This document shows, piece by piece, positions 1 to 64,000 of a DNA stretch of 64,000 nucleotides (positions are counted from its first letter, which is position 1; every line of letters starts with the position of its first letter). The DNA is taken from positions 14,522 through 78,521 of IMG/VR virus record IMGVR_UViG_3300036783_000204; one strand, 5' to 3'. This stretch comes from a virus (Duplodnaviria > Caudoviricetes). The notes beneath the pieces were generated by a model. That model ran no database searches. It was not told where the DNA came from and saw only the letters and a list, made by a program, of their open reading frames with translations. A program made the translations under genes and the position numbers.

Positions 1-1
1 G

Positions 2-217
2 ACGGACGGGGCATGGTTCGACGAATGGCGGATCACAGCGGCGCGCAAGGCGCCCGTGTTCGAAGTGGTCACGACGGACACTGCCGCGTGGCACTCGAAC
101 GGCATCACGGGAATCAACGTGCACTACTCGAAGCGTGTCGCGAACGCGCAGCTACGGACGTTTCGCGAGAAGTGCAAGCCGGGGCAAGGTGCCTTCCTGC
201 GCACCGTGACCGAGTGA
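2..217 (+). CDS. Hypothetical protein (5'-truncated by window)
   Basis: Open frame from base 2 to TGA at 215-217 (TDGAWFDEWRITAARKAPVFEVV...TVTE), followed by the conserved intergenic hairpin. Confidence 0.55.
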   Translation, partial: TDGAWFDEWRITAARKAPVFEVVTTDTAAWHSNGITGINVHYSKRVANAQLRTFREKCKPGQGAFLRTVTE

Positions 218-297
218 GCGCGTGCCATCGGTGATCGCCGTCCACTGCGGACGGCGGTTGCCGTGACCACACGGTCAACCGAGAGGGAGTGACGACA

Positions 298-897
298 ATG
301 CGCACCACGACCACCGAACGGGCGCGGGAAATTGCAGGCGGCTACGCGACGTCCGCCGACCGTGATCGAGAGATGACCCGGTTTTCCTCGACGGGGCAAG
401 CGGACGGATATGAGCTGCTCCAGTGCATCGAACGGGACGCGCGAGAGCTGCTCGAACACCCCGAGTACCCGCCGCAGGCACGCGAGGAAATCCGTGCCGA
501 GCTGGACTACCTCCGCACGTGGGTGCGTGAGGTTCACGGCCGGTATGCCGTGTGTGTCGACCGCGAAGTGTGGACGGAAGATGAGGAGTCGGACGGCGAG
601 AGCACCGACACGGCCGATTACCTCATGTTCGAGACGCTGTCTGAGGTCGCTGACTACATGTTCAAGAATGGTGTAGACCACGTCCGCGACGACGGACAGT
701 GGACCGCGCGAACCATGGTGCAGTCCGCCCGTACGGAGTTCCACGGCACGACCATGCGCGACTATGTGGCCGTTCCGGTGCCGATGGCGGAACGCATCAC
801 CGTGACCCCGGAGTCCGGATTCAGCGACCGCGCGTGGTGCGCGGTGATCCTGTCCGTGAAGCTGAGGTTCGCCCGGGTGGGTGGCCGTCTTGGCTAG
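298..897 (+). CDS. Hypothetical phage protein
   Basis: ORF with GAGAGGGAG RBS before ATG 298 (track start 289). Confidence 0.7.
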   Translation: MRTTTTERAREIAGGYATSADRDREMTRFSSTGQADGYELLQCIERDARELLEHPEYPPQAREEIRAELDYLRTWVREVHGRYAVCVDREVWTEDEESDGESTDTADYLMFETLSEVADYMFKNGVDHVRDDGQWTARTMVQSARTEFHGTTMRDYVAVPVPMAERITVTPESGFSDRAWCAVILSVKLRFARVGGRLG

Positions 898-1150
898 CCC
901 GGAAACGGTTCACGTGTGGGCCGATGGGTTCGACCGATGGCACGCGCGGGTGAGCTTCCCAACGGGCTACACGGCGTCCCGTGTCGCCCGTGAGCGGCCC
1001 CGAATCCGGCGCAAGGCGCGACGTGCCATCCGGCGGCAACTGTCCCTTAGGGGCCAACTGGGCCCCGGGTGGGCATGCCGGGTAGTCCTGCGCGATGACG
1101 CGCGGGACCACTCCGGCGACACGCACTCGATCACGTACCGCGAACGGTGA
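881..1150 (+). CDS. Hypothetical Arg-rich protein
   Basis: 89-aa ORF overlapping the upstream stop, fits operon packing. Confidence 0.5.
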   Translation: MAVLASPETVHVWADGFDRWHARVSFPTGYTASRVARERPRIRRKARRAIRRQLSLRGQLGPGWACRVVLRDDARDHSGDTHSITYRER

Positions 1151-1162
1151 GGTGAACACACA

Positions 1163-1342
1163 ATGCCCGTGTACAACGTCGTCGTGAAAGTTGTCGTGTT
1201 AGTTGACGCTAACAACGGCGAGGAAGCACAGCGAAAGGCCGATGAACACTGGGAGTCCCAAGGGGAATGCGTGTACCGGGACAAAGATGTCGCGCCGTTC
1301 GAGTCGGAACCCCTAGCCCCGGGCACCCCTGTTATCCGCTGA
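1163..1342 (+). CDS. Hypothetical small protein (not in ORF track)
   Basis: GAGGTG RBS, ATG 1163, MPVYNVVVKVVVLVDANNGEEAQRKADEHW..., TGA 1340-1342, followed by conserved hairpin. Confidence 0.55.
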   Translation: MPVYNVVVKVVVLVDANNGEEAQRKADEHWESQGECVYRDKDVAPFESEPLAPGTPVIR

Positions 1343-1425
1343 GCGTGCGCCATCCGTGGGTGAGCGTCCCTAGTGGACGCTCACGCGCGGTCAACGCATG
1401 GTCAAACCAAAGGAAGGAAACGAGA

Positions 1426-1971
1426 ATGACCACGACCACAGTTGCCCCGGCATTGGACACGGACGCGCTTGCCGCGTTGCGTGAGGCGGATAGCCTCACG
1501 TTCCACGTACACCAGGGGCGGGGGTTCATCCGCGCGTACCTCGACGCGCACCGGGACAACATTTACACGGCGCGAGAGCAAAGACTCTTCGCGACGCCCC
1601 AGGAGCACGGCGGGAGACGCCGGGAAATCCCGTGCGAGTACGGGGCAATGGGCTACAGGGTCCACGGTGAGACCGCGTGGACAGCCGCCGGTGCCCCTCA
1701 CATGGCCGCGTACGCGTCGGTGACCTCATCCCGGTACGGCGACGGCACGTGGTCCACTACGGCGGCCGCTCTGCGCGTCGGCGACCGTCTCTATCTCTCG
1801 TGGGTGGCGGACAACAACACGGTAACCCTCGACACGTACGGGCTCCACGCGGACTACCTCACGCTCCGTGCGACACGCGGCGAGGCAGGGAAAGAGCGCG
1901 CACTCGCGTTCCATGTGGCGCACTCGGTTGCGCCGGACAACACGGCTCGCATGATCCGGCGGAACGGATGA
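1426..1971 (+). CDS. Hypothetical phage protein
   Basis: AGGAAGGA RBS and ATG 1426 after a conserved hairpin. Confidence 0.75.
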   Translation: MTTTTVAPALDTDALAALREADSLTFHVHQGRGFIRAYLDAHRDNIYTAREQRLFATPQEHGGRRREIPCEYGAMGYRVHGETAWTAAGAPHMAAYASVTSSRYGDGTWSTTAAALRVGDRLYLSWVADNNTVTLDTYGLHADYLTLRATRGEAGKERALAFHVAHSVAPDNTARMIRRNG

Positions 1972-2219
1972 TCCCCCGGGAGGAGACGGCACCGGAAACG
2001 CGGCCTGTCGGCACGCTGGATCTGGAACCCGGCATGCGGCTACTCGTCGCGCGAGGCATTGTGCGCACGGTGGGAGCCGTAACGGATAGCGGGTACGTCG
2101 CGACGTCCGGACCGATCTTCAATGTGTGGTACGCGGGCCCGGTGCCGGATGACGGGTGGCCGGGCCCAGGCAACTCCGGCACACGTACATCCAAGTGGCG
2201 CGTAATCGTCGGCGACTGA
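1968..2219 (+). CDS. Hypothetical protein
   Basis: ATGA overlap with upstream gene; 83 aa. Confidence 0.6.
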   Translation: MIPREETAPETRPVGTLDLEPGMRLLVARGIVRTVGAVTDSGYVATSGPIFNVWYAGPVPDDGWPGPGNSGTRTSKWRVIVGD

Positions 2220-2301
2220 ACCGTGTGGTGTCGGCCGTGAACGTCCCGTGTGGACGTTCACCGGCCGTCTCCATACGACTCAGACCTAGGAAGGTACGCG
2301 C

Positions 2302-2781
2302 ATGACAACTCAAAGACAGACCCGCAGACGTCGACCGATGTCGACGCACGTCGTGGTGTGGGGATCGTTCTTGGTGGCACTGGCGGGATCGTTCGGGTTT
2401 CAGGTGGCCAGCACGGTCATTCGGAACGGGGTGGGCCCGTCCATCGCGGTGGCCTTCTTGTGGCCCCTGCTCAATCTCGGGGCCATCGAAATGATGATCG
2501 GGTCACACTGGCGACCGGGTCACGGGTGGACGGCCGCGCGGTACGGGCTCTCCGGGGCGGTGGCCGTGATCTCGTTCGTGATCTCGTTCGGGCACATTCA
2601 ATCGGTCATGCTCGCGATGGGTGAGACGCCCGCTGCCGCGTTCGCGGGGCCGTTCGCCATCGATGTACTGATGTTGCTCGCGGGTGCGTCCCTGGTGGCG
2701 CTGAGGGCCCCTAAACCACGTGCACGGCCCCGGAAGGCCACCCCCCGGCGTAAACCCGCGCTTCGCGTGGCCACGGCGTAG
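2302..2781 (+). CDS. DUF2637/SpdA-like multi-pass membrane protein
   Basis: About four hydrophobic segments; motif ISFGHIQSVMLAMGE...AGPFAIDVLML resembles DUF2637; basic C-tail. Confidence 0.65.
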   Translation: MTTQRQTRRRRPMSTHVVVWGSFLVALAGSFGFQVASTVIRNGVGPSIAVAFLWPLLNLGAIEMMIGSHWRPGHGWTAARYGLSGAVAVISFVISFGHIQSVMLAMGETPAAAFAGPFAIDVLMLLAGASLVALRAPKPRARPRKATPRRKPALRVATA

Positions 2782-2861
2782 CCCCGTGTGCAGTCGGCCG
2801 CGCCCGTCCAACTGGGACGGGCGTTGGCCGTCACCGCACGGTGAAACGGAAGGGAGACAAG

Positions 2862-3146
2862 GTGAGCGAGCGCTACGAACGCCCGACGTTCGACAAGGAC
2901 AAGCTTTTCACGTTCGACGGGGTCAAGATCACGGAAGGGCTCCGGGTGTGGGATCACAATCTGGACTCCGGGGCCGTGACGTTCGCGGGGGTCCGCACGG
3001 ACTCGGGCTACTGGGACGGCTGGTTTCACGTCGCTCTGGACAAGGGCGGCCGGTCCTACATGAACGCGGAGCGCGTCCGTACGCGTCACCACACGGACGG
3101 ACGCAAGCCGCCAACAACGGAACACGCAACGGAAGGGAAGAAATGA
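2862..3146 (+). CDS. Hypothetical phage protein
   Basis: GGAAGGGAG RBS and GTG 2862. Confidence 0.7.
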   Translation: MSERYERPTFDKDKLFTFDGVKITEGLRVWDHNLDSGAVTFAGVRTDSGYWDGWFHVALDKGGRSYMNAERVRTRHHTDGRKPPTTEHATEGKK

Positions 3147-3472
3147 ACGAGACGACCACAAAGACGCTCACGGACATGCGCGAGGGGCTGTTCGCACTCG
3201 CGCGCGCCCAACGGGATGTCATCCCGCCGCCATCGGTCACGGCCGCGATGGTCACCGAATGGGCCGTGGCCCTTCGCAAGATCCTTAACGAGTGGGCCGA
3301 GGATGCGGAGCGCGCGACGGGTTCCAGGCCGGACGGATGGGACGTCACGGTCACCCACGAGGACGGTCACGTCGCAAAGGACGCGTGCTCGGATTTCGAC
3401 ACCATGAACGAGACTCTTTCGCGGCACGCCGGGAGCGAACACGGCGACATCACGCGAATCGTGATGGTTTGA
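3143..3472 (+). CDS. Hypothetical protein
   Basis: ATGA overlap, GGAAGGGAAG RBS. Confidence 0.7.
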   Translation: MNETTTKTLTDMREGLFALARAQRDVIPPPSVTAAMVTEWAVALRKILNEWAEDAERATGSRPDGWDVTVTHEDGHVAKDACSDFDTMNETLSRHAGSEHGDITRIVMV

Positions 3473-3611
3473 CCCGTGTGACCAACGGTAGGGACCGTCC
3501 CAACTGGACGGTTCCGGCCGTGGCCACACGGTCAAAGCTGAAAGGGGCTCCAGGGCCCCCAACTGAGCCGTACGGGACCGAACTCGAACGGCTAAATCGA
3601 AAGGTGAGCAC

Positions 3612-3848
3612 ATGACCACACCGGCAGAGGAACTGTCGTGTCTGCACGGACCGGAAGGGTGCACCGGCACCGTGAAGCCCCGGGAGCCACTGAGTGGAAC
3701 CGGGAAGTCGTTCGACTGGTGCGACGGACACTGGGCGAAGCGGCTCGACATACAGGAACGGGTACGCCGTGACTACCCGGACTCGCCGGTCGCTCCGGCG
3801 TGGTTCGACCCGGCGAATGCCGGGGAACGGTGGGACGACGACTACTGA
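3612..3848 (+). CDS. Small actinophage protein (Cys/His-containing, C-terminal WFDPANAGERWDDDY)
   Basis: RBS AAGGTGAG; C-terminal motif resembles small mycobacteriophage early proteins. Confidence 0.75.
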   Translation: MTTPAEELSCLHGPEGCTGTVKPREPLSGTGKSFDWCDGHWAKRLDIQERVRRDYPDSPVAPAWFDPANAGERWDDDY

Positions 3849-3966
3849 TCCCCCAACTACCCCGCCCGCGTGATCAACGGTCGCGTACGGCCCCCCCTGG
3901 CGGGCCGTACGGGTGCCGTGACCGCACGGACAACCGTACGGCGACACGAAAGAAGGAAGAGACACC

Positions 3967-4158
3967 GTGAGCGAATTCCGAGTGCTTATCAAGACCGATA
4001 ACGCGGCCTTCGAAGACGGCCGGGACGCCGAGCTGGCGCGCATCCTCCGGGAGATCGCCGACGGTCTGGACGAGGGGGTTTCGGCTGGCAACGTCCGCGA
4101 CATCAACGGCAACACCGTGGGCGACTTCGGTGCGCGCATCGACGGCACCATGCCCTGA
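3967..4158 (+). CDS. Small conserved phage protein
   Basis: IKTDNAAF...ELARILREIAD...VRDINGNTVG motif typical of a widespread small phage family. Confidence 0.75.
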   Translation: MSEFRVLIKTDNAAFEDGRDAELARILREIADGLDEGVSAGNVRDINGNTVGDFGARIDGTMP

Positions 4159-4260
4159 TCTGTCCGTGTGACCGCTTTCGCGCCCGTCACCTGTGGACGG
4201 GTGCGGGCGTGGCTACACGGCCAACGAAAAGCAGCAGCCGAAGCAACGGGAGAGCAGACA

Positions 4261-4506
4261 ATGAGCGACACGCAGGAAAACACCCGCTGGGTCGAGGTGT
4301 GGATCATCAATGACGGCGACTACCACGACCGCGCGCTTGAACTCGCGACGGACGGAGACACGGACGGACTTGGGGAATACCTGACGGAGTCCCTGAAAGG
4401 CGCCCCTGAGGGGTCCGGCGCGTGGCACACGGCCCAGGAGATGTCTGACGCTGACTACGGCCGTGTGGACTGGAAAGAGATCGCCGAGACCCTGACAGCC
4501 AAGTAA
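4261..4506 (+). CDS. Hypothetical acidic protein
   Basis: GGGAGAG RBS and ATG 4261 downstream of conserved hairpin. Confidence 0.75.
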   Translation: MSDTQENTRWVEVWIINDGDYHDRALELATDGDTDGLGEYLTESLKGAPEGSGAWHTAQEMSDADYGRVDWKEIAETLTAK

Positions 4507-4515
4507 GGGGATCAC

Positions 4516-5052
4516 ATGTCCGACCACGCCATGCCGGACGTCGTGTGCGTCACGTGCCAGCAGCCGCTGAACCGGTTCCAACAGGACGGCGTCACAACCT
4601 GGCTTCACCCGAAGGCGAAGGAAGCCGACCACGAGGCAATCCCGATCCCCCGCGCGGAAGCTACACACGTGGTTTACGTGTGCGACTTCTGCGGAGGCGG
4701 AGACGTGCACTGGTCTTACCCTGTCGGCGGGGAGATTAAGACGATTACGGCAATGCCGAAGTTCAGCGAGGAGAAGGAACGCAAGCAAGTTGCGAAGGAC
4801 TGGGACGTGGAGCGGCACAAAGCGGCGCCTGCTCAGGAGCTTGGAGAGAACCGCTTCAGTGACCGCTGGGCTGCATGCGACCCGTGCTCCGATCTCATCG
4901 AGCTGCGGGACATGGAACGGTTGATCACTCGCCTGCGGCGACTGGAACCGGCGAAGTTCGCCGTTCCGCCGGTCACGCGGACGCTGCTCCGCCAACACTT
5001 CGGCGAGTTCTTCCGGCTGGTACGCGACAGGGAGCCTATAGAGCCCGCGTGA
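4516..5052 (+). CDS. Hypothetical zinc-binding protein
   Basis: CxxC motifs (CVTC, CDFC, CDPC); AAGGGG RBS. Confidence 0.75.
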   Translation: MSDHAMPDVVCVTCQQPLNRFQQDGVTTWLHPKAKEADHEAIPIPRAEATHVVYVCDFCGGGDVHWSYPVGGEIKTITAMPKFSEEKERKQVAKDWDVERHKAAPAQELGENRFSDRWAACDPCSDLIELRDMERLITRLRRLEPAKFAVPPVTRTLLRQHFGEFFRLVRDREPIEPA

Positions 5053-5136
5053 CCGCGTTCGCGGCCGACCCTTCGGGGTCGGCCGGGTTCGGGGCTACAC
5101 GGCCAACTGAGAGCCCGGAAACTAGGAAGGGAAGAC

Positions 5137-5385
5137 ATGTACACCACCGCAGAGGGAACCATCGCCCGTCTCGACCGGCGGAAGGCCAGCACCAACGGGA
5201 ACCCGCGCTACCGGGTGACCCTCGTGGGACAGGCGACCATCGACACGGAGACCGACGCGTCGGTCAACTACGCGATCGACAACCCCGAGTACCGCGACGT
5301 GCCGGTCATTCTCACGCTGGAGCGGAGCAAGATCGTAGGCATTCGGACGGCCGACGGGGTGCACACCGACGGCCCGCAGGGCTAA
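5137..5385 (+). CDS. Hypothetical protein
   Basis: AGGAAGGGAAG RBS; 82 aa. Confidence 0.75.
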   Translation: MYTTAEGTIARLDRRKASTNGNPRYRVTLVGQATIDTETDASVNYAIDNPEYRDVPVILTLERSKIVGIRTADGVHTDGPQG

Positions 5386-5474
5386 CCCGGTCCGTGCCGC
5401 GCTTGGTCCCGGCCGTCCCAACTGGACGGCCGGGTGCCATGGCAACACGGCCGAACAGAAGGAAGGAGGTACGG

Positions 5475-6257
5475 ATGTCGAGCACACTCGACCCGAAGCA
5501 CGCGGAAGTGCTGCGGTGGCTGATCGAGGGGGAACCGGACCGCTACGCGGTGGCATCGCAGCTCCCCGACCAGGAGGGGCTGTACCACTACTCGACCCTC
5601 AAGGCGATGGAACGACGCGGCCTCGTCACCCTGCGCGGGATGAGCAACCACATGATCGGCACACCCCGAGGCACCCGGCAAGTCGCCACCATCACCGAGA
5701 AGGGAAGAGCGGTCGCGGCGAAGGAGGGAAGTGGCGACGATGCCAGCCCGGTCAAGGCGAGCGAGCCGCCTGCACCCGTTGTAACCAACGCAAAGAAGCA
5801 GGCGAGGAAGGCGGAGAAGTACCCCCGCGTCGTGTGCCCGTTGTGCGGGAACGACAGATTACTCAGGCATGACGGCACGTTCCCGAACCATCTGCGGGTC
5901 CGTACGGAGCCCGGGACGTGCAAGGGAACGGGCAAGACCCCGGCGGAGGCACTGGAGATGCGCGAGATGTCCAGCAGCGAGCTTGACTCGAATCGGCCAC
6001 CGCTGACGGGCTTCGCGCCTGAAATCACGTGGACCAGAGGTAACCACGGGAGCCTTCGCGGCAGCGTGAACCGAATCCTGTTGTTCACCATCGGGTGGGG
6101 CATCACGCGGGACGAGGACGGCCCGTACAGCCTCACGACGACGCTGCCCGGCTTCAAGCCTCCGGTCTGGCGGTGCGCCAGCGAGGGGACGGCACGCGAT
6201 AAGGCTGACCAGCTGCTCCGGGGGTTCATCGATCGCCTGACCAGCAAGGAAGCCTAG
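5475..6257 (+). CDS. Hypothetical multi-domain protein (N-terminal winged-helix-like, central Zn ribbon)
   Basis: GGAGG RBS and ATG 5475; TLKAMERRGLV...ATITEKGR wHTH-like segment; CPLC...H...C. Confidence 0.7.
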   Translation: MSSTLDPKHAEVLRWLIEGEPDRYAVASQLPDQEGLYHYSTLKAMERRGLVTLRGMSNHMIGTPRGTRQVATITEKGRAVAAKEGSGDDASPVKASEPPAPVVTNAKKQARKAEKYPRVVCPLCGNDRLLRHDGTFPNHLRVRTEPGTCKGTGKTPAEALEMREMSSSELDSNRPPLTGFAPEITWTRGNHGSLRGSVNRILLFTIGWGITRDEDGPYSLTTTLPGFKPPVWRCASEGTARDKADQLLRGFIDRLTSKEA

Positions 6258-6414
6258 GTGTCCTATAGCCCCCAACTGAGGCCGGTTTAGCCGGAACTGG
6301 TCGGGACAAGCAATAGGTGCCGGGCGAGCACGATCATCCGTGCCGACACAGTGGCGGGCGTCCAACTGACGTCCGTTGCTGCGGCGACACGGCCGACAGA
6401 GGAAGGGGAAGTAG

Positions 6415-6801
6415 ATGGCGCAAGACACCCGTAGCACCCACTACACGTGCGAGTGCGGATCGGGGAACTTCACGTGCTCGGACTGCGGTCGTTCGGACTT
6501 CGTGTTCCCGTTGCCCGAGGAACCGGCGACGCCGTTCAATGGACACCCGTTGATCGCGTCAGCTCCCACGAAGAACGGCGGTTTCGTCATCGTGGTCAAG
6601 TACGGCGACGAAAGCGTCGTCGCCGAGGCGCGGACGCTGACGGACCGGGAGTGGAGTAACGGGCACTACTGCCCCGAACTCGACACCGCCATGCGGGACT
6701 TCGCCTCGCGCATTGCCAGCGGCTACAGGGAGCTGCCGCTGGCGAACCCGGAGGTTCAGGCCGTCACCGACACATGGAACGCGAACAGGAAGACCACATG
6801 A
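6415..6801 (+). CDS. Hypothetical protein with N-terminal Zn finger
   Basis: GAGGAAGGGG RBS; CEC...CSDC. Confidence 0.7.
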   Translation: MAQDTRSTHYTCECGSGNFTCSDCGRSDFVFPLPEEPATPFNGHPLIASAPTKNGGFVIVVKYGDESVVAEARTLTDREWSNGHYCPELDTAMRDFASRIASGYRELPLANPEVQAVTDTWNANRKTT

Positions 6802-7439
6802 GCGAGGACACCTACCCGCAGGCCCGGCAGCCCCGGCGCGACACCGGATGCCCGGCGTGCGGCGCAGACATCAAGCCGACCACGAGCAAGGAGGTTTGGC
6901 CTCAGCACCCGATCGGCGGGGTCAAGGGAGCGGAAAGGTGCGGCCTGTCCGGGCACGGAATCAGCTACCAGACCGACGTGTACTTTCGGACGTTCTTCGA
7001 CCGCGAGAACCCTGAGGGTTTCCCTGTGACCGGCCACCAGATCACGACTCAGCTGGAGGACATGGGTGACGCGATCGGCGTTATCAACCGGCTGGCAATT
7101 GCGTCGGGGTACGACGCGGGGCCGGGGCACCCGGTCGCCGAGATCACCTCGCGCATCGTCGAGGACGACTACCCGCGCCTTCGTGACGAGCTGGACCGGC
7201 ACGCACGCAAACGCGGCTGGGTGAAGCAGCCGCCCCGGCCGTCGCGTGAGGCGTTCGTCGCGAAGGCGGCGCAGAACATCGCCCGCGTCCACCACGACGG
7301 CATCAGCACCGGCCCGGACGTCACGGATGACGAGTGGCGGGACATCTGGGAGGTCGTGTTCACCGACTCAGTGCGCGCCCGGTACCACGACATGGCATCC
7401 GTTGCACTGGTCGGACTTCCGGCCCGCTGGTGGGCCTGA
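6798..7439 (+). CDS. Hypothetical protein
   Basis: ATGA overlap; CPAC...H...C motif. Confidence 0.7.
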   Translation: MSEDTYPQARQPRRDTGCPACGADIKPTTSKEVWPQHPIGGVKGAERCGLSGHGISYQTDVYFRTFFDRENPEGFPVTGHQITTQLEDMGDAIGVINRLAIASGYDAGPGHPVAEITSRIVEDDYPRLRDELDRHARKRGWVKQPPRPSREAFVAKAAQNIARVHHDGISTGPDVTDDEWRDIWEVVFTDSVRARYHDMASVALVGLPARWWA

Positions 7440-7539
7440 TCCGTGCCGCACATGGCCGCGTGCGTCCGATGTGGACGCCCGTAGGCCACGGCTGTTCGGC
7501 CGAAACCCTCTATATGTACCCAACTGGAAGGAAAATCCG

Positions 7540-8004
7540 ATGGAAAGATCAGAAGAAATGACAGGTGCCGTTCAGGTGCTGACACCCCCGGAAACCCGCG
7601 CGTGGCTGGTCCGGAAGGACGAGCGGGACGCGGTGATCGTCTCGGGTGAGGCCGGGATCTACCTGTACGAGCCGGGAACCGTGCCGGTGAAGCTCGACGC
7701 GGTGGAGATGGAGGGGTGCGCCACCGAGGCCGAGGACGCGCAGGTGATCACGACGGCATCCGGCGTGGAAGCCGAGTACGCCGGTGATGAACTGGTCACC
7801 ATGGCGTCGCGGGATGCGGCGGAGGAGCTGGCGGTGGAGCAGCGGGACGCAGCCGAGGAGGCCGCCGAAGGTGCTCGGAAGAGGCTGGAGTCCCTGTTGG
7901 ACAAGATCCGAGCCGCCCACGACACCGAGCCGAGCGGGCACGCTGGGCTCTTCCAGTGGTGCACGCATCCCGTGTGCGGAGCCGTTCGCGCACTGGCGAA
8001 CTAA
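7540..8004 (+). CDS. Hypothetical acidic/coiled-coil protein
   Basis: GGAAGGA RBS and ATG 7540. Confidence 0.7.
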   Translation: MERSEEMTGAVQVLTPPETRAWLVRKDERDAVIVSGEAGIYLYEPGTVPVKLDAVEMEGCATEAEDAQVITTASGVEAEYAGDELVTMASRDAAEELAVEQRDAAEEAAEGARKRLESLLDKIRAAHDTEPSGHAGLFQWCTHPVCGAVRALAN

Positions 8005-8048
8005 GGGAAACGGAGGGGCACTATGTCCCCGCGCGGGAGGGAGAAGGC

Positions 8049-8654
8049 GTGACGGTGCATGTGGAGCTGAACGGGGTCCTGGATGCGCAGCTGGAGGCCA
8101 TCCAGGGCCCCCCGGAACTGGCGGCCGTAATCCGCGGCCGGAAGCGACGGAACCGGGGGCGCGGCGGGCACTCGACGGTGCTGGCTTTCCCCGTGCTCGA
8201 AGAGAGTTTGTCCGCGTTGGACGCGTTCCAAGACGTGCTGGCGAAGTGGTTCGCCGTCGCGACGAAGCAGGCGGCTAGTGCGCCGATGAAGAGGGGGCGC
8301 ACTCCCGAACGGGTTGCCGTGCTGGCGGCCTCGCAGGCGCAGGCCGCTTGTCAGGATGCGCGGGATTCGCTGGCGCAGACGCTCGCCGTCCTGGGCGACC
8401 CAGATGTCGTCGCGTTCCGGAAGATCCTCGGGGAACTGGGGGAGCTTCGGGCCCGGCGGCGCGGTCAACGCCGGGCGGCGGCCAGGCAAACGGGCCGGGA
8501 AATCGCGGCGTTAACTCGATTGAGGGACACCGCGATCCGGCATCTTGGCGGACGGCTAACGACCGCGCAACTCGGAGCGATTACCGCGATGTCACTCTCG
8601 CAGCTCAGGCGCATCAAACTCACAGACGAGCCAGATCCCGTTCAGAGCGATTAG
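8049..8654 (+). CDS. Hypothetical protein, possible C-terminal HTH
   Basis: GGGAGGGAG RBS and GTG 8049; LTTAQLGAITAMSLSQLRRI at C-terminus. Confidence 0.55.
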   Translation: MTVHVELNGVLDAQLEAIQGPPELAAVIRGRKRRNRGRGGHSTVLAFPVLEESLSALDAFQDVLAKWFAVATKQAASAPMKRGRTPERVAVLAASQAQAACQDARDSLAQTLAVLGDPDVVAFRKILGELGELRARRRGQRRAAARQTGREIAALTRLRDTAIRHLGGRLTTAQLGAITAMSLSQLRRIKLTDEPDPVQSD

Positions 8655-8841
8655 AGCAAGGGGGACTTTGGCCATTGTCTCCGAATGGGTGGTCCTGGCC
8701 TGCAACTATCACTTTCTGTAGCCGTCAGAATCGCCCGAATGGCCTAGCGCGCCTCGGTTGTTTTTCCTGAGCGACCGGGGATAACGTCTCGCTTCAAGAT
8801 CGAAACGCGATTAATCAGCAAACGACAGGATTGGAACCCCG

Positions 8842-9456
8842 ATGCACCCGAAGTCCCCCGTGAAGAGCGACCACGTGATCCAGCGTGTCCACGAGGTCAT
8901 CAAGGACCGGATCAACAGCCGTGGCCTGAACCCGCGCATCATCGGCCAGAAGATCGGTGTGTCCCACCAGACCGTCAGGAACGCCTTGTTCGTGACGACG
9001 TCTCCCGAGCCGGAGTCAACGCACGGCATCCGGTTGCAGCGGATATCTGCGCTCGCGGGCTGGAAGCCTGAGACCATCGCCGGACTGCTCAGCCAGGAGA
9101 TCCTCATCGAGGACGTGCTGTCCGGGCTGTACGACGCCGACGCGCCGAAGCTTGAGGCGGTTCGTGCGGTGCAGGGACGCAAGGCGCCCCGGAAGGCCGC
9201 AGGCAAGGCCCCAGGGAAGGCGCTGGCACTGGCGTCGAGCGCGGCCCTGACGAGCGCTCAGGAGAAGGCCCCCGCGCCCAGCACGGTCGACGTCACCGTT
9301 CCGCACGGCTCCGGGCCGATCGCGAAGGCCGTCCGGGCAGATCGGGTCCGCGAGGTGGCCCTTCAGCAGGAGGTGCACCAGCTCCGCACGCTCGTCGATG
9401 CCTTGTGCGCCGAACTGGGCGTCAACCCGGCACAGATCATCGCGAAGGCCAACTGA
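8842..9456 (+). CDS. HTH DNA-binding protein
   Basis: LNPRIIGQKIGVSHQTVRNAL helix-turn-helix; C-terminal coiled coil. Confidence 0.65.
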   Translation: MHPKSPVKSDHVIQRVHEVIKDRINSRGLNPRIIGQKIGVSHQTVRNALFVTTSPEPESTHGIRLQRISALAGWKPETIAGLLSQEILIEDVLSGLYDADAPKLEAVRAVQGRKAPRKAAGKAPGKALALASSAALTSAQEKAPAPSTVDVTVPHGSGPIAKAVRADRVREVALQQEVHQLRTLVDALCAELGVNPAQIIAKAN

Positions 9457-9524
9457 CTCCCGCATCCTCGGTCCCCACCGAAGTTCACTTCCACGTCGTC
9501 GAATTCTCTTGCGAGGCAAACACG

Positions 9525-9776
9525 ATGGTTGACGGATTGGGGACACGGGCCAGAATCGAGCACAACGCGAAGGTGCGTGCCGTGCTCAAAGATTTGGAAG
9601 TGCCCGCCACTGTCAAGAGCGGACGTCAGGACACGAGGTTGACGGTCGTCTTTGGGTTCGAGCGGTCGCAGACGAAGAAGCTCATGGAGGCCCTGACGGT
9701 GATGCGCGGGGTCGCCGGAGTCATGCGCAAGGTCGTCGAGGGCCTGGAGACGATCCACATCACCTGGGAAAAATAG
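9525..9776 (+). CDS. Hypothetical protein
   Basis: GAGG RBS and ATG 9525; 83 aa. Confidence 0.55.
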   Translation: MVDGLGTRARIEHNAKVRAVLKDLEVPATVKSGRQDTRLTVVFGFERSQTKKLMEALTVMRGVAGVMRKVVEGLETIHITWEK

Positions 9777-9923
9777 CGCAGGAAGTACCAGCGCGAACGT
9801 TACCACCCTGCACTCCGGCCGCCCAGCGGGCGGCGCGCAGCTCACGCAGTGCCTTAGCAACGCGTGTGCATTCTTTCTCAATTACTCGCAGCGGGGGGCC
9901 CCGAACCGTAGGGAACCGCATTC

Positions 9924-10232
9924 GTGAGTGACCCATTGCTCGACAAGCTGGCCCCGACTGCGGCGCGACTCGCACGCTTGCGAGCCATCAAGGACGGCCA
10001 GGTCAGCGCTGTCCGCCAGGAGTACGTCCACAACGGCACCGTCACGTGGGTCTGGATTCCGGTAACACCCACTCCTGCCACCGCCAACTGGCTATTGGAA
10101 CCGCAGGTGCGTGGCCTGTGGGCTCCTGGGCAGAGACACCTGATCCACCTGACCCTTGAGGGACACAGCGTCCTGAAGAGATACGAGGAATATCCCGAGC
10201 TTCTCGGCACACAGGAAGGGAATGTCACATGA
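9924..10232 (+). CDS. Hypothetical protein
   Basis: ORF overlapping next gene by ATGA. Confidence 0.55.
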   Translation: MSDPLLDKLAPTAARLARLRAIKDGQVSAVRQEYVHNGTVTWVWIPVTPTPATANWLLEPQVRGLWAPGQRHLIHLTLEGHSVLKRYEEYPELLGTQEGNVT

Positions 10233-10561
10233 CCAGCACGGAGAGACCGACACCGAAGGCCCCGCATTACACCCCGGGAGCCGTGACCTGGATTTTCGGC
10301 GGCCTATTCCTGGCCCTCGCCATGGTCGTGGGCCTCATTCCGGCGGAGGTGGGTCCGTCGTATGACGTGACGAGCTGCGGGAGCCCGCTGAACCACAGTG
10401 AACTGAGCGACGCGTCACTGGGCTCGTGCTCCTGGGCCTTACAGGGGCGAGAGAACTGGATGTGGGTCCTGCTGTTCGCCGGGGGCCTGGCCTTCGCTGT
10501 TGGCCTTCTCGCGGGCGCGATCCGGCACGCATGGGCGTCGATGGAGTGGGGTGAGGTGTGA
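10229..10561 (+). CDS. Two-TM membrane protein
   Basis: Two hydrophobic helices flanking a Cys-pair loop (CGSPL...C). Confidence 0.65.
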   Translation: MTSTERPTPKAPHYTPGAVTWIFGGLFLALAMVVGLIPAEVGPSYDVTSCGSPLNHSELSDASLGSCSWALQGRENWMWVLLFAGGLAFAVGLLAGAIRHAWASMEWGEV

Positions 10562-10713
10562 AGGAGTCCTTGAGCGTCACCACCCCGCGCCGCCGCTACC
10601 GGGTCGAGTCGGACGGCACGGTGCTCCGGCTGGACCCCGACGAGCCCGACTGGGTTCCCGACGACGGCCGCTACGGCCAAGAGGAACGCGTAGCCCTACC
10701 GAGGGCTTCGTAA
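10558..10713 (+). CDS. Hypothetical small protein (not in ORF track)
   Basis: GTGA overlap; 51-aa ORF. Confidence 0.35.
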   Translation: MKESLSVTTPRRRYRVESDGTVLRLDPDEPDWVPDDGRYGQEERVALPRAS

Positions 10714-10786
10714 TTCCGGTGGCGCCCGACCGTCTCAGGGGGATGCCGGGCACCACCCCCTCCAACTGAAAGGCGAGCACACGCAC

Positions 10787-11590
10787 GTGAGCACTCTCAT
10801 CTCAACCCCAGCGCCGACGAAGGTCATCATGGCGGGTTGTTGGCACTGCAATTCCGGGTGGGCCAAGCACGTCATCGGCATGGCCCCGGGCCTGCTGTCC
10901 GGCGAGGAACGCAAGGTCGTCCTCCATACCGGGGACTTCGGCTTCTGGCGGGGCATGCTGGGGCACAGCTACCTGACCACCGTTTCCCACGCCTTGACCA
11001 AGGCTGACGCGGAGCTGTACTTCGTGGACGGGAACCATGAGCAGCATGACGACCTGCGGGCGCTGCGGACAGACGTCCAGCACGGGCCTGTGCCGATCCG
11101 TAGCCGCATCTTCTGGCTTCCCCGGGGAAGCCGGTGGCGCTGGCATGACCATGACTGGCTGGCCCTGGGCGGCGCCGTGTCGGTCGACCGCGGACAGCGC
11201 ACGAAGGGGCTCAGCTGGTGGCCCGAAGAGGAGATCTCCGAGGCGGAGGCGGAGGCGGCGGCTGCTGCCGGAACGGCCGCCGTCATGGTGTGCCATGACT
11301 GCCCGTCGAGTGTGCCGCTGAAGCTGCCGAGGCCGCCGAAGATCTGGCGGCCCAGCGACCTGAAGCTGGCCGGACTCCACCGAGAGCACCTCCAGACTGT
11401 CGTGGACGTCGTCCAGCCGAAACTGTTGGTGCACGGCCATTACCACCTGGAGCACGACACCACGGTCGACACCTCGTGGGGCGGGATGCGGGTGACGGGC
11501 CTGGACTGCGACGGGGGCCCCGGAGACAACGTGCGGGTCCTCGACACCCGGACGCTGGCATGGACCTACCCGAAGGGAATCGCGGCGTGA
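10787..11590 (+). CDS. Calcineurin-like metallophosphoesterase
   Basis: Motifs GDFG, DGNHE, CHD, HGHYH; motif I reads GCWH instead of the usual GDxH. Confidence 0.85.
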   Translation: MSTLISTPAPTKVIMAGCWHCNSGWAKHVIGMAPGLLSGEERKVVLHTGDFGFWRGMLGHSYLTTVSHALTKADAELYFVDGNHEQHDDLRALRTDVQHGPVPIRSRIFWLPRGSRWRWHDHDWLALGGAVSVDRGQRTKGLSWWPEEEISEAEAEAAAAAGTAAVMVCHDCPSSVPLKLPRPPKIWRPSDLKLAGLHREHLQTVVDVVQPKLLVHGHYHLEHDTTVDTSWGGMRVTGLDCDGGPGDNVRVLDTRTLAWTYPKGIAA

Positions 11591-11985
11591 AGGACACTCG
11601 GCCCAGGGTTTTGCACTGTTACCCGACGTCGGTCGCACCTTCGGCGTTAAGCGTTGAGCGCGCGTGCCACGACTGTGGGGCGGGAATCTGGGTATCGACG
11701 GGCATGATGCACCTGGTGGATACCCGCGCCGTTCGAGCGATGTGCCCTCCGTGTATCGCACGGCGCAGCAGCCAGATCGCGGCGTTCGAGGTGCACCCGG
11801 CGCAGACGGGCCAGCTCGCCGAAATGGGCCTCCTGGGCGAGGCTGACCAGATCGCGACCGTGTTCAACCAGGCATTGAGGTGCGGGGCACTGTTCCTGTG
11901 CCCTCGATGCGGCGAGGCATCCTTGCAGCTTGAGGGCGCCGAACAGGGTTACTGCGTCGCCTGTCTCGATTGGACGGTCGAATGA
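11587..11985 (+). CDS. Zinc-finger protein
   Basis: GTGA overlap; four CxxC pairs. Confidence 0.6.
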   Translation: MKDTRPRVLHCYPTSVAPSALSVERACHDCGAGIWVSTGMMHLVDTRAVRAMCPPCIARRSSQIAAFEVHPAQTGQLAEMGLLGEADQIATVFNQALRCGALFLCPRCGEASLQLEGAEQGYCVACLDWTVE

Positions 11986-12299
11986 GCCAGCACGCGCCGG
12001 ACACGATCACCCGCCGGGAGTGGTTGCGCCGGTGGGCCCAGATGCTGGGTTTGCCGCCCTGGATCACGGACGCAGCGATCGCCACCACCGGGCGGCGGGC
12101 CTACTGGACGGAGCCGGTCGACCCGATGACCGGCGAGTCGCGTGCATTCCGGTGGGTTCGGCGGAACGAGGATAAGCCGCATCGGTGTCCTGAATGCCAT
12201 CATGTGGTCACATGGAATCGCGCTCGGTATGCACCGCGTACGCGTTTGAAATGCGATTCATGCCGGGTGCAATGGCGTTCCGGGATGCGGGTTTGGTAG
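11982..12299 (+). CDS. Zinc-ribbon protein
   Basis: ATGA overlap; CPEC...CDSC. Confidence 0.6.
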   Translation: MSQHAPDTITRREWLRRWAQMLGLPPWITDAAIATTGRRAYWTEPVDPMTGESRAFRWVRRNEDKPHRCPECHHVVTWNRARYAPRTRLKCDSCRVQWRSGMRVW

Positions 12300-12390
12300 G
12301 CCGGTGAGAGGATGGGAATATACGTTCGATCCGTCCGCGAACCTCCCTTCGCTCCGGCGGAACCCAGCTCGATGACCGAGGAATTTCCCT

Positions 12391-12879
12391 GTGCGCCGAC
12401 GACTGAAGTACTGGCTACGTCTCGTGAAGTACTGGCTGCGACTTGCTGTCCGGAGTTCCGGCCCCACACTCCTCTTCTGGGCCGTATGGATATGGCTCGA
12501 TATCCACGGCGGGCACCCCGCGCCGTGGATGTGGCTCCTCCGGGCCGGGGAAAGCGCCGCACTCCTGGGGTTGGCGACCTTCCTCGTGCACCGATTGCGG
12601 CTGAAGGACGCGGTGCATCTCCTTCAATACCCGCGCCTCACCCCGCCGCAGAATGTCCGCGTCTTCCTGGCCTCCGGCGACGTGATTCCGGTGGAGTGTG
12701 TCCATGTCGCCTACGTGGGCCCTTTCCCGGTGTGGGAGGTCGCGACGCCGATGCCCGCAGGCGATCCCGTGCTCCAGATCCGCGGAGAGCGGGGCCCGGA
12801 CGGCGCCGTTGTCGTGTGCCCGCGCTCGAAGTCAGCCCCCCCGTCTCCGGCGTCGGGCCTCGGCCACCCAACGTTGTAG
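12391..12879 (+). CDS. Putative membrane protein
   Basis: Hydrophobic N-half; convergent overlap with the - strand operon end. Confidence 0.45.
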   Translation: MRRRLKYWLRLVKYWLRLAVRSSGPTLLFWAVWIWLDIHGGHPAPWMWLLRAGESAALLGLATFLVHRLRLKDAVHLLQYPRLTPPQNVRVFLASGDVIPVECVHVAYVGPFPVWEVATPMPAGDPVLQIRGERGPDGAVVVCPRSKSAPPSPASGLGHPTL

Positions 12880-13182
12880 GTCTTGGTAGCGGTAGCGCGG
12901 CCCGTCGGGTGTCTCCACCGGCTTCAGGCCACGCTCCCTCCAGGAGTAGATGGTGCGGCGCGACACGTTCATGGCGTCGGCCGCCAGTTCCGCCGTGAGC
13001 AGGTCGGTGGGCTCGTAGGTGTGGACGGCCGGGAGAATCCACCGTTGGGCCGCAGCGGCCATCTGGGCGTCCAGGAGGGCCACCCCGCCTGGGTCGATTC
13101 GCTCCCAGCCCCTGCGGTACATCTGAGCGACCCGCCGAGCGATGTCGAGGGGTGAATCCCCCGGCCACGGCCAGCCGCTCAC
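12832..13182 (-). CDS. HTH DNA-binding protein (MerR/excisionase-like C-terminal HTH)
   Basis: LLTAELAADAMNVSRRTIYSWRERGL...GPRYRYQDL. Confidence 0.75.
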   Translation of the reverse strand: MSGWPWPGDSPLDIARRVAQMYRRGWERIDPGGVALLDAQMAAAAQRWILPAVHTYEPTDLLTAELAADAMNVSRRTIYSWRERGLKPVETPDGPRYRYQDLQRWVAEARRRRRGG

Positions 13183-13361
13183 GATTCATCGCGCTCCCGT
13201 TGTTCGTTGCGGACCTGGGCGCGGCCCTCCCGCCGCTCCCGGCGGTTGCCCTGCCTTTTGATCCTCTTCACTGCTCCGGCCTTCTGTGTCCAGCAGTAGA
13301 GGCGACGCCAGGGGCCGTGGACGTCCTGCTCCGCGCTGCCGACGCGGCGCCGCTTCATCAT
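13179..13361 (-). CDS. Small Arg/Lys-rich phage protein
   Basis: ATG 13361; WRRLYCW...KRIKRQGNRRERR motif; overlaps both neighbours. Confidence 0.6.
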   Translation of the reverse strand: MMKRRRVGSAEQDVHGPWRRLYCWTQKAGAVKRIKRQGNRRERREGRAQVRNEQRERDES

Positions 13362-13729
13362 GTGTCCTCGTCGGTCCTGTAGATGGCCGTGGGAATCCCG
13401 GCGGCCTTGGCCATCGCTGCGCAAGCGCTGGCTCCGGCGGAGTCCCCCCGGATGAACGCCAGACATTCGTCGGCACCGAGGCGCACCATTTCGGCGTTGC
13501 GGATCATCCCGGCGCGGCGGCGGTGCGTCTTCCAGTCGGCGGGGTGGATCTCGGTGGGGATCTTCCAGAGTCTGGCGACGTACTGGGCGATCTGGTCTGC
13601 TCCGCGCGGGCAACCTCCGTTGACGATGAGCAGGTCTTCGTGCTTCTGCTTCGCCTCGACGATCGCCGTGGCGATGGTGGCGCCGTCGGTCCAGCTGCGG
13701 GAGCCGGTGATGAGGAGGCGGTAGGTCAT
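13358..13729 (-). CDS. SLOG-family (DUF2493/YspA-like) protein
   Basis: LITGSRSW, VNGGCPRGAD, AGMIRNAEM, GAS motifs. Confidence 0.85.
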   Translation of the reverse strand: MTYRLLITGSRSWTDGATIATAIVEAKQKHEDLLIVNGGCPRGADQIAQYVARLWKIPTEIHPADWKTHRRRAGMIRNAEMVRLGADECLAFIRGDSAGASACAAMAKAAGIPTAIYRTDEDT

Positions 13730-13902
13730 TCCCACTCCGCGATCTCGACGGGTGGGCCGAACACGTCGACGATGATCGTGCGCTCAGCGAAGAGGCGACG
13801 GAACTTCCGGACGGCATCTCGGAGGGATTCGCCCGGCATCTCGCAGTAGCGGGGGTTGATCGCCTTCGGGCCGGTGAGGTACTTGATCAAGTATTTAGTC
13901 AT
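13726..13902 (-). CDS. Hypothetical small protein (not in ORF track)
   Basis: MTKYLIKYLTGPKAINPRYCEMPG..., ATGA overlap with downstream gene. Confidence 0.5.
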   Translation of the reverse strand: MTKYLIKYLTGPKAINPRYCEMPGESLRDAVRKFRRLFAERTIIVDVFGPPVEIAEWE

Positions 13903-14110
13903 GCGGCTGCTCCTCGGAGTTGATTTTCCGGGCGAGGACGAGGGCCGCCCAGTCGTGGCGCCAGAACCGCACCGGAAGGTCGTCGACCGTGAAGGCCTCG
14001 TCTGCGAAGACGGCGGCCAGCAGCTGCGTTTCCTTGGGGTCGAGCCGAACCCCGTCTGGGCACTCGCGCAGGCGGGCAGCTGCTTCGCGTAGCTCGTCGG
14101 CGGGGCTCAT
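13895..14110 (-). CDS. Hypothetical protein
   Basis: ATG 14110, operon-packed. Confidence 0.55.
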   Translation of the reverse strand: MSPADELREAAARLRECPDGVRLDPKETQLLAAVFADEAFTVDDLPVRFWRHDWAALVLARKINSEEQPHD

Positions 14111-14325
14111 GCATCCTCCAGGGCGCGTTCCTCGCGCCAGGCCGCAACCTGGGCCTGGATGCTGAGGGTCACCTGAAGCCTCGTGCGCTCCCACGCACGC
14201 TGAAGTCCTTCGCACACCTTGGAAAGGTGCTCAGCGTCGGCCCAGGACACCGCAGCGTCTCCGAGTCGTTCGATGCGCCACATCGGCGCACCCCCGCAGA
14301 TCTCGCAACAAAATGCGTAGCTCAT
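14107..14325 (-). CDS. Hypothetical protein
   Basis: ATG 14325, ATGA overlaps. Confidence 0.55.
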   Translation of the reverse strand: MSYAFCCEICGGAPMWRIERLGDAAVSWADAEHLSKVCEGLQRAWERTRLQVTLSIQAQVAAWREERALEDA

Positions 14326-15089
14326 GCGACATTCACCTTCCGTTCTTCGCGGTCGACGAGGACCAGGCACAGATGCTCGTATTCGTCCCAGGTGTAGGGC
14401 CGGTTGCATTCCCGGCATTCGATGAGGTCCGACCCGTCTTCCCGTTCCAGTGCCATCGCTTCGCAGCGCGGGCAGGGAACGGGTAGGCGGTGGGTCAGCT
14501 TCGTGTAGCCGAGGAAGACGCGGCACCGTTGGTGCAGGCGAAGGAAATTCTGGGCGCCGTCGAGTCCGTCGCGGGCGGCGATGTAGCGGTGGCCGCACTC
14601 CCAGATCACGTGCTTCTCGTCGCGTAGCGCCAGGAATGCGGTGGTGGAGCCGGACAGCAGCTGGCAGGCCCGGTCCAGGCGCCAGCCGGGGCGGACGCGG
14701 CCTGTCGTCCAGGTGACGTTGAGGACGTTCGCGACGCTGCGGGCCCAGGCATCGGCCTCGCGCACCAGATCACGTTGCAGGGCTTCGATGTGCAACCGGA
14801 TGGGCACGGGAAGTTCACGGGTCATCCGCACCGGCTCCCCGCCGACGGTGGTGCCTTTACCCAGGATGAGGTTCAGTTTCGTGTAGTCGCCGGGGAGTTC
14901 GCCGAGCGCGCGTTCCACGTGTCGGGTACAGGTGTCGCAGAGGCCGTCGAAGGCGTTGATGGCTCGGCCGAGCCGTGTTCCGTCGACCATTTCGTAGTCG
15001 GGGCAATGTTCCCCGCGTCGGCAGCGATGTTCCATGGCCATCCTCCAGCCGCATTGGTAGGCTTCGGCTACCAACGGCTTTCGTGACAT
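14322..15089 (-). CDS. Zinc-ribbon protein, possible late-gene regulator
   Basis: N-terminal CxxC and C-terminal CPRC...CREC ribbon; position typical of actinophage late regulators (inference). Confidence 0.7.
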   Translation of the reverse strand: MSRKPLVAEAYQCGWRMAMEHRCRRGEHCPDYEMVDGTRLGRAINAFDGLCDTCTRHVERALGELPGDYTKLNLILGKGTTVGGEPVRMTRELPVPIRLHIEALQRDLVREADAWARSVANVLNVTWTTGRVRPGWRLDRACQLLSGSTTAFLALRDEKHVIWECGHRYIAARDGLDGAQNFLRLHQRCRVFLGYTKLTHRLPVPCPRCEAMALEREDGSDLIECRECNRPYTWDEYEHLCLVLVDREERKVNVA

Positions 15090-15112
15090 GGCTGCTGCGA
15101 ATCCCGATGCGG

Positions 15113-15140
15113 AACCCCCGGGCGCCCCTTCCCGGGGGTT
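15113..15140. terminator. GC-rich hairpin, possible intrinsic terminator
   Basis: AACCCCCGGG-N8-CCCGGGGGTT perfect 10-bp stem, T-rich on + side. Confidence 0.45.
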
Positions 15141-15143
15141 TCT

Positions 15144-15608
15144 TTATGTGCTGTCGTCCTCGTCTGAAACGTGGCTGTTGACGACCCTGGCGAATGCGAG
15201 GGCACGGGCGTCCACGTCGAGCACGTCGGCCGCGGCGGAGTCGAGCCACGCCGCGAGGGGTTCAGCAACGGCGGGGCCCATGAGGGCGATCCAGGAGGCG
15301 TTGCCTGCCATGTGGGCGGATTCGAGGTCGGCGATGGTGCCGTGGGTAGTCCAGCCGGGCTCTTCGGTTTCGTGCGTGACCCACCAGCAGTTGTGCTGTT
15401 CGAGGTATTCGGCAGCCCATGTCCCGCCGCTGGTGTTGGCGGCGAGTTCGCGCAGGCGTGCCGCTGCGGTACGGAGTTCACTCAGGTCGCGCATACACGT
15501 GCACGCGCGTAGGTACGTTCGCTTGTAGTTGCACTCGGCTTCGTGCGTCGACGCTTCGCGTCTCCACGTGCATTCACTGCACATACACGTGTTCACGTTG
15601 ATATGCAT
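15144..15608 (-). CDS. Hypothetical protein (Ead/Ea22-like C-terminal motif)
   Basis: GGGAGG RBS and ATG 15608; ASWIALMGPAVAEPLAAWL. Confidence 0.6.
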   Translation of the reverse strand: MHINVNTCMCSECTWRREASTHEAECNYKRTYLRACTCMRDLSELRTAAARLRELAANTSGGTWAAEYLEQHNCWWVTHETEEPGWTTHGTIADLESAHMAGNASWIALMGPAVAEPLAAWLDSAAADVLDVDARALAFARVVNSHVSDEDDST

Positions 15609-16189
15609 GTGCTCACCTCCCTGGCGCAGTAGGGGTGCCCGGCGCGCACCAGGAGCGCCATCAGGTCGCCCAGCTCGACGCGGATCGGCGTCGTGGCCAG
15701 CGGCCCGCGGAAGGTGCCTTCGACAGCGAGGAAGACGAGATCGCAGGCGGGTAGCCAGGCCCACCATTTGCCGGGGTCGGCCTTTCCCGGCCGCCGTTGG
15801 ATCAGGAAGCCCATGACGGCGCCTGCCGCCTGGGTCTGCTCCTGGGTCTCCGCCATGGCGTCCCGGATTTCCCTGTCCGTCATGTACTGGCGGTACTTCA
15901 GCTGCCACACGAACGGGGTGCCTCGGATGTCCCCGGTATCGGCGCTTGCGCGGTCGGTGGTGCGGAAGCCGGTGACGACAGCGCGTTCGGACTCCGGCCA
16001 CCAGGTCTTGAGGTACTTCGCGAGGGTGCGCTCCGCGACGGCGCCCTTCTGGCGTGAGGCTCGTCCCAGTGCAGCGTGGTCGGTCAGTTCACGTTCGCCT
16101 GCCTGCGGGTAAAGGGTCGGGCGGCCACATATCCGGTGACCGCCCGACAGGCTATTGTGTGACGGATTACGAGTCCGTTGCCCACTCAA
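15593..16189 (-). CDS. PD-(D/E)xK Holliday junction resolvase-like nuclease (start uncertain)
   Basis: SRQKGAVAER...DTGDI...WQLK...IQRRPGK pattern of actinophage resolvases. Confidence 0.75.
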   Translation of the reverse strand: MSGQRTRNPSHNSLSGGHRICGRPTLYPQAGERELTDHAALGRASRQKGAVAERTLAKYLKTWWPESERAVVTGFRTTDRASADTGDIRGTPFVWQLKYRQYMTDREIRDAMAETQEQTQAAGAVMGFLIQRRPGKADPGKWWAWLPACDLVFLAVEGTFRGPLATTPIRVELGDLMALLVRAGHPYCAREVSTCIST

Positions 16190-16255
16190 AGGGCGACAAT
16201 GGAACTACCATTTCGTGGCGTCACCACGTTTAAACGTCCGAATCAGGGTCAGTAC

Positions 16256-16326
16256 TGCTGTGCTCTCCTGTTGAGCTACGGAGCCATGGTGGAGGCTCCG
16301 GCCGGATTTGCACCGGCATCCCAGCA
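16256..16326 (-). ncRNA. Circularly permuted tRNA-like RNA, unit 2 (YrlA-like topology)
   Basis: 5'-TGCTG|GGAT|GCCGG-TGCAAAT-CCGGC|CGGAGCC|TCCACCAT|GGCTCCG|TA|GCTC-AACAGGA-GAGC|A|CAGCA-3'; all four helices pair. Confidence 0.8.
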
Positions 16327-16397
16327 AGTATCGTCCGGACGTGGTCGATGTGACACACGGTAGCAATGCTGAGTCTGCGGCAAGAATCTGATCCGCG

Positions 16398-16471
16398 TCC
16401 CGCGCCTCTACCGCTTGGGCTACCCGGGCATGAAGAGCCCAGGGCAGGATTCGAACCTGCACGTAACGGGA
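16398..16471 (-). ncRNA. Circularly permuted tRNA-like RNA, unit 1 (YrlA-like topology)
   Basis: 5'-TCCCG|TTACGT|GCAGG-TTCGAAT-CCTGC|CCTGGGC|TCTTCAT|GCCCGGG|TA|GCC-CAAGCGGTAGA-GGC|G|CGGGA-3'; all four helices pair. Confidence 0.85.
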
Positions 16472-16535
16472 TATTCGGGTGATCGTCAGTCTGAGTCTGT
16501 GCTGAATCTGTGCCATCCCTGCTGCGCAGGGAAAC

Positions 16536-17270
16536 CTAGGGGCGGAGGAGGAACTCGAAGAACGACTTGCCGATCTTCAGCTCCGCAACCTCCGCCGAGT
16601 TCGCTGCCTCACGTGCCGTCTTCACTGCCCGCTGAAGCGCCTCCACGCGTTCCGTCAGCACCTTAATGCGGGCCGCCTGGAGCGCGCCGGAGAACTTCAC
16701 CGTCGTCCACGTTCCCACAATAACGTCTTCGTGGAAAGCGTCCACGATGGCCTGGTGGTGCTCGGTCGCCGGGGCGCGCACGAAGGCCTTCGGGACCTTC
16801 TTCGTGCGTGTCGTCTCGACCGGGTCGGTGGCGAACGCGTCGGTGGTGTCGTCGTAGGTCCAGTGCTCGGCCTGGTCCAGCATCGGCAGTTTGCGCACGA
16901 ACGTGGCGAGGTCCACGAGCTGCTTCTCCAAGAACAGCAGGACGGTGACGGGCACCGCTTCGAGGACGGTGACATCGCCGACGACAACATCGGCGGTGGC
17001 GCCACGGTTGGAGTTTTCCAGGCTGGCCACCACATCGAACATGCGGCTCAGCCGGTCGGCCACCTGGTCGATGACCTCGGTGGCGCGGACCTGCACCCGC
17101 GTCGACTCCGGCGGAAGGTGGTCTCCCTCCTCGTCGCGCGGCTGGTAGGTGCGGGCCAGGCCCGAAAGCAGGGCAGGCTTCGCCAGGGTGTGGTAGGCGT
17201 TGGTCAGTTCGCCTGCCGCGCCGGACTTCTCGCCCTTGGCGATCGCAATCAGCTGGTGAAGCTGGGTCAT
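16536..17270 (-). CDS. Uncharacterised 244-aa helical/coiled-coil protein immediately upstream of the tRNA-like RNAs
   Basis: GAGGAG RBS, ATG 17270; no catalytic or TROVE/vWA motif recognised. Confidence 0.85.
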   Translation of the reverse strand: MTQLHQLIAIAKGEKSGAAGELTNAYHTLAKPALLSGLARTYQPRDEEGDHLPPESTRVQVRATEVIDQVADRLSRMFDVVASLENSNRGATADVVVGDVTVLEAVPVTVLLFLEKQLVDLATFVRKLPMLDQAEHWTYDDTTDAFATDPVETTRTKKVPKAFVRAPATEHHQAIVDAFHEDVIVGTWTTVKFSGALQAARIKVLTERVEALQRAVKTAREAANSAEVAELKIGKSFFEFLLRP

Positions 17271-17277
17271 GTGCTCC

Positions 17278-17514
17278 TCATTTCACTGAGTCTGTTTCCT
17301 CGGGTTCCCTGTGTGCAACCCGAGCCTCTTTCCCCTCCTGGAACCCTTTCCGGAAGCCGTAGAGGGCCAGGAAACCGCCACTGGCAACGGACGCAAGGAT
17401 CATCGGCACCAGGAACAGCGGGTACGCGGACGCGGCCGCGCTGCTGATAAGGGCGACGAAGCTGCCCAGGCCGCCCTGTAGGAGAAGCATGCAGTCGGGA
17501 ATCCGTCGAATCAC
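17278..17514 (-). CDS. Two-TM membrane protein
   Basis: Two hydrophobic helices. Confidence 0.6.
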   Translation of the reverse strand: MIRRIPDCMLLLQGGLGSFVALISSAAASAYPLFLVPMILASVASGGFLALYGFRKGFQEGKEARVAHREPEETDSVK

Positions 17515-17642
17515 CTGTCCTCCTTCGCATCCCGCAGGATCGCGGCGGTCTCTGCCGCCCAGCGGTCAAGCTTTTCGTTGACGTGCTTCAGTTCGGTGTA
17601 GATGGCGCGCAGGAGAAGCACGACGGCATCGTCCTTCTCCAT
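17511..17642 (-). CDS. Small hypothetical protein
   Basis: 43 aa, overlaps neighbours. Confidence 0.45.
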   Translation of the reverse strand: MEKDDAVVLLLRAIYTELKHVNEKLDRWAAETAAILRDAKEDR

Positions 17643-17926
17643 CAGATGAACTCCGTCTTCTCCACCGGCGCCCAGGCCACTGAATCCTGGTTGTAGGACA
17701 GGCGAAGTTCGGTCAGCTCCTCCTTCAATGCATCCTTCTCGGCCTCCGGGTATTGGATGACGATGCAGGCGTTCTGGAACGCGGTGTCGGGCGCAGAGAA
17801 CCACTCCCCGAGGATGGAGCTTGAATACTGCCGCATGATCCGCCGGAAGTCGCGGATGTATTCCGCGTACTCCCGTTGGGTCAGCTTGCCGTCGCTGTTG
17901 CCGATCGAAACGTAGACGGTGTTCAT
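17642..17926 (-). CDS. Conserved actinophage hypothetical protein
   Basis: VYVSIGNSDGKLTQ...W.S.PD...QNAC...YNQDSVAW motif. Confidence 0.7.
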   Translation of the reverse strand: MNTVYVSIGNSDGKLTQREYAEYIRDFRRIMRQYSSSILGEWFSAPDTAFQNACIVIQYPEAEKDALKEELTELRLSYNQDSVAWAPVEKTEFI

Positions 17927-17936
17927 GGAACGCCCT

Positions 17937-18428
17937 TCAGATGCACACGTTGGGGTCGAGGTGGTCCGGCAGGTCCGCGTCGCGCCAGTCTTCGGTGAGG
18001 TAGGACCGCGCGTCGGTGTTGTAGCTGGACACGACGTTGACGCACTGCTGTTGCAGTCCACTGAGGACAGTGCGCAGGTTGTTGTCCTGTTGGGCCACTG
18101 GGTCGTACGGCGTGTCGTTCCCGATCACGGTGTGCGCGCGTTCGTAGTTCGTAATGTCCTGCTTCGCCGTCGCGATCTTCGCCTTGAACGCGTCGACGTC
18201 GTTGGCTTCCCGGTGGAATTCCCGCTGCGCGGAAGTCCAGTTCTGCGAGGAGTTCTTCTCCTGGCGAGCGTCGCCCTTCCCCTGCCACGGGGCGGTGAGC
18301 ACCCCGAACATCCAGAACGCGACGACGACCAGGGAGATCAGGACGATGGGCCACAGGGCCCACTTGAGGATCGTCACTACGGGCCGGGACTCCAGCTCCT
18401 CAGTCCAGTCTCGTGCACTGCGGGACAT
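17937..18428 (-). CDS. Membrane-anchored coiled-coil protein
   Basis: Single N-terminal TM, C-terminal YNTDARSY...WRDADLP. Confidence 0.75.
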   Translation of the reverse strand: MSRSARDWTEELESRPVVTILKWALWPIVLISLVVVAFWMFGVLTAPWQGKGDARQEKNSSQNWTSAQREFHREANDVDAFKAKIATAKQDITNYERAHTVIGNDTPYDPVAQQDNNLRTVLSGLQQQCVNVVSSYNTDARSYLTEDWRDADLPDHLDPNVCI

Positions 18429-19030
18429 CAGTGGCCCACCTTCACGCCGCCGTGGTTAGTGGACGGCTTGTCTGCGATGTTGTAGGTGATGAGCGGCTGC
18501 GTCGTGAGGTTGAGTGGGGCGTCTGCTTCCACCCAGGTCGCCGATTTCGGCAACTGGATTTCCACGCCGGAGGCAGTGAAGAACGCTGCTTCCCCTGCCT
18601 CGGGGCCCCAGGTCCCATTGTCGCCGGGCGATTCGGTGACGACGCCGCAGGCGCCTGATCCTCCCGCGCATCCGTTGATGGTCTGGGAGTTGGTCATCTG
18701 GCTGTTCGGGTCGAAGACCATTCCTTGGATCGGCCACTGGGAGACGACTTGGCCTTGCTGGGTCAGCAGAATCACCCAGCGCATGGCCTTCTTGTCGTTC
18801 TGTCGCTTCAGGTGCTCAGCCAGTTCCGTACGTTCCAGCCAGCCGCCGCTCTTCATGTCGTCGAGTGGGTAGGGCACGGCCTGCTGTGCAGCCTGCTGGT
18901 AGGCGTTGGTGACGGCCTGGGCTTGCGACTGCGCGCTGTCGGTGGCATCGCAGGACCCGGCGAGGGTGAACACCAGTACGCCTGCGCCGGTGAGCGCAGC
19001 GCATGTTCGTTGTGTCTTCTTGTGCATCAT
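18428..19030 (-). CDS. Putative lipoprotein
   Basis: Basic N-terminus, hydrophobic stretch ending LAGSC; SPGDNGTWG motif. Confidence 0.75.
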   Translation of the reverse strand: MMHKKTQRTCAALTGAGVLVFTLAGSCDATDSAQSQAQAVTNAYQQAAQQAVPYPLDDMKSGGWLERTELAEHLKRQNDKKAMRWVILLTQQGQVVSQWPIQGMVFDPNSQMTNSQTINGCAGGSGACGVVTESPGDNGTWGPEAGEAAFFTASGVEIQLPKSATWVEADAPLNLTTQPLITYNIADKPSTNHGGVKVGH

Positions 19031-19207
19031 GTGCCTTTTCGGTGTGGTGTGGCGGCGGGCGGGTCCACCCGTTCCGTTGCCAGGAAGGGGAAGTTGGCAA
19101 CGGTCGTGGTTGGTTCCACGCTCTGCTTCCGGACTCGCGCGTGGGGGTGTCGCGCGCCGGTGAAACCCCGTACTCCCGCTCTTACCTTCGGGTCGGCCAC
19201 GTGTGGA

Positions 19208-19342
19208 TCAGCGGCCCCTGGAACAGTCCATCTTGTGGTGTGCACGGCTGAAGCGTCGGCACTCTGGGCAGCGTCCATTCAGCCGGTACCAGAGGCGGAC
19301 CATGCACCATTGCAGTCGATCGAGGATCGCTCTCAGGTTCAT
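19208..19342 (-). CDS. Small Zn-finger protein
   Basis: CPEC...H..DC; GGAGG RBS. Confidence 0.45.
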   Translation of the reverse strand: MNLRAILDRLQWCMVRLWYRLNGRCPECRRFSRAHHKMDCSRGR

Positions 19343-19581
19343 CAGACCTCCTCCCCCGAGGATTCCTCGGGCGCAGCAGGCGGGGCAGGCAGGCCGGTCA
19401 CGAGCTGGAAATCGAACCGACAGCCGAGCAGCCACGCCCAGTAGTCCAGGGTGGACAGCGGCGTGACGGCCTTACCCCTGAGTACCTCGTTCAGGTGCTT
19501 CGTGGAGACGCCTGCGAGGCGGCAGAACTCGGCCTGGCTGATGCCACGCTCGTCGAGTGCCTCGCCGATCAGGGCGCCCAT
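19342..19581 (-). CDS. XRE-family HTH protein
   Basis: RGISQAEFCRLAGVSTKHLNEVLRGK. Confidence 0.8.
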   Translation of the reverse strand: MGALIGEALDERGISQAEFCRLAGVSTKHLNEVLRGKAVTPLSTLDYWAWLLGCRFDFQLVTGLPAPPAAPEESSGEEV

Positions 19582-19601
19582 TCGGTGAACGGTGAGATGG
19601 C

Positions 19602-20030
19602 TCAGAACGGCGGCTCCTCGTCGCCGGTCCAGCGGTGCTCCTCCGCGGACGGTCCACTGGTGCGTGTCGCCTTCTGAATCTTCGCTGTCGCATACCGGAG
19701 CGACGGGCCGATCTCGTCGACCTGCATCTCAACGACGGTGCGCTTCTCGCCCTCTCGCGTCTCGTACGAGCGCTGAACGAGCCGTCCCTGGACGATTACC
19801 CTCGCGCCCCGGGTGAGGCTCTCTGCGAGGTTCTCAGCCGTTGTTCGCCAGACGGAGCATCGGAGGAACAGCGCCTCGCCGTCCTTCCACTGCCCCGAAG
19901 TCTTGTCGAAAGTGCGAGGTGTGGAAGCGACGGTGAAGCTCGCGACGGCCGCGCCAGTCGAGACGAACCTGATTTCCGGGTCAGCGGTGAGGTTCCCGAC
20001 AACAGTGATTACGACGTCGCCTGCCACCAA
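19602..20030 (-). CDS. ssb: Single-stranded DNA-binding protein
   Basis: [15 protein letters not shown]...ASTPRTFDK...LFLRCSVWR...acidic C-terminus EEPPF. Confidence 0.95.
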
Positions 20031-20052
20031 CTACTCCTCTCGATCTTGATGG

Positions 20053-20415
20053 TCATCGGAGTCCAGCTAGGACGATGAGCGGGAGCTTCCTCCATGTGCG
20101 TATAACCCTCCGACCCTCATCGCCCGTTCCCTCGTATTCATCTCCGTCAAGCACCGTGAAGCGGGCTAGCACGCCGCTTTCCGGATCTACTCCGACAAGT
20201 TCAAGGGTTGCCTCGTAGGCGAGTGCCCCTATGCGCTTGACCAAACCGGTGCTGACTCTCCCGAACGGCCGGAACATGCACCAATCGTCATCGAAGACGG
20301 TAAACTCGTCGAGCTGGCGATACACAGAGAGCGTTACCTGGCGACTGCCGACCATCAGCACGCGCACCTCCGCCGTCAGCGTCTCGACGGTGGCCGTCTG
20401 TGTGCCAGTGGCCAC
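20053..20415 (-). CDS. Hypothetical phage protein
   Basis: GGAGGAG RBS; 120 aa. Confidence 0.6.
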   Translation of the reverse strand: MATGTQTATVETLTAEVRVLMVGSRQVTLSVYRQLDEFTVFDDDWCMFRPFGRVSTGLVKRIGALAYEATLELVGVDPESGVLARFTVLDGDEYEGTGDEGRRVIRTWRKLPLIVLAGLR

Positions 20416-20624
20416 TACTCCTCCTCCGGGCTCGTGGTGGCCTTCGCCATCTTCGCTTTCGCTTCCTCGCGAAGCCTCGCGGCGCGCTTCCGAAGGATCT
20501 TCGCCAGCTCGTCCTCAGTGGTGCGGTCGATCGCCGCCTTCGTGGCGTCGGCGACGAGGGTTCCGGCGACGTAGCCGAGGCAGGCGGAGATGCCCAGCCA
20601 GCAGAACAGGATCAGGTTCTTCAT
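20415..20624 (-). CDS. Membrane-anchored small protein
   Basis: GGAGG RBS, ATG 20624, N-terminal TM. Confidence 0.55.
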   Translation of the reverse strand: MKNLILFCWLGISACLGYVAGTLVADATKAAIDRTTEDELAKILRKRAARLREEAKAKMAKATTSPEEE

Positions 20625-21076
20625 GCGCCCTCCTGGGCAGCGAGTTCGATGCGGGACGGGTGGAATGCCTTGATGGGGACCCACTGCCCGCGCCGGTGAC
20701 CGCGGCCGAGCTGACGGGCGCAGGGACGGCCAGCCACAGCGCGGCAGTGCGGGCACGTCACGGACATGGCGGGGTCGTGGGTGGTCTGCTGCTGAGTCCA
20801 GCCGAGCCTCTTGCCCAGTGCCGCGAGGACGTTGCGGACATGCTCAGGCTGCGCCGCGGGCTTCGGCGGGGCCTCGATCAGTTTCGCAGGGAGTGGGAGC
20901 TGACGCTGGGCCCGGATGTGCTGCGTGACGTGTGCTGGGCGCAGGTATTCCGTCGAGTTCGCGAAGTGCTCGAAGACGGCCTCGCGAGCTTCCTCGAAGG
21001 TCCACCTGCCGCGGACGGAGGACTCCTGCCACGCCATGATGTTGCCGTCGCCGGGTTTGCGGTTGTCGTAAGACAC
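20621..21076 (-). CDS. Helicase loader/inhibitor-like protein with C-terminal Zn finger (true N-terminus probably extends to ~21127-21133)
   Basis: DNRKPGDGNIMAW...TFEEAREAVFEHF...YLRPAHV pattern; CPHC...C...H; follows replication initiator. Confidence 0.6.
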   Translation of the reverse strand: MSYDNRKPGDGNIMAWQESSVRGRWTFEEAREAVFEHFANSTEYLRPAHVTQHIRAQRQLPLPAKLIEAPPKPAAQPEHVRNVLAALGKRLGWTQQQTTHDPAMSVTCPHCRAVAGRPCARQLGRGHRRGQWVPIKAFHPSRIELAAQEGA

Positions 21077-21133
21077 GATGATGGCGAGGAGTGCACACGT
21101 TTCGGCTTCGTCTAGTCCGTACTCGATCCTGCG

Positions 21134-21967
21134 TCAGCCTCCTGCGGGTAGTTGCTTGATGTTCGCTGATTGACTCAACCTCGCTGCGCGCTCCAGCAGG
21201 CTGTTCGAGGTGGCGTCAGATCCGTTCGTGCGCTGTCGTCCTTCGCGTTTTGCCTGCAACAGGAGCTTGTCGTACTGGGCACGAAACTTCGGCATCGACA
21301 GGATGTTCGACGCCCAGAAGTCATGGCTCGTAGCCCAGTCGATCAGTCGTTTCGCCTGCTGGAAGTCCCTTCCGTCGCGGTCGAGCATGAGCCTGGCGTC
21401 GGCACGCCACTTCGCCGTCACCGCGGCCTTCGCGCCGTTCGCGACGACGCGATCCCGAAGTCGCTCGCACAGCTCGTCGACGTCCGGCCTCGCCGATTCC
21501 TGTCGAGGCGGCGAGCGAAGCGAGTCTTCTTGACCCCTGTCCCCTGATCCCTGAATCTCTGACACCTGTATAGCGCCAGACTCGTCTAGATCGAATCTAG
21601 ACTCGTCTAGATCAGTTCTGTACTCGTCTAGACTGCCGTCCGGCCCGGGGTGTTTCGGGTCACCCTTGAAGGCTCCGTACTGGTGCTCGCTCCAGTTGGT
21701 GATCACCAGATACCGCTTGCCGTCCACCTCGTAGCGCACAATGCGCTGATGTTCGGCCAGCGTCGTGAGGTCGTCCTCAATGTCCTTCAGTGACACGTCA
21801 TCCAGGGGCCACACCGCGGCCTTGATGAGCTTCACGTTGTCGCGAGCGCGGCCGTGGTTGTCACAATGCGTCCACAGGCCGATCCATGTCAGGCGTGCAC
21901 GTAATGGCAGCTCAGACACTGCTTCGCTGGTGAAGAACTCAGGCTTGATGTTTCGAATGCGGGCCAT
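21134..21967 (-). CDS. Phage replication initiator protein
   Basis: MARIRNIKPEFF...LTWIGLWTHCDNHGR N-terminal domain; C-terminal DFWASNILSMPKFRAQYDKL; internal iterons. Confidence 0.8.
   Translation of the reverse strand: MARIRNIKPEFFTSEAVSELPLRARLTWIGLWTHCDNHGRARDNVKLIKAAVWPLDDVSLKDIEDDLTTLAEHQRIVRYEVDGKRYLVITNWSEHQYGAFKGDPKHPGPDGSLDEYRTDLDESRFDLDESGAIQVSEIQGSGDRGQEDSLRSPPRQESARPDVDELCERLRDRVVANGAKAAVTAKWRADARLMLDRDGRDFQQAKRLIDWATSHDFWASNILSMPKFRAQYDKLLLQAKREGRQRTNGSDATSNSLLERAARLSQSANIKQLPAGG
21578..21632. repeat. Iteron-like repeats (candidate replication origin)
   Basis: ACTCGTCTAGA at 21580, 21601, 21622 (21-bp period) inside the initiator gene. Confidence 0.7.
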
Positions 21968-22803
21968 CAGGAGGTGCCGCCATACCGCTCCGCAACGGAG
22001 CACACCGCAACACGACCAGCGTCACGTGCCCTGTCCTCAGCCTCCGTGCAACCCATACCCTCCTTCGCTGCTGTGTCGTAGGCCCCGTGGGCACACTGGG
22101 CGACCTCCCAGAGGAGCTTCGAGCCGAGCTTCACGTCGTCATCTGTGCCTCCCACGGCCTTCACCATGTTGCCCACCACCATGTCGTCCAGGATCTCCAG
22201 CAAGGGAAAGGGCCACGGACCGGCGTGCACGTCGCCGTAGTCCTCCACGTTGATGGCGGTCTGTGCTTCCGCCTGGAGCGACGCTACGCGCTTCAGCGCT
22301 GAGCCGCATGCGTAGCGGAACTTGTTCTCAGGCAACACCTTCCCGGAAGTCATGGCAATCCGAACGCAGTCTCCGAGCACCTCCATCGGCAGGCCGCCGA
22401 GAAGGATTCGATCGATCGAGTCGCGCCAGTCCGACGGCATGGGCGCATGGTCACCTTCGGGCATCCACCGCTGCCACATTGCGAGAAAGGTGTTCCGCTG
22501 ACTCTCGATACGCTCACGATCGGCCAGCATGCGCTGCCCTGCGTACTCGATGGCTTGGCGCCACCGCAGGGCGTCCGCAGCGACGTCGTCCACCGTCGCA
22601 TCATCGGGAGCCGAGGCAGACTTTCCCGTATTGCAGTCATAACAGGCGGCTGCAAGGTTCGATGGCTCGTCACTGCCACCGAGGGCGACCGGTACCACGT
22701 GATCCACCGCGAGCGGAGCGGCAGACGCCGCCGTTCCGCAGTAGCGACACGTGTGGTTGTCCCGCCGCAGAACTTCATACCGAAGACGCTTCGTGACCGC
22801 CAC
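21967..22803 (-). CDS. HNH endonuclease
   Basis: LRYEVLRRDNHTCRYCG...VDHVVPVALGGSD...NL...CYDCNTGK. Confidence 0.9.
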   Translation of the reverse strand: MAVTKRLRYEVLRRDNHTCRYCGTAASAAPLAVDHVVPVALGGSDEPSNLAAACYDCNTGKSASAPDDATVDDVAADALRWRQAIEYAGQRMLADRERIESQRNTFLAMWQRWMPEGDHAPMPSDWRDSIDRILLGGLPMEVLGDCVRIAMTSGKVLPENKFRYACGSALKRVASLQAEAQTAINVEDYGDVHAGPWPFPLLEILDDMVVGNMVKAVGGTDDDVKLGSKLLWEVAQCAHGAYDTAAKEGMGCTEAEDRARDAGRVAVCSVAERYGGTS

Positions 22804-22838
22804 AGCGGGACCCTCCCTTCACATGACCTACTGACGGT

Positions 22839-23639
22839 TCAGCCTTCGGCGGAGCGCCACTCCGGGATCTTCTTGGTGCGGCGGCCCTTGTTCACCAGTG
22901 CGACAAGGACTTCCGCCATTGCGTTCGCGACGCTGTCTGCGCGCAACTTCTTCAGCTGCCGCGCATCGCCGATGACGCCGACCGGGCCGCCGTCGTGGCC
23001 TGCCAGCTCGACGGTGAGCTTGCGCAGGTCGAGCTGGTCCCCGTAGCGCAGGGCGGTGAGGCCCACGCCCTTCACGAGTTCCGCGCGGACCCCGTCCGGG
23101 TCGTGGCCGTAGGCGGTGGTCAGGACGTTGAGGGTGACGTCGCAGGCTTCGGGGTTCACCGGCTCCCACTGGACCGCGCCGTCGTACACCCATTCGAGGG
23201 CGGCGACAGCGAGGAAGTAGCCGCGACCGGAGGCGCCGTTCACGGTCCAGCCGTGCCGGTTGAGGATGGTGCTGAGCGCGATGGCCTTCTTGTCGCCTTC
23301 GACCACGCGGATCATGAACTTCGTGACCGGGCGGACCTGCTTGGTGTCGTTGTACAGGCGGAAAAGGGCGGCTTCCTCGGCCAGGGTCAGGTCCTGGAAG
23401 ACCTTGCAGTCGATCCCCTCGTTGCCGTTGCCTGCTTCCTTCATGGCGGCGACCCGGGTCTGGCCGTCGATGACGTGGTAGGTGCCGTCCTCGCGGGTGG
23501 ACACGATGATGGTGCCGAGTGCTTCCCGGTTCAGGTTCTCCGCCATCGACCGCACTCGCTTGGGGTCGACGCTGCGCTGGACACGGAAGTCGACGGTGAG
23601 ATGGTCGACGCGAAGCTGCTTCAGTTGTGGTGACTTCAT
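22839..23639 (-). CDS. ParB/Srx-fold protein (DUF6551-like)
   Basis: VDFRVQRSV...LGTIIVS.R.DG.YHVIDGQTR. Confidence 0.7.
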   Translation of the reverse strand: MKSPQLKQLRVDHLTVDFRVQRSVDPKRVRSMAENLNREALGTIIVSTREDGTYHVIDGQTRVAAMKEAGNGNEGIDCKVFQDLTLAEEAALFRLYNDTKQVRPVTKFMIRVVEGDKKAIALSTILNRHGWTVNGASGRGYFLAVAALEWVYDGAVQWEPVNPEACDVTLNVLTTAYGHDPDGVRAELVKGVGLTALRYGDQLDLRKLTVELAGHDGGPVGVIGDARQLKKLRADSVANAMAEVLVALVNKGRRTKKIPEWRSAEG

Positions 23640-24502
23640 GGCTGCTGCTTTCCTTCGTTGAGTTGGTACTTGATGAGCTTCCGGATTCGGTAGAGGGCCT
23701 TGCCTCCTTTCGCGAGGGCTCGGTACCAGGTGAAGAGGTCGTCCTGAGCGATGTCGGCCTCGATAGCGGTGATGGGCTTGAGGGCGAGGTCGATTCCGCC
23801 CATGTCGAGGGCGATGCGCTGGAGGGAGTCCTTGCCCAGGACGTTCGGTTCCTTGGCGTTGCGGACGCGGCGGGGAACAACGGGTGGTGGCAGCGGCGGT
23901 CGCGCCTTCGGGTTCTCGGCGTAGCGGGGGTTCACTCCGCTCTCCACGCGGTCGGCGAACGCGTCCTGCTTCTTGGACGGCTGCGAGGCAACGCGGTCCG
24001 CTGTGGACAGTGGCACCCGGCCTTCCTCGACGAGCTTGTTGAGGTGCTCGGTGCCGGTGTGCTGGATGCGGCGGGCACGCTCCAGGGCGGTGCGGGAGAC
24101 GTTGAACATCTGTGCGGCTTCCGAACGTGTGGGCGGCCGGTGATAAAAGGCTTCAGCTGAAGCCTTTACCGGCAAACGCCCTGGCAGGCGGTCCGCGAGC
24201 TTGCCCGCGATCACCGCTCGTTGCGCGTCGGTGAGGTGGCGCCGGTGCAGGTTGGTGCTCACGACATACCGCCACGGGTCACCCTTGTAGGTGGCGTACC
24301 GCGGTTCGACTCCAGCCTGTTCGCAGGCGAGCAGCCGGTTCCGGCCGTCGAGGAGTGCGCCGTCCTGGTCGGTGGTGATGCTCTCCAGGAGCCCGTTCTC
24401 CTTGATGTCCGCGACCAATTCGGCGAGCGCCTCCGCCGTCATCATGGGGAAGATCTCGGCGGCCGGGTGGACCTTCACGTAGTCCGGCAGTACCGCAGTC
24501 AC
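23636..24502 (-). CDS. ParB-like N-terminal domain protein with HTH
   Basis: VHPAAEIFPMM...DIKENGLLESI...LLDGRNRLLAC...NLHRRHLTDAQRA; EAAQMFNVSRTALER. Confidence 0.8.
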   Translation of the reverse strand: MTAVLPDYVKVHPAAEIFPMMTAEALAELVADIKENGLLESITTDQDGALLDGRNRLLACEQAGVEPRYATYKGDPWRYVVSTNLHRRHLTDAQRAVIAGKLADRLPGRLPVKASAEAFYHRPPTRSEAAQMFNVSRTALERARRIQHTGTEHLNKLVEEGRVPLSTADRVASQPSKKQDAFADRVESGVNPRYAENPKARPPLPPPVVPRRVRNAKEPNVLGKDSLQRIALDMGGIDLALKPITAIEADIAQDDLFTWYRALAKGGKALYRIRKLIKYQLNEGKQQP

Positions 24503-24909
24503 GCGAGGCCCCTTTCGTAGATCGTCTCCGCCTGGAGTGAGCCCACAACGTCGGGCATGTCGACGGGATGCAGTGAGCCGTCGTCGTGCAGCCACACGTA
24601 GCAGCGCCCATGGCTCGTCCAGAGCCACGCAGGCATCGCCTTGGGGTCGATGGCCTGCCGGACGCTCCAGCCGTTGGCGTAGGCCGTCTGAGGCTGGAGG
24701 TGAATGACTGTGTGGCAGCCACGACAGACGTCCAGCCCATTGGACGCCGACCAGTCGCCGCCCTGCGAGCGGTTCTTGCGGTGCTGCCAATCGACAGCTG
24801 GTCGAATGCGGCAGATCTCGCAACGTCCACCCGACCGGACGCTCACCAAGTGGCGCGCCAGAACCTGGGCGGCCGACCTGCGAGGCGCACCCCGCTTCAG
24901 CCCCGTCAT
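24499..24909 (-). CDS. HNH endonuclease-like protein
   Basis: RSGGRCEIC...WQHRKNRSQGG...NGLDVCRGCH. Confidence 0.75.
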   Translation of the reverse strand: MTGLKRGAPRRSAAQVLARHLVSVRSGGRCEICRIRPAVDWQHRKNRSQGGDWSASNGLDVCRGCHTVIHLQPQTAYANGWSVRQAIDPKAMPAWLWTSHGRCYVWLHDDGSLHPVDMPDVVGSLQAETIYERGLA

Positions 24910-25289
24910 TCGCACGCCGCCTCCACGTCGCCGTCGACGAGATCCGCGAGGGTTCGCTGCGCCAGTCGAATGTCGCGCAGCGCCTGCGATGCGCCGGAGG
25001 TCTGGCGCGTGACCTGTTTGGTCAACGTTGCGACCCGTTCGCGAAGCTCGGTGTTCTCCTTCAGCAACTCGCCTGTTGCAGCCCGCCGGTAGACCTCGCG
25101 ATGCGTCGGACACGGGCAGCACGCGTCGGGATAGTGGGCACGCAAAGCCTCGTGCTCGTCGACGATCTGGCGGGCGATCTCCGGTTGCAGCGCAGTGAAG
25201 ATGGGCTCATCGTCAAACGGGGCAACGTTTTCGGCGTATCCATGGACGCTGTAGTGCGTTCCGACGCGCCAGGCGCGAGTGTCGTTCAT
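24906..25289 (-). CDS. Hypothetical protein
   Basis: GGAGG RBS; C-terminal coiled coil. Confidence 0.55.
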   Translation of the reverse strand: MNDTRAWRVGTHYSVHGYAENVAPFDDEPIFTALQPEIARQIVDEHEALRAHYPDACCPCPTHREVYRRAATGELLKENTELRERVATLTKQVTRQTSGASQALRDIRLAQRTLADLVDGDVEAACE

Positions 25290-25310
25290 GCCTACCTCCC
25301 TTGGTATGCG

Positions 25311-25676
25311 TCAGATTCCTGCGTTTCCTTCGGCATGCATCCGGTCGACGTCGCGAGCGTTGACGACCATCGTTCGGCCGTTGGCGTTCTGGGTGTTCAG
25401 CTGCTTCAGCTGCTCCTTGGCAGCGTCGGCCTTTGCCGCTGCGACAAGGCGTTCCAGGTACAGCCGCGCCACCTCTGGGTCAGCTTCGGCCTCGGTTTCC
25501 GCCGTGGCATGGGAAACCCGCTCACCCTCGGCCTTGGCGCGCAGGATTGCCCGTGCCCTGGCCGACTTGTGCGACGCCTCCGCTTCCGCCGCCGCGATAG
25601 CGATGGCTTCGTAGTCCGTCGCACGGATCTGGTACTGACGAGACACATTTCCGAGGTGGTCGACAGGATCGGTCAT
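25311..25676 (-). CDS. Ala-rich coiled-coil protein
   Basis: ATGA overlap; helical heptads. Confidence 0.65.
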   Translation of the reverse strand: MTDPVDHLGNVSRQYQIRATDYEAIAIAAAEAEASHKSARARAILRAKAEGERVSHATAETEAEADPEVARLYLERLVAAAKADAAKEQLKQLNTQNANGRTMVVNARDVDRMHAEGNAGI

Positions 25677-25891
25677 GTTCCACCGGTGTTGTCGTTCTCG
25701 AAGAGGTCGTCGATCGGGCAGCCGAGCGCATGCGCGAGAGCGTCCAGGGAGTCGGCGCGCGGGACCCAGCGCCCCCTTTCGTAGCCCACCACGGAATAGA
25801 CGCTCAGGTCGCTCTCGACCGCGAGCCTTTCCTGCCGCATCCCTGCGGCATAACGCTTTTCTCGAAGAATTCGGGGCGAAAACCTCTTCAT
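25673..25891 (-). CDS. XRE-family HTH protein
   Basis: LREKRYAAGMRQERLAVESDLSVYSVVGYERGRWVPRADSLDALAHALGC. Confidence 0.8.
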   Translation of the reverse strand: MKRFSPRILREKRYAAGMRQERLAVESDLSVYSVVGYERGRWVPRADSLDALAHALGCPIDDLFENDNTGGT

Positions 25892-26127
25892 GCTCGGTCG
25901 ACCTCCGTGTCGTCCTCCGGGGAGAGGATCACCATCCCGCGCGGCACGTTCGAGTCCCGGCGCAGGAAGCCGAGCATCTCCAGCGTTCTCAAGTGGTGAT
26001 GTACCGATGACGACGAGCGCAGCTTCACGCCATCGGCGATTTCCCTTACGCTGGGCGGATATCCCACCGATTTCACATAGGCCCGAATGAAGTGCAGGAC
26101 GTGCCGCTGCGTCTGCGTCAGGAGCAT
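25888..26127 (-). CDS. Stand-alone LexA DNA-binding (winged-helix) domain protein
   Basis: LTQTQRHVLHFI...GYPPSVREIADGVKLRSSSSVHHHLRTLEMLGFLRRD; no peptidase domain. Confidence 0.85.
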   Translation of the reverse strand: MLLTQTQRHVLHFIRAYVKSVGYPPSVREIADGVKLRSSSSVHHHLRTLEMLGFLRRDSNVPRGMVILSPEDDTEVDRA

Positions 26128-26777
26128 TCCGCCTCCCGGCGTAGGCCGTGGGCCTTCAGGTCGGTCAGATATCCGACCAGGACATCGGCGGGCGCATCCC
26201 GGATGTTCTGCTTGGTGCGTTCCTCGAAGTCACCCATGATGTCCCGCAGAGGGATGTGCTTTGCCGTGGCAACGTTCCGGATCTGTGTGCGAACAAGCTC
26301 CGCTTCGTCGTCGATCTGGGGTTCGCGTTCGGCGAGGTGTTCCTCCTTGCCTCGTTCGTGGTGGTCGTGATCGGGATCGCGGTCGTCGGTCGGCAGGCAC
26401 AGCGCCTGAATGAGGGCGATGCGGTAGGCCACACTCATAGCCTTGGCGGTGCCCTTGTCCGAGGTGTCCATCGATTCCCCGGGGACCTGCACGTCGAGGA
26501 AGTCGCCCGCGGGGCCACAGAAGCGATACGTGACCAGCACGGTGCATTCGCGTGACGGCTTGCCTGTTGCGGTCTTCACGTCGCGGTAGCGAGCTTCGGC
26601 AGCATGTGGCACCACGACGACGCGGTGCTTGCGCAGCGCCGGACCGACGGCGTTGATGACAGAGTCGATGCCGCGGAAGTCGAAGCCCTGCGCCGAGTTC
26701 CGGTCGTTCTTCGCCACGGATCGAACCTCAACCATGACGTCGGCGAGGAGTTCGTGAACCGGCTTGTGTTCCATCAC
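26118..26777 (-). CDS. ERF-family single-strand annealing protein
   Basis: KNDRNSAQGFDFRGIDSVINAVGPAL...GESMDTSDKGTAKAMSVAYRIAL. Confidence 0.85.
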   Translation of the reverse strand: MMEHKPVHELLADVMVEVRSVAKNDRNSAQGFDFRGIDSVINAVGPALRKHRVVVVPHAAEARYRDVKTATGKPSRECTVLVTYRFCGPAGDFLDVQVPGESMDTSDKGTAKAMSVAYRIALIQALCLPTDDRDPDHDHHERGKEEHLAEREPQIDDEAELVRTQIRNVATAKHIPLRDIMGDFEERTKQNIRDAPADVLVGYLTDLKAHGLRREAECS

Positions 26778-27217
26778 TCGCCGTCCAGCAGGAGCGGGCC
26801 CGCGAGTTCCTGCCAGCGTTCAGCGACGACCTTTTCGTAGCCGCGTTCGGACCGGAAGGAGATGTAGGGGTTGCCGAGGCGAAGTTCGATGCCGGGGACG
26901 ATCTCGCCGGTGGCGGGGTCGACCGGCTGACCGTAGGAGCGGGTCGCGACGAAGATCTTCTCTTGGAAGGCGGGTGCGACGGATTCAACGATCTCGGTGG
27001 GGTAGTTCTTCTTCACCCACCGGCGGAACGCCTGCTCGTCGACGACGGCCGGTGTCTGGTTGCCGCGCGACTTGGAGACCTTTCCCAGCCGGGTTCCGTC
27101 GTCCAGCGTGGCGGCCTTGGAATCGCCCTCGTCCAGCGCGTGAAGGAAGTCCGCTGAAAGGACTCCTTCGACTTCCCTGATCCTGTGCTTGAGTGCTCGC
27201 AGTACTGCTAGCTTCAC
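26774..27217 (-). CDS. Hypothetical recombination-module protein
   Basis: Packed directly upstream of ERF; VDPATGEIVPGI motif. Confidence 0.65.
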   Translation of the reverse strand: MKLAVLRALKHRIREVEGVLSADFLHALDEGDSKAATLDDGTRLGKVSKSRGNQTPAVVDEQAFRRWVKKNYPTEIVESVAPAFQEKIFVATRSYGQPVDPATGEIVPGIELRLGNPYISFRSERGYEKVVAERWQELAGPLLLDGE

Positions 27218-27286
27218 TGCCGCGTCGCGCGTATATATCCCTGCCGTGCTGGTCGTGGGCGGAGGACGTGGCCGTCCGTTGTGGAC

Positions 27287-27565
27287 TTACTTGTCGAAGG
27301 GAAGCGGGGTCTTGCCGGTGCGTTCCGCGTGGCGCCACAGGAGAAGCTCGTGCGCGCTCTTCCATCCGGCTGTGTCGCAGGGAAGTGCCTCGGCTTCGCG
27401 GATGCGTGCCGTGACGACGACCCTTCCGTTGGCGTGCGCGGTGACCTTGGACCGGTCCACGAGCAGGACGACCATGTGCCCCTGCTCAGGATTGTCCAGC
27501 AGGGCCTCTTCGATCTCATCGAGCCCGTGGTCAGCTGGGAGCACTCCGGAAAGCTGTAGTGGCAT
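27287..27565 (-). CDS. Hypothetical protein
   Basis: AAGGAG RBS, ATG 27565. Confidence 0.65.
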   Translation of the reverse strand: MPLQLSGVLPADHGLDEIEEALLDNPEQGHMVVLLVDRSKVTAHANGRVVVTARIREAEALPCDTAGWKSAHELLLWRHAERTGKTPLPFDK

Positions 27566-27580
27566 GGGAACTCCTTCAGG

Positions 27581-27617
27581 CGGGGTGGGGCGCAGTGTCG
27601 GGATGCGCCCCACCCCG
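27581..27617. terminator. 14-bp perfect intergenic hairpin
   Basis: CGGGGTGGGGCGCA-N9-TGCGCCCCACCCCG. Confidence 0.5.
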
Positions 27618-27621
27618 GGTC

Positions 27622-28008
27622 TTAGCCAGCTGCTGCCAGCTTGGACAGTGAGAACGCATGGGCGGCGGAGACGAACAGGGGTCCCTCTCGCGTGAGCCGC
27701 TGGTTCCCGCGTTGCAGGAGATCGAACGCCTCCTGGTGTGTCATCGACGTCCAAGCCTGAACCGACACGTGGTCGATTAGGATGGTGGTGGCAACCTTCA
27801 CGGCGGCGGTTCCCTCGGTGAATGCCAGGGGCGTGTCGAACCGAACCGACCACGCGATGACCTCGTCGAGCTTCAGGAAGTGCATCCGCACCCCCGTCGT
27901 CCCGTCTCCGCGGATTTCCGTGCTGTGCGGCCGGGGCAGCTCGGCGAAGTCCGCGAGGACGTCACGGAACGCCTGGGCCCGCTCAGGAAGGACGTCGAGG
28001 ATGTTCAC
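27622..28008 (-). CDS. Hypothetical protein
   Basis: GTGA overlap, 128 aa. Confidence 0.6.
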   Translation of the reverse strand: MNILDVLPERAQAFRDVLADFAELPRPHSTEIRGDGTTGVRMHFLKLDEVIAWSVRFDTPLAFTEGTAAVKVATTILIDHVSVQAWTSMTHQEAFDLLQRGNQRLTREGPLFVSAAHAFSLSKLAAAG

Positions 28009-28781
28009 GCTGTGGCCAGATCCTTGACGTCGGCCGCCTTGGCGGAGCCCGCCGTGAGGGCGACCCACTCGTCGATCGCGCGATGCGCGGCGGTCATCGC
28101 CGCTTCAGCCCGCTGGAGCTTCAGGAGGTGGCGCCCACCCACGTCTTCTACGTACTGAACCCCGGCCCCCTCGATGACGTCCCGGTGACGCTGCTGGGTG
28201 TAGCTGTTGAACTCATAGAGCCCTGCAATGTGCGCGGTGAACGGGAAGGTCGTCGTCACCAGGTCATTGCGCTTCGTGGCATGCGCCACCGTGGCCAGGA
28301 CGGAGTGCACAAGCAGGGGTCGCGTCCCAGTCAGGGGATATGGGTCGCACACGGCAGGCCGGTTCAGGGCGTGCTCCAGGGCGACCCGACGTGCAGCCCG
28401 CACATTCTCGGCCCTGGCGGAGTACACATCCTCGTCACGGAGAAGGTGCGCGACCCACTGCCATCCCTGCTGGAACGTCAGCTGCGGCAGGTTGACGGTC
28501 CGCAGCGCCAGCCTCAGCACCTTCACCGAGCACGGCGGGCACAGCGCGCTGACGGTGCAGCCCGTGTCCGGGTCTTCCTCGCGGACGAGGTGAGTGCAGT
28601 ACTTGTCGTTCACCGACTGGACCATGAGCGCCAGGGGACGCGGTGTGCAGCTGGGCGTGTCGGAGATGACCTTTTCCCCCTGCACGAAGGACACGATGTT
28701 CATCGCGCAGAGGAACGTCTTACTGGTCGAGTGGGTGCCGACGGCGAGGCGGGGCGGGTGGTCGAACTGTCGGGCAGTCAT
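28005..28781 (-). CDS. Conserved actinophage hypothetical protein
   Basis: LAVGTH...CAMNIVSFVQGE...SDTPSCT...ND motif. Confidence 0.7.
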   Translation of the reverse strand: MTARQFDHPPRLAVGTHSTSKTFLCAMNIVSFVQGEKVISDTPSCTPRPLALMVQSVNDKYCTHLVREEDPDTGCTVSALCPPCSVKVLRLALRTVNLPQLTFQQGWQWVAHLLRDEDVYSARAENVRAARRVALEHALNRPAVCDPYPLTGTRPLLVHSVLATVAHATKRNDLVTTTFPFTAHIAGLYEFNSYTQQRHRDVIEGAGVQYVEDVGGRHLLKLQRAEAAMTAAHRAIDEWVALTAGSAKAADVKDLATA

Positions 28782-29014
28782 GAGGTGTGCTCCTTCATGA
28801 TGTTTCCACTGTCCCCTGTGGACAGAGGGTGTTCCATATACCAGCCGGTGGCGTTGTGTACCGCCACGAAGCGGGCCTCGGTGTTGCGGTGGTGGTTGCG
28901 CTTGATGGCGTCCCGGTAGGACTCGGGGAGCCGGTACCAGCAGGGCTTGCAGGCGAAGCGTCGTCGGGCTACCTGGGTGCCGCACCCGCCTGGACATTCA
29001 CTGGTGCGCTGCAC
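28778..29014 (-). CDS. Small Cys-rich protein
   Basis: CPGGCG...FACKPCWYRLP. Confidence 0.55.
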   Translation of the reverse strand: MQRTSECPGGCGTQVARRRFACKPCWYRLPESYRDAIKRNHHRNTEARFVAVHNATGWYMEHPLSTGDSGNIMKEHTS

Positions 29015-29048
29015 GAAGCGATCCCTCCGTCGATGTGGGCGCCGGGCA

Positions 29049-29408
29049 TCAGCTTCCGTAGTACGGAGCCGGGTCGGTCGCGATCTCCTCGGGCTCGACG
29101 CGCGCGGGAGCGTCTTCTTCGTCGCCGCGCTCGTCTTCCTCGTCGGCGGGCTGATCCTCCGCGGTGGGCTCGGTGTCGTCGTCGTCGGACTCCTCGTCGG
29201 ACTCCTCGTCATCGACGGGGACGTCCTCCAAGGGCGTCAGGACGACCGGCCACGTCTGCGCCCGCAGGCCATCCACGAGGGCGGCGAGAACGGTCAGGAG
29301 GTCGTTGAACTCCTTGGTGTCCCTGTCCGGGACCAGGATGTCGCCGAGGTGCTCCGGCTCAGGGATGTCGGCGACCTCGATCGGGGGGAAGGCGATGGCC
29401 ATGGCCAT
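29049..29408 (-). CDS. Hypothetical protein with long acidic tract
   Basis: D/E-rich C-half; start uncertain. Confidence 0.55.
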   Translation of the reverse strand: MAMAIAFPPIEVADIPEPEHLGDILVPDRDTKEFNDLLTVLAALVDGLRAQTWPVVLTPLEDVPVDDEESDEESDDDDTEPTAEDQPADEEDERGDEEDAPARVEPEEIATDPAPYYGS

Positions 29409-29425
29409 GTTCACGGTCTCTCTTT

Positions 29426-29638
29426 CTAGGTGAACCAGATGACGATGAGGCTGGCCATCAGGGCCAGCAGAAGCACTCCGGACGCGATGGCCATTCGGAG
29501 GGCCACTTGTCCGATGGGAGTGAAGGCCGCGTCGATGCACATCAGGCGGATGCGGTCGAGCTGCCGGAGGCGTTCCCGCGCGTACTCCCGGATCTGTTCG
29601 AGCGGGACGGGTCGGGCATGTTTGCCCCGCTCGGTCAC
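29426..29638 (-). CDS. Small C-terminally anchored membrane protein
   Basis: GTGA overlap; C-terminal TM. Confidence 0.5.
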   Translation of the reverse strand: MTERGKHARPVPLEQIREYARERLRQLDRIRLMCIDAAFTPIGQVALRMAIASGVLLLALMASLIVIWFT

Positions 29639-29832
29639 AGGTACCGTCGGACGCGCTTGGGGCATGCGGAGTGCCGGGGGGTGTAGTTGCCCTGGCCCAG
29701 GCCCTCGATAGGGTCGGTGGGGACGCCGGGGTGTAGCCGTTGCCAGAGGACGTCCACGGAGTAAATGCCTGGCGTCCCCAGGCGGCCACGATGCTGGCCG
29801 TACTGCCTCGGGGGTTTCGTGCTGGTGGTCAA
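29635..29832 (-). CDS. Hypothetical protein
   Basis: 65-aa ORF at operon start. Confidence 0.5.
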   Translation of the reverse strand: MTTSTKPPRQYGQHRGRLGTPGIYSVDVLWQRLHPGVPTDPIEGLGQGNYTPRHSACPKRVRRYL

Positions 29833-29862
29833 GCCATCTGATGCTCCTGAGGGTCGTCACGG

Positions 29863-29890
29863 GTCGGGCGCTGGTCACGCAGCGCCCGAC
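29863..29890. terminator. 11-bp hairpin right after the Xis/Cro-like gene
   Basis: GTCGGGCGCTG-N6-CAGCGCCCGAC. Confidence 0.45.
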
Positions 29891-30141
29891 TACGACTTGC
29901 GTGCCCGCTGGTCCTTCGCTGCGTCGGTGAGCAGTTTCTGTTTCCAGGCAAGGAAATCCTGGAGGGGCACGAAGGCCTCCTTGCCGATTTTCACGGTTCG
30001 GAAGTGGCCTTTCTTTCGGTGTCGGTAGAACGTCGCCCGGTGCCAGCCCAGGCCACTGAGCACATCGGCCAGAGACACCAGGTCCTTATAGACCTCGTCA
30101 CGGAACCGCTGGGCCCGTGTTTCGTCAGCCGTGGCCAACAC
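29890..30141 (-). CDS. Excisionase/Cro-like HTH protein
   Basis: LVSLADVLSGLGWHRATFYRHRKKG...VKIGKEAFVP; first gene of leftward operon, divergent from repressor candidate. Confidence 0.75.
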   Translation of the reverse strand: MLATADETRAQRFRDEVYKDLVSLADVLSGLGWHRATFYRHRKKGHFRTVKIGKEAFVPLQDFLAWKQKLLTDAAKDQRARKS

Positions 30142-30498
30142 TGCTCACTCCCTTCCGTTTCGGCCCCTCGAAATTCGAATAGGCATCGGATACGCGCGTG
30201 CGCTCTGCGGGTTGGTTTTCCGACGCTCCGAGTCTCTCGGGGTGCTACGGAGAGACGATGCACGGCGACACGCCCGAGCGCCAGTGGTAGGCGACAATTT
30301 ACGGAAATTGCGATATAAGGCGTACCCATCGCGACACGTTTATCCGCTCCGCAATCGCGGCTTACACTCGACCGGGTAGCGACTCGCCGAACATGCACGG
30401 AGCGGTACCGACCCCGGCGCAACACGGCGGCTCGTGCAATGCTGAGGACGCCGACAGCACCGTCCACCCTCGTCCAGCGCTACCGGGGAGGCACCTGC

Positions 30499-30882
30499 AT
30501 GGCCCAGGATGAAGCGACCACGACCGAGCCCTCCGGGCCGCTGAAGAACGTCAGGGCACTGTGCAGGAACAAGGGTGCGACCCGCGGAAAGCGCAGGACG
30601 ATGGCGCGGGACGCGGGGGTCCCCTTGGACACGCTGGAGAAGCTTTTCTCCGACAACAAGGTGCCGAAGGCGGTCCCGAAGGACCCCGTCCTGAACGACA
30701 TCGCGGCAGCCCTGGGCTGCTCGTACGACGAGGTGTTCATCGCCTTCAATCTGGACATCCACCCAGAGGCGGAGCGCTGCATGCGGGAGGCGAGCGACCT
30801 GCTCAGGCACTTCTTCGCCTGCGACCGCAGGACCCAGGTGGCTCTGCTGGCGCAGATGCGGAATCTGGCGAGGCGACGCTGA
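30499..30882 (+). CDS. Candidate immunity repressor (XRE-like)
   Basis: GGGGAGG RBS, ATG 30499; TMARDAGVPLDTLEKLF...LNDIAAALGC; divergent from Cro/Xis-like gene and next to int. Confidence 0.6.
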   Translation: MAQDEATTTEPSGPLKNVRALCRNKGATRGKRRTMARDAGVPLDTLEKLFSDNKVPKAVPKDPVLNDIAAALGCSYDEVFIAFNLDIHPEAERCMREASDLLRHFFACDRRTQVALLAQMRNLARRR

Positions 30883-31007
30883 CGCGCTGCGCTCGTATGC
30901 GTGTTGTGCGATATTCCGTGGTGAATCGAGGTCGCCCTGGGCACTCATGGGTTGCTCACCGACCAGCTACACACTGTTACCTGCACCCCGTGAAGGAGTG
31001 ACGACGT

Positions 31008-31193
31008 GTGGCCAGACGAAGAGTGGAGATCGGAGAGGCTGACCAGGCGAAGGCTGTCGAGGTGACGACTCATCCCGACGGCAGTCGCACGGCCCGCCTG
31101 AAGCCGATCGACGGAGCACCAGTCCCGATGGTGCTCCTCAGCGGGCAGGACGTGAATGACCTGAACGACGCAATGAACCCCGACGCGGCCTAA
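31008..31193 (+). CDS. Small hypothetical protein
   Basis: AAGGAG RBS; 61 aa. Confidence 0.5.
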   Translation: MARRRVEIGEADQAKAVEVTTHPDGSRTARLKPIDGAPVPMVLLSGQDVNDLNDAMNPDAA

Positions 31194-31205
31194 GCGCGTT
31201 TCTCG

Positions 31206-31240
31206 ACGGCCGGTGCCCGCCATCCCCGGGCACCGGCCGT
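31206..31240. terminator. Bidirectional terminator-like hairpin
   Basis: ACGGCCGGTGCCC-N9-GGGCACCGGCCGT between convergent genes. Confidence 0.65.
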
Positions 31241-31247
31241 TCGCGCT

Positions 31248-32579
31248 CTACGCGGCCAGCAGTCCCGCCTCTCCGGCGGCCTCCAGAAGCCTCTCGATCA
31301 GCGCCAACCGCTCCACGGGCACGAAGACCCCCTGAGGCTCCGCGACAGCCTCAGCGACCGGCCCCTGAGCCGCCCGCACCATCGCGGCGCGCAGATCCTC
31401 GACCTCCACGTCCGGCAGATACCGGTCGGTAATCTTCAGGTCGGCATGGCCGAGCATGCGCTGAATCTGCTTCAGGTCCGCGCCGGACTTCTTCATCCGG
31501 GTCGCCGCGGCATGACGGAGATCGTGGTACCGGGGCTGCTCCCCGCATAGGCCACTCTTCTTGAATGCGACCCTCAAAATGCGAGCCGGGTTATTGGGGG
31601 CCAGCGGGTTGTTTCGGGAATTCCGAATCACGTAATCCCCGGGCACGTCATTTCCGTGCAATTTCCGCAGGGCCTTCAGCGCTAGGACAGCATTCGGCGT
31701 GAGTGGGACCACGCGCACCGTGCCACCCTTCGTGATAGGGCGCCGGACCATGTCCCGCTCCATCACGTCCTTCACGGTGACAACGGGGTGGTCACCGTCG
31801 AGGTCGCTGATGCGCAGCCACCGCAGCCCGGCGACTTCCGCGGCTCGCAGGCCGCATTCGTAGCTCAGGACGGCGGCGGCCTGGAACCAGTCCGGCATGC
31901 TCTTGCACAGGACGTCGAAGTCCGCGGGGCTGAGGATCACCGGTTCGACGTTGCGGTACACCTTCACTGACAAGCCGGTGGTGATGTCGTCCGCGCAGTA
32001 GCCCTTGTCCTTGGCGTACCGGATGATCTGCCGGAAGTAGGTGAGCCGGGACTGGCGGGTCGCGGTCGACTTCGGCTCCACGCCGTTGTCGCGGTCGCCG
32101 CGCTCCTCCTGGGCATCCCAGGTCTCGTAGGTCTGCTTGGTGATGGTCGCCACATCCTCGCCGCCGAATCTGGCCGTGAGCCCCTTCACGACGGACTTGC
32201 GCGTGCTGCGACTCGCGGTGGTGCCGCCCTGGGTGGGCAGCCACTCGTCAACGACCTCGGCGAAGGGGTGCGCCACCGGCGTCGACACCTTCCGCACCAC
32301 GTCCACCCCGGCGGCCTCGTAGCCGGAGTCGATGGCGTTCAGGTGAGCCAGCTGGGCCTGTGACGCCTGCCACTCGGTCTCCCAGGTGCCCCCCGAGCCG
32401 GGCTCCGGGTTCTTAACCACGTGGCGGGCCTTCAGGACCGGGTTCCACGCGTAGACCTGCCACCGGCCGCTGGGGAGCTGACGGGGGGCAGGGATCTCCG
32501 ATCGGGTGGTCTTCGGCTTCCGACCGGACCGGGTGCGGCGGTTCGACGTCTTGGTGTTGGTGGGGGTCTTTGTCGTCAT
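31248..32579 (-). CDS. int: Tyrosine integrase
   Basis: Catalytic residues R (GLRAAE), HxxR (HDLRH), H (LGH), Y (TDRY); N-terminal arm-binding and core-binding regions. Confidence 0.95.
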   Translation of the reverse strand: MTTKTPTNTKTSNRRTRSGRKPKTTRSEIPAPRQLPSGRWQVYAWNPVLKARHVVKNPEPGSGGTWETEWQASQAQLAHLNAIDSGYEAAGVDVVRKVSTPVAHPFAEVVDEWLPTQGGTTASRSTRKSVVKGLTARFGGEDVATITKQTYETWDAQEERGDRDNGVEPKSTATRQSRLTYFRQIIRYAKDKGYCADDITTGLSVKVYRNVEPVILSPADFDVLCKSMPDWFQAAAVLSYECGLRAAEVAGLRWLRISDLDGDHPVVTVKDVMERDMVRRPITKGGTVRVVPLTPNAVLALKALRKLHGNDVPGDYVIRNSRNNPLAPNNPARILRVAFKKSGLCGEQPRYHDLRHAAATRMKKSGADLKQIQRMLGHADLKITDRYLPDVEVEDLRAAMVRAAQGPVAEAVAEPQGVFVPVERLALIERLLEAAGEAGLLAA

Positions 32580-32759
32580 CGCGTGGGCTGCCTTCTCGTG
32601 TGCGCACGCGGCGTCCCTTGGGGGGACGCTAGCCGGAAGATCGGCGGGGCTCAACTCGTGCGACTAAGTGCTCGCACGGTGGGTGTCCGTGCCTGGCCGG
32701 AGATCGTCCGTAAGCCTCTGACCTGCACGTACACCCGAGCCGCCGCCGTCTGCCCGACC

Positions 32760-32789
32760 GTTGCTCCTAAAGTGGCCTTTATGAGCAAC
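32760..32789. other. Candidate attP core
   Basis: GTTGCTCCTAAA-GTGGCC-TTTATGAGCAAC: 12-bp inverted arms (11/12 match) with asymmetric 6-bp spacer, upstream of int. Confidence 0.45.
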
Positions 32790-32991
32790 CAGCGTGCTGA
32801 GCTGGGGAATCTCGGAGAAGTAGGCTCCCACCTGCGACAACGTGTTGTCAACGTGTCTCGCTGGGTCGCGCTGAGATGACACCGAATCGCGCTTTCAGGG
32901 GGGTTACTCGCACGCACTCGCACGCCGGAGAGGTCACCTGTCGGCTTCGCGTTGGCAACGTGTCGCACGGGCCTCAGGCGCCCGGTCCCAG

Positions 32992-33189
32992 TCATTCCCA
33001 TCCGTTGATCAGGCCAATGGCCACCAAGATTCCCCCCGCCGTGATGAACATCGGCACGACCACTCCCCAGGTCGCGTCGTAGCGGGTGATCTCGGCGCCC
33101 TTACGCCACCGCCCGATGGTTACGCCGGTGAACATCAGGCCGGTGGGGATGGCGAAGACGGCGAAGAGGATCTTCACGATGTGGATCAC
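32992..33189 (-). CDS. Two-TM small membrane protein
   Basis: Two hydrophobic helices. Confidence 0.5.
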   Translation of the reverse strand: MIHIVKILFAVFAIPTGLMFTGVTIGRWRKGAEITRYDATWGVVVPMFITAGGILVAIGLINGWE

Positions 33190-33265
33190 CGTTTACACCA
33201 GCCGCAGAGCATCCGGATACCGGCGGCGGTACTCCACGGGAAGGGCATCGACACGATCCGGGTCA

Positions 33266-34009
33266 TCAGTCGGCGCCGCCCCGGCACGTGATTTCGGCGC
33301 GCTGGAGGGCGAGATCGCGGGGGTTCGGGTAGCGGTGCATCCAGGTGTTGATCTCGATAGCGCCCGCCTCGTCGGAGGAGTCATGAATGAGCTGCGACTG
33401 GATGGCCTTGTAGACGGCCCTGCCGAAGCTGGGCGGCCAGGTGACCTGGCGCATGGCCAGGAGAATCCCCGTCGAGGCATCGACGAGGCGCAGGAGTACC
33501 GCGAGGTGGCCAGTCTCTCCGGGGTCTGTCACGCCGGGCTCGTAGAACTCGCGCTGACGAACCGCCTGCCAGGTGCCGTCCGCCCAGTCAATGTCCCTGC
33601 CGAACCGGACTCCGAGGACGAGCGCGTGGTCACCTGAGGTCAGCGCGAACTCGGCACGCTCCTTGTGGAAGGCGGCTTCCTCGGTCTTGCTCGGCTTGTC
33701 CACCAGGAACGTGCATTGGATGAGGTCCGGCGTGAGAACCCACTCCACGGTCTCCGGCTTCGGGGTCTCGTAGACCCGGTCGCCGACCCGCAGAATGTGG
33801 CCGCCGTTTGCCTCGGCCTCCGATTCGGGCTTCGCCGTCATACCGGCCGCGACGCCCGCCGCGACCTTCACGTGGTCCGGGACGTCGTCCTGGCCGCCCA
33901 CCCAGCACGTTCCACAGGTCTTGCAGACCGCCGACCATGCGCCGGTGTCGTCCCTGACGACGAGGAAGCTTCCTGGGTCCTGGGGGCACGATTCGTGCAG
34001 CGACAGCAT
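33266..34009 (-). CDS. Hypothetical protein
   Basis: 247-aa ORF, N-terminal H..C...CxxC. Confidence 0.6.
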   Translation of the reverse strand: MLSLHESCPQDPGSFLVVRDDTGAWSAVCKTCGTCWVGGQDDVPDHVKVAAGVAAGMTAKPESEAEANGGHILRVGDRVYETPKPETVEWVLTPDLIQCTFLVDKPSKTEEAAFHKERAEFALTSGDHALVLGVRFGRDIDWADGTWQAVRQREFYEPGVTDPGETGHLAVLLRLVDASTGILLAMRQVTWPPSFGRAVYKAIQSQLIHDSSDEAGAIEINTWMHRYPNPRDLALQRAEITCRGGAD

Positions 34010-34107
34010 CGTCGCATTCTATCGCGTAGTGCACGTCGCGTCGGCAACGTGTCGCACGCGCTCGAAGGGCCCTAGGCTGAGCCCGAGCACGCAAGCGGGG
34101 AGAGGGA

Positions 34108-34413
34108 ATGACGAACGACGACAACCTGGTCAGCGACGCGGAGCTGGACGCTTTCCTGGATGCGGCCGAATCCGAGCTCGACGCCGCGCTGGGCCTCGCC
34201 CTCAACATCAAAGCGGGCCTAGCGGAGATCGTGGCTTCGGCCGCCAAGACTCCAGGCGGCCGAAGTGCCGTGTGCGCCGGTTGTGGGGCGCCTGGGTACG
34301 CAGCGCGACTGAACGTGCCACCGTGCCCCGGGGCCATGGCGGAGTGTCTTGGCGTGCGGGTCCTTGGAGTAGTCGCCGGACGCCGGGTCGTTCTGTGTAC
34401 GCTGATCATGTAA
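34108..34413 (+). CDS. Hypothetical protein
   Basis: GGGAGAGGG RBS; ends 3 bp before the tRNA. Confidence 0.45.
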   Translation: MTNDDNLVSDAELDAFLDAAESELDAALGLALNIKAGLAEIVASAAKTPGGRSAVCAGCGAPGYAARLNVPPCPGAMAECLGVRVLGVVAGRRVVLCTLIM

Positions 34414-34416
34414 CGC

Positions 34417-34490
34417 AGCGGGGTGGAGCAGCTCGGTAGCTCACTGGGCTCATAACCCAAAGGTCGCAGGTTCGAATCCTGTCCCCGCAA
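34417..34490 (+). tRNA. Initiator tRNA-Met (CAT), CCA not encoded
   Basis: Full cloverleaf; anticodon loop CTCATAA; three consecutive G-C pairs in the anticodon stem and unpaired 1:72, both initiator hallmarks; T-loop TTCGAAT. Confidence 0.93.
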
Positions 34491-34492
34491 CA

Positions 34493-34530
34493 AAGAACGG
34501 CCCGGCGAGTGATCCCGCCGGGCCGTTCTT
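34493..34530. terminator. Bidirectional intrinsic terminator
   Basis: AAGAACGGCCCGGCG-N8-CGCCGGGCCGTTCTT, perfect 15-bp stem between convergent units. Confidence 0.85.
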
Positions 34531-34531
34531 C

Positions 34532-35044
34532 TCATTCAGGATGGCCTGTCGCCTCCACCGTACAAGTCTTCGGCTCGCCCATCGCCTGCACCGCGTCCAT
34601 GCCGACGTCGAGAATGGACGCGGTCTCAGCGAGGATCGCGTCGTGGTCGAACGCCATCTTGTTCGTGCCGGGCGCAGCGGACCTCCATGCGACATCAGCG
34701 GCGTCGTCACCGGCGGTCGGCTCCGCGAGGCGACCCAGGATCATGGCGAAGGCGACGCTCACGTACCGGCCACGAGGGTCGCGCCCTGGTGCATCGAATG
34801 CGCCGACCTCCACCAGCTGTTCCTCGGCCACGCAGATGCCGGTCTCCTCGGCCAGTTCACGGGCAGCGGCCTGCCGGGCAGTCTCGCCGCACTTGACGTG
34901 CCCCCCGGGGAGCGCCCAGTGGCCGAGGTAGGGCTCCTTGCCGCGCCTGATCAGAAGGACGCGCACCTCGCCGTCCTCGTCGGTATGCAGTAGCACGACG
35001 TCGGCGACGTAGTGGACCATCTCGCGGTGGTCGTCCTCAGGCAT
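34532..35044 (-). CDS. NUDIX hydrolase (NrtR/ADP-ribose pyrophosphatase-like)
   Basis: Nudix box GGHVKCGETARQAAARELAEETG; RDPRGRYVSVAF; AFDHDAIL. Confidence 0.9.
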   Translation of the reverse strand: MPEDDHREMVHYVADVVLLHTDEDGEVRVLLIRRGKEPYLGHWALPGGHVKCGETARQAAARELAEETGICVAEEQLVEVGAFDAPGRDPRGRYVSVAFAMILGRLAEPTAGDDAADVAWRSAAPGTNKMAFDHDAILAETASILDVGMDAVQAMGEPKTCTVEATGHPE

Positions 35045-35276
35045 CCTCGAATCCCTTCCAGTCCTCGGTCAGCTTCAGCAGGCGCTCCAGATCGTCGGTG
35101 CCGGGATTGATCACGCGGGCCACGACGAACTGGTCCTCCTCGTCGAACTCGACAATGACCTGGCGTTCGCCGCCGTCGCGCCGCGGAGCACGTAAGTCCA
35201 GGCTCCGGCTGGCGGACGGCGCAACCTGCCAGCCGGATTCACGGGCGAGTCGCTCCATCTCCTCGCGCGCGGTCAT
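35037..35276 (-). CDS. Hypothetical protein
   Basis: ATG 35276; 79 aa. Confidence 0.5.
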   Translation of the reverse strand: MTAREEMERLARESGWQVAPSASRSLDLRAPRRDGGERQVIVEFDEEDQFVVARVINPGTDDLERLLKLTEDWKGFEDA

Positions 35277-35346
35277 CGGCTTACCGGCGGCAGGTGCGTG
35301 TCCCGGCACGTCTTGCACCACACGTACTGCGGCTGGGGCTCGATGT

Positions 35347-35898
35347 TCACGATCGTCGCTCTGCATTCTTCAGGGATTCGGTGAGTGCGTCAGCCATGTC
35401 GCGTGCCGTGTCTCGGTCCTGCCCGGCGGGCGTCTCGCGGACACGTCGGCGCCAGTACTCGACGTCGGCACGCAGCCGCTCAATCCGCTCCTGGTCGCGG
35501 TCCACCGGCTTCCAGAGCCAGTCACTCCAGACGTAGAACCCGAGCGTCAGCGGCCACATTAGGCCCAGGAGGAGGGCCAGGATCGCCGACATCCGCCGAT
35601 CGAACATGTCGGTCATGTCGAGCATGCCGTCTGGGTTGGCCGCCCACCGGCGAACGAGTGAACGTGCCGCGAACACGGCAGCGACCACGTGGGCCGTGAT
35701 GATGATCCAGATCAGCTCATGGTCGCCTGCCCGTTTGTCGGTTCTCGTCGGCCTCGGTGGGCTGGTCACATGGGTCGGCCGGGCGCTCCATCCCCAGCTG
35801 GATGGCGTGCCAGATCCGGTATGCCTCGCGGCGGTCGACCTTCGCGAACGCGGAGGCGGCCGAGCTGAAGTGGGTCGTGGCGTAGGCGTATGCCTCAC
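35347..35898 (-). CDS. Membrane protein with C-terminal coiled coil (start uncertain, coding part probably from ~35715)
   Basis: Two TM segments; no clear canonical start near the hydrophobic N-terminus. Confidence 0.45.
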   Translation of the reverse strand: MRHTPTPRPTSARPPPRSRRSTAARHTGSGTPSSWGWSARPTHVTSPPRPTRTDKRAGDHELIWIIITAHVVAAVFAARSLVRRWAANPDGMLDMTDMFDRRMSAILALLLGLMWPLTLGFYVWSDWLWKPVDRDQERIERLRADVEYWRRRVRETPAGQDRDTARDMADALTESLKNAERRS

Positions 35899-36292
35899 GG
35901 AACGCGGCGAAGCGCGGCTCCTCGGTCCAGTCGGTCGCCACTATCGGGTCGGGGCGGGGCGGCGGCACACGTTTCACTTCCCGGCAGAAGAAGAGGAACC
36001 ACTTGGATAGCCCCCTGAGGTCGACGTAGGCGGCGCACATCGCCGGGGGTGCGGCCGGGTCGCCGGTGGTGGTTTCGTGGCAGATGACGAAGCGGTCGGC
36101 CGGTTGGTCAAGGAACTCCTTGACCTCTTCGTCCGTCCACGGCACTGGGCGGCTCTTGCGGAGGAGGCAGGTGCCGCACTTCCGCTCCAGGGCGCGGACC
36201 GGCCCCATCTCGTCCTCGGATGGGTCGTCGGTCATCTCGCTGGCGGCGTACTCGTTGCCGTAGGCATCGATGCCTACCGGGATCAACCTCAT
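35717..36292 (-). CDS. Cys/His-containing hypothetical protein
   Basis: KCGTCLLRK...FVICHET...MCAAY. Confidence 0.55.
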   Translation of the reverse strand: MRLIPVGIDAYGNEYAASEMTDDPSEDEMGPVRALERKCGTCLLRKSRPVPWTDEEVKEFLDQPADRFVICHETTTGDPAAPPAMCAAYVDLRGLSKWFLFFCREVKRVPPPRPDPIVATDWTEEPRFAAFREAYAYATTHFSSAASAFAKVDRREAYRIWHAIQLGMERPADPCDQPTEADENRQTGRRP

Positions 36293-36669
36293 GGCGTGCT
36301 CCCGGCAAGGAAGTCTTCCCAGGGCACGTCCAGGTCGTGGACGATGATGACGGGCGGCCCGAGAAGTTCCGCTGTGGCCATGGTCTCCCGGCGGTGGCCT
36401 GCCAGGGCAGCAGCCTCAGTGGCGTAGCGCCCAGAGATTCGCTCCGTGGCTCCGCCGAACACGATGGTCTCAAACACGACCGGCGAGAGGCCGTTCAGAC
36501 TGTCGCCGTACCACGAGGTCACGACTGCCAGCCTGACGTCACCGGAGCCGATCCCCGACTGCGCGACGCTGACGTAGGATCGATCCTTCTTCAGTTCGGC
36601 CCACCTATGCACATCGATGGGCTTTCCGTCGCGATCGAAGTAGCCGCTCACGGGCGCATATTCCGTCAT
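36289..36669 (-). CDS. Conserved phage hypothetical protein
   Basis: YFDRDGKPI...VFETIVFGG...RYATEAAALAGH motif. Confidence 0.7.
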   Translation of the reverse strand: MTEYAPVSGYFDRDGKPIDVHRWAELKKDRSYVSVAQSGIGSGDVRLAVVTSWYGDSLNGLSPVVFETIVFGGATERISGRYATEAAALAGHRRETMATAELLGPPVIIVHDLDVPWEDFLAGSTP

Positions 36670-36671
36670 CG

Positions 36672-37100
36672 TTAAGCACCACGCTTCCGTCGCCGACGCC
36701 GCGCAGCCCGGTTCTCCACCGCGCGCTGCATGGCGCCTACGTCGCCTCGGTTCGCCGCCGGAAGGCTGAACGGTTTCACGTTGCAGCCTGGTTCCCATCG
36801 TTGGCCCATGAGCCGCCAGCGGCAGCCCGACGTGTCGTCCAGCGTGACGGTTCGTCCACACTGGCACCTGACACCCGCGAGAAGACGTTCTGCCAGGGCA
36901 AGTGCGGCAGTACTTGGGGAGCGGTGGTCCTGGACCATGATCCGAGCACCGCGGAATATGGCCTGGGCGTACCAGCCTGCGTCCTCGACGGGAACATCCT
37001 TGTGGGCGAAGCCGATCTTGAACTCGTTGGCGCCGGTTCGCTCCGCCAGGTCGGCGCAGGCCACCACCGCATCGCCGTGCATATACGGTGCCTCAGTCAT
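36672..37100 (-). CDS. Hypothetical protein
   Basis: AGGAG-like RBS, ATG 37100. Confidence 0.65.
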   Translation of the reverse strand: MTEAPYMHGDAVVACADLAERTGANEFKIGFAHKDVPVEDAGWYAQAIFRGARIMVQDHRSPSTAALALAERLLAGVRCQCGRTVTLDDTSGCRWRLMGQRWEPGCNVKPFSLPAANRGDVGAMQRAVENRAARRRRRKRGA

Positions 37101-37291
37101 CGTCGCGCCTTCTCCCGAATCTCCTTGACCACCCTGACTACACCGACGACGAGCATTGCAGGGACGAACAGAAGGCACAGGATGGCGATAGAGCCGACCC
37201 ACCACCAGTCCGGACCTGTCCCGATGCCGACGCCTGCAACGCCGACAATCAGGAGAGCCGTCGCACGGGCCAGGTAGCCCTTGGGGCTCAT
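37097..37291 (-). CDS. Two-TM small membrane protein
   Basis: Hydrophobic profile; ATGA overlap. Confidence 0.6.
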   Translation of the reverse strand: MSPKGYLARATALLIVGVAGVGIGTGPDWWWVGSIAILCLLFVPAMLVVGVVRVVKEIREKARR

Positions 37292-37298
37292 CGGGCGG

Positions 37299-37595
37299 TC
37301 ACTGCTTCGCCCTCCGCGGCAGGTAGGAGGGGTCGAAGGTCGGCCACGTCTTCTGAAGGTTGTCCTCGCCCATTGCCGTCAGGGCGAATTCGCCGGTCTT
37401 CTGGTCTCGCTCTGCCCATCCGTCGACAACGAGGCGAGCCAGAATTCTCAGCTCGTCATCGTCTGCCTTCCGGCTGTCGATCGTGATGTAGGAGGTGGGT
37501 TTCGCGGCGAACTCGTCCACGACCAGGCCCGCCTTGACGTAGCCCAGGATGATCGTGGTCGTGACTGGTGGCTGCATGGCAGGGATGGTAACCAA
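37299..37595 (-). CDS. Hypothetical protein, winged-helix-like C-terminus
   Basis: LARLVVDGWAERD...FALTAMGE. Confidence 0.5.
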   Translation of the reverse strand: MVTIPAMQPPVTTTIILGYVKAGLVVDEFAAKPTSYITIDSRKADDDELRILARLVVDGWAERDQKTGEFALTAMGEDNLQKTWPTFDPSYLPRRAKQ

Positions 37596-37655
37596 CGGCT
37601 CCTGACGTGAGAACAGTCACTCGATCGTGACCTGCCGGTACTCTCTTACAACAAG

Positions 37656-37694
37656 GGCAGGCCCCTGGCGTGTAATCGACGCCAGGGGCCTGCC
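37656..37694 (-). terminator. Intrinsic terminator of the XRE/DUF397 operon
   Basis: 16-bp perfect stem GGCAGGCCCCTGGCGT/ACGCCAGGGGCCTGCC followed by TTGTTGT on the - strand. Confidence 0.75.
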
Positions 37695-37718
37695 TTCCAG
37701 AATCAACCAAACGTTCGA

Positions 37719-37928
37719 TTACTGTGCGCCAGGCAACCCACTCTCACGGATCACGCCGACGAAGGCCCGGTAAGCGCCTGGCGAGACTTCCAGGTGACCC
37801 CCATGGGGGTCCTTGTCATCTCGCAGGCCCTTCTGGGAACCCAACAGGTTCACCGACACGCAGGCGTTTTCCGTTCCGCTGTAACTGCTCTTGAACCAAC
37901 CACTTGCGACTGCTACGTTGTTTGTCAT
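37719..37928 (-). CDS. DUF397 protein
   Basis: WFKSSYSG...ACVSV...LRDDKDP.GG.L.VSPGAYRAFV. Confidence 0.92.
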   Translation of the reverse strand: MTNNVAVASGWFKSSYSGTENACVSVNLLGSQKGLRDDKDPHGGHLEVSPGAYRAFVGVIRESGLPGAQ

Positions 37929-38800
37929 TTTTCCTTCAGGGCGTCCAGTGCTGCTCCGATCAGCTTCGCTGACTCGTCCGCGGACAATGCCTTGGCGCGG
38001 CTTACGTCCTCGAACGTGTCGTCGAATGCCTGTCCGTCCACCTCATTCTCCACCGTCTCACCTCCGCCCGCGTACTCGCAGTACGCAACCCCAGGTTCTT
38101 CCGGGTCCTTGAAGCGGAGTTTGATCACCGGCCCGGACATCGAAGCCCACGCACCGGCCGCGAACGGCACGATCTGGATCGTCACGTTGTCGCGTTTACC
38201 CATGTCAAGGAGGTGTCGCAGCTGCTCTCTCATCACCTCCGGTCCGCCAACAACCCTCCGAATGACACCCTCGTCCATGATTGAGTGGAGACGGAGAGGG
38301 GACGATCCTTCCAGGAGCCGCTGCCTGCTGCGACGTTCGTCGGCGGCACTCTGCTCCCAGCCCTTGCCCCGAATGTGACGGCGGCCGGACTCTTGCAACT
38401 CGCGGGCATACCGTCCGGTCTGAAGCAGTCCAGATACGGCACACGGGTCCAAACAAAACTCTTCATCGGCGTCAGACTCATCGCGCCTGAAGGCCCTGTA
38501 CTTGACGGGCATGTCGGCAGCGTTCTCCACCGTGGTTGCGCCCTGCTTGGCGAAGTCCCAGAGCAACTCGGCCTCTTTGCGCTGCGCATCGGTCGCACCG
38601 TAGATGCCCAACAGGGCCACGATCGCGCGGTAGTCGGGCAGCGAGTCGCCCCTCTCCAGGCGCGTGATCGTCGTAGGCGAAGCCTTCAGCTTCCGCGCAA
38701 CGTCGGCAGGTTGCAGCTCCTTGTCCCCAGGAACCGACAAGCGTAGGGCGGCCATGTAGCGACCCAGCTTCTTCTTGCGTCGCGTTCTCTCCACCGGCAT
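37925..38800 (-). CDS. XRE-HTH + DUF5753 regulator (WhiJ/Scr1-like)
   Basis: N-terminal XRE HTH; VSGLLQTGRYAR, RRSRQRLL, IMDEGVIRRVVGGPEVMREQLRHLL, VTIQIVPFAAG. Confidence 0.92.
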   Translation of the reverse strand: MPVERTRRKKKLGRYMAALRLSVPGDKELQPADVARKLKASPTTITRLERGDSLPDYRAIVALLGIYGATDAQRKEAELLWDFAKQGATTVENAADMPVKYRAFRRDESDADEEFCLDPCAVSGLLQTGRYARELQESGRRHIRGKGWEQSAADERRSRQRLLEGSSPLRLHSIMDEGVIRRVVGGPEVMREQLRHLLDMGKRDNVTIQIVPFAAGAWASMSGPVIKLRFKDPEEPGVAYCEYAGGGETVENEVDGQAFDDTFEDVSRAKALSADESAKLIGAALDALKEK

Positions 38801-38991
38801 ACGCGCCACTCTAGCGACTCCCTGCAACGCCGTAGTTCACTCGAACGGACTCATCACCGTGCATTCTGCACCTAGTACAGTGCGTGGTGCCAGTGGGGTC
38901 GGTGTACGGAACTCCGATTTCCAGTACACCCGGCCCCGCTGGCCCCCAGAAGTTGGTGAATTACGAGCTTCGAGACAGCGCGGGGGCGCAG

Positions 38992-39330
38992 ATGAGGACG
39001 TTGGCGGACGTACCGGTTGCACTCGGCATCAGCTGCACACTCCTGGGCCTGGCCCTGGGGTACGCGGCGTTCCGTGTCTGGGACTGGTGGGTGGAGCATC
39101 CCGGAGAGCACGCCCCGCCCCGGCGGGGTCGCAGTGTCCGCGACACCAGGGCTCGCCTCAGGGTCAGATGCTCCGTCACGCAGTGGCCGGGCCACGCCGA
39201 AAACATCATCGCGGCCGCCCGCGCCTTTCCTGGGTCGAACGACGTCGCGCCGAAGGACTGGCCGACGCCTGACCGCATCCCTGAGCAGTTGCCCCGGCGA
39301 CACGCGTCAGCGGCGGGAAAGGGCCGGTAG
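38992..39330 (+). CDS. Membrane-anchored hypothetical protein
   Basis: N-terminal TM; divergent from XRE gene. Confidence 0.5.
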   Translation: MRTLADVPVALGISCTLLGLALGYAAFRVWDWWVEHPGEHAPPRRGRSVRDTRARLRVRCSVTQWPGHAENIIAAARAFPGSNDVAPKDWPTPDRIPEQLPRRHASAAGKGR

Positions 39331-39686
39331 TGGGCGACGCCGAGATGAACCTACGGCGGTTGGACAACTTCCACGACGTGGTCCACTGCCTCCGCGAAGG
39401 CCGGTTCGTGCTGTTTCCGTGGGAGTGCGCGGACGAGATCCGGCTTGACCGCGACGATTGGGCCGACCTGTTCCAGCACGGGTGCGCCGAATATGGCCTC
39501 ATTGTCGAGGTCAAGCCGCTCCCCCGGAAGAGTGTCACGCTCGTCTATACCGTCTTCGCTCTGCCGCATTTCTCTGAGATCGAGGCGGCCATCGCCGTCC
39601 TCGAAAAGCGGCGGCAGGAAGGACACGAGCCGCCCACCCCGGGGCGTAACGAGCAGGATTCGGCGCGTCGGCGCCACGACGGATAG
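39330..39686 (+). CDS. Hypothetical protein
   Basis: 118-aa ORF coupled to upstream stop. Confidence 0.55.
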   Translation: MGDAEMNLRRLDNFHDVVHCLREGRFVLFPWECADEIRLDRDDWADLFQHGCAEYGLIVEVKPLPRKSVTLVYTVFALPHFSEIEAAIAVLEKRRQEGHEPPTPGRNEQDSARRRHDG

Positions 39687-39927
39687 TCCGGCGGGTTGCC
39701 TGTCGTCTCTTAGGGGTGACGACAGGCGCTCCGCCTCGATGAGGGCGGGACATGATTTCGAACTTCACGGTCGGGGCGGATGCCCGGCCCACTGGCGACC
39801 TCTTCGGTCGCCTGTTCACTCCGCTCGTCTGCGATGGCCCCCGACTTGCAGGCGAGCGGGCGGCACGCCCCAAGAGATCCCCGAGCCTCGCGGGGCGTGC
39901 CGCGTCCAGTGCACGTGGGGGTGCGAA

Positions 39928-40209
39928 GTGAGCGCGGAGTCAGTCAAGGTGCCCATCTGGTTGAGCACCAAGGGAACCCAGCTGGTTCGCCGACTCGAAT
40001 ATCTCGGCTTCGTCTTTAGGGTGGGCGATCCCCGGGCGGCGACGGACTTCAGCGGCGTCCTCGCCGTGAACGGCGAGAAGCTGATTGAGGTCTGGGTCTT
40101 CAGGGACATCGACCCATCCACTCTGAATCGGCCAGGACACGCCTTAGAGGTCGGCACGGTCGAGGGGATCTTGCAGAAGGCCGTCGAGTACGCGGAGGGC
40201 AGGCTGTGA
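39928..40209 (+). CDS. Hypothetical protein
   Basis: GTG 39928; overlaps next gene by GTGA. Confidence 0.55.
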   Translation: MSAESVKVPIWLSTKGTQLVRRLEYLGFVFRVGDPRAATDFSGVLAVNGEKLIEVWVFRDIDPSTLNRPGHALEVGTVEGILQKAVEYAEGRL

Positions 40210-40661
40210 ACGTTCTCGACGCACCGGCCGAGTGGGGCACGTGGAGGTACGCACCTGCCTACCCGCGCGGCCCCTGGGTGCTGCACTTCATCCGCACAGG
40301 CGCCTTGAATCACACTCTCGTGGAGGACGCCATCGTCGTCGAGGACCGCGACCGTGCTGCCTGCGGGAAGATGTGCCGGAAGGAGCCCGATGGATTCCGC
40401 CGCCTCGAAGACCGTTCTCCGGTGGCATGTCGTCGATGCGAGTTCTTCGTTCTGTGGAACCTCTGCCTCCGGCGCGCCATTGCCGAGCTTCGAGGAGGTG
40501 GCGGCCCGCGTACGGTCATCAGTGCGCGACTCGGAGACGGCGGAGGCCGCGTTGCAGGCGCTGTACAAGGCGCTCCTGAACCGGGTGCCCCAGATGGTCG
40601 GGATCACGCCGAGCGCGGCGATATTCATATTCGGCGAGCTGTGACGAGCACGCCCCCCTGA
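40206..40661 (+). CDS. Hypothetical protein with Cys/His motif
   Basis: LH...AACG...VACRRC. Confidence 0.55.
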   Translation: MNVLDAPAEWGTWRYAPAYPRGPWVLHFIRTGALNHTLVEDAIVVEDRDRAACGKMCRKEPDGFRRLEDRSPVACRRCEFFVLWNLCLRRAIAELRGGGGPRTVISARLGDGGGRVAGAVQGAPEPGAPDGRDHAERGDIHIRRAVTSTPP

Positions 40662-40755
40662 TTCGTGCACACAAGCGGGCACACTGGTGTGCACGAAACC
40701 GGCCCCTGTCACTGTCGCCTCACAACGCCCCCCTCGGCGGAGTGACAGGGGCCGG
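40662..40755 (+). promoter_or_regulatory. Tandem long hairpins upstream of the solute-binding protein gene
   Basis: 11-bp stem 40662-40697 and 15-bp stem 40699-40755. Confidence 0.4.
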
Positions 40756-40904
40756 ACCTTAGAACAGCGCCGTCGATCGAGTCATGGACAACTCTCGACG
40801 GCGCTTATGCCCGGCCGCGCCGTCGGCGCCTCAGATCCAGGGCGGCGCGGCCGGGGTTCTTTTCGATGCGAACCCAAGGAAAGTACCGAAGGGGAGAAGT
40901 TTCG

Positions 40905-41966
40905 ATGACGACAAGGACGAAGCACGGGCACCGCGCGGTAGCGATGCTTGTGGCAGCCTGCCTACTGCTGGCCGGTGGTTGCGGATTGATGAGAGGTCAG
41001 CAAAATAGCGCTGACGCGGAAGGCAAGACGCAGATAACGGTCGGCGCGATGCCGCTGGTCAACCTGGTTCCGCTGCAATTAGCCATCGACCCGAAGTACC
41101 ATTTCTTCGGCGACGAGGGGCTTTTCGTCACGCCGAAGACAATCAACAACGGCGGGGCTGGACTCGTCGAGCTACTCAATGGCGAGGCCGATGTCACCTA
41201 CGTGTCCGTCGTTACCGTGGCCAAGGCGCAAGCTAAAGCCCCCGAGAAGGACCCCGCGAAGCGGTACACGATCATTGCGCCCGCGTCCGCCAACGCGCGG
41301 TTGGCCATGGCGTTGGTCGCCAAGGAAAACGGCCCCATCAAGACGGTGCGGGATCTCAAAGGCAAACGCGTCGCGATCAACCAGACTGGCGGGCTGGCTG
41401 ACGCGATGACCCGGTCGGCGCTGAAGGACAACGGCGTCGCTGCGGGCGACGTGCACATGCCGCCGGTTGATTTCCCGAACATGCCGGTGTATCTGGAGAA
41501 CGACCAGGTTGACGCGGCACTTGTCGCCGAACCGTACGTCACTCTCGCCGCCCAGCAGGCCGGGGCAATCCCACTTGTCAACTTCCAGGACACCGAAGCG
41601 AAGGACTTGCCGCTGGACTGCTATGTCACGACAGAAAAGTACGCCGCCGAGCACCCCGCGGAGATCGGAGAGTTTCAAAGGGCGCTCCGCAATGCCGCCA
41701 ATCTCGCGCACGACGATCACCAGGCAGCGGTCGATGAAGTACCGCACTTCATTAAAGACATCCCTGTGGGCCTGCCTCAGCTTCTGAACTTCCCCGCCTT
41801 CCCGCTGGCGGTCGACGAACGCAACTACCAGCGCGTCCCAGATTTGATGAAGAACTACGGACTTGCGGACGACTTCAAGATAGGGCCGATGATCTACACG
41901 CCGCCGTCGCCTTCGCCGAGCCCTTCGCCGAGCGGATCGTCGGCGACACCTACGCCCACCAAGTAG
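40905..41966 (+). CDS. ABC-type solute-binding lipoprotein (SsuA/TauA/NMT1-THI5 class), stand-alone
   Basis: Signal with Cys (LLAGGC); FFGDEGLFV, GGAGLVELLNGEADV, IKTVRDLKGKRVAIN, DAALVAEPY; Ser/Pro tail. Confidence 0.85.
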   Translation: MTTRTKHGHRAVAMLVAACLLLAGGCGLMRGQQNSADAEGKTQITVGAMPLVNLVPLQLAIDPKYHFFGDEGLFVTPKTINNGGAGLVELLNGEADVTYVSVVTVAKAQAKAPEKDPAKRYTIIAPASANARLAMALVAKENGPIKTVRDLKGKRVAINQTGGLADAMTRSALKDNGVAAGDVHMPPVDFPNMPVYLENDQVDAALVAEPYVTLAAQQAGAIPLVNFQDTEAKDLPLDCYVTTEKYAAEHPAEIGEFQRALRNAANLAHDDHQAAVDEVPHFIKDIPVGLPQLLNFPAFPLAVDERNYQRVPDLMKNYGLADDFKIGPMIYTPPSPSPSPSPSGSSATPTPTK

Positions 41967-42006
41967 ACGCACACTCTGTTATTCAATTCTGAAGGGAATA
42001 CGGCAA

Positions 42007-42492
42007 TTGGCAACCGAAGCATATTCTAAGATGCGGATCGTCGATCAGGACGACCTGCTGACTGCCCCCGGCCATTTCGATGGGATGTCGATGGTCGCCC
42101 TGCGTCTGGATAAGGAGCATCCTCGCTGGGCGCACCTGCACGGGGTGCCCGTGTTCATTGTCGTCATTGAGGGCGTGTGCGGCACGTTAGCCGGACCGGA
42201 GATGCAGTGTTGGACGCATGCCGAGGGGTCCGTGATGCGGATCGCGGCAGGGGTCCCCCATGTCGGCGTAAGCCTGGACCCGCGCGTTCCGGTGCTGGCG
42301 CTCAAATTCAGCACGAGTGACGACATCAAGCGTGACACAACTCGGCTCCCGGACTACGACGAGTTGGTCGAATCCCGGACAGCTGACCTGCGTGCGCTCT
42401 ACCGGGCTGGGAAGTTGGACGTAACGCGCCGGACGAGCGGCTTCGTGACCCTCACGCAGACGGTGGAGAGGGCAGTCCATGGAAACCGCTGA
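42007..42492 (+). CDS. Cupin-domain protein (ATG alternative at 42031)
   Basis: HLH...VVIEG...IAAGVPH cupin motifs. Confidence 0.7.
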   Translation: MATEAYSKMRIVDQDDLLTAPGHFDGMSMVALRLDKEHPRWAHLHGVPVFIVVIEGVCGTLAGPEMQCWTHAEGSVMRIAAGVPHVGVSLDPRVPVLALKFSTSDDIKRDTTRLPDYDELVESRTADLRALYRAGKLDVTRRTSGFVTLTQTVERAVHGNR

Positions 42493-42928
42493 CCGAAGAT
42501 CCGGCAAGGACTCGTTGTCGGAAACCGCGTACCGCCAGCTGCTTTCTTCGATGGTGACGAGCTACGGCCTGTCGCCGCAGGCGGCGGACACCTTCGCGGA
42601 CCAGGCGCTCGCGGCGGTGGCGACGATCGCCGTGACCGGCGGCCAGCTGCGGCTGAGCGAGCCGGTGGACCAGGGGGTGCGGCTCCTGATGGCTGATCCG
42701 ATACGCCTGGCCCATGTGACGCAGAAGCATCGGGCGCGGGTGCGGCGAGAGGTGACGACGGAGCCCGGGAAGCCGGGGGACATCGAGGCGACGGCAGCCG
42801 CTCTTGCCGATGTCGGCTTCACGGTGCGCGACGAGGCATGGAAGGACCAGCCTCCGGCCGCGGCGGTTCTGACGTGCGGACGGGTGCTCCCTCAGCCCGT
42901 CCCCGCGCAGCCTCTCGGGGCGGCGTAG
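42479..42928 (+). CDS. Hypothetical protein
   Basis: GGAGAGG RBS; operon-coupled. Confidence 0.6.
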   Translation: METADRRSGKDSLSETAYRQLLSSMVTSYGLSPQAADTFADQALAAVATIAVTGGQLRLSEPVDQGVRLLMADPIRLAHVTQKHRARVRREVTTEPGKPGDIEATAAALADVGFTVRDEAWKDQPPAAAVLTCGRVLPQPVPAQPLGAA

Positions 42929-43082
42929 TGCTGAGGCGCCGCCGAGGTGGCGACCGTCGGCGTGTCCTGCGTCGGGTCGCCGCCGGGGTGGTCATCACTG
43001 CGGCGATCTTGCTTGTCCCCGTAGCGTGCAAGATCACCCGCTGGGAAGTAGTGGGAGTAACGAAGGCGCACTGAGAACAAGG

Positions 43083-43121
43083 CCCAGGAGCCCTGCCCGG
43101 CGCGGGGTCAGGGCTCCTGGG
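43083..43121. terminator. 13-bp hairpin, terminator-like
   Basis: CCCAGGAGCCCTG-N13-CAGGGCTCCTGGG. Confidence 0.5.
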
Positions 43122-43548
43122 TGCCCGCGAGCGGGTTCTGCGGGTACAGCCGCGTGTGGGTCTCGTACTTCGGGTGGTGTCCGGCTGGGTAGAGCCACGC
43201 TTCGCCGCCTCGCCCTTCGTCCTCGCAGTCGCGGCAGATCCACGCGTAGTGCCCGATGTTGCCCGTACTGGCCGGGCAGGAGCAGTGGACGAACTCGACC
43301 TGCATTCGACCACCGATGAGTACATGGTGGTACGCGCACATGCCGGGGTCGCGGGTGTCGGTGCGGACCTCCGGCGCGAAGTGGAACGTCACGTGATGAG
43401 TAGAACACACGTTCGGGAGGGTGTGTAGATGAAGAAGCCACATCGCCGCACATGGTGGCCGATAGGGCACGCCGGAGCCATGCTGGCGGGCATCCTCGTG
43501 ATGCTCGTGGTGGCCGCCGTCAGGGGGGCCCGGTGACCGTGCCAGCAC
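43108..43548 (-). CDS. Possible Cys/His-rich small protein (start uncertain)
   Basis: CAYHH...HCSC...H...CRDC; upstream part of the ORF overlaps + strand genes. Confidence 0.35.
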   Translation of the reverse strand: MLARSPGPPDGGHHEHHEDARQHGSGVPYRPPCAAMWLLHLHTLPNVCSTHHVTFHFAPEVRTDTRDPGMCAYHHVLIGGRMQVEFVHCSCPASTGNIGHYAWICRDCEDEGRGGEAWLYPAGHHPKYETHTRLYPQNPLAGTQEP

Positions 43549-43868
43549 CCCGGGGCGACCGAGTCAGCTACCGGGACTACGTACGTCCGTACCGCGCCGG
43601 ACGGTCCCTGTCCGACATCGCACGGGCCCGTGGGGTCGACGTCGCCAATGTGCTCATGGTCCTCGCCGTCGAGCGGCAGCGACTCAGGCGGGGAGCGTTG
43701 GAGGAGCTGCCCCAAGACGAGCTGGTTGCTCTCGCGCGCCTGGTAGCCGCCGAGTTCACCTGCGTCCCGCAGGCCGACCTGGTGACCGGGAGGTACGGCA
43801 TCACGAAGGGGCAGCTCCAGTCCTTCATCAAGACCGCGAAGGACACGGCGCGGAAGGGGAAGATGTGA
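43533..43868 (+). CDS. HTH protein
   Basis: YRAGRSLSDIARARGVDVANVLMVL; second HTH-like segment at C-terminus. Confidence 0.65.
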   Translation: MTVPAPRGDRVSYRDYVRPYRAGRSLSDIARARGVDVANVLMVLAVERQRLRRGALEELPQDELVALARLVAAEFTCVPQADLVTGRYGITKGQLQSFIKTAKDTARKGKM

Positions 43869-44662
43869 GTTCGGCTCACAGCTCACAGCGCCTGCCACCT
43901 GAGGTTCTGGCGCAGTGGATCACTGATCGCAAGAAGGGCCTGACCTACGCGGAAATCGGGAAGAAGCACGGGCGGTCCGCTTCGACGGTGTACAGACACC
44001 TCCGCATACACGGGGGGAAGAAGCGCACCAGGAGGTACTCGCCGCCTCCGTCTGGCGGGTTGATCACGGCGATGGTGAAGGCATACAACGGCGGGCTGAC
44101 CTACCGTGAGACCGCGGAGAAGTCCAACGTGTCGTACGGCAAAGCACACCGGTACATCTCCGCCGACCCCCGGGCGAAGGTCCGAACGTGGGGCGGCGGC
44201 GCCGGTGCCGACAGGGCCGTCAGCACGCTTAGTGAGCGACGCCAACGACAGCCCAGAAAGGTCCGGCGACCCGAGGGCGGCAGGCCACTGTCATCTGACG
44301 AGGTGGCGCAAATGATTAAGGACCGCAACGAGAAGGGTATGACGTACGCGGCGCTCGGGGAGAAGTACGGCGTAAGCGGGCAAACGGCCCACAATCACGT
44401 GGGGCCGCACAGCGCGACGCCCGCGAGGAAGCGAGCACCATCCCCGTCCCCTGGAAAGGTTGCGGCGATGGTGGATGCATACAACGGGGGCCTGACTTTC
44501 CGCGAGACCGGGAAGAAGTTCCGCGTGTCGACGGAAACGGCCCGCAGGCACATCTCAGCGGACCCGCGGGCGAAAGTGCGGGCATGGGGCGGCCCTCCAG
44601 CGGCCGCCTCCGATGACGAGCGCTCGGGGGCGGCAGCCACTACCCTCCCAGTCAAGGTTTAG
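43865..44662 (+). CDS. Four-HTH tandem-repeat protein
   Basis: Internal duplication: MV.AYNGGLT.RET..K..VS...A.R.ISADPRAKVR.WGG twice, alternating with GLTYAEIGKKHG / GMTYAALGEKYG HTHs. Confidence 0.8.
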   Translation: MSSAHSSQRLPPEVLAQWITDRKKGLTYAEIGKKHGRSASTVYRHLRIHGGKKRTRRYSPPPSGGLITAMVKAYNGGLTYRETAEKSNVSYGKAHRYISADPRAKVRTWGGGAGADRAVSTLSERRQRQPRKVRRPEGGRPLSSDEVAQMIKDRNEKGMTYAALGEKYGVSGQTAHNHVGPHSATPARKRAPSPSPGKVAAMVDAYNGGLTFRETGKKFRVSTETARRHISADPRAKVRAWGGPPAAASDDERSGAAATTLPVKV

Positions 44663-44687
44663 GACGTACGGAGGACGGGAGGACGGC

Positions 44688-45035
44688 ATGCCGCCGTTCG
44701 GTGGTGAAGTTGGTGGCGCAGTGACCACTGTCGACGATGAGGTGCTGAAGTCTCTGTACGCGCAGAAGATCGGGTCGTCCACGATCGCGAAGAAGACCGG
44801 GCTCAAGCCCTACCAGGTAGTGGCACGTTTGCGGGCGATGGACGTGCAGATCCGCCCCAGGGCGTCGCCTCGCCCTCACTTGAGGCTCCAGACACCGCCT
44901 GGCCTGGTCGACGACTACGTGGACAAAGGGTTAAGTGTCCGACTTGCAGGCGAGAAGCACGGCATCTCGACCGGAGCGGCGTACCGGATGCTCGATGAGG
45001 CGGGGGTTCTCCGTCGTCGTCGTCGGCGGCGCTGA
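44688..45035 (+). CDS. Double-HTH protein
   Basis: LYAQKIGSSTIAKKTGL and YVDKGLSVRLAGEKHGISTGAAYRML. Confidence 0.7.
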   Translation: MPPFGGEVGGAVTTVDDEVLKSLYAQKIGSSTIAKKTGLKPYQVVARLRAMDVQIRPRASPRPHLRLQTPPGLVDDYVDKGLSVRLAGEKHGISTGAAYRMLDEAGVLRRRRRRR

Positions 45036-45042
45036 CGCAAAG

Positions 45043-45099
45043 AAAGCCCCCCACCGCTCTACCCGAGGACGACATTCCCGGGGAGCGATGGGGGGCTTT
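45043..45099. terminator. Terminator-like hairpin
   Basis: AAAGCCCCCCA/TGGGGGGCTTT plus inner CGCTC/GAGCG. Confidence 0.6.
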
Positions 45100-45150
45100 G
45101 TGGTGGATCAGCTGGCACACTCAGCCGACCCAGTTCTGGAGGATTGCTAG

Positions 45151-45555
45151 GTGAATCCCTTGCCGCGCACGGTCACCTCCGAAGCAGTTGACGGGTCGCG
45201 AAATCTGCGAGAACTAACGGGAGCACTCATTGATGGACGCTTCGGAGCGCACCGACCGCAATTGTCGGATGGCGCGGGCGTGGGGTTACGGCGAAACCAA
45301 GCGGAGATCGCCGAGACGTTCGGCCTGTCGCTGAGCTGGACTGGTGAAGTGCTCCGTAGCTACGTCGATGACATGCCTGTCACGGGACGCGGCTACACGT
45401 GCGACATCGACAAAGCCGTGGTACAGCGCCAGTACGAGCAGGGCGGCACCATTCGGGAAATCGCGGATGCGCACGATGTGTCCTACGGCACGATCCGACG
45501 CCTACTGAAGCGGGCGGGAGTTCCTATGCGGCCGAGAGGCGTACGTCCTCGCTAG
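45151..45555 (+). CDS. Double-HTH protein (start uncertain)
   Basis: NQAEIAETFGLSLSW and YEQGGTIREIADAHDVSYGTIRRLLKRAGVPMRPRG. Confidence 0.75.
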   Translation: MNPLPRTVTSEAVDGSRNLRELTGALIDGRFGAHRPQLSDGAGVGLRRNQAEIAETFGLSLSWTGEVLRSYVDDMPVTGRGYTCDIDKAVVQRQYEQGGTIREIADAHDVSYGTIRRLLKRAGVPMRPRGVRPR

Positions 45556-45899
45556 GCGTCGAGGCCGAAGGCGGCGTCGCGGGCGCGGCGAAGCTGGCGG
45601 ATCATGCGGTTGATGCCGTCGCGGTCGAGCATGACGGCGAAGCCGGTGCACTGTGCAGGCGGGTATCCAGTGTCGCCTCCCGGCGGCTTGGTGCTGTCAT
45701 CGCACCGGTCGTCGGCCTCGCTTGCCGGGGAACCGGGGAACATGGCGATACTGTTGGGGTCCTCGCTCATGACCTGGACGTAGCCCATCTCGGCTTCGTC
45801 GGCGTGGGGGTCGTGGTTCGCCGAGCGCCAGATGACCTGGACGCGACCGAATCCGAAGGCGCTGTCGATGTTTTCGTGGGGCATGCTTTTCTCCATCAC
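45552..45899 (-). CDS. Conserved actinophage hypothetical protein
   Basis: C-terminal LDRDGINRMIRQLRRARDAAFG.DA motif. Confidence 0.7.
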   Translation of the reverse strand: MMEKSMPHENIDSAFGFGRVQVIWRSANHDPHADEAEMGYVQVMSEDPNSIAMFPGSPASEADDRCDDSTKPPGGDTGYPPAQCTGFAVMLDRDGINRMIRQLRRARDAAFGLDA

Positions 45900-45950
45900 G
45901 GAGGCCCATCGCGGGCAAGCGTGGCCGATTGAACCCTCGGCCCGGGGTGG

Positions 45951-46268
45951 CTACAGGGAGGCGGGCTCGGGGGTCGGCCAGGTGAAGTGACGTTCTCCTT
46001 CGCCGACGTTGACCGACGTGACCCAGAGGGTGTCCAGGAGAACCTGTCCGTTGACGGCGCCTCCGGGGGTGTCCATCCAGACGCGCACGATCACCATCGG
46101 GTACACGTCACCGGCGGCGGCGGTGTTCCCGGCGTGAAGCTGGGCGCCGACGGGGTTCTGCTCGCTGGCGAGGGACGCGGCGGCGTCACGGCGGCGACGG
46201 TTGATCTGCTCTGCGTCCTGTTCGGACAGTGTGTAGAGCACGATGCTGCCGGGGGTGGGGATGGTCAA
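45951..46268 (-). CDS. Hypothetical protein, paralog of 47612-47881
   Basis: TTG start overlapping the holin-like stop; PGSIVLYTLSEQDAEQINRRR...YPMVIVRVW. Confidence 0.65.
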   Translation of the reverse strand: MTIPTPGSIVLYTLSEQDAEQINRRRRDAAASLASEQNPVGAQLHAGNTAAAGDVYPMVIVRVWMDTPGGAVNGQVLLDTLWVTSVNVGEGERHFTWPTPEPASL

Positions 46269-46597
46269 GGGATGGCTCCTAGTGGCGGGGAGTTCGGAAT
46301 TCGGTAAATGCCAGCGGCACCGACGGCCGCGGCGAGTACCTGGAACCACAGCACCGGATTGTGCGGGTCGGCGATCAGGACGACGGCGGCCTGGAGGACG
46401 GCCATGATCACGGCGAGGACGGCCTTCGTCGCACGCGCGATGAGGGTGTTCGGCGCCGCGTAGACCTGTGCGGCGGTCGCGGCGCTGATGGCCACGTTGA
46501 TCAGCTCGGCGCCGGTGATGTGGCCATCGGCGAGGACGGGGATCAGGGCGGTGGCGATCGCGGCGAGGATGGCGGCGAGCGCCTTGACGTAGCGCAT
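46265..46597 (-). CDS. Holin-like multi-TM protein
   Basis: About four TM segments, internal KA..A repeat; located in lysis region. Confidence 0.6.
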   Translation of the reverse strand: MRYVKALAAILAAIATALIPVLADGHITGAELINVAISAATAAQVYAAPNTLIARATKAVLAVIMAVLQAAVVLIADPHNPVLWFQVLAAAVGAAGIYRIPNSPPLGAIP

Positions 46598-46630
46598 GGT
46601 TGACTCCTCGAACGCGGGAAAGGGGAATCC

Positions 46631-47179
46631 ATGGAGCAGCCACGAACGATCGTGCGCGACCTGGTGGCCGGAGTTGTGGCATGCGACCTACGGGAGGACA
46701 TCGACCAGGTGGCGATGCTCAGGTGGATCGACTCCGGGGCACCGCTGTGGCGCACCGCGAAACCGGCGATGCCGAAGCTCCATCTGTGCGTCTACTTCGT
46801 GGTCTTCGATCCCCGCCGCCGCACCGTGCTCCTCATCGACCACGTGCTGTCGGGCCTGCGGCTGCCCCCTGGCGGGCATGTCGACTACGCCGAGGACCCT
46901 CGGAAGACGGTGGTCAGGGAGGCGGAGGAGGAGCTGGGCATCGACGCCCGGTTCCTGTTCGAGGAGCCCCTGTTCGTCACCGTCACGCAGGCGGTGGACC
47001 ACAGTCACGAGGACGCGACGTTGTGGTTCGTCCTCACTGGCGACCAAGACATGCGGGTTGTCGCCGACCCTGGGGAGATCTCTGCGGTCCACTGGGTACC
47101 GCTTGACGACGACTGTGGCCCCGGGTGCGATCCGCGCCTGGACCAGTTCCGACGCAAGCTGATCGCCCGGTTGAGCTAG
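46631..47179 (+). CDS. NUDIX hydrolase (antisense insertion in lysis region)
   Basis: PGGHVDYAEDPRKTVVREAEEELG Nudix box. Confidence 0.9.
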   Translation: MEQPRTIVRDLVAGVVACDLREDIDQVAMLRWIDSGAPLWRTAKPAMPKLHLCVYFVVFDPRRRTVLLIDHVLSGLRLPPGGHVDYAEDPRKTVVREAEEELGIDARFLFEEPLFVTVTQAVDHSHEDATLWFVLTGDQDMRVVADPGEISAVHWVPLDDDCGPGCDPRLDQFRRKLIARLS

Positions 47180-47385
47180 TCCAGGAAGACGGCCTTCGTC
47201 TTGCCGTCGTGGCCGTGGATGGCGATGGCGTCATCGAGGGTCTGCCACACGGCGATGCTGGAGCGGGGGCCGCGCCAGCACACGCATACCTGCCCTGTGG
47301 GCCACAGGACGCCGTCAGCGACGGTCCCGGTACCAGAGACGCCGGAGACGTCTTCCGTGCGCTCCAGAACGAACAGGCGGGTCAT
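47176..47385 (-). CDS. Conserved small phage protein
   Basis: LERTEDVSGVSGTGTVADGV...W...S...IHGHDGKT motif. Confidence 0.75.
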   Translation of the reverse strand: MTRLFVLERTEDVSGVSGTGTVADGVLWPTGQVCVCWRGPRSSIAVWQTLDDAIAIHGHDGKTKAVFLD

Positions 47386-47606
47386 TCGGAGGCCTCGGGG
47401 ATGAAGCGCAGCTCGTAGGCCTGGCCGACCTGGAAGTCGTCGGCCACGTCGCCCTTGAGACACATCGAGAGGGAGAGGGCCGGGGTAGCCGCCGCCCAGC
47501 TGGAGTTGCGGCCTTCGGCGTAGTCCGGCGCGAAGCGAACCTGGGCCTGGCCGTCGCCAAGTTCTTCCTTGTTGGTGCATGTGATCTTCGCTGTGATCTC
47601 GGTCAT
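47382..47606 (-). CDS. Conserved small phage protein
   Basis: NSSWAAATPA..L...FQVGQAYELRF. Confidence 0.7.
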   Translation of the reverse strand: MTEITAKITCTNKEELGDGQAQVRFAPDYAEGRNSSWAAATPALSLSMCLKGDVADDFQVGQAYELRFIPEASE

Positions 47607-47611
47607 CGTGC

Positions 47612-47881
47612 TTACCAGCTCCAGGTGTTCGGGCCGATGCCCCGCTTCACGAGCGAGACGAGGTGGGTGTCATGACCGAGTACGACCTTGCCGTCGACGA
47701 GATGCGGGGCATCCGGCGTGGAGCCCCAGATGCGGGTGATCTCCATCGGATATGTCTCGCCGCGGTACACCTCGGGACTCTTCTTGTCGACACTGCGTCG
47801 CTGACGGTTGATGATCTGTGCGTCCTGAATGGACAACGTGTAGGCGACGGTGCTGCCGATGCGGGGTTCCAATGCCGTCAC
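47612..47881 (-). CDS. Hypothetical protein, paralog of 45951-46268
   Basis: PRIGSTVAYTLSIQDAQIINRQRR...YPMEITRIW. Confidence 0.65.
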   Translation of the reverse strand: MTALEPRIGSTVAYTLSIQDAQIINRQRRSVDKKSPEVYRGETYPMEITRIWGSTPDAPHLVDGKVVLGHDTHLVSLVKRGIGPNTWSW

Positions 47882-48804
47882 CGGAAGCTCAGCGAGCCGG
47901 AGCGTTCGGGGTGTCCGGCGGCGTAGGACCAGATGATGGACCCCTGGGTGGCGCCTGCTACGACGTCGATCCGCCAGGGCCGGAGCCGGTCGACACGGAA
48001 GTCGGCCTCATGGCTCCACTTGTAGTCGAAGTTCGTCCCCGCAGGAAGTGCGTCACCGGCCTGCCAGATGCCGTGCACGATGAGGGACTCGATGGGGCAG
48101 TTGATACGGATCTTCGTGGCACCGCTGGGGATGTCGAAGGAGGCGCTCCGGTGGTCGCCCGCGGGTAGTTGCATGGTCGTCTCCTCGTCGTGGCGCAGTG
48201 GCGTAGTTGTGGCCGCCAGGCGCAGGGCCGGAAGGTTGTCGGTGTGGTCTAGGTCGACATGACCCGTGACGCCGGGGATCTGGCCGAAGCTCGTGTACTG
48301 GTGAAGATCGACCTGGCCGGTGTAGTGCCGGATGTCCTGGCGCGTACCGGTGTTGGTGCCGTATTCGGCGGCCCAGATGCGCAGCCAGCGGTAGCCCCAG
48401 TTCTCTGGCTTCAGCGTGGCGAGCCAGCTGGTGGAGGCGTAGAGCACCACGACCGGGAAGTTCCGGTGCACCCGTTGCAGGAAGGTGTTGGCGAACCAGG
48501 GGCGAGCAGCGTCGGGAATGCCGCCGGATTCGAGGTCCAGGGCGGGCGCAAGTTCTCCCCCGAGACGCTGGCAGGCGCCGACGAACACTTCGGCTTGCAG
48601 TGCCGGGTCGCCGGGTTCGGCGAAGTGGTATCCGCCCCAGAGAATTCCGTGGGCGCGACAGTTGGCGACGTAGGCGTCCGCGGGCGTGCGAGCCCCGCCG
48701 CCGCCGTCGGAGTACTTCAGGTAGGCACCATCCACGGCCTTCGCCAGGGCCGCCCAGTCTGTGACTGTGTTGTATTGACCGTACAAATCAACGAGCAGCG
48801 CCAT
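47878..48804 (-). CDS. Endolysin, GH25 muramidase
   Basis: N-terminal VDL; AYLKYSDG; GGYHFA; PALDLE (DxE); LHQYTS..QIPGVTGHVDLD. Confidence 0.9.
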   Translation of the reverse strand: MALLVDLYGQYNTVTDWAALAKAVDGAYLKYSDGGGGARTPADAYVANCRAHGILWGGYHFAEPGDPALQAEVFVGACQRLGGELAPALDLESGGIPDAARPWFANTFLQRVHRNFPVVVLYASTSWLATLKPENWGYRWLRIWAAEYGTNTGTRQDIRHYTGQVDLHQYTSFGQIPGVTGHVDLDHTDNLPALRLAATTTPLRHDEETTMQLPAGDHRSASFDIPSGATKIRINCPIESLIVHGIWQAGDALPAGTNFDYKWSHEADFRVDRLRPWRIDVVAGATQGSIIWSYAAGHPERSGSLSFR

Positions 48805-48805
48805 G

Positions 48806-49219
48806 TCACTTCCCCAGCTGGGTGCAGTCGCGCTGGGCGTACGCGTCGGTCATGTACGCCCGGAAGTCGCTGATCTGCTTCTGCTTCTCCGGGGTGAGGT
48901 TGGGCTGCTTCAAGGACAAGTCGAGGACGTAGTTCCACAGGTTGGTGGTGACCAGGCGGGATTGGTTGCTCGCCTCGCAGGTCGTCTTCTGCGCAGTGCG
49001 GTTCTGCGCAGCCAGCGAGCTGGCTTCGTTTGCCTGCACGGCGACGAAGGCGACCACGATGGACAGTGCGAGGTCCAGGATGAGGCTGATGGTGAGGCCC
49101 CAGATGTAGCGCCGGTTCCGATGTCCGTAGTCCCGGAGGGCTCGCATTTCCGTGGAGAGGTCGGCCATGGATTCGTTGAGCCGGAGGGCGGCCGCAAGTG
49201 TCGCCTGCTTGTCGTCCAT
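48806..49219 (-). CDS. Single-TM lysis-region membrane protein
   Basis: N-terminal coiled coil, central TM, C-terminal C...C pair. Confidence 0.7.
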   Translation of the reverse strand: MDDKQATLAAALRLNESMADLSTEMRALRDYGHRNRRYIWGLTISLILDLALSIVVAFVAVQANEASSLAAQNRTAQKTTCEASNQSRLVTTNLWNYVLDLSLKQPNLTPEKQKQISDFRAYMTDAYAQRDCTQLGK

Positions 49220-49386
49220 TATTTCCCTGCCTCGTAGGCGCTTTTGAGAATGTCGCTCATTTCCTTCACCACGACGTCGAGCTGCTCGACGATGAGGTCG
49301 GCCCGCGCGGTCAGCCGGGCGATCTCCACGTCCTCGGCGGGCGACGACGCTGCGGGGTCGATGCGGTGCTTCCTCAACCACCTCAT
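49219..49386 (-). CDS. Small coiled-coil protein (not in ORF track)
   Basis: GGGAG RBS; MRWLRKHRID...EIARLTARADLIVEQLDVVVKEM. Confidence 0.5.
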   Translation of the reverse strand: MRWLRKHRIDPAASSPAEDVEIARLTARADLIVEQLDVVVKEMSDILKSAYEAGK

Positions 49387-49565
49387 GGCTTCTCGTCTCC
49401 CAGGAGGATGCGCAGACGTTCGGTCATTTCCCCCATGACTTCATGGAGTTCGTCGAGCAGGGTGTTCGCGCGCGCGGTGAGGGCGTCGACCTCTTCGGCC
49501 CGGTACTCACGGTGACCTTCGCCTTTTTGCCTTTTGGTCACTGTCCGCCTCTTTTGCTCGGGCAA
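49383..49565 (-). CDS. Small coiled-coil protein
   Basis: EVDALTARANTLLDELHEVMGEM, similar to the adjacent small protein. Confidence 0.5.
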   Translation of the reverse strand: MPEQKRRTVTKRQKGEGHREYRAEEVDALTARANTLLDELHEVMGEMTERLRILLGDEKP

Positions 49566-49887
49566 TCTCCTGAAGGATGGGGATCATTGCTTGCAGGGTT
49601 TGGAGTTGCTGAAGCACGGGAAGCAGCGCCCGGGTGGTGCTGATGAAGTCCCCGATCACCGGGAGCAGCCGTTCCTGGAGAACCTGGGCCATGGCGTCCC
49701 GCTGGGCGTCGGCCCTCTCCCGTTCCTTCACCAGGCGGTCGCGTTCTTCGAGGAGCTTTTCGACGCTGGGTTTCGTCCACAGCCAGCCGGTGATCAGGCT
49801 GAGGACGACGAGGCCGAGGACGCCGAAGTTGATCCACGTCGTGACGTCACTGAGCGCGGGGCCCGTGGTGTCAGCCGCGGTGTACAC
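49507..49887 (-). CDS. Holin-like membrane/coiled-coil protein
   Basis: N-terminal TM (WINFGVLGLVVLSLITGWLW) then coiled coil. Confidence 0.65.
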   Translation of the reverse strand: MYTAADTTGPALSDVTTWINFGVLGLVVLSLITGWLWTKPSVEKLLEERDRLVKERERADAQRDAMAQVLQERLLPVIGDFISTTRALLPVLQQLQTLQAMIPILQEIARAKEADSDQKAKRRRSP

Positions 49888-49893
49888 GCCCGA

Positions 49894-50805
49894 TCACGGC
49901 CCAAGCCAATACAGTTCGATGCGGGTGCCCTCGTTGAAGGACGACGTGCCGAGGATCGCGATGGAGACGCCTGATGTCTGCTGGCCCCACGCCTCGATGA
50001 CTTCTCCGGCGGTGAACCTGTCCATAGTGGTCAGAGACTGGGCGGTGCCGGTGTCCACGACTGGGTTGGCGTAGTTGAGCCCCAGCTTGACGGGGTTCGC
50101 TGAGCCGCCGTTCTGGCGCTGGAGCCAGATCCGCCGCGACCCCGTGGTGTTCGGGTTGTCCCAGTACACGTTGAGCACCATCAGCCACAGGCCTGCGCGC
50201 TGAAGCTTCCATTCATGAATGCTGGGGCGGTCCACGACGCTGGAGGGGAACTGCTCCACGTCGAAGTCGATCCTGGTTCCACTGCCACCGGTCGAGATCG
50301 ACTGGAATGAACTGTCTACTGTGTATGAGCAGCTGCCGTCCGTGTAGTCGGGGATGGCACGAACATTGCCGGAGGTGATGGTCACGGCAGCCGCGGGAAC
50401 GGTGATCTGTGCGAGCTGGATTTCCCATTTCGACGTGTTCTGGGTCAGCGTCGGGTAGCTCGTACTGCCAGCGGTGCCGGTCAGCACATCCAATTCGATC
50501 CTGTTGTTCACAAAATCATTCCGGAGAATAGCCAGGTCGAGCCGCTGCAATGTGGCGTGCGCCGTGGCGACGGGAAGAGCCTTGGTGGCGGTGCTGGTGC
50601 CCCAGGCCCCCCTGATCCAGCATTCGCCGGTCGGCACCTTCACCTGCATGCCGGTGGAGTCGCCGAAGGGCCGGAATTCGCTGCCGACGCTGCGAATGAC
50701 GCCGTCACCGCGGAAATGCCGGGCGAATTGACGCCAGCCGTCCTCCGTCACATTCGAGCCGGGACCGGAGTCGAACGGCATGTAGGAATCGAGGGAGGTA
50801 GCCAT
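49894..50805 (-). CDS. Minor tail / receptor-binding region protein
   Basis: Position after tail hub; SYMPFDSG, RLDLAILR, WEIQLAQITVPA motifs; C-terminal beta-rich domain. Confidence 0.75.
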   Translation of the reverse strand: MATSLDSYMPFDSGPGSNVTEDGWRQFARHFRGDGVIRSVGSEFRPFGDSTGMQVKVPTGECWIRGAWGTSTATKALPVATAHATLQRLDLAILRNDFVNNRIELDVLTGTAGSTSYPTLTQNTSKWEIQLAQITVPAAAVTITSGNVRAIPDYTDGSCSYTVDSSFQSISTGGSGTRIDFDVEQFPSSVVDRPSIHEWKLQRAGLWLMVLNVYWDNPNTTGSRRIWLQRQNGGSANPVKLGLNYANPVVDTGTAQSLTTMDRFTAGEVIEAWGQQTSGVSIAILGTSSFNEGTRIELYWLGP

Positions 50806-51981
50806 TCACAGCCTCTCAAGCAGGTTGAGCCGCTTCTGCATGTCGCGGACAGCGCGGATGATGCGTAAGACGTCTTTGCGGGCAGCTGTGCCGATGGTCG
50901 GGTTCACGGTCTGCGGGCCGTCGGGCGTGAGATGGATTTCCACGGAGCGAAGGGTGTCGACGATCCGTCCTTCCCCGGCGTAGGGCGAATTCGCGGGACC
51001 TTCGAGCTGGACGGTGACCTTGTCCCCCAGGAAGTAATGCACCCCGTACAGCAAGGTGGAGGTCTCCACGGGGGTGATCGTCAGCGTCGCCTGTTCACTC
51101 CCCTGAGTGAGAGCATCCGCCCCGGCTTGGGCGATGTGGGTGGGGTCAGTGGTGCCGCTCTGGTTCACCAGCGGGCCTTCGATCCGGCCCCAGGTGGCGA
51201 TCGCCGCGGAGTCCGGGAACTCCTTCAGCACCCGCGTTGTCCCGGTGCCGGTCGCCCCCACGAACGAGTAGTTGTTCACCGGGGCCGTGGAGTCGTAGGT
51301 GAAGCCGCTGAGGTTCCCCAGTGCCAGGGAGAAGTTCACCGAGGCGGACCGGTCGGTGGGGGCGAAAACTTGGAATTGGAGGCCGGTGCCGACCTGGATG
51401 ATGCGGAACCCGACACCTCCGGCGGAGGCGAGCGGCTGAAGGAACTGCAACAAGTTGCTGTCCCACCGGCCGTTGCCGGAGACGGTGGTGCCGATCAGCG
51501 GGTCGGTGCCGATGGTGAGGCCGGTGACGCGGCGGGGGCTGATCGCGCTCGGCCCCGCGTTGACGTCAACGTATTGCCGCAGGATCGTGCTGGCCTGCCC
51601 GGTGCGGACGTCGTAGGGCTGCACCGTGTAGGGCGGCTGAGACTCCGTGGGAGATGGGGATACCACGCGTCGACTGAGCCATGCGTCATCGGTGAGGCCA
51701 GTGATGACCACTTCGTTCTTCGGCGGTGAGGTGTTGCGGTCCACGGCGTGCGCGGAGTGGTTCATCAGGCCGGAGAAGATGACAGAGTTGTTGCGGCACA
51801 CAATGATTCCCCACAGTGGGGAGGTCAGGTTCGCGGCCTGGGCGGCGCCGCGGTTCATCGTGATTTCCCAGGTGCCGACGTCGTTGTACACCGGGGTCAG
51901 CTTCAGTTCGGTGTAGTCGTCGACCTCGGCGGCGCGGTGCCCGGCGGGGTCGCGGGCGTAGACCTTCCACTCGAAGGTCAT
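50806..51981 (-). CDS. Minor tail protein (ReqiPepy6 Gp37-like tail hub)
   Basis: YNDVGTWEI; YFLGDKVTV; position after Dit. Confidence 0.8.
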   Translation of the reverse strand: MTFEWKVYARDPAGHRAAEVDDYTELKLTPVYNDVGTWEITMNRGAAQAANLTSPLWGIIVCRNNSVIFSGLMNHSAHAVDRNTSPPKNEVVITGLTDDAWLSRRVVSPSPTESQPPYTVQPYDVRTGQASTILRQYVDVNAGPSAISPRRVTGLTIGTDPLIGTTVSGNGRWDSNLLQFLQPLASAGGVGFRIIQVGTGLQFQVFAPTDRSASVNFSLALGNLSGFTYDSTAPVNNYSFVGATGTGTTRVLKEFPDSAAIATWGRIEGPLVNQSGTTDPTHIAQAGADALTQGSEQATLTITPVETSTLLYGVHYFLGDKVTVQLEGPANSPYAGEGRIVDTLRSVEIHLTPDGPQTVNPTIGTAARKDVLRIIRAVRDMQKRLNLLERL

Positions 51982-52838
51982 GGCGACAGATACCTCTGCC
52001 GGTAGTTGACCGCCAGCGACGACACTCCCGCGAGGGCGGCGGACATCTCCAGTCGCACCGAGGTTGTCCCGGTGCGCAGCGCCCACAGCGACGAGGACAC
52101 GTCGAGGTCGGGGAAGCTGTTCGAACCGTCCTGTTTGGTCACTGTCTTGCGGCCGGGGCGGGTGTCGATGACGACAGACTCACCGGTGCCCAGGCTGAGG
52201 GTGTTGAACAGCAGCAGCTCGCCGGTGGTGAGGTTGCGCAGGACGATCCCGCTTCCCGGCCCGACGATGGTCCATACGGGCCACGCGTCGGTGTCGCCGC
52301 TGTTGGTGACGGTGGTGTCGACTGCGATCTGACTGGCCGTCAGCCGCAGCGGGAAGATCGGGAAGAAGCTCGGCGTGGCCCCGATGCTGAAGCTGGCCGC
52401 GATGTCCGACACGTCGCGCCAGAAGGGGTCGTACGCGCGGAACACCACTGCGGCTTGCTGCATGTCGACCCCGCCACTACCCGGCTTCTCCTCGATCCCG
52501 AGGCCGGAGGCGACGTAGCATTCGATTTCCCGGACGTCCCCGATCGGTGAGGTGACGCGGATGATCCCCGCGCCACGCTTGGGGTCCATCGCGACCATCA
52601 GGTTCCGCAGCGCGGTACGCAGACCGGCTTCGTCGCCGGGGTTGGCGGAGATGGTGAGCTTCAGCGTGAACTCGTGCGGCTTGTAGTGGGCGGCGCGGTG
52701 CCGGGCCCCGTCCTGGCCGGGCACCGCGTCTTCCTCGTGGACGATCTCGGCCATGTAGCGACCGCTGGCGTCCCAGTCGACGTCCAATGTGGTCACGGTC
52801 CCGTTGACGTCGAGCCATTGAGAGATTTCCGCGGTCAC
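51978..52838 (-). CDS. Distal tail protein (Dit)
   Basis: FRAYDPFW, NSGDTDAWPVWTIVGP, VIDTRPG; follows tape measure. Confidence 0.8.
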   Translation of the reverse strand: MTAEISQWLDVNGTVTTLDVDWDASGRYMAEIVHEEDAVPGQDGARHRAAHYKPHEFTLKLTISANPGDEAGLRTALRNLMVAMDPKRGAGIIRVTSPIGDVREIECYVASGLGIEEKPGSGGVDMQQAAVVFRAYDPFWRDVSDIAASFSIGATPSFFPIFPLRLTASQIAVDTTVTNSGDTDAWPVWTIVGPGSGIVLRNLTTGELLLFNTLSLGTGESVVIDTRPGRKTVTKQDGSNSFPDLDVSSSLWALRTGTTSVRLEMSAALAGVSSLAVNYRQRYLSP

Positions 52839-55800
52839 AGCATCCCGCTTTCGATCTCAAGCCTCTTGAATTGGGCGCGGAGGTTGATTTCGCTGTTGGC
52901 GGCGTTGTAGACGGTGAGGTGGAAGTGCTTCTCGTGCAGCCCAGCCTGGTCGGCCAGCTGCCTCGCCCGCTGGGGACGGTTCAGCGGGAGTACGACTTCT
53001 GGCCCGGCTTCGCCGAGGATGCCGATGGTGGGGGTGTTGATGATGTCCCCGTTGGCGTACCAGTTGAAGGCTCGCTCGTGGGCGGCGGCACCGATCGGGT
53101 CGGTGTAGCGCGCCCGGATGTACCGGCCGCCAGCGACGGCCTGCAACGAAATGTCCGACGTCTTCGGAATGCCGTAGCCAGCCCATGTGCTGTTCAGGAA
53201 CTGAAATGCGCCGAACGCCGTGGACGTCGGGTTCTGGGCCATGTTGTTGTACCCGGATTCCCGCATCATCAGGTAGTCGGTGGCATCCACCTCGCCGGGT
53301 GAGCCCCACCCGAACATTGAGCCGAAGACCTGGAGGACGACGGCGCGGTTCGCAGCCCGGTCTCCGCGGATGCCGGAGACGTTCACGCCACCGCCGGTGA
53401 ACGGCGGCGGTGCGACGTACGCGGGGAGCTGGGGCGGATGCGGCAGACCCATCACGGTAAACGCGTCCACGTTCGCGATGTAGGCAGCGCCCGCGCCCGC
53501 GCCGAAGGCGTTCCACTGAACCAGATCGACGGGCCCGCCGGTGGCGAACTTCGGGAACTTCTTTGTCCGTACGGCTTCCATGAAGCTCGTCCCGTAGTGG
53601 TCGACGCTGTCCACGGGGTGAATCCACTCGCCCGCCGACGCCCACAGCGGGACCATGTCGTCTCGTGGCCCACCGGCACCGAAGATGGGGCCACCGGCGG
53701 CGTATCCGGTTCCGCCGACGGTCTTGGCGACGTTGCGGGAGTCGTTGTAGTAGCCGCCAGCCGAGGTTCCCTTGAAGACTTGCTGAAGGGACGCGGTGTC
53801 GACGCTCGCCACCGCTGTCATGTCGAACTTGAAGTCCTGCGGGATCAGGTGCAGCTGCTTGGCGAGGTCGAACGCGGCTTGCTTCGAGATGCCGAACTTG
53901 TCTGCGGTCTGCTGGATGATCCGGTTGTACGCGTCCGCGGACGGGCCGTATTCGGCGAGGATCGCATCCGAGAGCGTCTTCAGCTGCGCGAAGTTCTTCC
54001 GGCCCGCCTCCGTCGAGAGATCCAGCGTCCGGGACGCGTCCTGTTGGGCCTTGGTGAGCGTTTCCTTTGCCCGCTGAAGGTTCTGGGCCGCCTTGGTCGA
54101 TGCGTCCTCGGCGTCCGTCACGCCCTGGTGCGCCTTTTTTTCAGCGTAGGCCGCGTCCGAAACCGCCTGGTGGGCCCGAACAAGCCCCTGCTTCGCCTGC
54201 TGCAAGGAGTACGTGGCGTCCGATACGGCTTGCTGAGCCTTGGTCACGCCCTTCGCCGAGCTGGTCACTTGCTCCTGCGCGGCCACCAGCTGCTCCTGTG
54301 CGGTCACGACACCCTTGGCGCCGTCGACGCCCGCCTTGTCGGCAGCGGCGACGTCACGCCGCACCTTCGTGCCCGAATTGAGGGTGTCGTTCAGCGCGTT
54401 CTGCGCTGACACGAAGTCAAGCGCGGCCTTGACCTCGTCGACGTTGGCGGCGGTGACGGTCTGCCCGGCGATGGACTTGGCGTTCTTGCCGGTGATGCCC
54501 CACGAGGCCGCCGACTGGGTCTGTTCGAACAGCCGAACCCGCGCGGACTCTTCGGAGACAACCTGGTCTTCAAGCTGTAGATGCAGATCCTTCAGGTCCT
54601 GCACGGCCTGCTGCCGGGCGGCGTGCAGGTCGGCTTCGGCCTTCTTCTCGTCCAGCAGGGACTTCGCGTACGCCTTCCGCGCCGTGTCGACGCCCTCAAC
54701 GGCGTCCTGCACTCCCCGCTGGGCGGCGGCGACGCTGTGCTGGGCCTGCGCCACGCCCTGCTCCGCCTGCGCGACGCCGCGTGCCGCAGCCGCTTCGGAG
54801 TGGTGCGCGTCGGTGATGGACGCCTGCGCAGCCGTATAGGCATGGGAGGCCGAATCGACACCCTCCTGAGCGGAGGCGACGGCCTTGTCCGCCTGCTCGA
54901 AGTGGTCTGTGATCGCGGCTGCCGCATTGCCGATGGCGATCTGCCCGTCGCGGAATTTCACCGCGAGCTGCTCCACGCTGAGACCGGCGTTCCCGGCGGC
55001 CGAGCCCAGGTCGTACAGTCCGCGCTGGACACTGCCCACGGTCATCCCGAACGACGCGGCGACGCCAGAAGCGGCGGCGGTTGCCTCGGTCGAGCCTGCC
55101 ATGACGAGCGCAGTGTTCTTCTGCGCTGCGGTGGCCTCGTTGGCAGCGCCGCTGGCGGCTCCCCACTGGGCGACCAGTCCATCCAGCCCCTTGCCGACCT
55201 CGTCAGCGGCCTTGGCGTTCTTCCACAGCTCGTCGGCGTTCTTGGCTGTGTTCGCCCCGCTCGCTGTGGCCGCGTCCGTCACGCCCTTCAGGCGCGCCTT
55301 GATCCCATCCAGGGCCGGGCCGCCCTGCATGATGGCGTCCGTCAGGTCCTTCTGCGAGACCCCGAACTGTGAGATCTTCCCGGCGACGGCCTTGTAAGCG
55401 TCCGAACCGGTCAGGAGATCCCTGGTGTGCTGGTCGACGGCCCCGTGGTTGGCGATCAGCGAGGCAGTGAGTTCGTCGGTCTTGGCCTTGAACTCCTGCG
55501 TCTTCTGGCTGGCCTCGCCAGTGTCCCCGGCGAGCTTGCTCAACAGGACGGACCCGATGACGAGGGCAATACCGAGCGGCCCGGCCATCGCCCTCGTCGC
55601 GGCCCCCATCCCGACCGCGGCTTCCCCAGCGGAGACCGCGACACCGGCGAGCGCCCCTGAAGTCGCGGACGCTTCGGCCGCAACGCTTCCCAGGGACACG
55701 ATCAGCTTGTCCCCGCCCGCGGCAGCGGTGATCATCTGCGTGCCGAGCCAGCTGATCCCCGCGCCGAGCTTCGTGACGCCGACCGTGGCCAGGTCGGCGA

Positions 55801-56740
55801 GCTTGAACGCGCCCCAGAGGGCGAGCGCGCCTGTGGCGACGAAACCGAACAGGGGCGCCCAGGGGCCGATGATGTCGGTGATCGTCTTGATGGCGTTCCC
55901 GGCAGCGGTCATGGCTGCCGTGAGCACAGGTAGGACGCCGCTGGCGAGTTTCGCGATGACGCCGGTTATCCCGGCGATCGAGCTGTTGATCTGCGCGGAG
56001 TTCTGCGCGTAGGCGACGGCGAGATCGTTGATCAGCTGGGTCGCCAGGCTGAACACCGACTGCGTGATGCTGCCCACCGATTGGAGCACAGTCGCGTATT
56101 CGGCGGAATGCTGTGCGAGGCTGGATACGGTGTCGGAGAAGACCGAGCCCAGCAGTCCCATGAAGTTCGCTGTCGCGCTCATGACCGGCTGAATGCTCTG
56201 CATCGCTGTGACGAGGCCGGGCATGGCGTTGGTGGCGAGTTCGGTGATGCCGCGCGTGATGGCGACGATCTGTGGCCCGGCGAAGGACATGGCCCGCGTC
56301 AGTTGCGGACCGATCTCCTGGAACATGTTGCCGATGGCGTTGCCCGCACCGACGAGCTGGGGCACCAGGTGGTCGGTAGCGGCTCGCGTCGTCCCTACGA
56401 CGTTCGTCCACATGCCCGCGAAGGACTGCTGGACGTCGATGTTCGACTTCTGCGCCAGTACGGCGGTACCGACGAAAGCGGTCCCTACGCCCGCGAGGAC
56501 GGCCGCGCCGATCACCGGTGATGCGACGATGATGGCCGCGGCGATGGCCTGCCAGCGCGACTGGATGAGGTCGAGACCCTTACCAGCTTTGTCGGTGTCG
56601 ACGTCGACGTCGAGCTTGGCCTTCTTGCCGTTGAGCCGGTCGACCTTCGTCTCCAGCATCTCCAGCCGCTCGGCGACGTGGTTCAGCGCCGTGTCGACCT
56701 TCTCCAGGGCGATGATCGCGAACGTGAGGTCGTTGCTCAT
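52835..56740 (-). CDS. Tape measure protein with C-terminal lytic-transglycosylase-like domain
   Basis: 1301 aa, Ala/Gly-rich helical; RESGYNNMAQNPTSTAFGAFQFLNSTW...YIRARY SLT-like motif. Confidence 0.95.
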   Translation of the reverse strand: MSNDLTFAIIALEKVDTALNHVAERLEMLETKVDRLNGKKAKLDVDVDTDKAGKGLDLIQSRWQAIAAAIIVASPVIGAAVLAGVGTAFVGTAVLAQKSNIDVQQSFAGMWTNVVGTTRAATDHLVPQLVGAGNAIGNMFQEIGPQLTRAMSFAGPQIVAITRGITELATNAMPGLVTAMQSIQPVMSATANFMGLLGSVFSDTVSSLAQHSAEYATVLQSVGSITQSVFSLATQLINDLAVAYAQNSAQINSSIAGITGVIAKLASGVLPVLTAAMTAAGNAIKTITDIIGPWAPLFGFVATGALALWGAFKLADLATVGVTKLGAGISWLGTQMITAAAGGDKLIVSLGSVAAEASATSGALAGVAVSAGEAAVGMGAATRAMAGPLGIALVIGSVLLSKLAGDTGEASQKTQEFKAKTDELTASLIANHGAVDQHTRDLLTGSDAYKAVAGKISQFGVSQKDLTDAIMQGGPALDGIKARLKGVTDAATASGANTAKNADELWKNAKAADEVGKGLDGLVAQWGAASGAANEATAAQKNTALVMAGSTEATAAASGVAASFGMTVGSVQRGLYDLGSAAGNAGLSVEQLAVKFRDGQIAIGNAAAAITDHFEQADKAVASAQEGVDSASHAYTAAQASITDAHHSEAAAARGVAQAEQGVAQAQHSVAAAQRGVQDAVEGVDTARKAYAKSLLDEKKAEADLHAARQQAVQDLKDLHLQLEDQVVSEESARVRLFEQTQSAASWGITGKNAKSIAGQTVTAANVDEVKAALDFVSAQNALNDTLNSGTKVRRDVAAADKAGVDGAKGVVTAQEQLVAAQEQVTSSAKGVTKAQQAVSDATYSLQQAKQGLVRAHQAVSDAAYAEKKAHQGVTDAEDASTKAAQNLQRAKETLTKAQQDASRTLDLSTEAGRKNFAQLKTLSDAILAEYGPSADAYNRIIQQTADKFGISKQAAFDLAKQLHLIPQDFKFDMTAVASVDTASLQQVFKGTSAGGYYNDSRNVAKTVGGTGYAAGGPIFGAGGPRDDMVPLWASAGEWIHPVDSVDHYGTSFMEAVRTKKFPKFATGGPVDLVQWNAFGAGAGAAYIANVDAFTVMGLPHPPQLPAYVAPPPFTGGGVNVSGIRGDRAANRAVVLQVFGSMFGWGSPGEVDATDYLMMRESGYNNMAQNPTSTAFGAFQFLNSTWAGYGIPKTSDISLQAVAGGRYIRARYTDPIGAAAHERAFNWYANGDIINTPTIGILGEAGPEVVLPLNRPQRARQLADQAGLHEKHFHLTVYNAANSEINLRAQFKRLEIESGML

Positions 56741-56743
56741 TGG

Positions 56744-56898
56744 TCACCCCTTGATGATCTGGTCGAAGGACTTCGCGTACAGGTCGAACTCGAAGAGGGT
56801 CAGCGCGAGAATGTCCTTGGGCCGCAAGGAGAAGTGATAGGACAGCGCCGTCAGGTACTCGTAGTACCGTCCGGGGGCGTTGTCCCAGCTGTTGTAGG
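56744..56898 (-). CDS. -1 frame extension of tail assembly chaperone
   Basis: Open -1 frame from GGA CCC TAC to TGA 56744 (YNSWDNAPGRYYEYLTALSYHFSLRPKDILALTLFEFDLYAKSFDQIIKG), no own start. Confidence 0.65.
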
Positions 56899-57201
56899 GT
56901 CCGGCGCCTCCGGGACGTTCTCCCCGTCCTCCGCGTCCTCTTCGGGTTCGTCCTCGAAGTGGACGGTGAAGGTGCGCAGGTCGAGCTTCAGAATGTCCTG
57001 CCAGCGCACGGCTTCACCGGCGCGGCGCTTGAGCAGGAATATCCACGCAGCGACCGCCGAGGGGTTGAGTTCGACGAGGAGTTCGCGGTTGAACTTCGCC
57101 ATGCCCAGACCCGACTTCTCGTGGATGAACATCGCGTCTTCCACGGAGATCTTGCCGTCGTAGTCGTAGGTTCGGCCTTCGATTTCGAATCGTGTGCCCA
57201 A
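56851..57201 (-). CDS. Tail assembly chaperone
   Basis: Position between tail genes and tape measure; acidic tail with DPT motif. Confidence 0.75.
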   Translation of the reverse strand: MGTRFEIEGRTYDYDGKISVEDAMFIHEKSGLGMAKFNRELLVELNPSAVAAWIFLLKRRAGEAVRWQDILKLDLRTFTVHFEDEPEEDAEDGENVPEAPDPTTAGTTPPDGTTST

Positions 57202-57207
57202 TGTGTG

Positions 57208-57777
57208 CTACCTCAGTTGTCGTACTCGGTTCAGGACGTCTTCGATCGCCTGTTCGCAGGCGCGTCGGAATTCGACTTCGTGCCTGCGGATCGTCACGTC
57301 GAAGTAGGGGTGGCCTTCTTGGTGCACCCACGTCGCACGGTCGCCGTAGACGGGGTGTCGCCACCCTTTCGGGTTGTTGAGGTGCTTCGGGAGCGTCTCC
57401 TGGCCCTCGGGCATCTGGGATGCCCGCACGATGATGTAGACGCCCCGGTTGACGACGCGCAGGCCGGTGGCCGAGGCGATCGCGCGCCGGAGGCTATGTC
57501 TCCCGGCCGCGGCGCGGGCCGCGCTCCTGACCGTGCGGGCCTTCAGGACGGCGGCGCGCCGTCGTTGCAGTGCGCCGCCACCTTGGGTGCCCTTCACGGG
57601 GACGTCCCGCACGGCCTGCCGGACGTCCTGTACGACGGGACGTCCGGCGTCGGTGATGCGCTTGCGCAACTCCTGTCGAAGCTGGCGCCCCTCGGGCCCG
57701 ATCTCCCGGAGACTGCGCGCCAGGTACCGGAATTGCATGGCGCCTAGCGTGCGGAGTTCGACCTCGACGGTGGCCAT
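57208..57777 (-). CDS. Basic tail-completion protein (HK97 gp10-like)
   Basis: Arg-rich; WRHPVYG...W..QEGHPYF motif. Confidence 0.7.
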   Translation of the reverse strand: MATVEVELRTLGAMQFRYLARSLREIGPEGRQLRQELRKRITDAGRPVVQDVRQAVRDVPVKGTQGGGALQRRRAAVLKARTVRSAARAAAGRHSLRRAIASATGLRVVNRGVYIIVRASQMPEGQETLPKHLNNPKGWRHPVYGDRATWVHQEGHPYFDVTIRRHEVEFRRACEQAIEDVLNRVRQLR

Positions 57778-58805
57778 CAGATCGTCGAACTCTCCGTGGA
57801 GATGATCTTGATCTGGATGACGGGGTTGGTCTCGTCGGAATACGCCTCGAAGTCGGTGGACATCTGGACGATGGCGGGACCGGTGACGGCCGGGGCGGCC
57901 ACCTTCAGCTTGATCGCCGGGATGATGAAACTCACCAGGTAGTTCGAGGAACCGATCGCCGCGCCGGTCAGGTCCAGCTCCAGGGCGGTGGTGGTGTTGT
58001 TCGCGAAGACGTCGTACAACTCGGCCTTGTTGAACTCCGCCGACAGCTTCCCTGTGACGGTCGGGATGCCGTTTTCCAATTGCTCGGCCTTGAGGCCTGC
58101 GTTGCCGAGGCCGAAGCGCTGGGCGTCCATCGGCGCGGAGCCAGAGATGCTGATGTCCTTGATGATCGTCGCCACTGCGGTACCACCGGCGATGCTGGTT
58201 TCGCCGGAGGTGGTGGTGGCGGTGCCGCCCAGCTTCAGCGTGGCCTGGCTGAAGTCGTAGGTGGTCGACCCGGCCAGGTAGCTGGCGGTGGCCAGGGCGG
58301 TGGCAGTGGCTTCGCTCCGACCGTCCACTGTGCACTTGATGTTCGGAGTGTCGTTGTCCTTCAACGTAAAATCCCACTTGCTGATCTTGCAGCCAGCGAA
58401 GGTGAAGGGCTTGACGTTGCCGGAGTTCGCTTCCGGGCGTCCCACCTGGACAGTCAGGCCCAGGCTTCGGAAGTCGCCCGGGACATGCACCTGCTTGTAG
58501 GCGGAGCCGGAGATCAGGGTCGTCGTGGTGACGGTGGAGGCGAGCATGTTCTTGACGAGCATGCCCATGCCGAGCGTGTTGAGGTCGAAGGTGAAGTCTC
58601 CGGCGATCGACGTCCGCGCCTGCCGGATTCGGCTGGCTCGCTTGTACTTGATGCCGGTGTGGAGCGCATTCGGCTCCAGCCAGGTGATGTCCTTCTTCAG
58701 GCCCTCAGAGTTGAATTCGATGGTGCGCGTCGGAGTGACCGCGGTACCCCAGGTGGTTTCCTGGCCGAACATGATCTGGGCGTCGAGACCCGCGCCGGTA
58801 GGCAT
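57777..58805 (-). CDS. Major tail tube protein
   Basis: FGQETTWGTAVTPTR, FTFAGCKI, VTGKLSAEF; position and size. Confidence 0.85.
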   Translation of the reverse strand: MPTGAGLDAQIMFGQETTWGTAVTPTRTIEFNSEGLKKDITWLEPNALHTGIKYKRASRIRQARTSIAGDFTFDLNTLGMGMLVKNMLASTVTTTTLISGSAYKQVHVPGDFRSLGLTVQVGRPEANSGNVKPFTFAGCKISKWDFTLKDNDTPNIKCTVDGRSEATATALATASYLAGSTTYDFSQATLKLGGTATTTSGETSIAGGTAVATIIKDISISGSAPMDAQRFGLGNAGLKAEQLENGIPTVTGKLSAEFNKAELYDVFANNTTTALELDLTGAAIGSSNYLVSFIIPAIKLKVAAPAVTGPAIVQMSTDFEAYSDETNPVIQIKIISTESSTI

Positions 58806-58808
58806 CGG

Positions 58809-59087
58809 TTAGTTCCCTTCCGCGGGCGGAGCCGCTTCAGCCGTAGGGGGCTCGGATGGAGCCGCGTCGGCCACGGGAGAGGCGTCGGCGGATTCCCACA
58901 GGGCCTTCGGCCAGGCGCGCGCTTCGTCGCCGGTGCCGATGACGAACGCGTCGTCCGGCGAATCGGCCACCACGTCGCCGGGTACGTCGATGACGTCGCC
59001 GGGCTCGACATACAGCGAGTCGTGGTGGCCCTGGGGAAAGAAGAGGGCGACGGGCGAACAATCCGACCGCAGACGGAACCTGGGCAT
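58809..59087 (-). CDS. Small virion-associated protein
   Basis: GGGAG RBS; located in structural operon. Confidence 0.6.
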   Translation of the reverse strand: MPRFRLRSDCSPVALFFPQGHHDSLYVEPGDVIDVPGDVVADSPDDAFVIGTGDEARAWPKALWESADASPVADAAPSEPPTAEAAPPAEGN

Positions 59088-59099
59088 GGAGGGGCTCCC

Positions 59100-59555
59100 T
59101 TACACGCGGGTTAGGTGATGGATGACGAAGGCAATCCGGCACTGGTAACCCGCCGGGCCGATTTCTTGGAAGTAGTCGCCGGGTTCGAGTTCGGCGACCG
59201 ATGGTGGCGACAACCCGAGGGAAGGGTCTGCGCGTAGCACCTGGCCGACGGTTTCCAGCATGGAGAAGGCGTGGTCTCGCGCGGCTTTCCAGCTGTTCGC
59301 GGTGTCACCGGTCAGCGTGACGACGGCGCAGGTGATGCCGTTGTCCTCGTTGCGGGCGCGGTTCCCCAGCCCTGCCCAGCTCTGCATGGATGTGGCGGCG
59401 CGCTGCTCGACGATGTCTGGCTGTGCGTCGTATCCGATGTAGACGGAGTCCGTGTAGTCGCCGGTGAGGATCGGCCCGTCCCAGACGTTCAGTCCGGCGG
59501 CCTGAAGTGCTGTCACGATCGCGTCGATACTGGCGGGAATTCGTGTCTGGACCAT
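59100..59555 (-). CDS. Tail terminator-like protein
   Basis: Size and position; LRADPSLG motif. Confidence 0.7.
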   Translation of the reverse strand: MVQTRIPASIDAIVTALQAAGLNVWDGPILTGDYTDSVYIGYDAQPDIVEQRAATSMQSWAGLGNRARNEDNGITCAVVTLTGDTANSWKAARDHAFSMLETVGQVLRADPSLGLSPPSVAELEPGDYFQEIGPAGYQCRIAFVIHHLTRV

Positions 59556-59557
59556 AT

Positions 59558-60418
59558 CTACGCGAAACCTGGGCTTCCGGTGCCGAGAAGTTCGAGGGCG
59601 CGGTTCGGGATGGCGAACCCCATTCCGGCGGGGCCGAGGGAGTCATCCATGCCGCCGGGCTTGGGCCAGCCTTTGTTTCCTCGCTGGGTTTGCCACAGGT
59701 GTTGCACGATGATCCGGGTGGCGAGGGTGAATTCGGCGGGGATCGACTGGTAGCCCGCGATGTAGGTCACGGCAACATGCCCGGAGATGGGGTTGCCGAA
59801 CATGACACTGACGATCCCGTTGGAATTGAGGTGCAGGTTCGACACGTCCCAGGACAGGGTTCCGTCGACACGCGCCACGCTGGTGAGGGAGAGGGCGGGG
59901 CGCTTGTCGAGGGACAGCTTCCGAGCTGGTACTCCCCAGGCGGCGGGTTGGCCGATGTTCTGGCCGTAGCCCCAGGCGTAGTCGGTGAGGTAGTGCTCTT
60001 CGACGAAGGTGCGTCGGATGATGGACTCGTTGCGGTGGCGTTCGACTGCCGCGGTGGCCGCGTCGACGAAGACCCTGAGTTCGTCGTCGAAGGCGTTGGT
60101 GCTGATGTTCAGCTGCTGCTTGGCATCGGCGAGGGAGATCAGCGCGGGCGGTGTGGCGGAGAGAACTTCGAATGCTTCGGCGTAGGCGCCGGGGTTTGCT
60201 CCGGTGCCTACCCAGTGCGCGATGTGCCGTCCGGATTGGACGGTGGTGTAGTCGTACTGGTAGACCCCGGTTGAGCCGGGCGCCACGGGTGAGATCAGGG
60301 TGCTGGTGCCGTCAGGCAGATTGATGGTCAGCGCCATGGAGCCTGCGTTGACGAGTGCGCCATCGGGTGACTTGAGGGTGAAGGCGAGGCGGTAGACGGA
60401 GCCGACGTCGATGGCCAT
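59558..60418 (-). CDS. Head-tail connector with N-terminal Ig-like extension
   Basis: ALISLADAKQQLNI...DDELRVFVDAAT...VTYIAGY...IVQHLWQTQRG; N-terminal beta domain. Confidence 0.75.
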   Translation of the reverse strand: MAIDVGSVYRLAFTLKSPDGALVNAGSMALTINLPDGTSTLISPVAPGSTGVYQYDYTTVQSGRHIAHWVGTGANPGAYAEAFEVLSATPPALISLADAKQQLNISTNAFDDELRVFVDAATAAVERHRNESIIRRTFVEEHYLTDYAWGYGQNIGQPAAWGVPARKLSLDKRPALSLTSVARVDGTLSWDVSNLHLNSNGIVSVMFGNPISGHVAVTYIAGYQSIPAEFTLATRIIVQHLWQTQRGNKGWPKPGGMDDSLGPAGMGFAIPNRALELLGTGSPGFA

Positions 60419-60772
60419 TTACAGGTCCACCACCGTGAGGGTCCCGAAGCACGCCGTCTTCCGCAGTGCTCCACTGAGGACATCCAGACGCCACCAGGTC
60501 TGCGACAGGGTCACCGAGGCGGCAGGGATGGCGATGGCCACCTTGCCGCCCGCGGCGTCGGTGATGGTGATGTCCCCACCGGTACTGGTGCCCTTCCACA
60601 CCCCGGCCGCTCCGTCTGCGGTGGCGGCGTTGGGCTTGAGGTACGCCTCCAGTGTTTTGCCGGTCAGGTCGAGCGCTGTACCGGCGGTCGGCTGGTTGGT
60701 GGTGATCGTGACCCGGACCACCTCATCGTTGTTCTCATTGAGGGTCAGGGGGTTACTGGTTGCCACGGTCAC
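60419..60772 (-). CDS. BppU/Ig-like beta-domain virion protein
   Basis: LDLTG...AYLKP...ITITDAAGGKVAIAIPA pattern. Confidence 0.65.
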   Translation of the reverse strand: MTVATSNPLTLNENNDEVVRVTITTNQPTAGTALDLTGKTLEAYLKPNAATADGAAGVWKGTSTGGDITITDAAGGKVAIAIPAASVTLSQTWWRLDVLSGALRKTACFGTLTVVDL

Positions 60773-62028
60773 CTCCCACAGTTGGTGGCCACGCCGGAAT
60801 AGGTGTCCGGGGTGACGGCGGTCGAGTACGCGTCGAGAGCGGTAGTGGCGCTGTAGGCGTCAGCGCTGGCGGTGGCCGAGTACGCGTCGGCGGTGACGAC
60901 GCAGCTGAAGTCCTGGCAGGCGAATCCGGGCGCGGGCGCGGCCAGGCCCACCAGCGGGACAGTGAGGAATGTCCTTCGGCGGGCCTGGACCGCTCGTCCC
61001 CGCGGACGTGTTTGGGTGGCCACCGGCGGGCCGGTCACCGGCGCGGAAGGGGGCGCCGGGACCGGTGTCGCGAGGTTCCCTCCGCGTACCGGCAGCACAA
61101 GGCGGCGCAGGGGCCGCAGAATCGCCGGGAGCGCAGGCGGAACCAGTGGGGGTACCGCCGGGGCCAGGACGATCAGGAACGACCCGTGCCGGACAGGCAG
61201 GGGACGCCTCTGGCCCTGGCAGTGGATCAGGCTCAGCGGGAGCGCCGGGACGACCACTGGCTTGGGCGGCACGGGCAGGAAGAAGCCGCGACGCGTAGCC
61301 GGTCGGCGAACTCCGGATTGTTCGATCCGGAGTCCGACGACCGGGGACGACTGGGGCGCCGGGAGGAACCGCCCGCGTCGAACCGAAGCACCGCGCAGCC
61401 GATGCGGCTGCACCAGTCCCGGCGTCCACGGCTGGACAATCGGGGCAGGTGCCGAGGGCGTCGGGAAGAAGGCACCGGACCGGGCCACGGCCCAGCGCGG
61501 CCGGTTTCCGGCCTGCCCGATCCAGAGCTGAACGACCGGCGGCGGAGGAGCCGCAGGGGGTGCGGCGACCATGGGGAAGAACCGGCCGCGGCGGATGCTC
61601 GTCCACCGTGGCCGGTTTCCGGATGGTTCGACGATCCCCGGGGTCCAGGGCTGGGCGACCGGCGACGGGAAGAACCGCCCGTCGCGGGCCCGGACGCAGC
61701 GCCTGCCAGCCTGCTGGGTGAGCCCGGGTGTCCACGGCTGCACTGCCGGGGGTGGCGCAGGGGGCGTGGACAGGAAGCACCCGCGCCGGATCGAGGCACG
61801 ACGCGGGCGCATCCCGGCTTGTTCGGTGATTCCCGGCGTCCACGGTGTGACCACCGGGGGTGCCGCGGTGGGCGGCACCGAGAAGAACCGGCCACGCGAT
61901 GGGCGTGGCACGGAACGCGGACGGGTGCCCGCCGCGTCGACGATGGAGGCGGACCGTGCTGGCGCCCCGACGGGGACGGTGAGGAACTGTCCTCGTCGGG
62001 CAAGGTGATTGCGCCACCGACGGTTCAC
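60769..62028 (-). CDS. Pro/Arg-rich repeat protein in structural operon
   Basis: About 11 RRGxF(F/L) repeats, several with (Q/T)PWTPG; C-terminal DAYSA-type repeats; GTGA overlap with next gene. Confidence 0.65.
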   Translation of the reverse strand: MNRRWRNHLARRGQFLTVPVGAPARSASIVDAAGTRPRSVPRPSRGRFFSVPPTAAPPVVTPWTPGITEQAGMRPRRASIRRGCFLSTPPAPPPAVQPWTPGLTQQAGRRCVRARDGRFFPSPVAQPWTPGIVEPSGNRPRWTSIRRGRFFPMVAAPPAAPPPPVVQLWIGQAGNRPRWAVARSGAFFPTPSAPAPIVQPWTPGLVQPHRLRGASVRRGRFLPAPQSSPVVGLRIEQSGVRRPATRRGFFLPVPPKPVVVPALPLSLIHCQGQRRPLPVRHGSFLIVLAPAVPPLVPPALPAILRPLRRLVLPVRGGNLATPVPAPPSAPVTGPPVATQTRPRGRAVQARRRTFLTVPLVGLAAPAPGFACQDFSCVVTADAYSATASADAYSATTALDAYSTAVTPDTYSGVATNCGR

Positions 62029-62179
62029 AGCTCACTCCCCGTCAGTGGGTTACAGCCCGGTCAGCAGCTGAGTCAGGCAATGCAGGAGCTGAGTAAGCAC
62101 TCGAACCACCCCCTTCGGCACATCAGAGAAGAGACCAGGCATCCACGCCCTTAAGTCCGGATGGATTCGAACATCCCTT

Positions 62180-62647
62180 CTATTCCTCCCACTCCACACT
62201 CAGCGTGTAGGCGTGGGAGGCGGGCAGCGCGTTGTCGCGATTGACGAATACGAACGGGTTCGCAGTGCCGACGTCGGACGCGAATTCTTCGAGCAATTCC
62301 CAGGGCAAATCGGCGCCGCTCTGGGAGTTGAACGAAATGCGGTACTGGTCGGCACTCGCGAGGGTGGGGGCGGTGGACCACACAGTGTCGAGGCCGGTGA
62401 TTCCGGACGCGGCGGTCTTCACATCGAGCTTCTGTCCGGCGACGGTGGTGGTGGCGGTTCCTCGGGCGGTGCCGCGGTTAATGGCCACGGTCAGCTGCTG
62501 AGAGGTGGGGGTGGTGGCACCGGCCACGACTCCCACGGTGACACGCCGGAGCCGGAATCCGACCGCGGCGGCGGGGGTGAGCGCAGCGAAGGCGGTGTCC
62601 ACGGCGAGCGCCGTCGCGGACTTCACGAACGCGGAATAGCGCGCCAT
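62180..62647 (-). CDS. Putative virion structural protein
   Basis: Ala/Thr-rich beta composition; AAAGG RBS. Confidence 0.7.
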   Translation of the reverse strand: MARYSAFVKSATALAVDTAFAALTPAAAVGFRLRRVTVGVVAGATTPTSQQLTVAINRGTARGTATTTVAGQKLDVKTAASGITGLDTVWSTAPTLASADQYRISFNSQSGADLPWELLEEFASDVGTANPFVFVNRDNALPASHAYTLSVEWEE

Positions 62648-62659
62648 GGGTTATACCTT

Positions 62660-63325
62660 TCAGTGGAGGGACCCGTATTGGGAAACTGGGTAAATGGGGC
62701 CGCTTGCGGCCGCCGCACTGGCGATTTTGATTTCCAGCATCGCGATCGTGCAGTCGCTCGATCCGCCACCGGCGGACATGGTCATGGAGTTGCCGTTCAC
62801 ACCGTCGGCGGTGGTGCGTTTCAGGATTCCGCCGGAAATGCCGCCGAAGGCTGCTTCGGCGTCATTCCACGAACACCCGGAGCCTGCGGTGTCGGTGGTG
62901 ACGCCGAGCTGGTCACCGAATATCGCCCAGAACCAGGAGTTGGTCTGCGTCGCGTTCGCGGATGTGGTGTTCGACTGCGCGATGCTGTGGGCGCCGGTGA
63001 ACGATGACTCGGCACCGGTGAACACCGCCACTTTCAAGCCGTTCGCCGTGAACGAGCCGGTTCTGGTGCTGCTGACCGTGATGCTGCCCGGGGCGGTGGT
63101 GGTGAAGGCGACCCATGTGGAGAGCGAGCACCGTCCGGCGACGCTGACGCTGTCGATCTTCGTCCAGGTCAGGCTTCCGCCTGCCACGGAGAATGTGTTG
63201 GATTCGTCGGCGATAGTGAAGGCGGCGAGGAGGCTGCTAGCGGGCGGGGAGAAGCTCGCCGTGGTCGCCGGGTTCGATGTGCCCTTCACGAAGGTCGGTG
63301 TGGAGCCGTCGAGAGCGAGTACCAC
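62660..63325 (-). CDS. Putative virion decoration/fibre protein
   Basis: Ser/Thr/Gly-rich beta protein (ASFSPPASSLL, GSLTWTKI). Confidence 0.7.
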   Translation of the reverse strand: MVLALDGSTPTFVKGTSNPATTASFSPPASSLLAAFTIADESNTFSVAGGSLTWTKIDSVSVAGRCSLSTWVAFTTTAPGSITVSSTRTGSFTANGLKVAVFTGAESSFTGAHSIAQSNTTSANATQTNSWFWAIFGDQLGVTTDTAGSGCSWNDAEAAFGGISGGILKRTTADGVNGNSMTMSAGGGSSDCTIAMLEIKIASAAAASGPIYPVSQYGSLH

Positions 63326-63337
63326 GCCGACTCCCTG

Positions 63338-63667
63338 CTAGCCCTGGATCTCTCCGGCGGTCAGTGATCCGATGTCGGCGAAGAACTCGACCCCGATCCC
63401 GGCGAGGGCTTCGGCATCGAAGGTTCCGGTGTCGGCGGTCATTTCCAGGGCGACGCGGGCGCCGTCGGGGCGGTCGATGATCATCCATCGCCAGGGGCAT
63501 CCGGGGTCAATGACGTAGTCGATGCCCTGGATGGCGTTGGTGCCGCCGCCGTTGACCGGCGAGTCGAATCGCACGCTGAGGGTGAAGGGATGGGGCTGAT
63601 TGTCGGTGTCCCACCAGGTGTCTGATGTGGACCACGGGGACGCGGGGGGCCAGGCGCCCTTTCCCAT
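63338..63667 (-). CDS. Hypothetical protein
   Basis: AAAGGAA RBS; located in structural operon. Confidence 0.6.
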   Translation of the reverse strand: MGKGAWPPASPWSTSDTWWDTDNQPHPFTLSVRFDSPVNGGGTNAIQGIDYVIDPGCPWRWMIIDRPDGARVALEMTADTGTFDAEALAGIGVEFFADIGSLTAGEIQG

Positions 63668-63682
63668 TGCGTTTTCCTTTTC

Positions 63683-63988
63683 TTAGACCGGGACTCCGGC
63701 GATGAGGTCCCACACAACGGCCACTCGGGCGGCGATGGTCGCGTCGTCCACGGTGTTGTCGATCGTGGTGTCGGACGCGATCGCCCAGCCGAAGCGGCTG
63801 GCGTAGGTACTGGGGCTTGCCAGGGCGTTCTGGGCGAGCATCAGCCGGGCTTTGTCGGCACCGCTGACGGTGGAGGCGGCGAGGATCGCATCGCCGAGGG
63901 TGACTCCGTAGAACTCCATCGCGGCGGTGACACGAGCCAGGAAGGAGGTGTCCACGGCCAGGGCTGCGGCGGAGGCGAGGTTGTTCAC
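63683..63988 (-). CDS. Hypothetical protein (start near window edge)
   Basis: 101-aa Ala-rich ORF. Confidence 0.6.
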   Translation of the reverse strand: MNNLASAAALAVDTSFLARVTAAMEFYGVTLGDAILAASTVSGADKARLMLAQNALASPSTYASRFGWAIASDTTIDNTVDDATIAARVAVVWDLIAGVPV

Positions 63989-64000
63989 CGCCGCGATGGA

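What the first reader, a model, noticed from the sequence alone, without database searches (positions are those of the whole stretch)
16200..17270. Two tandem circularly permuted, anticodon-less tRNA folds downstream of a non-Ro 244-aa protein: candidate new phage RNP system
Seen: on the - strand, within ~65 nt of the stop of the 244-aa gene, two units (16398-16471 and 16256-16326) each read T-arm first and D-arm last. Order: 3' strand of the anticodon stem, variable loop, T-arm (TTCGAAT / TGCAAAT loops), acceptor 3' strand, 7-8 nt closing loop, acceptor 5' strand, TA, D-arm with the GG dinucleotide, 5' strand of the anticodon stem. All four helices pair within each unit (acceptor CCTGGGC/GCCCGGG and CGGAGCC/GGCTCCG; anticodon stems TCCCG/CGGGA and TGCTG/CAGCA), although the two units differ in primary sequence. 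Read conventionally (5' half of unit 1 with 3' half of unit 2), the acceptor stem does not pair, so these are not ordinary or intron-containing tRNAs. Established: this topology (closed acceptor stem, open anticodon arm) is that of bacterial YrlA Y-RNA-like tRNA mimics, which normally lie beside Ro60/Rsr (TROVE) genes. No TROVE/vWA protein is visible in this window. Inference: the adjacent uncharacterised helical protein is the partner of these RNAs, forming an RNP that may act as a tRNA-elbow decoy or scaffold, for example against host anticodon nucleases or T-box/stringent sensing. I do not know of a description of this protein-RNA pairing.
Basis: partly seen in the sequence, partly recalled or inferred. 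Interest (0 to 1): 0.9.

Follow-up and report, generated by a model that had tools for sequence, protein, structure and literature searches.

The report
Double tRNA-mimic RNA beside DUF7873 gene
A phage gene of unknown function (DUF7873) is followed by a roughly 330-base folded RNA carrying two back-to-front tRNA look-alikes of the Y-RNA (YrlA) type, and this gene-RNA pair recurs in many phages and bacteria, mostly without the Ro60 protein such RNAs normally serve, so it probably marks an undescribed RNA-protein system.

Summary
Two circularly permuted, anticodon-less tRNA folds lie at 16398-16471(-) and 16256-16326(-), 64 nt after the stop of a 244-aa gene (Pfam DUF7873, E 1.6e-95). They are two domains of one structured RNA of about 330 nt (16535 to about 16203). 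It also holds a 5' hairpin, two tracks with 6-nt periodicity, and a rod of covarying helices around a conserved internal loop (AUCGACC / UUAAACGUG).

The gene-RNA pairing is conserved. My covariance model finds the units beside DUF7873 in nearly all 32 metagenomic viral loci, in 7 of 9 cultured phages scored and, by eye, in the other 2 (often inside tRNA arrays), in 3 bacterial chromosomes of three phyla, and in 7 of 7 carriers from an unbiased sample of 151 Actinomycetes.

The phage has no Ro60/TROVE, RtcB or CCA-adding enzyme. Where Ro60 coexists with DUF7873, in two of the three cases examined it has its own adjacent YrlA-like RNAs.

DUF7873 has no known fold. A homodimer prediction passes its controls. 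Binding of protein to RNA, transcription and function remain untested.

The module is not phage-specific, and a decoy for anticodon nucleases is unlikely because there is no anticodon loop.

This scan has already flagged the same family on other DNA (177 notes, at least 112 genomes). I found no description in Rfam or in the papers searched.

The parts
16536..17270 (-). DUF7873 gene (244 aa). ATG at 17270, Shine-Dalgarno GAGGAG at 17279-17274, stop TAG at 16538-16536.
   Evidence: Pfam PF25283, E 1.6e-95, profile positions 1-242 of 244. GC3 0.88. More than 4100 homologous clusters. AF2 pLDDT 91. Homodimer prediction passes its controls.
16517..16531 (-). 5' hairpin of the RNA (CCCUGC-GCA-GCAGGG). 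It begins 5 nt after the stop codon. In relatives the same place holds UCCCCG-UUGAGC-GCGGGG.
   Evidence: Sequence. Positionally conserved hairpin in alignment A3 and in the leader sequences.
16472..16516 (-). First single-stranded track with 6-nt periodicity (CAGAUU CAGCAC AGACUC AGACUG ACGAUC ...).
   Evidence: Autocorrelation over 38 segments from 19 loci: offset 6 z = 14.5, offset 12 z = 7.6. Sequences.
16398..16471 (-). tRNA-like domain 1, circularly permuted: 3' strand of the anticodon stem, variable region, T arm, acceptor hairpin with loop UCUUCAU, U8-A9, 3-bp D arm of the GCC-CAAGCGGUAGA-GGC type, 5' strand of the anticodon stem.
   Evidence: Fold. Rfam YrlA 22.8 bits. Model R1 78.4 bits, E 3e-20. 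Covariation in A2.
16367..16397 (-). Second 6-nt-periodic track and conserved linker (GAUCAGAUUCUUGCCGCAGACUCAGCA). The consensus in relatives is CUCAGAYUCUCGCUCCAGAYUCAGCAU.
   Evidence: Alignment A3. Linker sequences. Periodicity.
16359..16364 (-). Tentative outer helix P0, 5' strand (GCUACC). It pairs with 16204-16209.
   Evidence: Seen by eye in the window and, with compensatory changes, in L004 and L055. Not recovered by RNAalifold, so tentative.
16350..16355 (-). Helix P1, 5' strand (UGUCAC). It pairs with 16219-16224.
   Evidence: RNAalifold on 19 loci (A5, columns 25-30 with 167-172). All 6 pairs show compensatory changes.
16343..16349 (-). Conserved internal loop, 5' side (AUCGACC).
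   Evidence: AUC[GA]A is present in 25 of 33 loci at this place. Conserved columns in A5.
16231..16342 (-). tRNA-like domain 2 with its stem P2 (16342-16334 pairs with 16242-16234). The core is 16326-16256. The acceptor loop UCCACCAU carries an encoded N-CCA.
   Evidence: Fold z -3.3, 0 of 200 shuffles as good. Rfam YrlA 30.3 bits, full-length model match. R1 58.7 bits. P2, T, acceptor and D helices covary.
16225..16233 (-). Conserved internal loop, 3' side (UUAAACGUG).
   Evidence: UUAAA[CU]G is present in 23 of 33 loci at this place. Conserved columns in A5.
16219..16224 (-). Helix P1, 3' strand (GUGACG).
16204..16209 (-). Tentative helix P0, 3' strand (GGUAGU), and probable 3' limit of the conserved RNA.
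   Evidence: Tentative: a local hairpin at 16211-16199 competes with it in the single-sequence fold.
16116..16148 (-). Strong 13-bp hairpin followed by CCUUUA. This is a possible transcript end, a terminator-like site without a U run.
   Evidence: Sequence and fold. The consensus terminator scan does not list it.

Best explanation
Shown here. Window 16203-17270(-) is a self-contained two-part module. It consists of the DUF7873 gene and, starting 5 nt after its stop codon, a conserved structured non-coding RNA of about 330 nt.

The RNA is built as follows: a 5' hairpin, a 6-nt-periodic single-stranded track, a permuted tRNA-like domain 1, a second periodic track, and then a rod (helices P0, P1 and P2 around a conserved internal loop AUCGACC / UUAAACGUG) capped by a permuted tRNA-like domain 2. 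Both domains have a T arm, a D arm with GG (so a tRNA elbow) and a 7-bp acceptor stem closed by a loop. They have no anticodon loop. This is the YrlA (bacterial Y RNA) design.

Inferred.
1. The gene and the RNA are co-transcribed here.
2. As published for Mycobacterium smegmatis YrlA, the 7-bp acceptor hairpins are cut by RNase P just 5' of the acceptor 5' strand, and the upstream piece is trimmed or extended to a CCA end. The loops read N-CCA or N-CU plus 3-5 nt, mostly ending in U or A before the 5' strand. This would leave a nicked, base-paired RNA that shows two tRNA-like acceptor/elbow faces.
3. The DUF7873 protein, predicted to be an intertwined homodimer with two long beta ribbons bearing conserved basic residues (R155, K157, K158, K161), is the dedicated partner of this RNA. 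It most likely binds at the conserved internal loop and/or the hexamer tracks. The resulting particle would be Ro60-independent and Y-RNA-like, presenting tRNA mimics to tRNA-binding enzymes.
4. Because the module lies in ordinary bacterial chromosomes as well as inside phage tRNA arrays, its role is more likely in tRNA or RNA metabolism and surveillance than in a purely anti-defence function.
For: - Folds and Rfam.
- Conserved position and strand of one or two units beside DUF7873: most of 32 viral loci plus 9 cultured phages, 3 of 3 bacterial chromosomes from three phyla, and 7 of 7 carriers in an unbiased sample of 151 Actinomycetes.
- Covariation: 11 of 12 T and acceptor pairs show double changes. 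In flanks that were not pre-selected, RNAalifold finds P1 and P2; 29 of 31 pairs are compensatory.
- 6-nt periodicity, z 14.5.
- The bacterial neighbours are unrelated housekeeping genes, so the gene and the RNA are the only constant partners.
- Ro60 is absent from this phage, from 4 of 5 other complete phage genomes and from 3 of 9 bacterial carriers tested.
- In Rhizobium phage RHph_TM2_3B and in Deinococcus aquatilis, the Ro60 gene has its own adjacent YrlA-like RNAs. Each protein gene therefore has its own RNA.
- Homodimer prediction: score 0.60 against a best control of 0.01 (3 controls). The mark was reached by 20 of 30 proteins solved as pairs of one chain and by 1 of 23 solved as single chains. 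These counts hold only roughly because my own alignment was used. The runs agree in at least 97% of contacts and the partner's pLDDT is at least 87. Many invariant residues lie in that interface.
Against: - There are no transcript, processing or binding data of any kind.
- The protein is mildly acidic (pI 5.7; family range 5.5-8.5) and has no recognisable RNA-binding fold.
- Domain 1 is replaced by a plain hairpin in L009, L053 and L059, so a neat match of two domains to two protomers does not hold generally.
- In L030 the RNA lies upstream of the gene and ends in a terminator, so co-transcription is not universal.
- TROVE is enriched among DUF7873 carriers in Actinomycetes (Fisher p 2.5e-4, not corrected for phylogeny or genome size). 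This leaves room for a link to Ro60.
- An earlier check within this scan priced the Ro-independent particle reading at only 22 in 100 (e1-2703945).
Confidence: 0.45

Rival explanations
1. It is an ordinary Y RNA that works with Ro60/Rsr supplied in trans by the host. DUF7873 is then an accessory factor of the Ro pathway or merely a neighbour.
For: - YrlA is the best Rfam family for both units.
- Ro60-adjacent RNAs of RHph_TM2_3B score no better against that model (36-37 bits) than its DUF7873-adjacent RNA (35.9 bits).
- In 151 Actinomycetes, TROVE occurs in 5 of 7 DUF7873 carriers against 13 of 144 others.
- The 5' side of the internal loop, AUCGAC, loosely resembles the proposed Rsr motif GNCGAAN0-1G.
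Against: - There is no TROVE in this phage or in 4 of 5 other complete phage genomes, nor in 3 of 9 bacterial carriers tested.
- TROVE is never adjacent to DUF7873.
- In two of the three coexisting cases examined, the Ro60 gene has its own adjacent RNAs.
- The exact Rsr motif is present in only 3 of 33 RNAs.
- The co-occurrence statistic is not corrected for phylogeny or genome size; all carriers have genomes of 7-9 Mb.
Confidence: 0.2
2. The RNA is a cis-acting 3' UTR or punctuation element of the DUF7873 mRNA. The tRNA-like folds recruit RNase P or block 3' exonucleases to process or stabilise the message, with no function in trans.
For: - The RNA starts 5 nt after the stop codon on the same strand.
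- No promoter-like site was found between gene and RNA.
- In phages the gene lies in tRNA arrays, where RNase P processing is the rule.
Against: - The RNA is about 330 nt long, with a conserved internal loop, covarying rod helices and hexamer tracks. That is far more than punctuation needs.
- In L030 the RNA precedes the gene and is separated from it by a terminator.
- Sequence conservation of the RNA across phyla is as strong as that of the protein.
Confidence: 0.12
3. DUF7873 is an enzyme and the RNA is its substrate or cofactor. For example, it might act on the CCA or aminoacyl end of the processed tRNA-like domains, as tRNA-dependent transferases do.
For: - There are invariant polar residues outside the predicted dimer interface (E115, K116, H172, D182, K158) and a conserved acidic loop DEEGD at residues 46-50.
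- The acceptor stems are 7 bp long with encoded N-CCA in many loci.
Against: - No fold or sequence similarity to any enzyme was found.
- No anticodon or obvious synthetase identity set is conserved.
- The idea is entirely speculative.
Confidence: 0.1
4. The units are chance folds, decayed tRNA genes, or the halves of split or permuted true tRNA genes.
For: - Tandem tRNA genes can give weak permuted hits to my model (for example L033 3026-3095, 33 bits).
- Permuted tRNA genes exist in some algae (from my own knowledge, not checked here).
Against: - There is no anticodon loop, and ARAGORN calls nothing.
- Each unit's acceptor strands pair with each other, not across units.
- Architecture and position are conserved across phyla with compensatory changes.
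Confidence: 0.02

Closest known systems
YrlA (Y RNA-like A; Rfam RF02553) with Ro60/Rsr. Chen et al. 2014, PMC4201824; structure preprint 10.1101/312249.
   Same: - A permuted tRNA-like module: T arm, loop-closed acceptor stem, D arm, and 5' and 3' ends leaving through the anticodon-stem position into a long stem.
- Tandem RNAs next to a protein gene on the same strand.
- Present in both bacteria and phages.
- A 7-bp acceptor stem with a CCA-type loop, as in the M. smegmatis YrlA that is cut by RNase P and receives CCA.
   Different: - The adjacent gene is DUF7873 (244 aa, mixed alpha/beta, predicted dimer), not the roughly 500-aa HEAT-repeat ring Ro60 with its vWA domain.
- No TROVE in this phage.
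- Rfam scores are below the gathering score.
- The Rsr motif GNCGAAN0-1G is absent.
- Extra conserved elements are present: the internal loop AUCGACC / UUAAACGUG, the hexamer tracks and the 5' hairpin.
- The two tRNA-like domains sit in one RNA.
tmRNA with SmpB, including two-piece permuted tmRNA (Rfam RF04321)
   Same: A tRNA-like domain without an anticodon arm that works with a small dedicated protein. Permuted gene order exists in some lineages.
   Different: - No tag reading frame or pseudoknot set was found.
- The Rfam permuted-tmRNA match is 13.8 bits against a gathering score of 47.
- The 3:70 pair is C-G in both units, not the G-U alanine identity pair.
- The protein is unrelated to SmpB by Pfam.
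Circularly permuted tRNA genes of the red alga Cyanidioschyzon merolae (from my own knowledge, not checked here)
   Same: The gene order has the 3' half before the 5' half, with the acceptor strands joined by a short linker that includes the CCA region.
   Different: Those genes yield complete tRNAs with an anticodon loop after circularisation. Here no anticodon loop exists, and the ends continue into conserved helices.

Membership tests
YrlA / bacterial Y RNA (Rfam RF02553) | Score at or above the Rfam gathering score (69 bits) | tested here: not met
   30.3 and 22.8 bits. Caveat: Ro60-adjacent RNAs of phage RHph_TM2_3B also reach only 36-37 bits, so the cut-off is strict for phage members.
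YrlA / bacterial Y RNA (Rfam RF02553) | Permuted tRNA-like module: T arm, closed acceptor stem, D arm, ends exiting at the anticodon-stem position | tested here: met
   Folds. Full-length alignment to the YrlA model. Covariation.
YrlA / bacterial Y RNA (Rfam RF02553) | Encoded within about 4 kb of a Ro60/TROVE gene on the same strand (criterion of Chen et al. 2014) | tested here: not met
   No TROVE match in the whole 78.5-kb phage record. The flanking gene is DUF7873.
YrlA / bacterial Y RNA (Rfam RF02553) | GNCGAAN0-1G motif near the 5' end (proposed Rsr contact) | tested here: not met
   The window has AUCGACC at the corresponding place. The exact motif occurs in 3 of 33 DUF7873-linked RNAs.
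YrlA / bacterial Y RNA (Rfam RF02553) | Bound by Ro60/Rsr in vivo | not testable with these tools
   This needs immunoprecipitation in a host that has Rsr.
tRNA (RF00005) | Cloverleaf in standard order with an anticodon loop | tested here: not met
   ARAGORN finds none here. Rfam tRNA matches only the T arm, 14.4 bits.
tmRNA, permuted (RF04321) | tRNA-like domain plus tag reading frame and pseudoknots; alanine identity pair G3-U70 | tested here: not met
   13.8 bits against a gathering score of 47. The 3:70 pair is C-G in both units. ARAGORN reports no tmRNA.
DUF7873 (Pfam PF25283) | Full-length match above the curated cut-off | tested here: met
   319.9 bits, E 1.6e-95, profile positions 1-242 of 244.
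Ro60 / TROVE (PF05731), for the protein | TROVE domain by sequence | tested here: not met
   No TROVE hit for the 244-aa protein at E up to 1. No TROVE anywhere in the phage.
Ro60 / TROVE (PF05731), for the protein | HEAT-repeat ring fold | tested here: inconclusive
   The AF2 model is a mixed alpha/beta elongated protein of 244 aa. Ro60 is not among the fold-search rows, which does not exclude it.

The most novel reading that the evidence does not exclude
A DUF7873 homodimer and its cis-encoded double tRNA-mimic RNA form a widespread ribonucleoprotein that does not depend on Ro60. It would be a second, independent protein partner class for Y-RNA-like tRNA mimics. The RNA would be matured by RNase P and CCA enzymes into a nicked molecule showing two acceptor/elbow faces. 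Bacteria, and phages with large tRNA sets, would use it to recruit, titrate or protect tRNA-handling enzymes.
Probability: 0.3. Interest if true: 0.85.

Novelty: new variant of a known kind. Interest (0 to 1): 0.74.

Why it matters
Y RNAs are known only as partners of Ro60. Here a YrlA-type tRNA mimic, doubled and set in a larger conserved RNA, travels with a different and very conserved protein. That protein shows 55-60% identity across phyla and forms more than 4100 clusters. The pair occurs in bacteria of several phyla and in cultured phages of Gordonia, Arthrobacter, Rhodococcus, Rhizobium, Klebsiella, Vibrio and cyanobacteria, often inside phage tRNA arrays.

If protein and RNA form a particle, it would be a new class of bacterial and phage ribonucleoprotein built on tRNA mimicry. 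It would give DUF7873 a function and would explain 400-500-nt stretches left empty or annotated only with small hypothetical ORFs in many phage genomes. In at least one phage such a stretch appears to be mis-called as a suppressor tRNA. Cultured carriers exist, so the idea can be tested directly.

Tried and rejected
- PHROGs: no family for the protein.
- PDB by sequence profile: nothing meaningful, best E 0.16 to designed helical proteins.
- Foldseek against PDB and BFVD: no match at E <= 0.001.
- VIA-align wide on the whole model: best is 3kdq, an uncharacterised Corynebacterium protein, Z 8.2 at rmsd 8.1 A. The rest are generic helical hairpins.
- Sub-domain 91-198, folded alone (pLDDT 88) and searched wide: best Z 2.5 to the beta arms of an HU-like protein. 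This is not meaningful.
- ESM Atlas: only DUF7873 clusters.
- Search for longer, fused forms: one 457-aa protein with no extra Pfam domain.
- megablast of the locus against cultured phages: no match.
- Promoter and terminator consensus scan of 15900-17700: none found.
- Public runs: no RNA holder listed. The only holder is a soil metagenome DNA run that may be the source of this DNA.
It is not held in the library, so I could not check it.
- RtcB and CCA-adding enzyme in the phage: none found.
- The idea that the dimer's two-fold symmetry matches the two tRNA-like domains was weakened. Domain 1 is replaced by a plain hairpin in L009, L053 and L059.
- A decoy for anticodon nucleases was rejected because no anticodon loop is present.
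Full report
**What is in the sequence**

On the - strand, the 244-aa gene at 17270-16536 is followed after 64 nt by two units. Each reads as 3' anticodon-stem strand, variable region, T arm, acceptor 3' strand, closing loop of 7-8 nt, acceptor 5' strand, UA, D arm with GG, and 5' anticodon-stem strand. RNAfold returns exactly these four-helix folds as minimum-free-energy structures. Unit 2 folds much better than shuffles, with z -3.1 for the core and -3.3 with its lower stem. Unit 1 is only modestly better, z -1.5. ARAGORN finds only one tRNA in the window, tRNA-Met at 34417-34491. The only Rfam family above its gathering score is that same tRNA. With permissive thresholds, YrlA (RF02553) is the best family for both units, at 30.3 and 22.8 bits against a gathering score of 69, and the model aligns over its full length.

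**The protein**

The gene is a full-length member of Pfam DUF7873 (E 1.6e-95). It has no PHROG family, and no paper in the library mentions DUF7873. An AF2 model built on 25 relatives is confident (pLDDT 91, pTM 0.63). It shows long helices plus beta sheets, including two 16-residue strands. No convincing relative was found by PDB sequence profile, Foldseek on PDB or BFVD, VIA-align wide on the whole model (best Z 8.2 at rmsd 8.1 A to an uncharacterised protein), or VIA-align wide on the central domain alone (best Z 2.5).

A homodimer prediction passes its controls. The score is 0.60 against a best control of 0.01. The mark was reached by 20 of 30 proteins solved as pairs of one chain and by 1 of 23 solved as single chains. 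The runs agree in at least 97% of contacts and the partner's pLDDT is at least 87. My own alignment was used, so the counts hold only roughly. Many invariant residues (G37, Y42, N88, F113, L114, Q117, D120, P129, G186) lie in that large symmetric interface.

The family is mildly acidic to neutral, pI 5.5-8.5. It has a conserved acidic loop DEEGD at residues 46-50 and a conserved basic stretch at R155, K157, K158 and K161 on the first long strand. There are more than 4100 homologous clusters, at 55-60% identity, spread across Actinomycetota, Chloroflexota, Deinococcota, Myxococcota and Verrucomicrobiota. No informative fusions were found.

**The pairing is conserved**

- **Metagenomic viral loci.** A pattern scanner of my own found permuted units 40-350 nt after the DUF7873 stop codon in most of 32 viral loci. 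A covariance model built from 29 such units (R1) then found one or two strong hits at that place in nearly all of them.
- **Cultured phages.** R1 also scored hits at 35 bits or more in 7 of the 9 cultured phages fetched: Gordonia Phendrix and Ziko, Arthrobacter Mimi, Rhodococcus NiceHouse, Pseudanabaena PA-SR01, Rhizobium RHph_TM2_3B and Klebsiella FBKp24. Vibrio D517, Microcoleus My-WqHQDG and the metagenomic locus L021 score weakly. By eye they carry the same unit with a hairpin or a large insertion in the acceptor loop.
- **Annotation gaps.** In the deposited annotations, the 400-530 nt after the gene are empty or filled with small hypothetical ORFs. In Phendrix, Mimi, NiceHouse and RHph_TM2_3B the module sits inside tRNA arrays.
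- **Bacteria.** The module is not phage-specific. In Deinococcus aquatilis (between sucB and sucA), Tengunoibacter tsumagoiensis and a Kitasatospora, the gene stands alone among unrelated housekeeping genes, followed by a 420-700-nt gap. Both units are found in that gap.
- **Unbiased sample.** In 151 Actinomycetes genomes drawn evenly, 7 carry DUF7873. All 7 have R1 hits directly downstream.
- **Exceptions.** In L030 the RNA lies upstream of the gene and ends in a terminator. In L009, L053 and L059 a plain hairpin replaces domain 1, while domain 2 and its rod are kept.

**One RNA, not two genes**

Alignment of whole intergenic regions shows a common plan. It runs as follows:

1. a hairpin just after the stop codon;
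2. a single-stranded track;
3. domain 1;
4. a conserved linker, consensus CUCAGAYUCUCGCUCCAGAYUCAGCAU;
5. AUCGACC;
6. a long stem;
7. domain 2;
8. UUAAACGUG;
9. a closing strand.

RNAalifold on 19 domain-2 regions, whose flanks were not pre-selected for pairing, predicts P1, P2 and the T, acceptor and D helices. 29 of 31 pairs show compensatory changes. For the T and acceptor stems of 29 units, 11 of 12 pairs show double changes. Those units were picked by a pairing filter, so the 100% pairing itself is by construction.

The tracks on either side of domain 1 have a strong 6-nt periodicity: z 14.5 at offset 6 and z 7.6 at offset 12, over 38 segments. The motifs AUC[GA]A and UUAAA[CU]G occur at their places in 25 and 23 of 33 loci. 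The Rsr motif GNCGAAN0-1G proposed for YrlA occurs in only 3 of 33.

The acceptor loops read N-CCA or N-CU followed by 3-5 nt, mostly ending in U or A before the 5' strand. This is the arrangement of M. smegmatis YrlA, which has a 7-bp acceptor stem, is cut by RNase P and receives CCA in vivo (PMC4201824).

**Relation to Ro60**

- The whole 78.5-kb phage record has no TROVE, RtcB or CCA-adding enzyme, and only these two R1 hits.
- Of five other complete DUF7873 phage genomes, four lack TROVE. RHph_TM2_3B has a Ro60 gene 6 kb away with its own YrlA-like RNAs just upstream.
- D. aquatilis has TROVE genes on other contigs, and one of them has three R1 hits just upstream.
- Tengunoibacter has no TROVE match.
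- In the 151 Actinomycetes, TROVE occurs in 5 of 7 DUF7873 carriers against 13 of 144 others. Fisher p is 2.5e-4. All carriers have genomes of 7-9 Mb, and neither relatedness nor genome size is corrected for.

So Ro60 is neither adjacent nor required. In two coexisting genomes examined it has its own RNAs. A functional connection is still not excluded.

**Most likely mechanism and its rivals**

I rate at 0.45 that this is a dedicated gene-RNA module whose products form a Ro60-independent, Y-RNA-like particle. In that reading the RNA is matured by RNase P and CCA enzymes and shows tRNA acceptor/elbow mimics. The architecture, conservation, covariation and linkage are shown. Transcription, processing, binding and function are inferred.

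The rivals are:

- an ordinary Y RNA that uses host Ro60 in trans (0.2);
- a cis-acting 3' UTR or processing element (0.12);
- an enzyme with its RNA substrate (0.1);
- decayed or split tRNA genes, or chance (0.02).

A decoy for anticodon nucleases is unlikely because there is no anticodon loop. The module's presence among housekeeping genes in bacteria argues for a role in tRNA or RNA metabolism rather than a purely anti-defence one.

**Novelty**

Rfam 15 has no family for this RNA beyond weak YrlA matches. I found no paper that describes it.

This scan has flagged the same family before on other DNA, in 177 notes from at least 112 genomes. My own tests agree with those notes on the RNA, on the pairing, on the embedded CCA and on the six-letter repeats. 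A later check recorded there priced the Ro-independent particle reading at 22 in 100.

- the pairing rate of 7 of 7 in an unbiased genome sample;
- the 2x2 table of DUF7873 against TROVE;
- two genomes in which Ro60 and DUF7873 each have their own adjacent RNAs;
- the replacement of domain 1 by a hairpin in some lineages;
- the homodimer prediction.

Noticed in passing
window 16162-16178 (-): A 5-bp stem with a 7-nt loop CUCGUAA (ACGGA-CUCGUAA-UCCGU) looks like an anticodon arm, with U at loop position 2 and A at position 6. It lies 3' of the conserved RNA and is not conserved at this place in the other loci.
   Followed up: partly
window 15593-16189 (-): The next ORF is 198 aa, with a weak PDDEXK_15 match (E 0.0014). 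In its first 50 codons its only canonical in-frame start is the TTG at 16189. That start lies inside the structured 3' extension of the RNA and upstream of the strong hairpin at 16148-16116, so the true start or the transcript structure here is unclear.
   Followed up: partly
L039 4013-4097 (Klebsiella phage vB_KpM_FBKp24, NC_061421.1): The record annotates a suppressor tRNA (tRNA-Sup-TTA), and ARAGORN repeats the call. However, it borrows the T arm and acceptor 3' strand of tRNA-like domain 2 of the DUF7873-linked RNA (R1 hit at 4061-4155). The true pairing partner AGGCAGA and a D arm lie downstream at about 4125-4150. The suppressor tRNA is probably a mis-call.
   Followed up: partly
L048 387-1228 and L047 (Rhizobium phage RHph_TM2_3B, MN988523.1, around 138.2-140.8 kb): This phage has a Ro60/TROVE gene with two or three YrlA-like RNAs just upstream. 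It lies about 6 kb from the phage's DUF7873-RNA module, in the same tRNA-rich region. It would be a natural system for comparing the two kinds of module.
   Followed up: partly
L030 2662-2886 and 3001-3726: The order is inverted in this viral contig. The double tRNA-like RNA comes first and ends in a strong terminator hairpin, and the DUF7873 gene follows.
   Followed up: partly
L021/L022 about 3968-4500: In this viral contig the acceptor hairpin of a tRNA-like domain appears to carry an insertion of about 330 nt between its two strands (CCCCACG ... CGUGGGG).
   Followed up: no
window 13358-13735 (-), 19342-20030 (-), 20621-21076 (-): The module lies in the early/replication region of the phage, alongside a YspA/SLOG-type YAcAr domain protein, an HTH protein, SSB and a phage zinc-finger protein. 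All are on the - strand.
   Followed up: no
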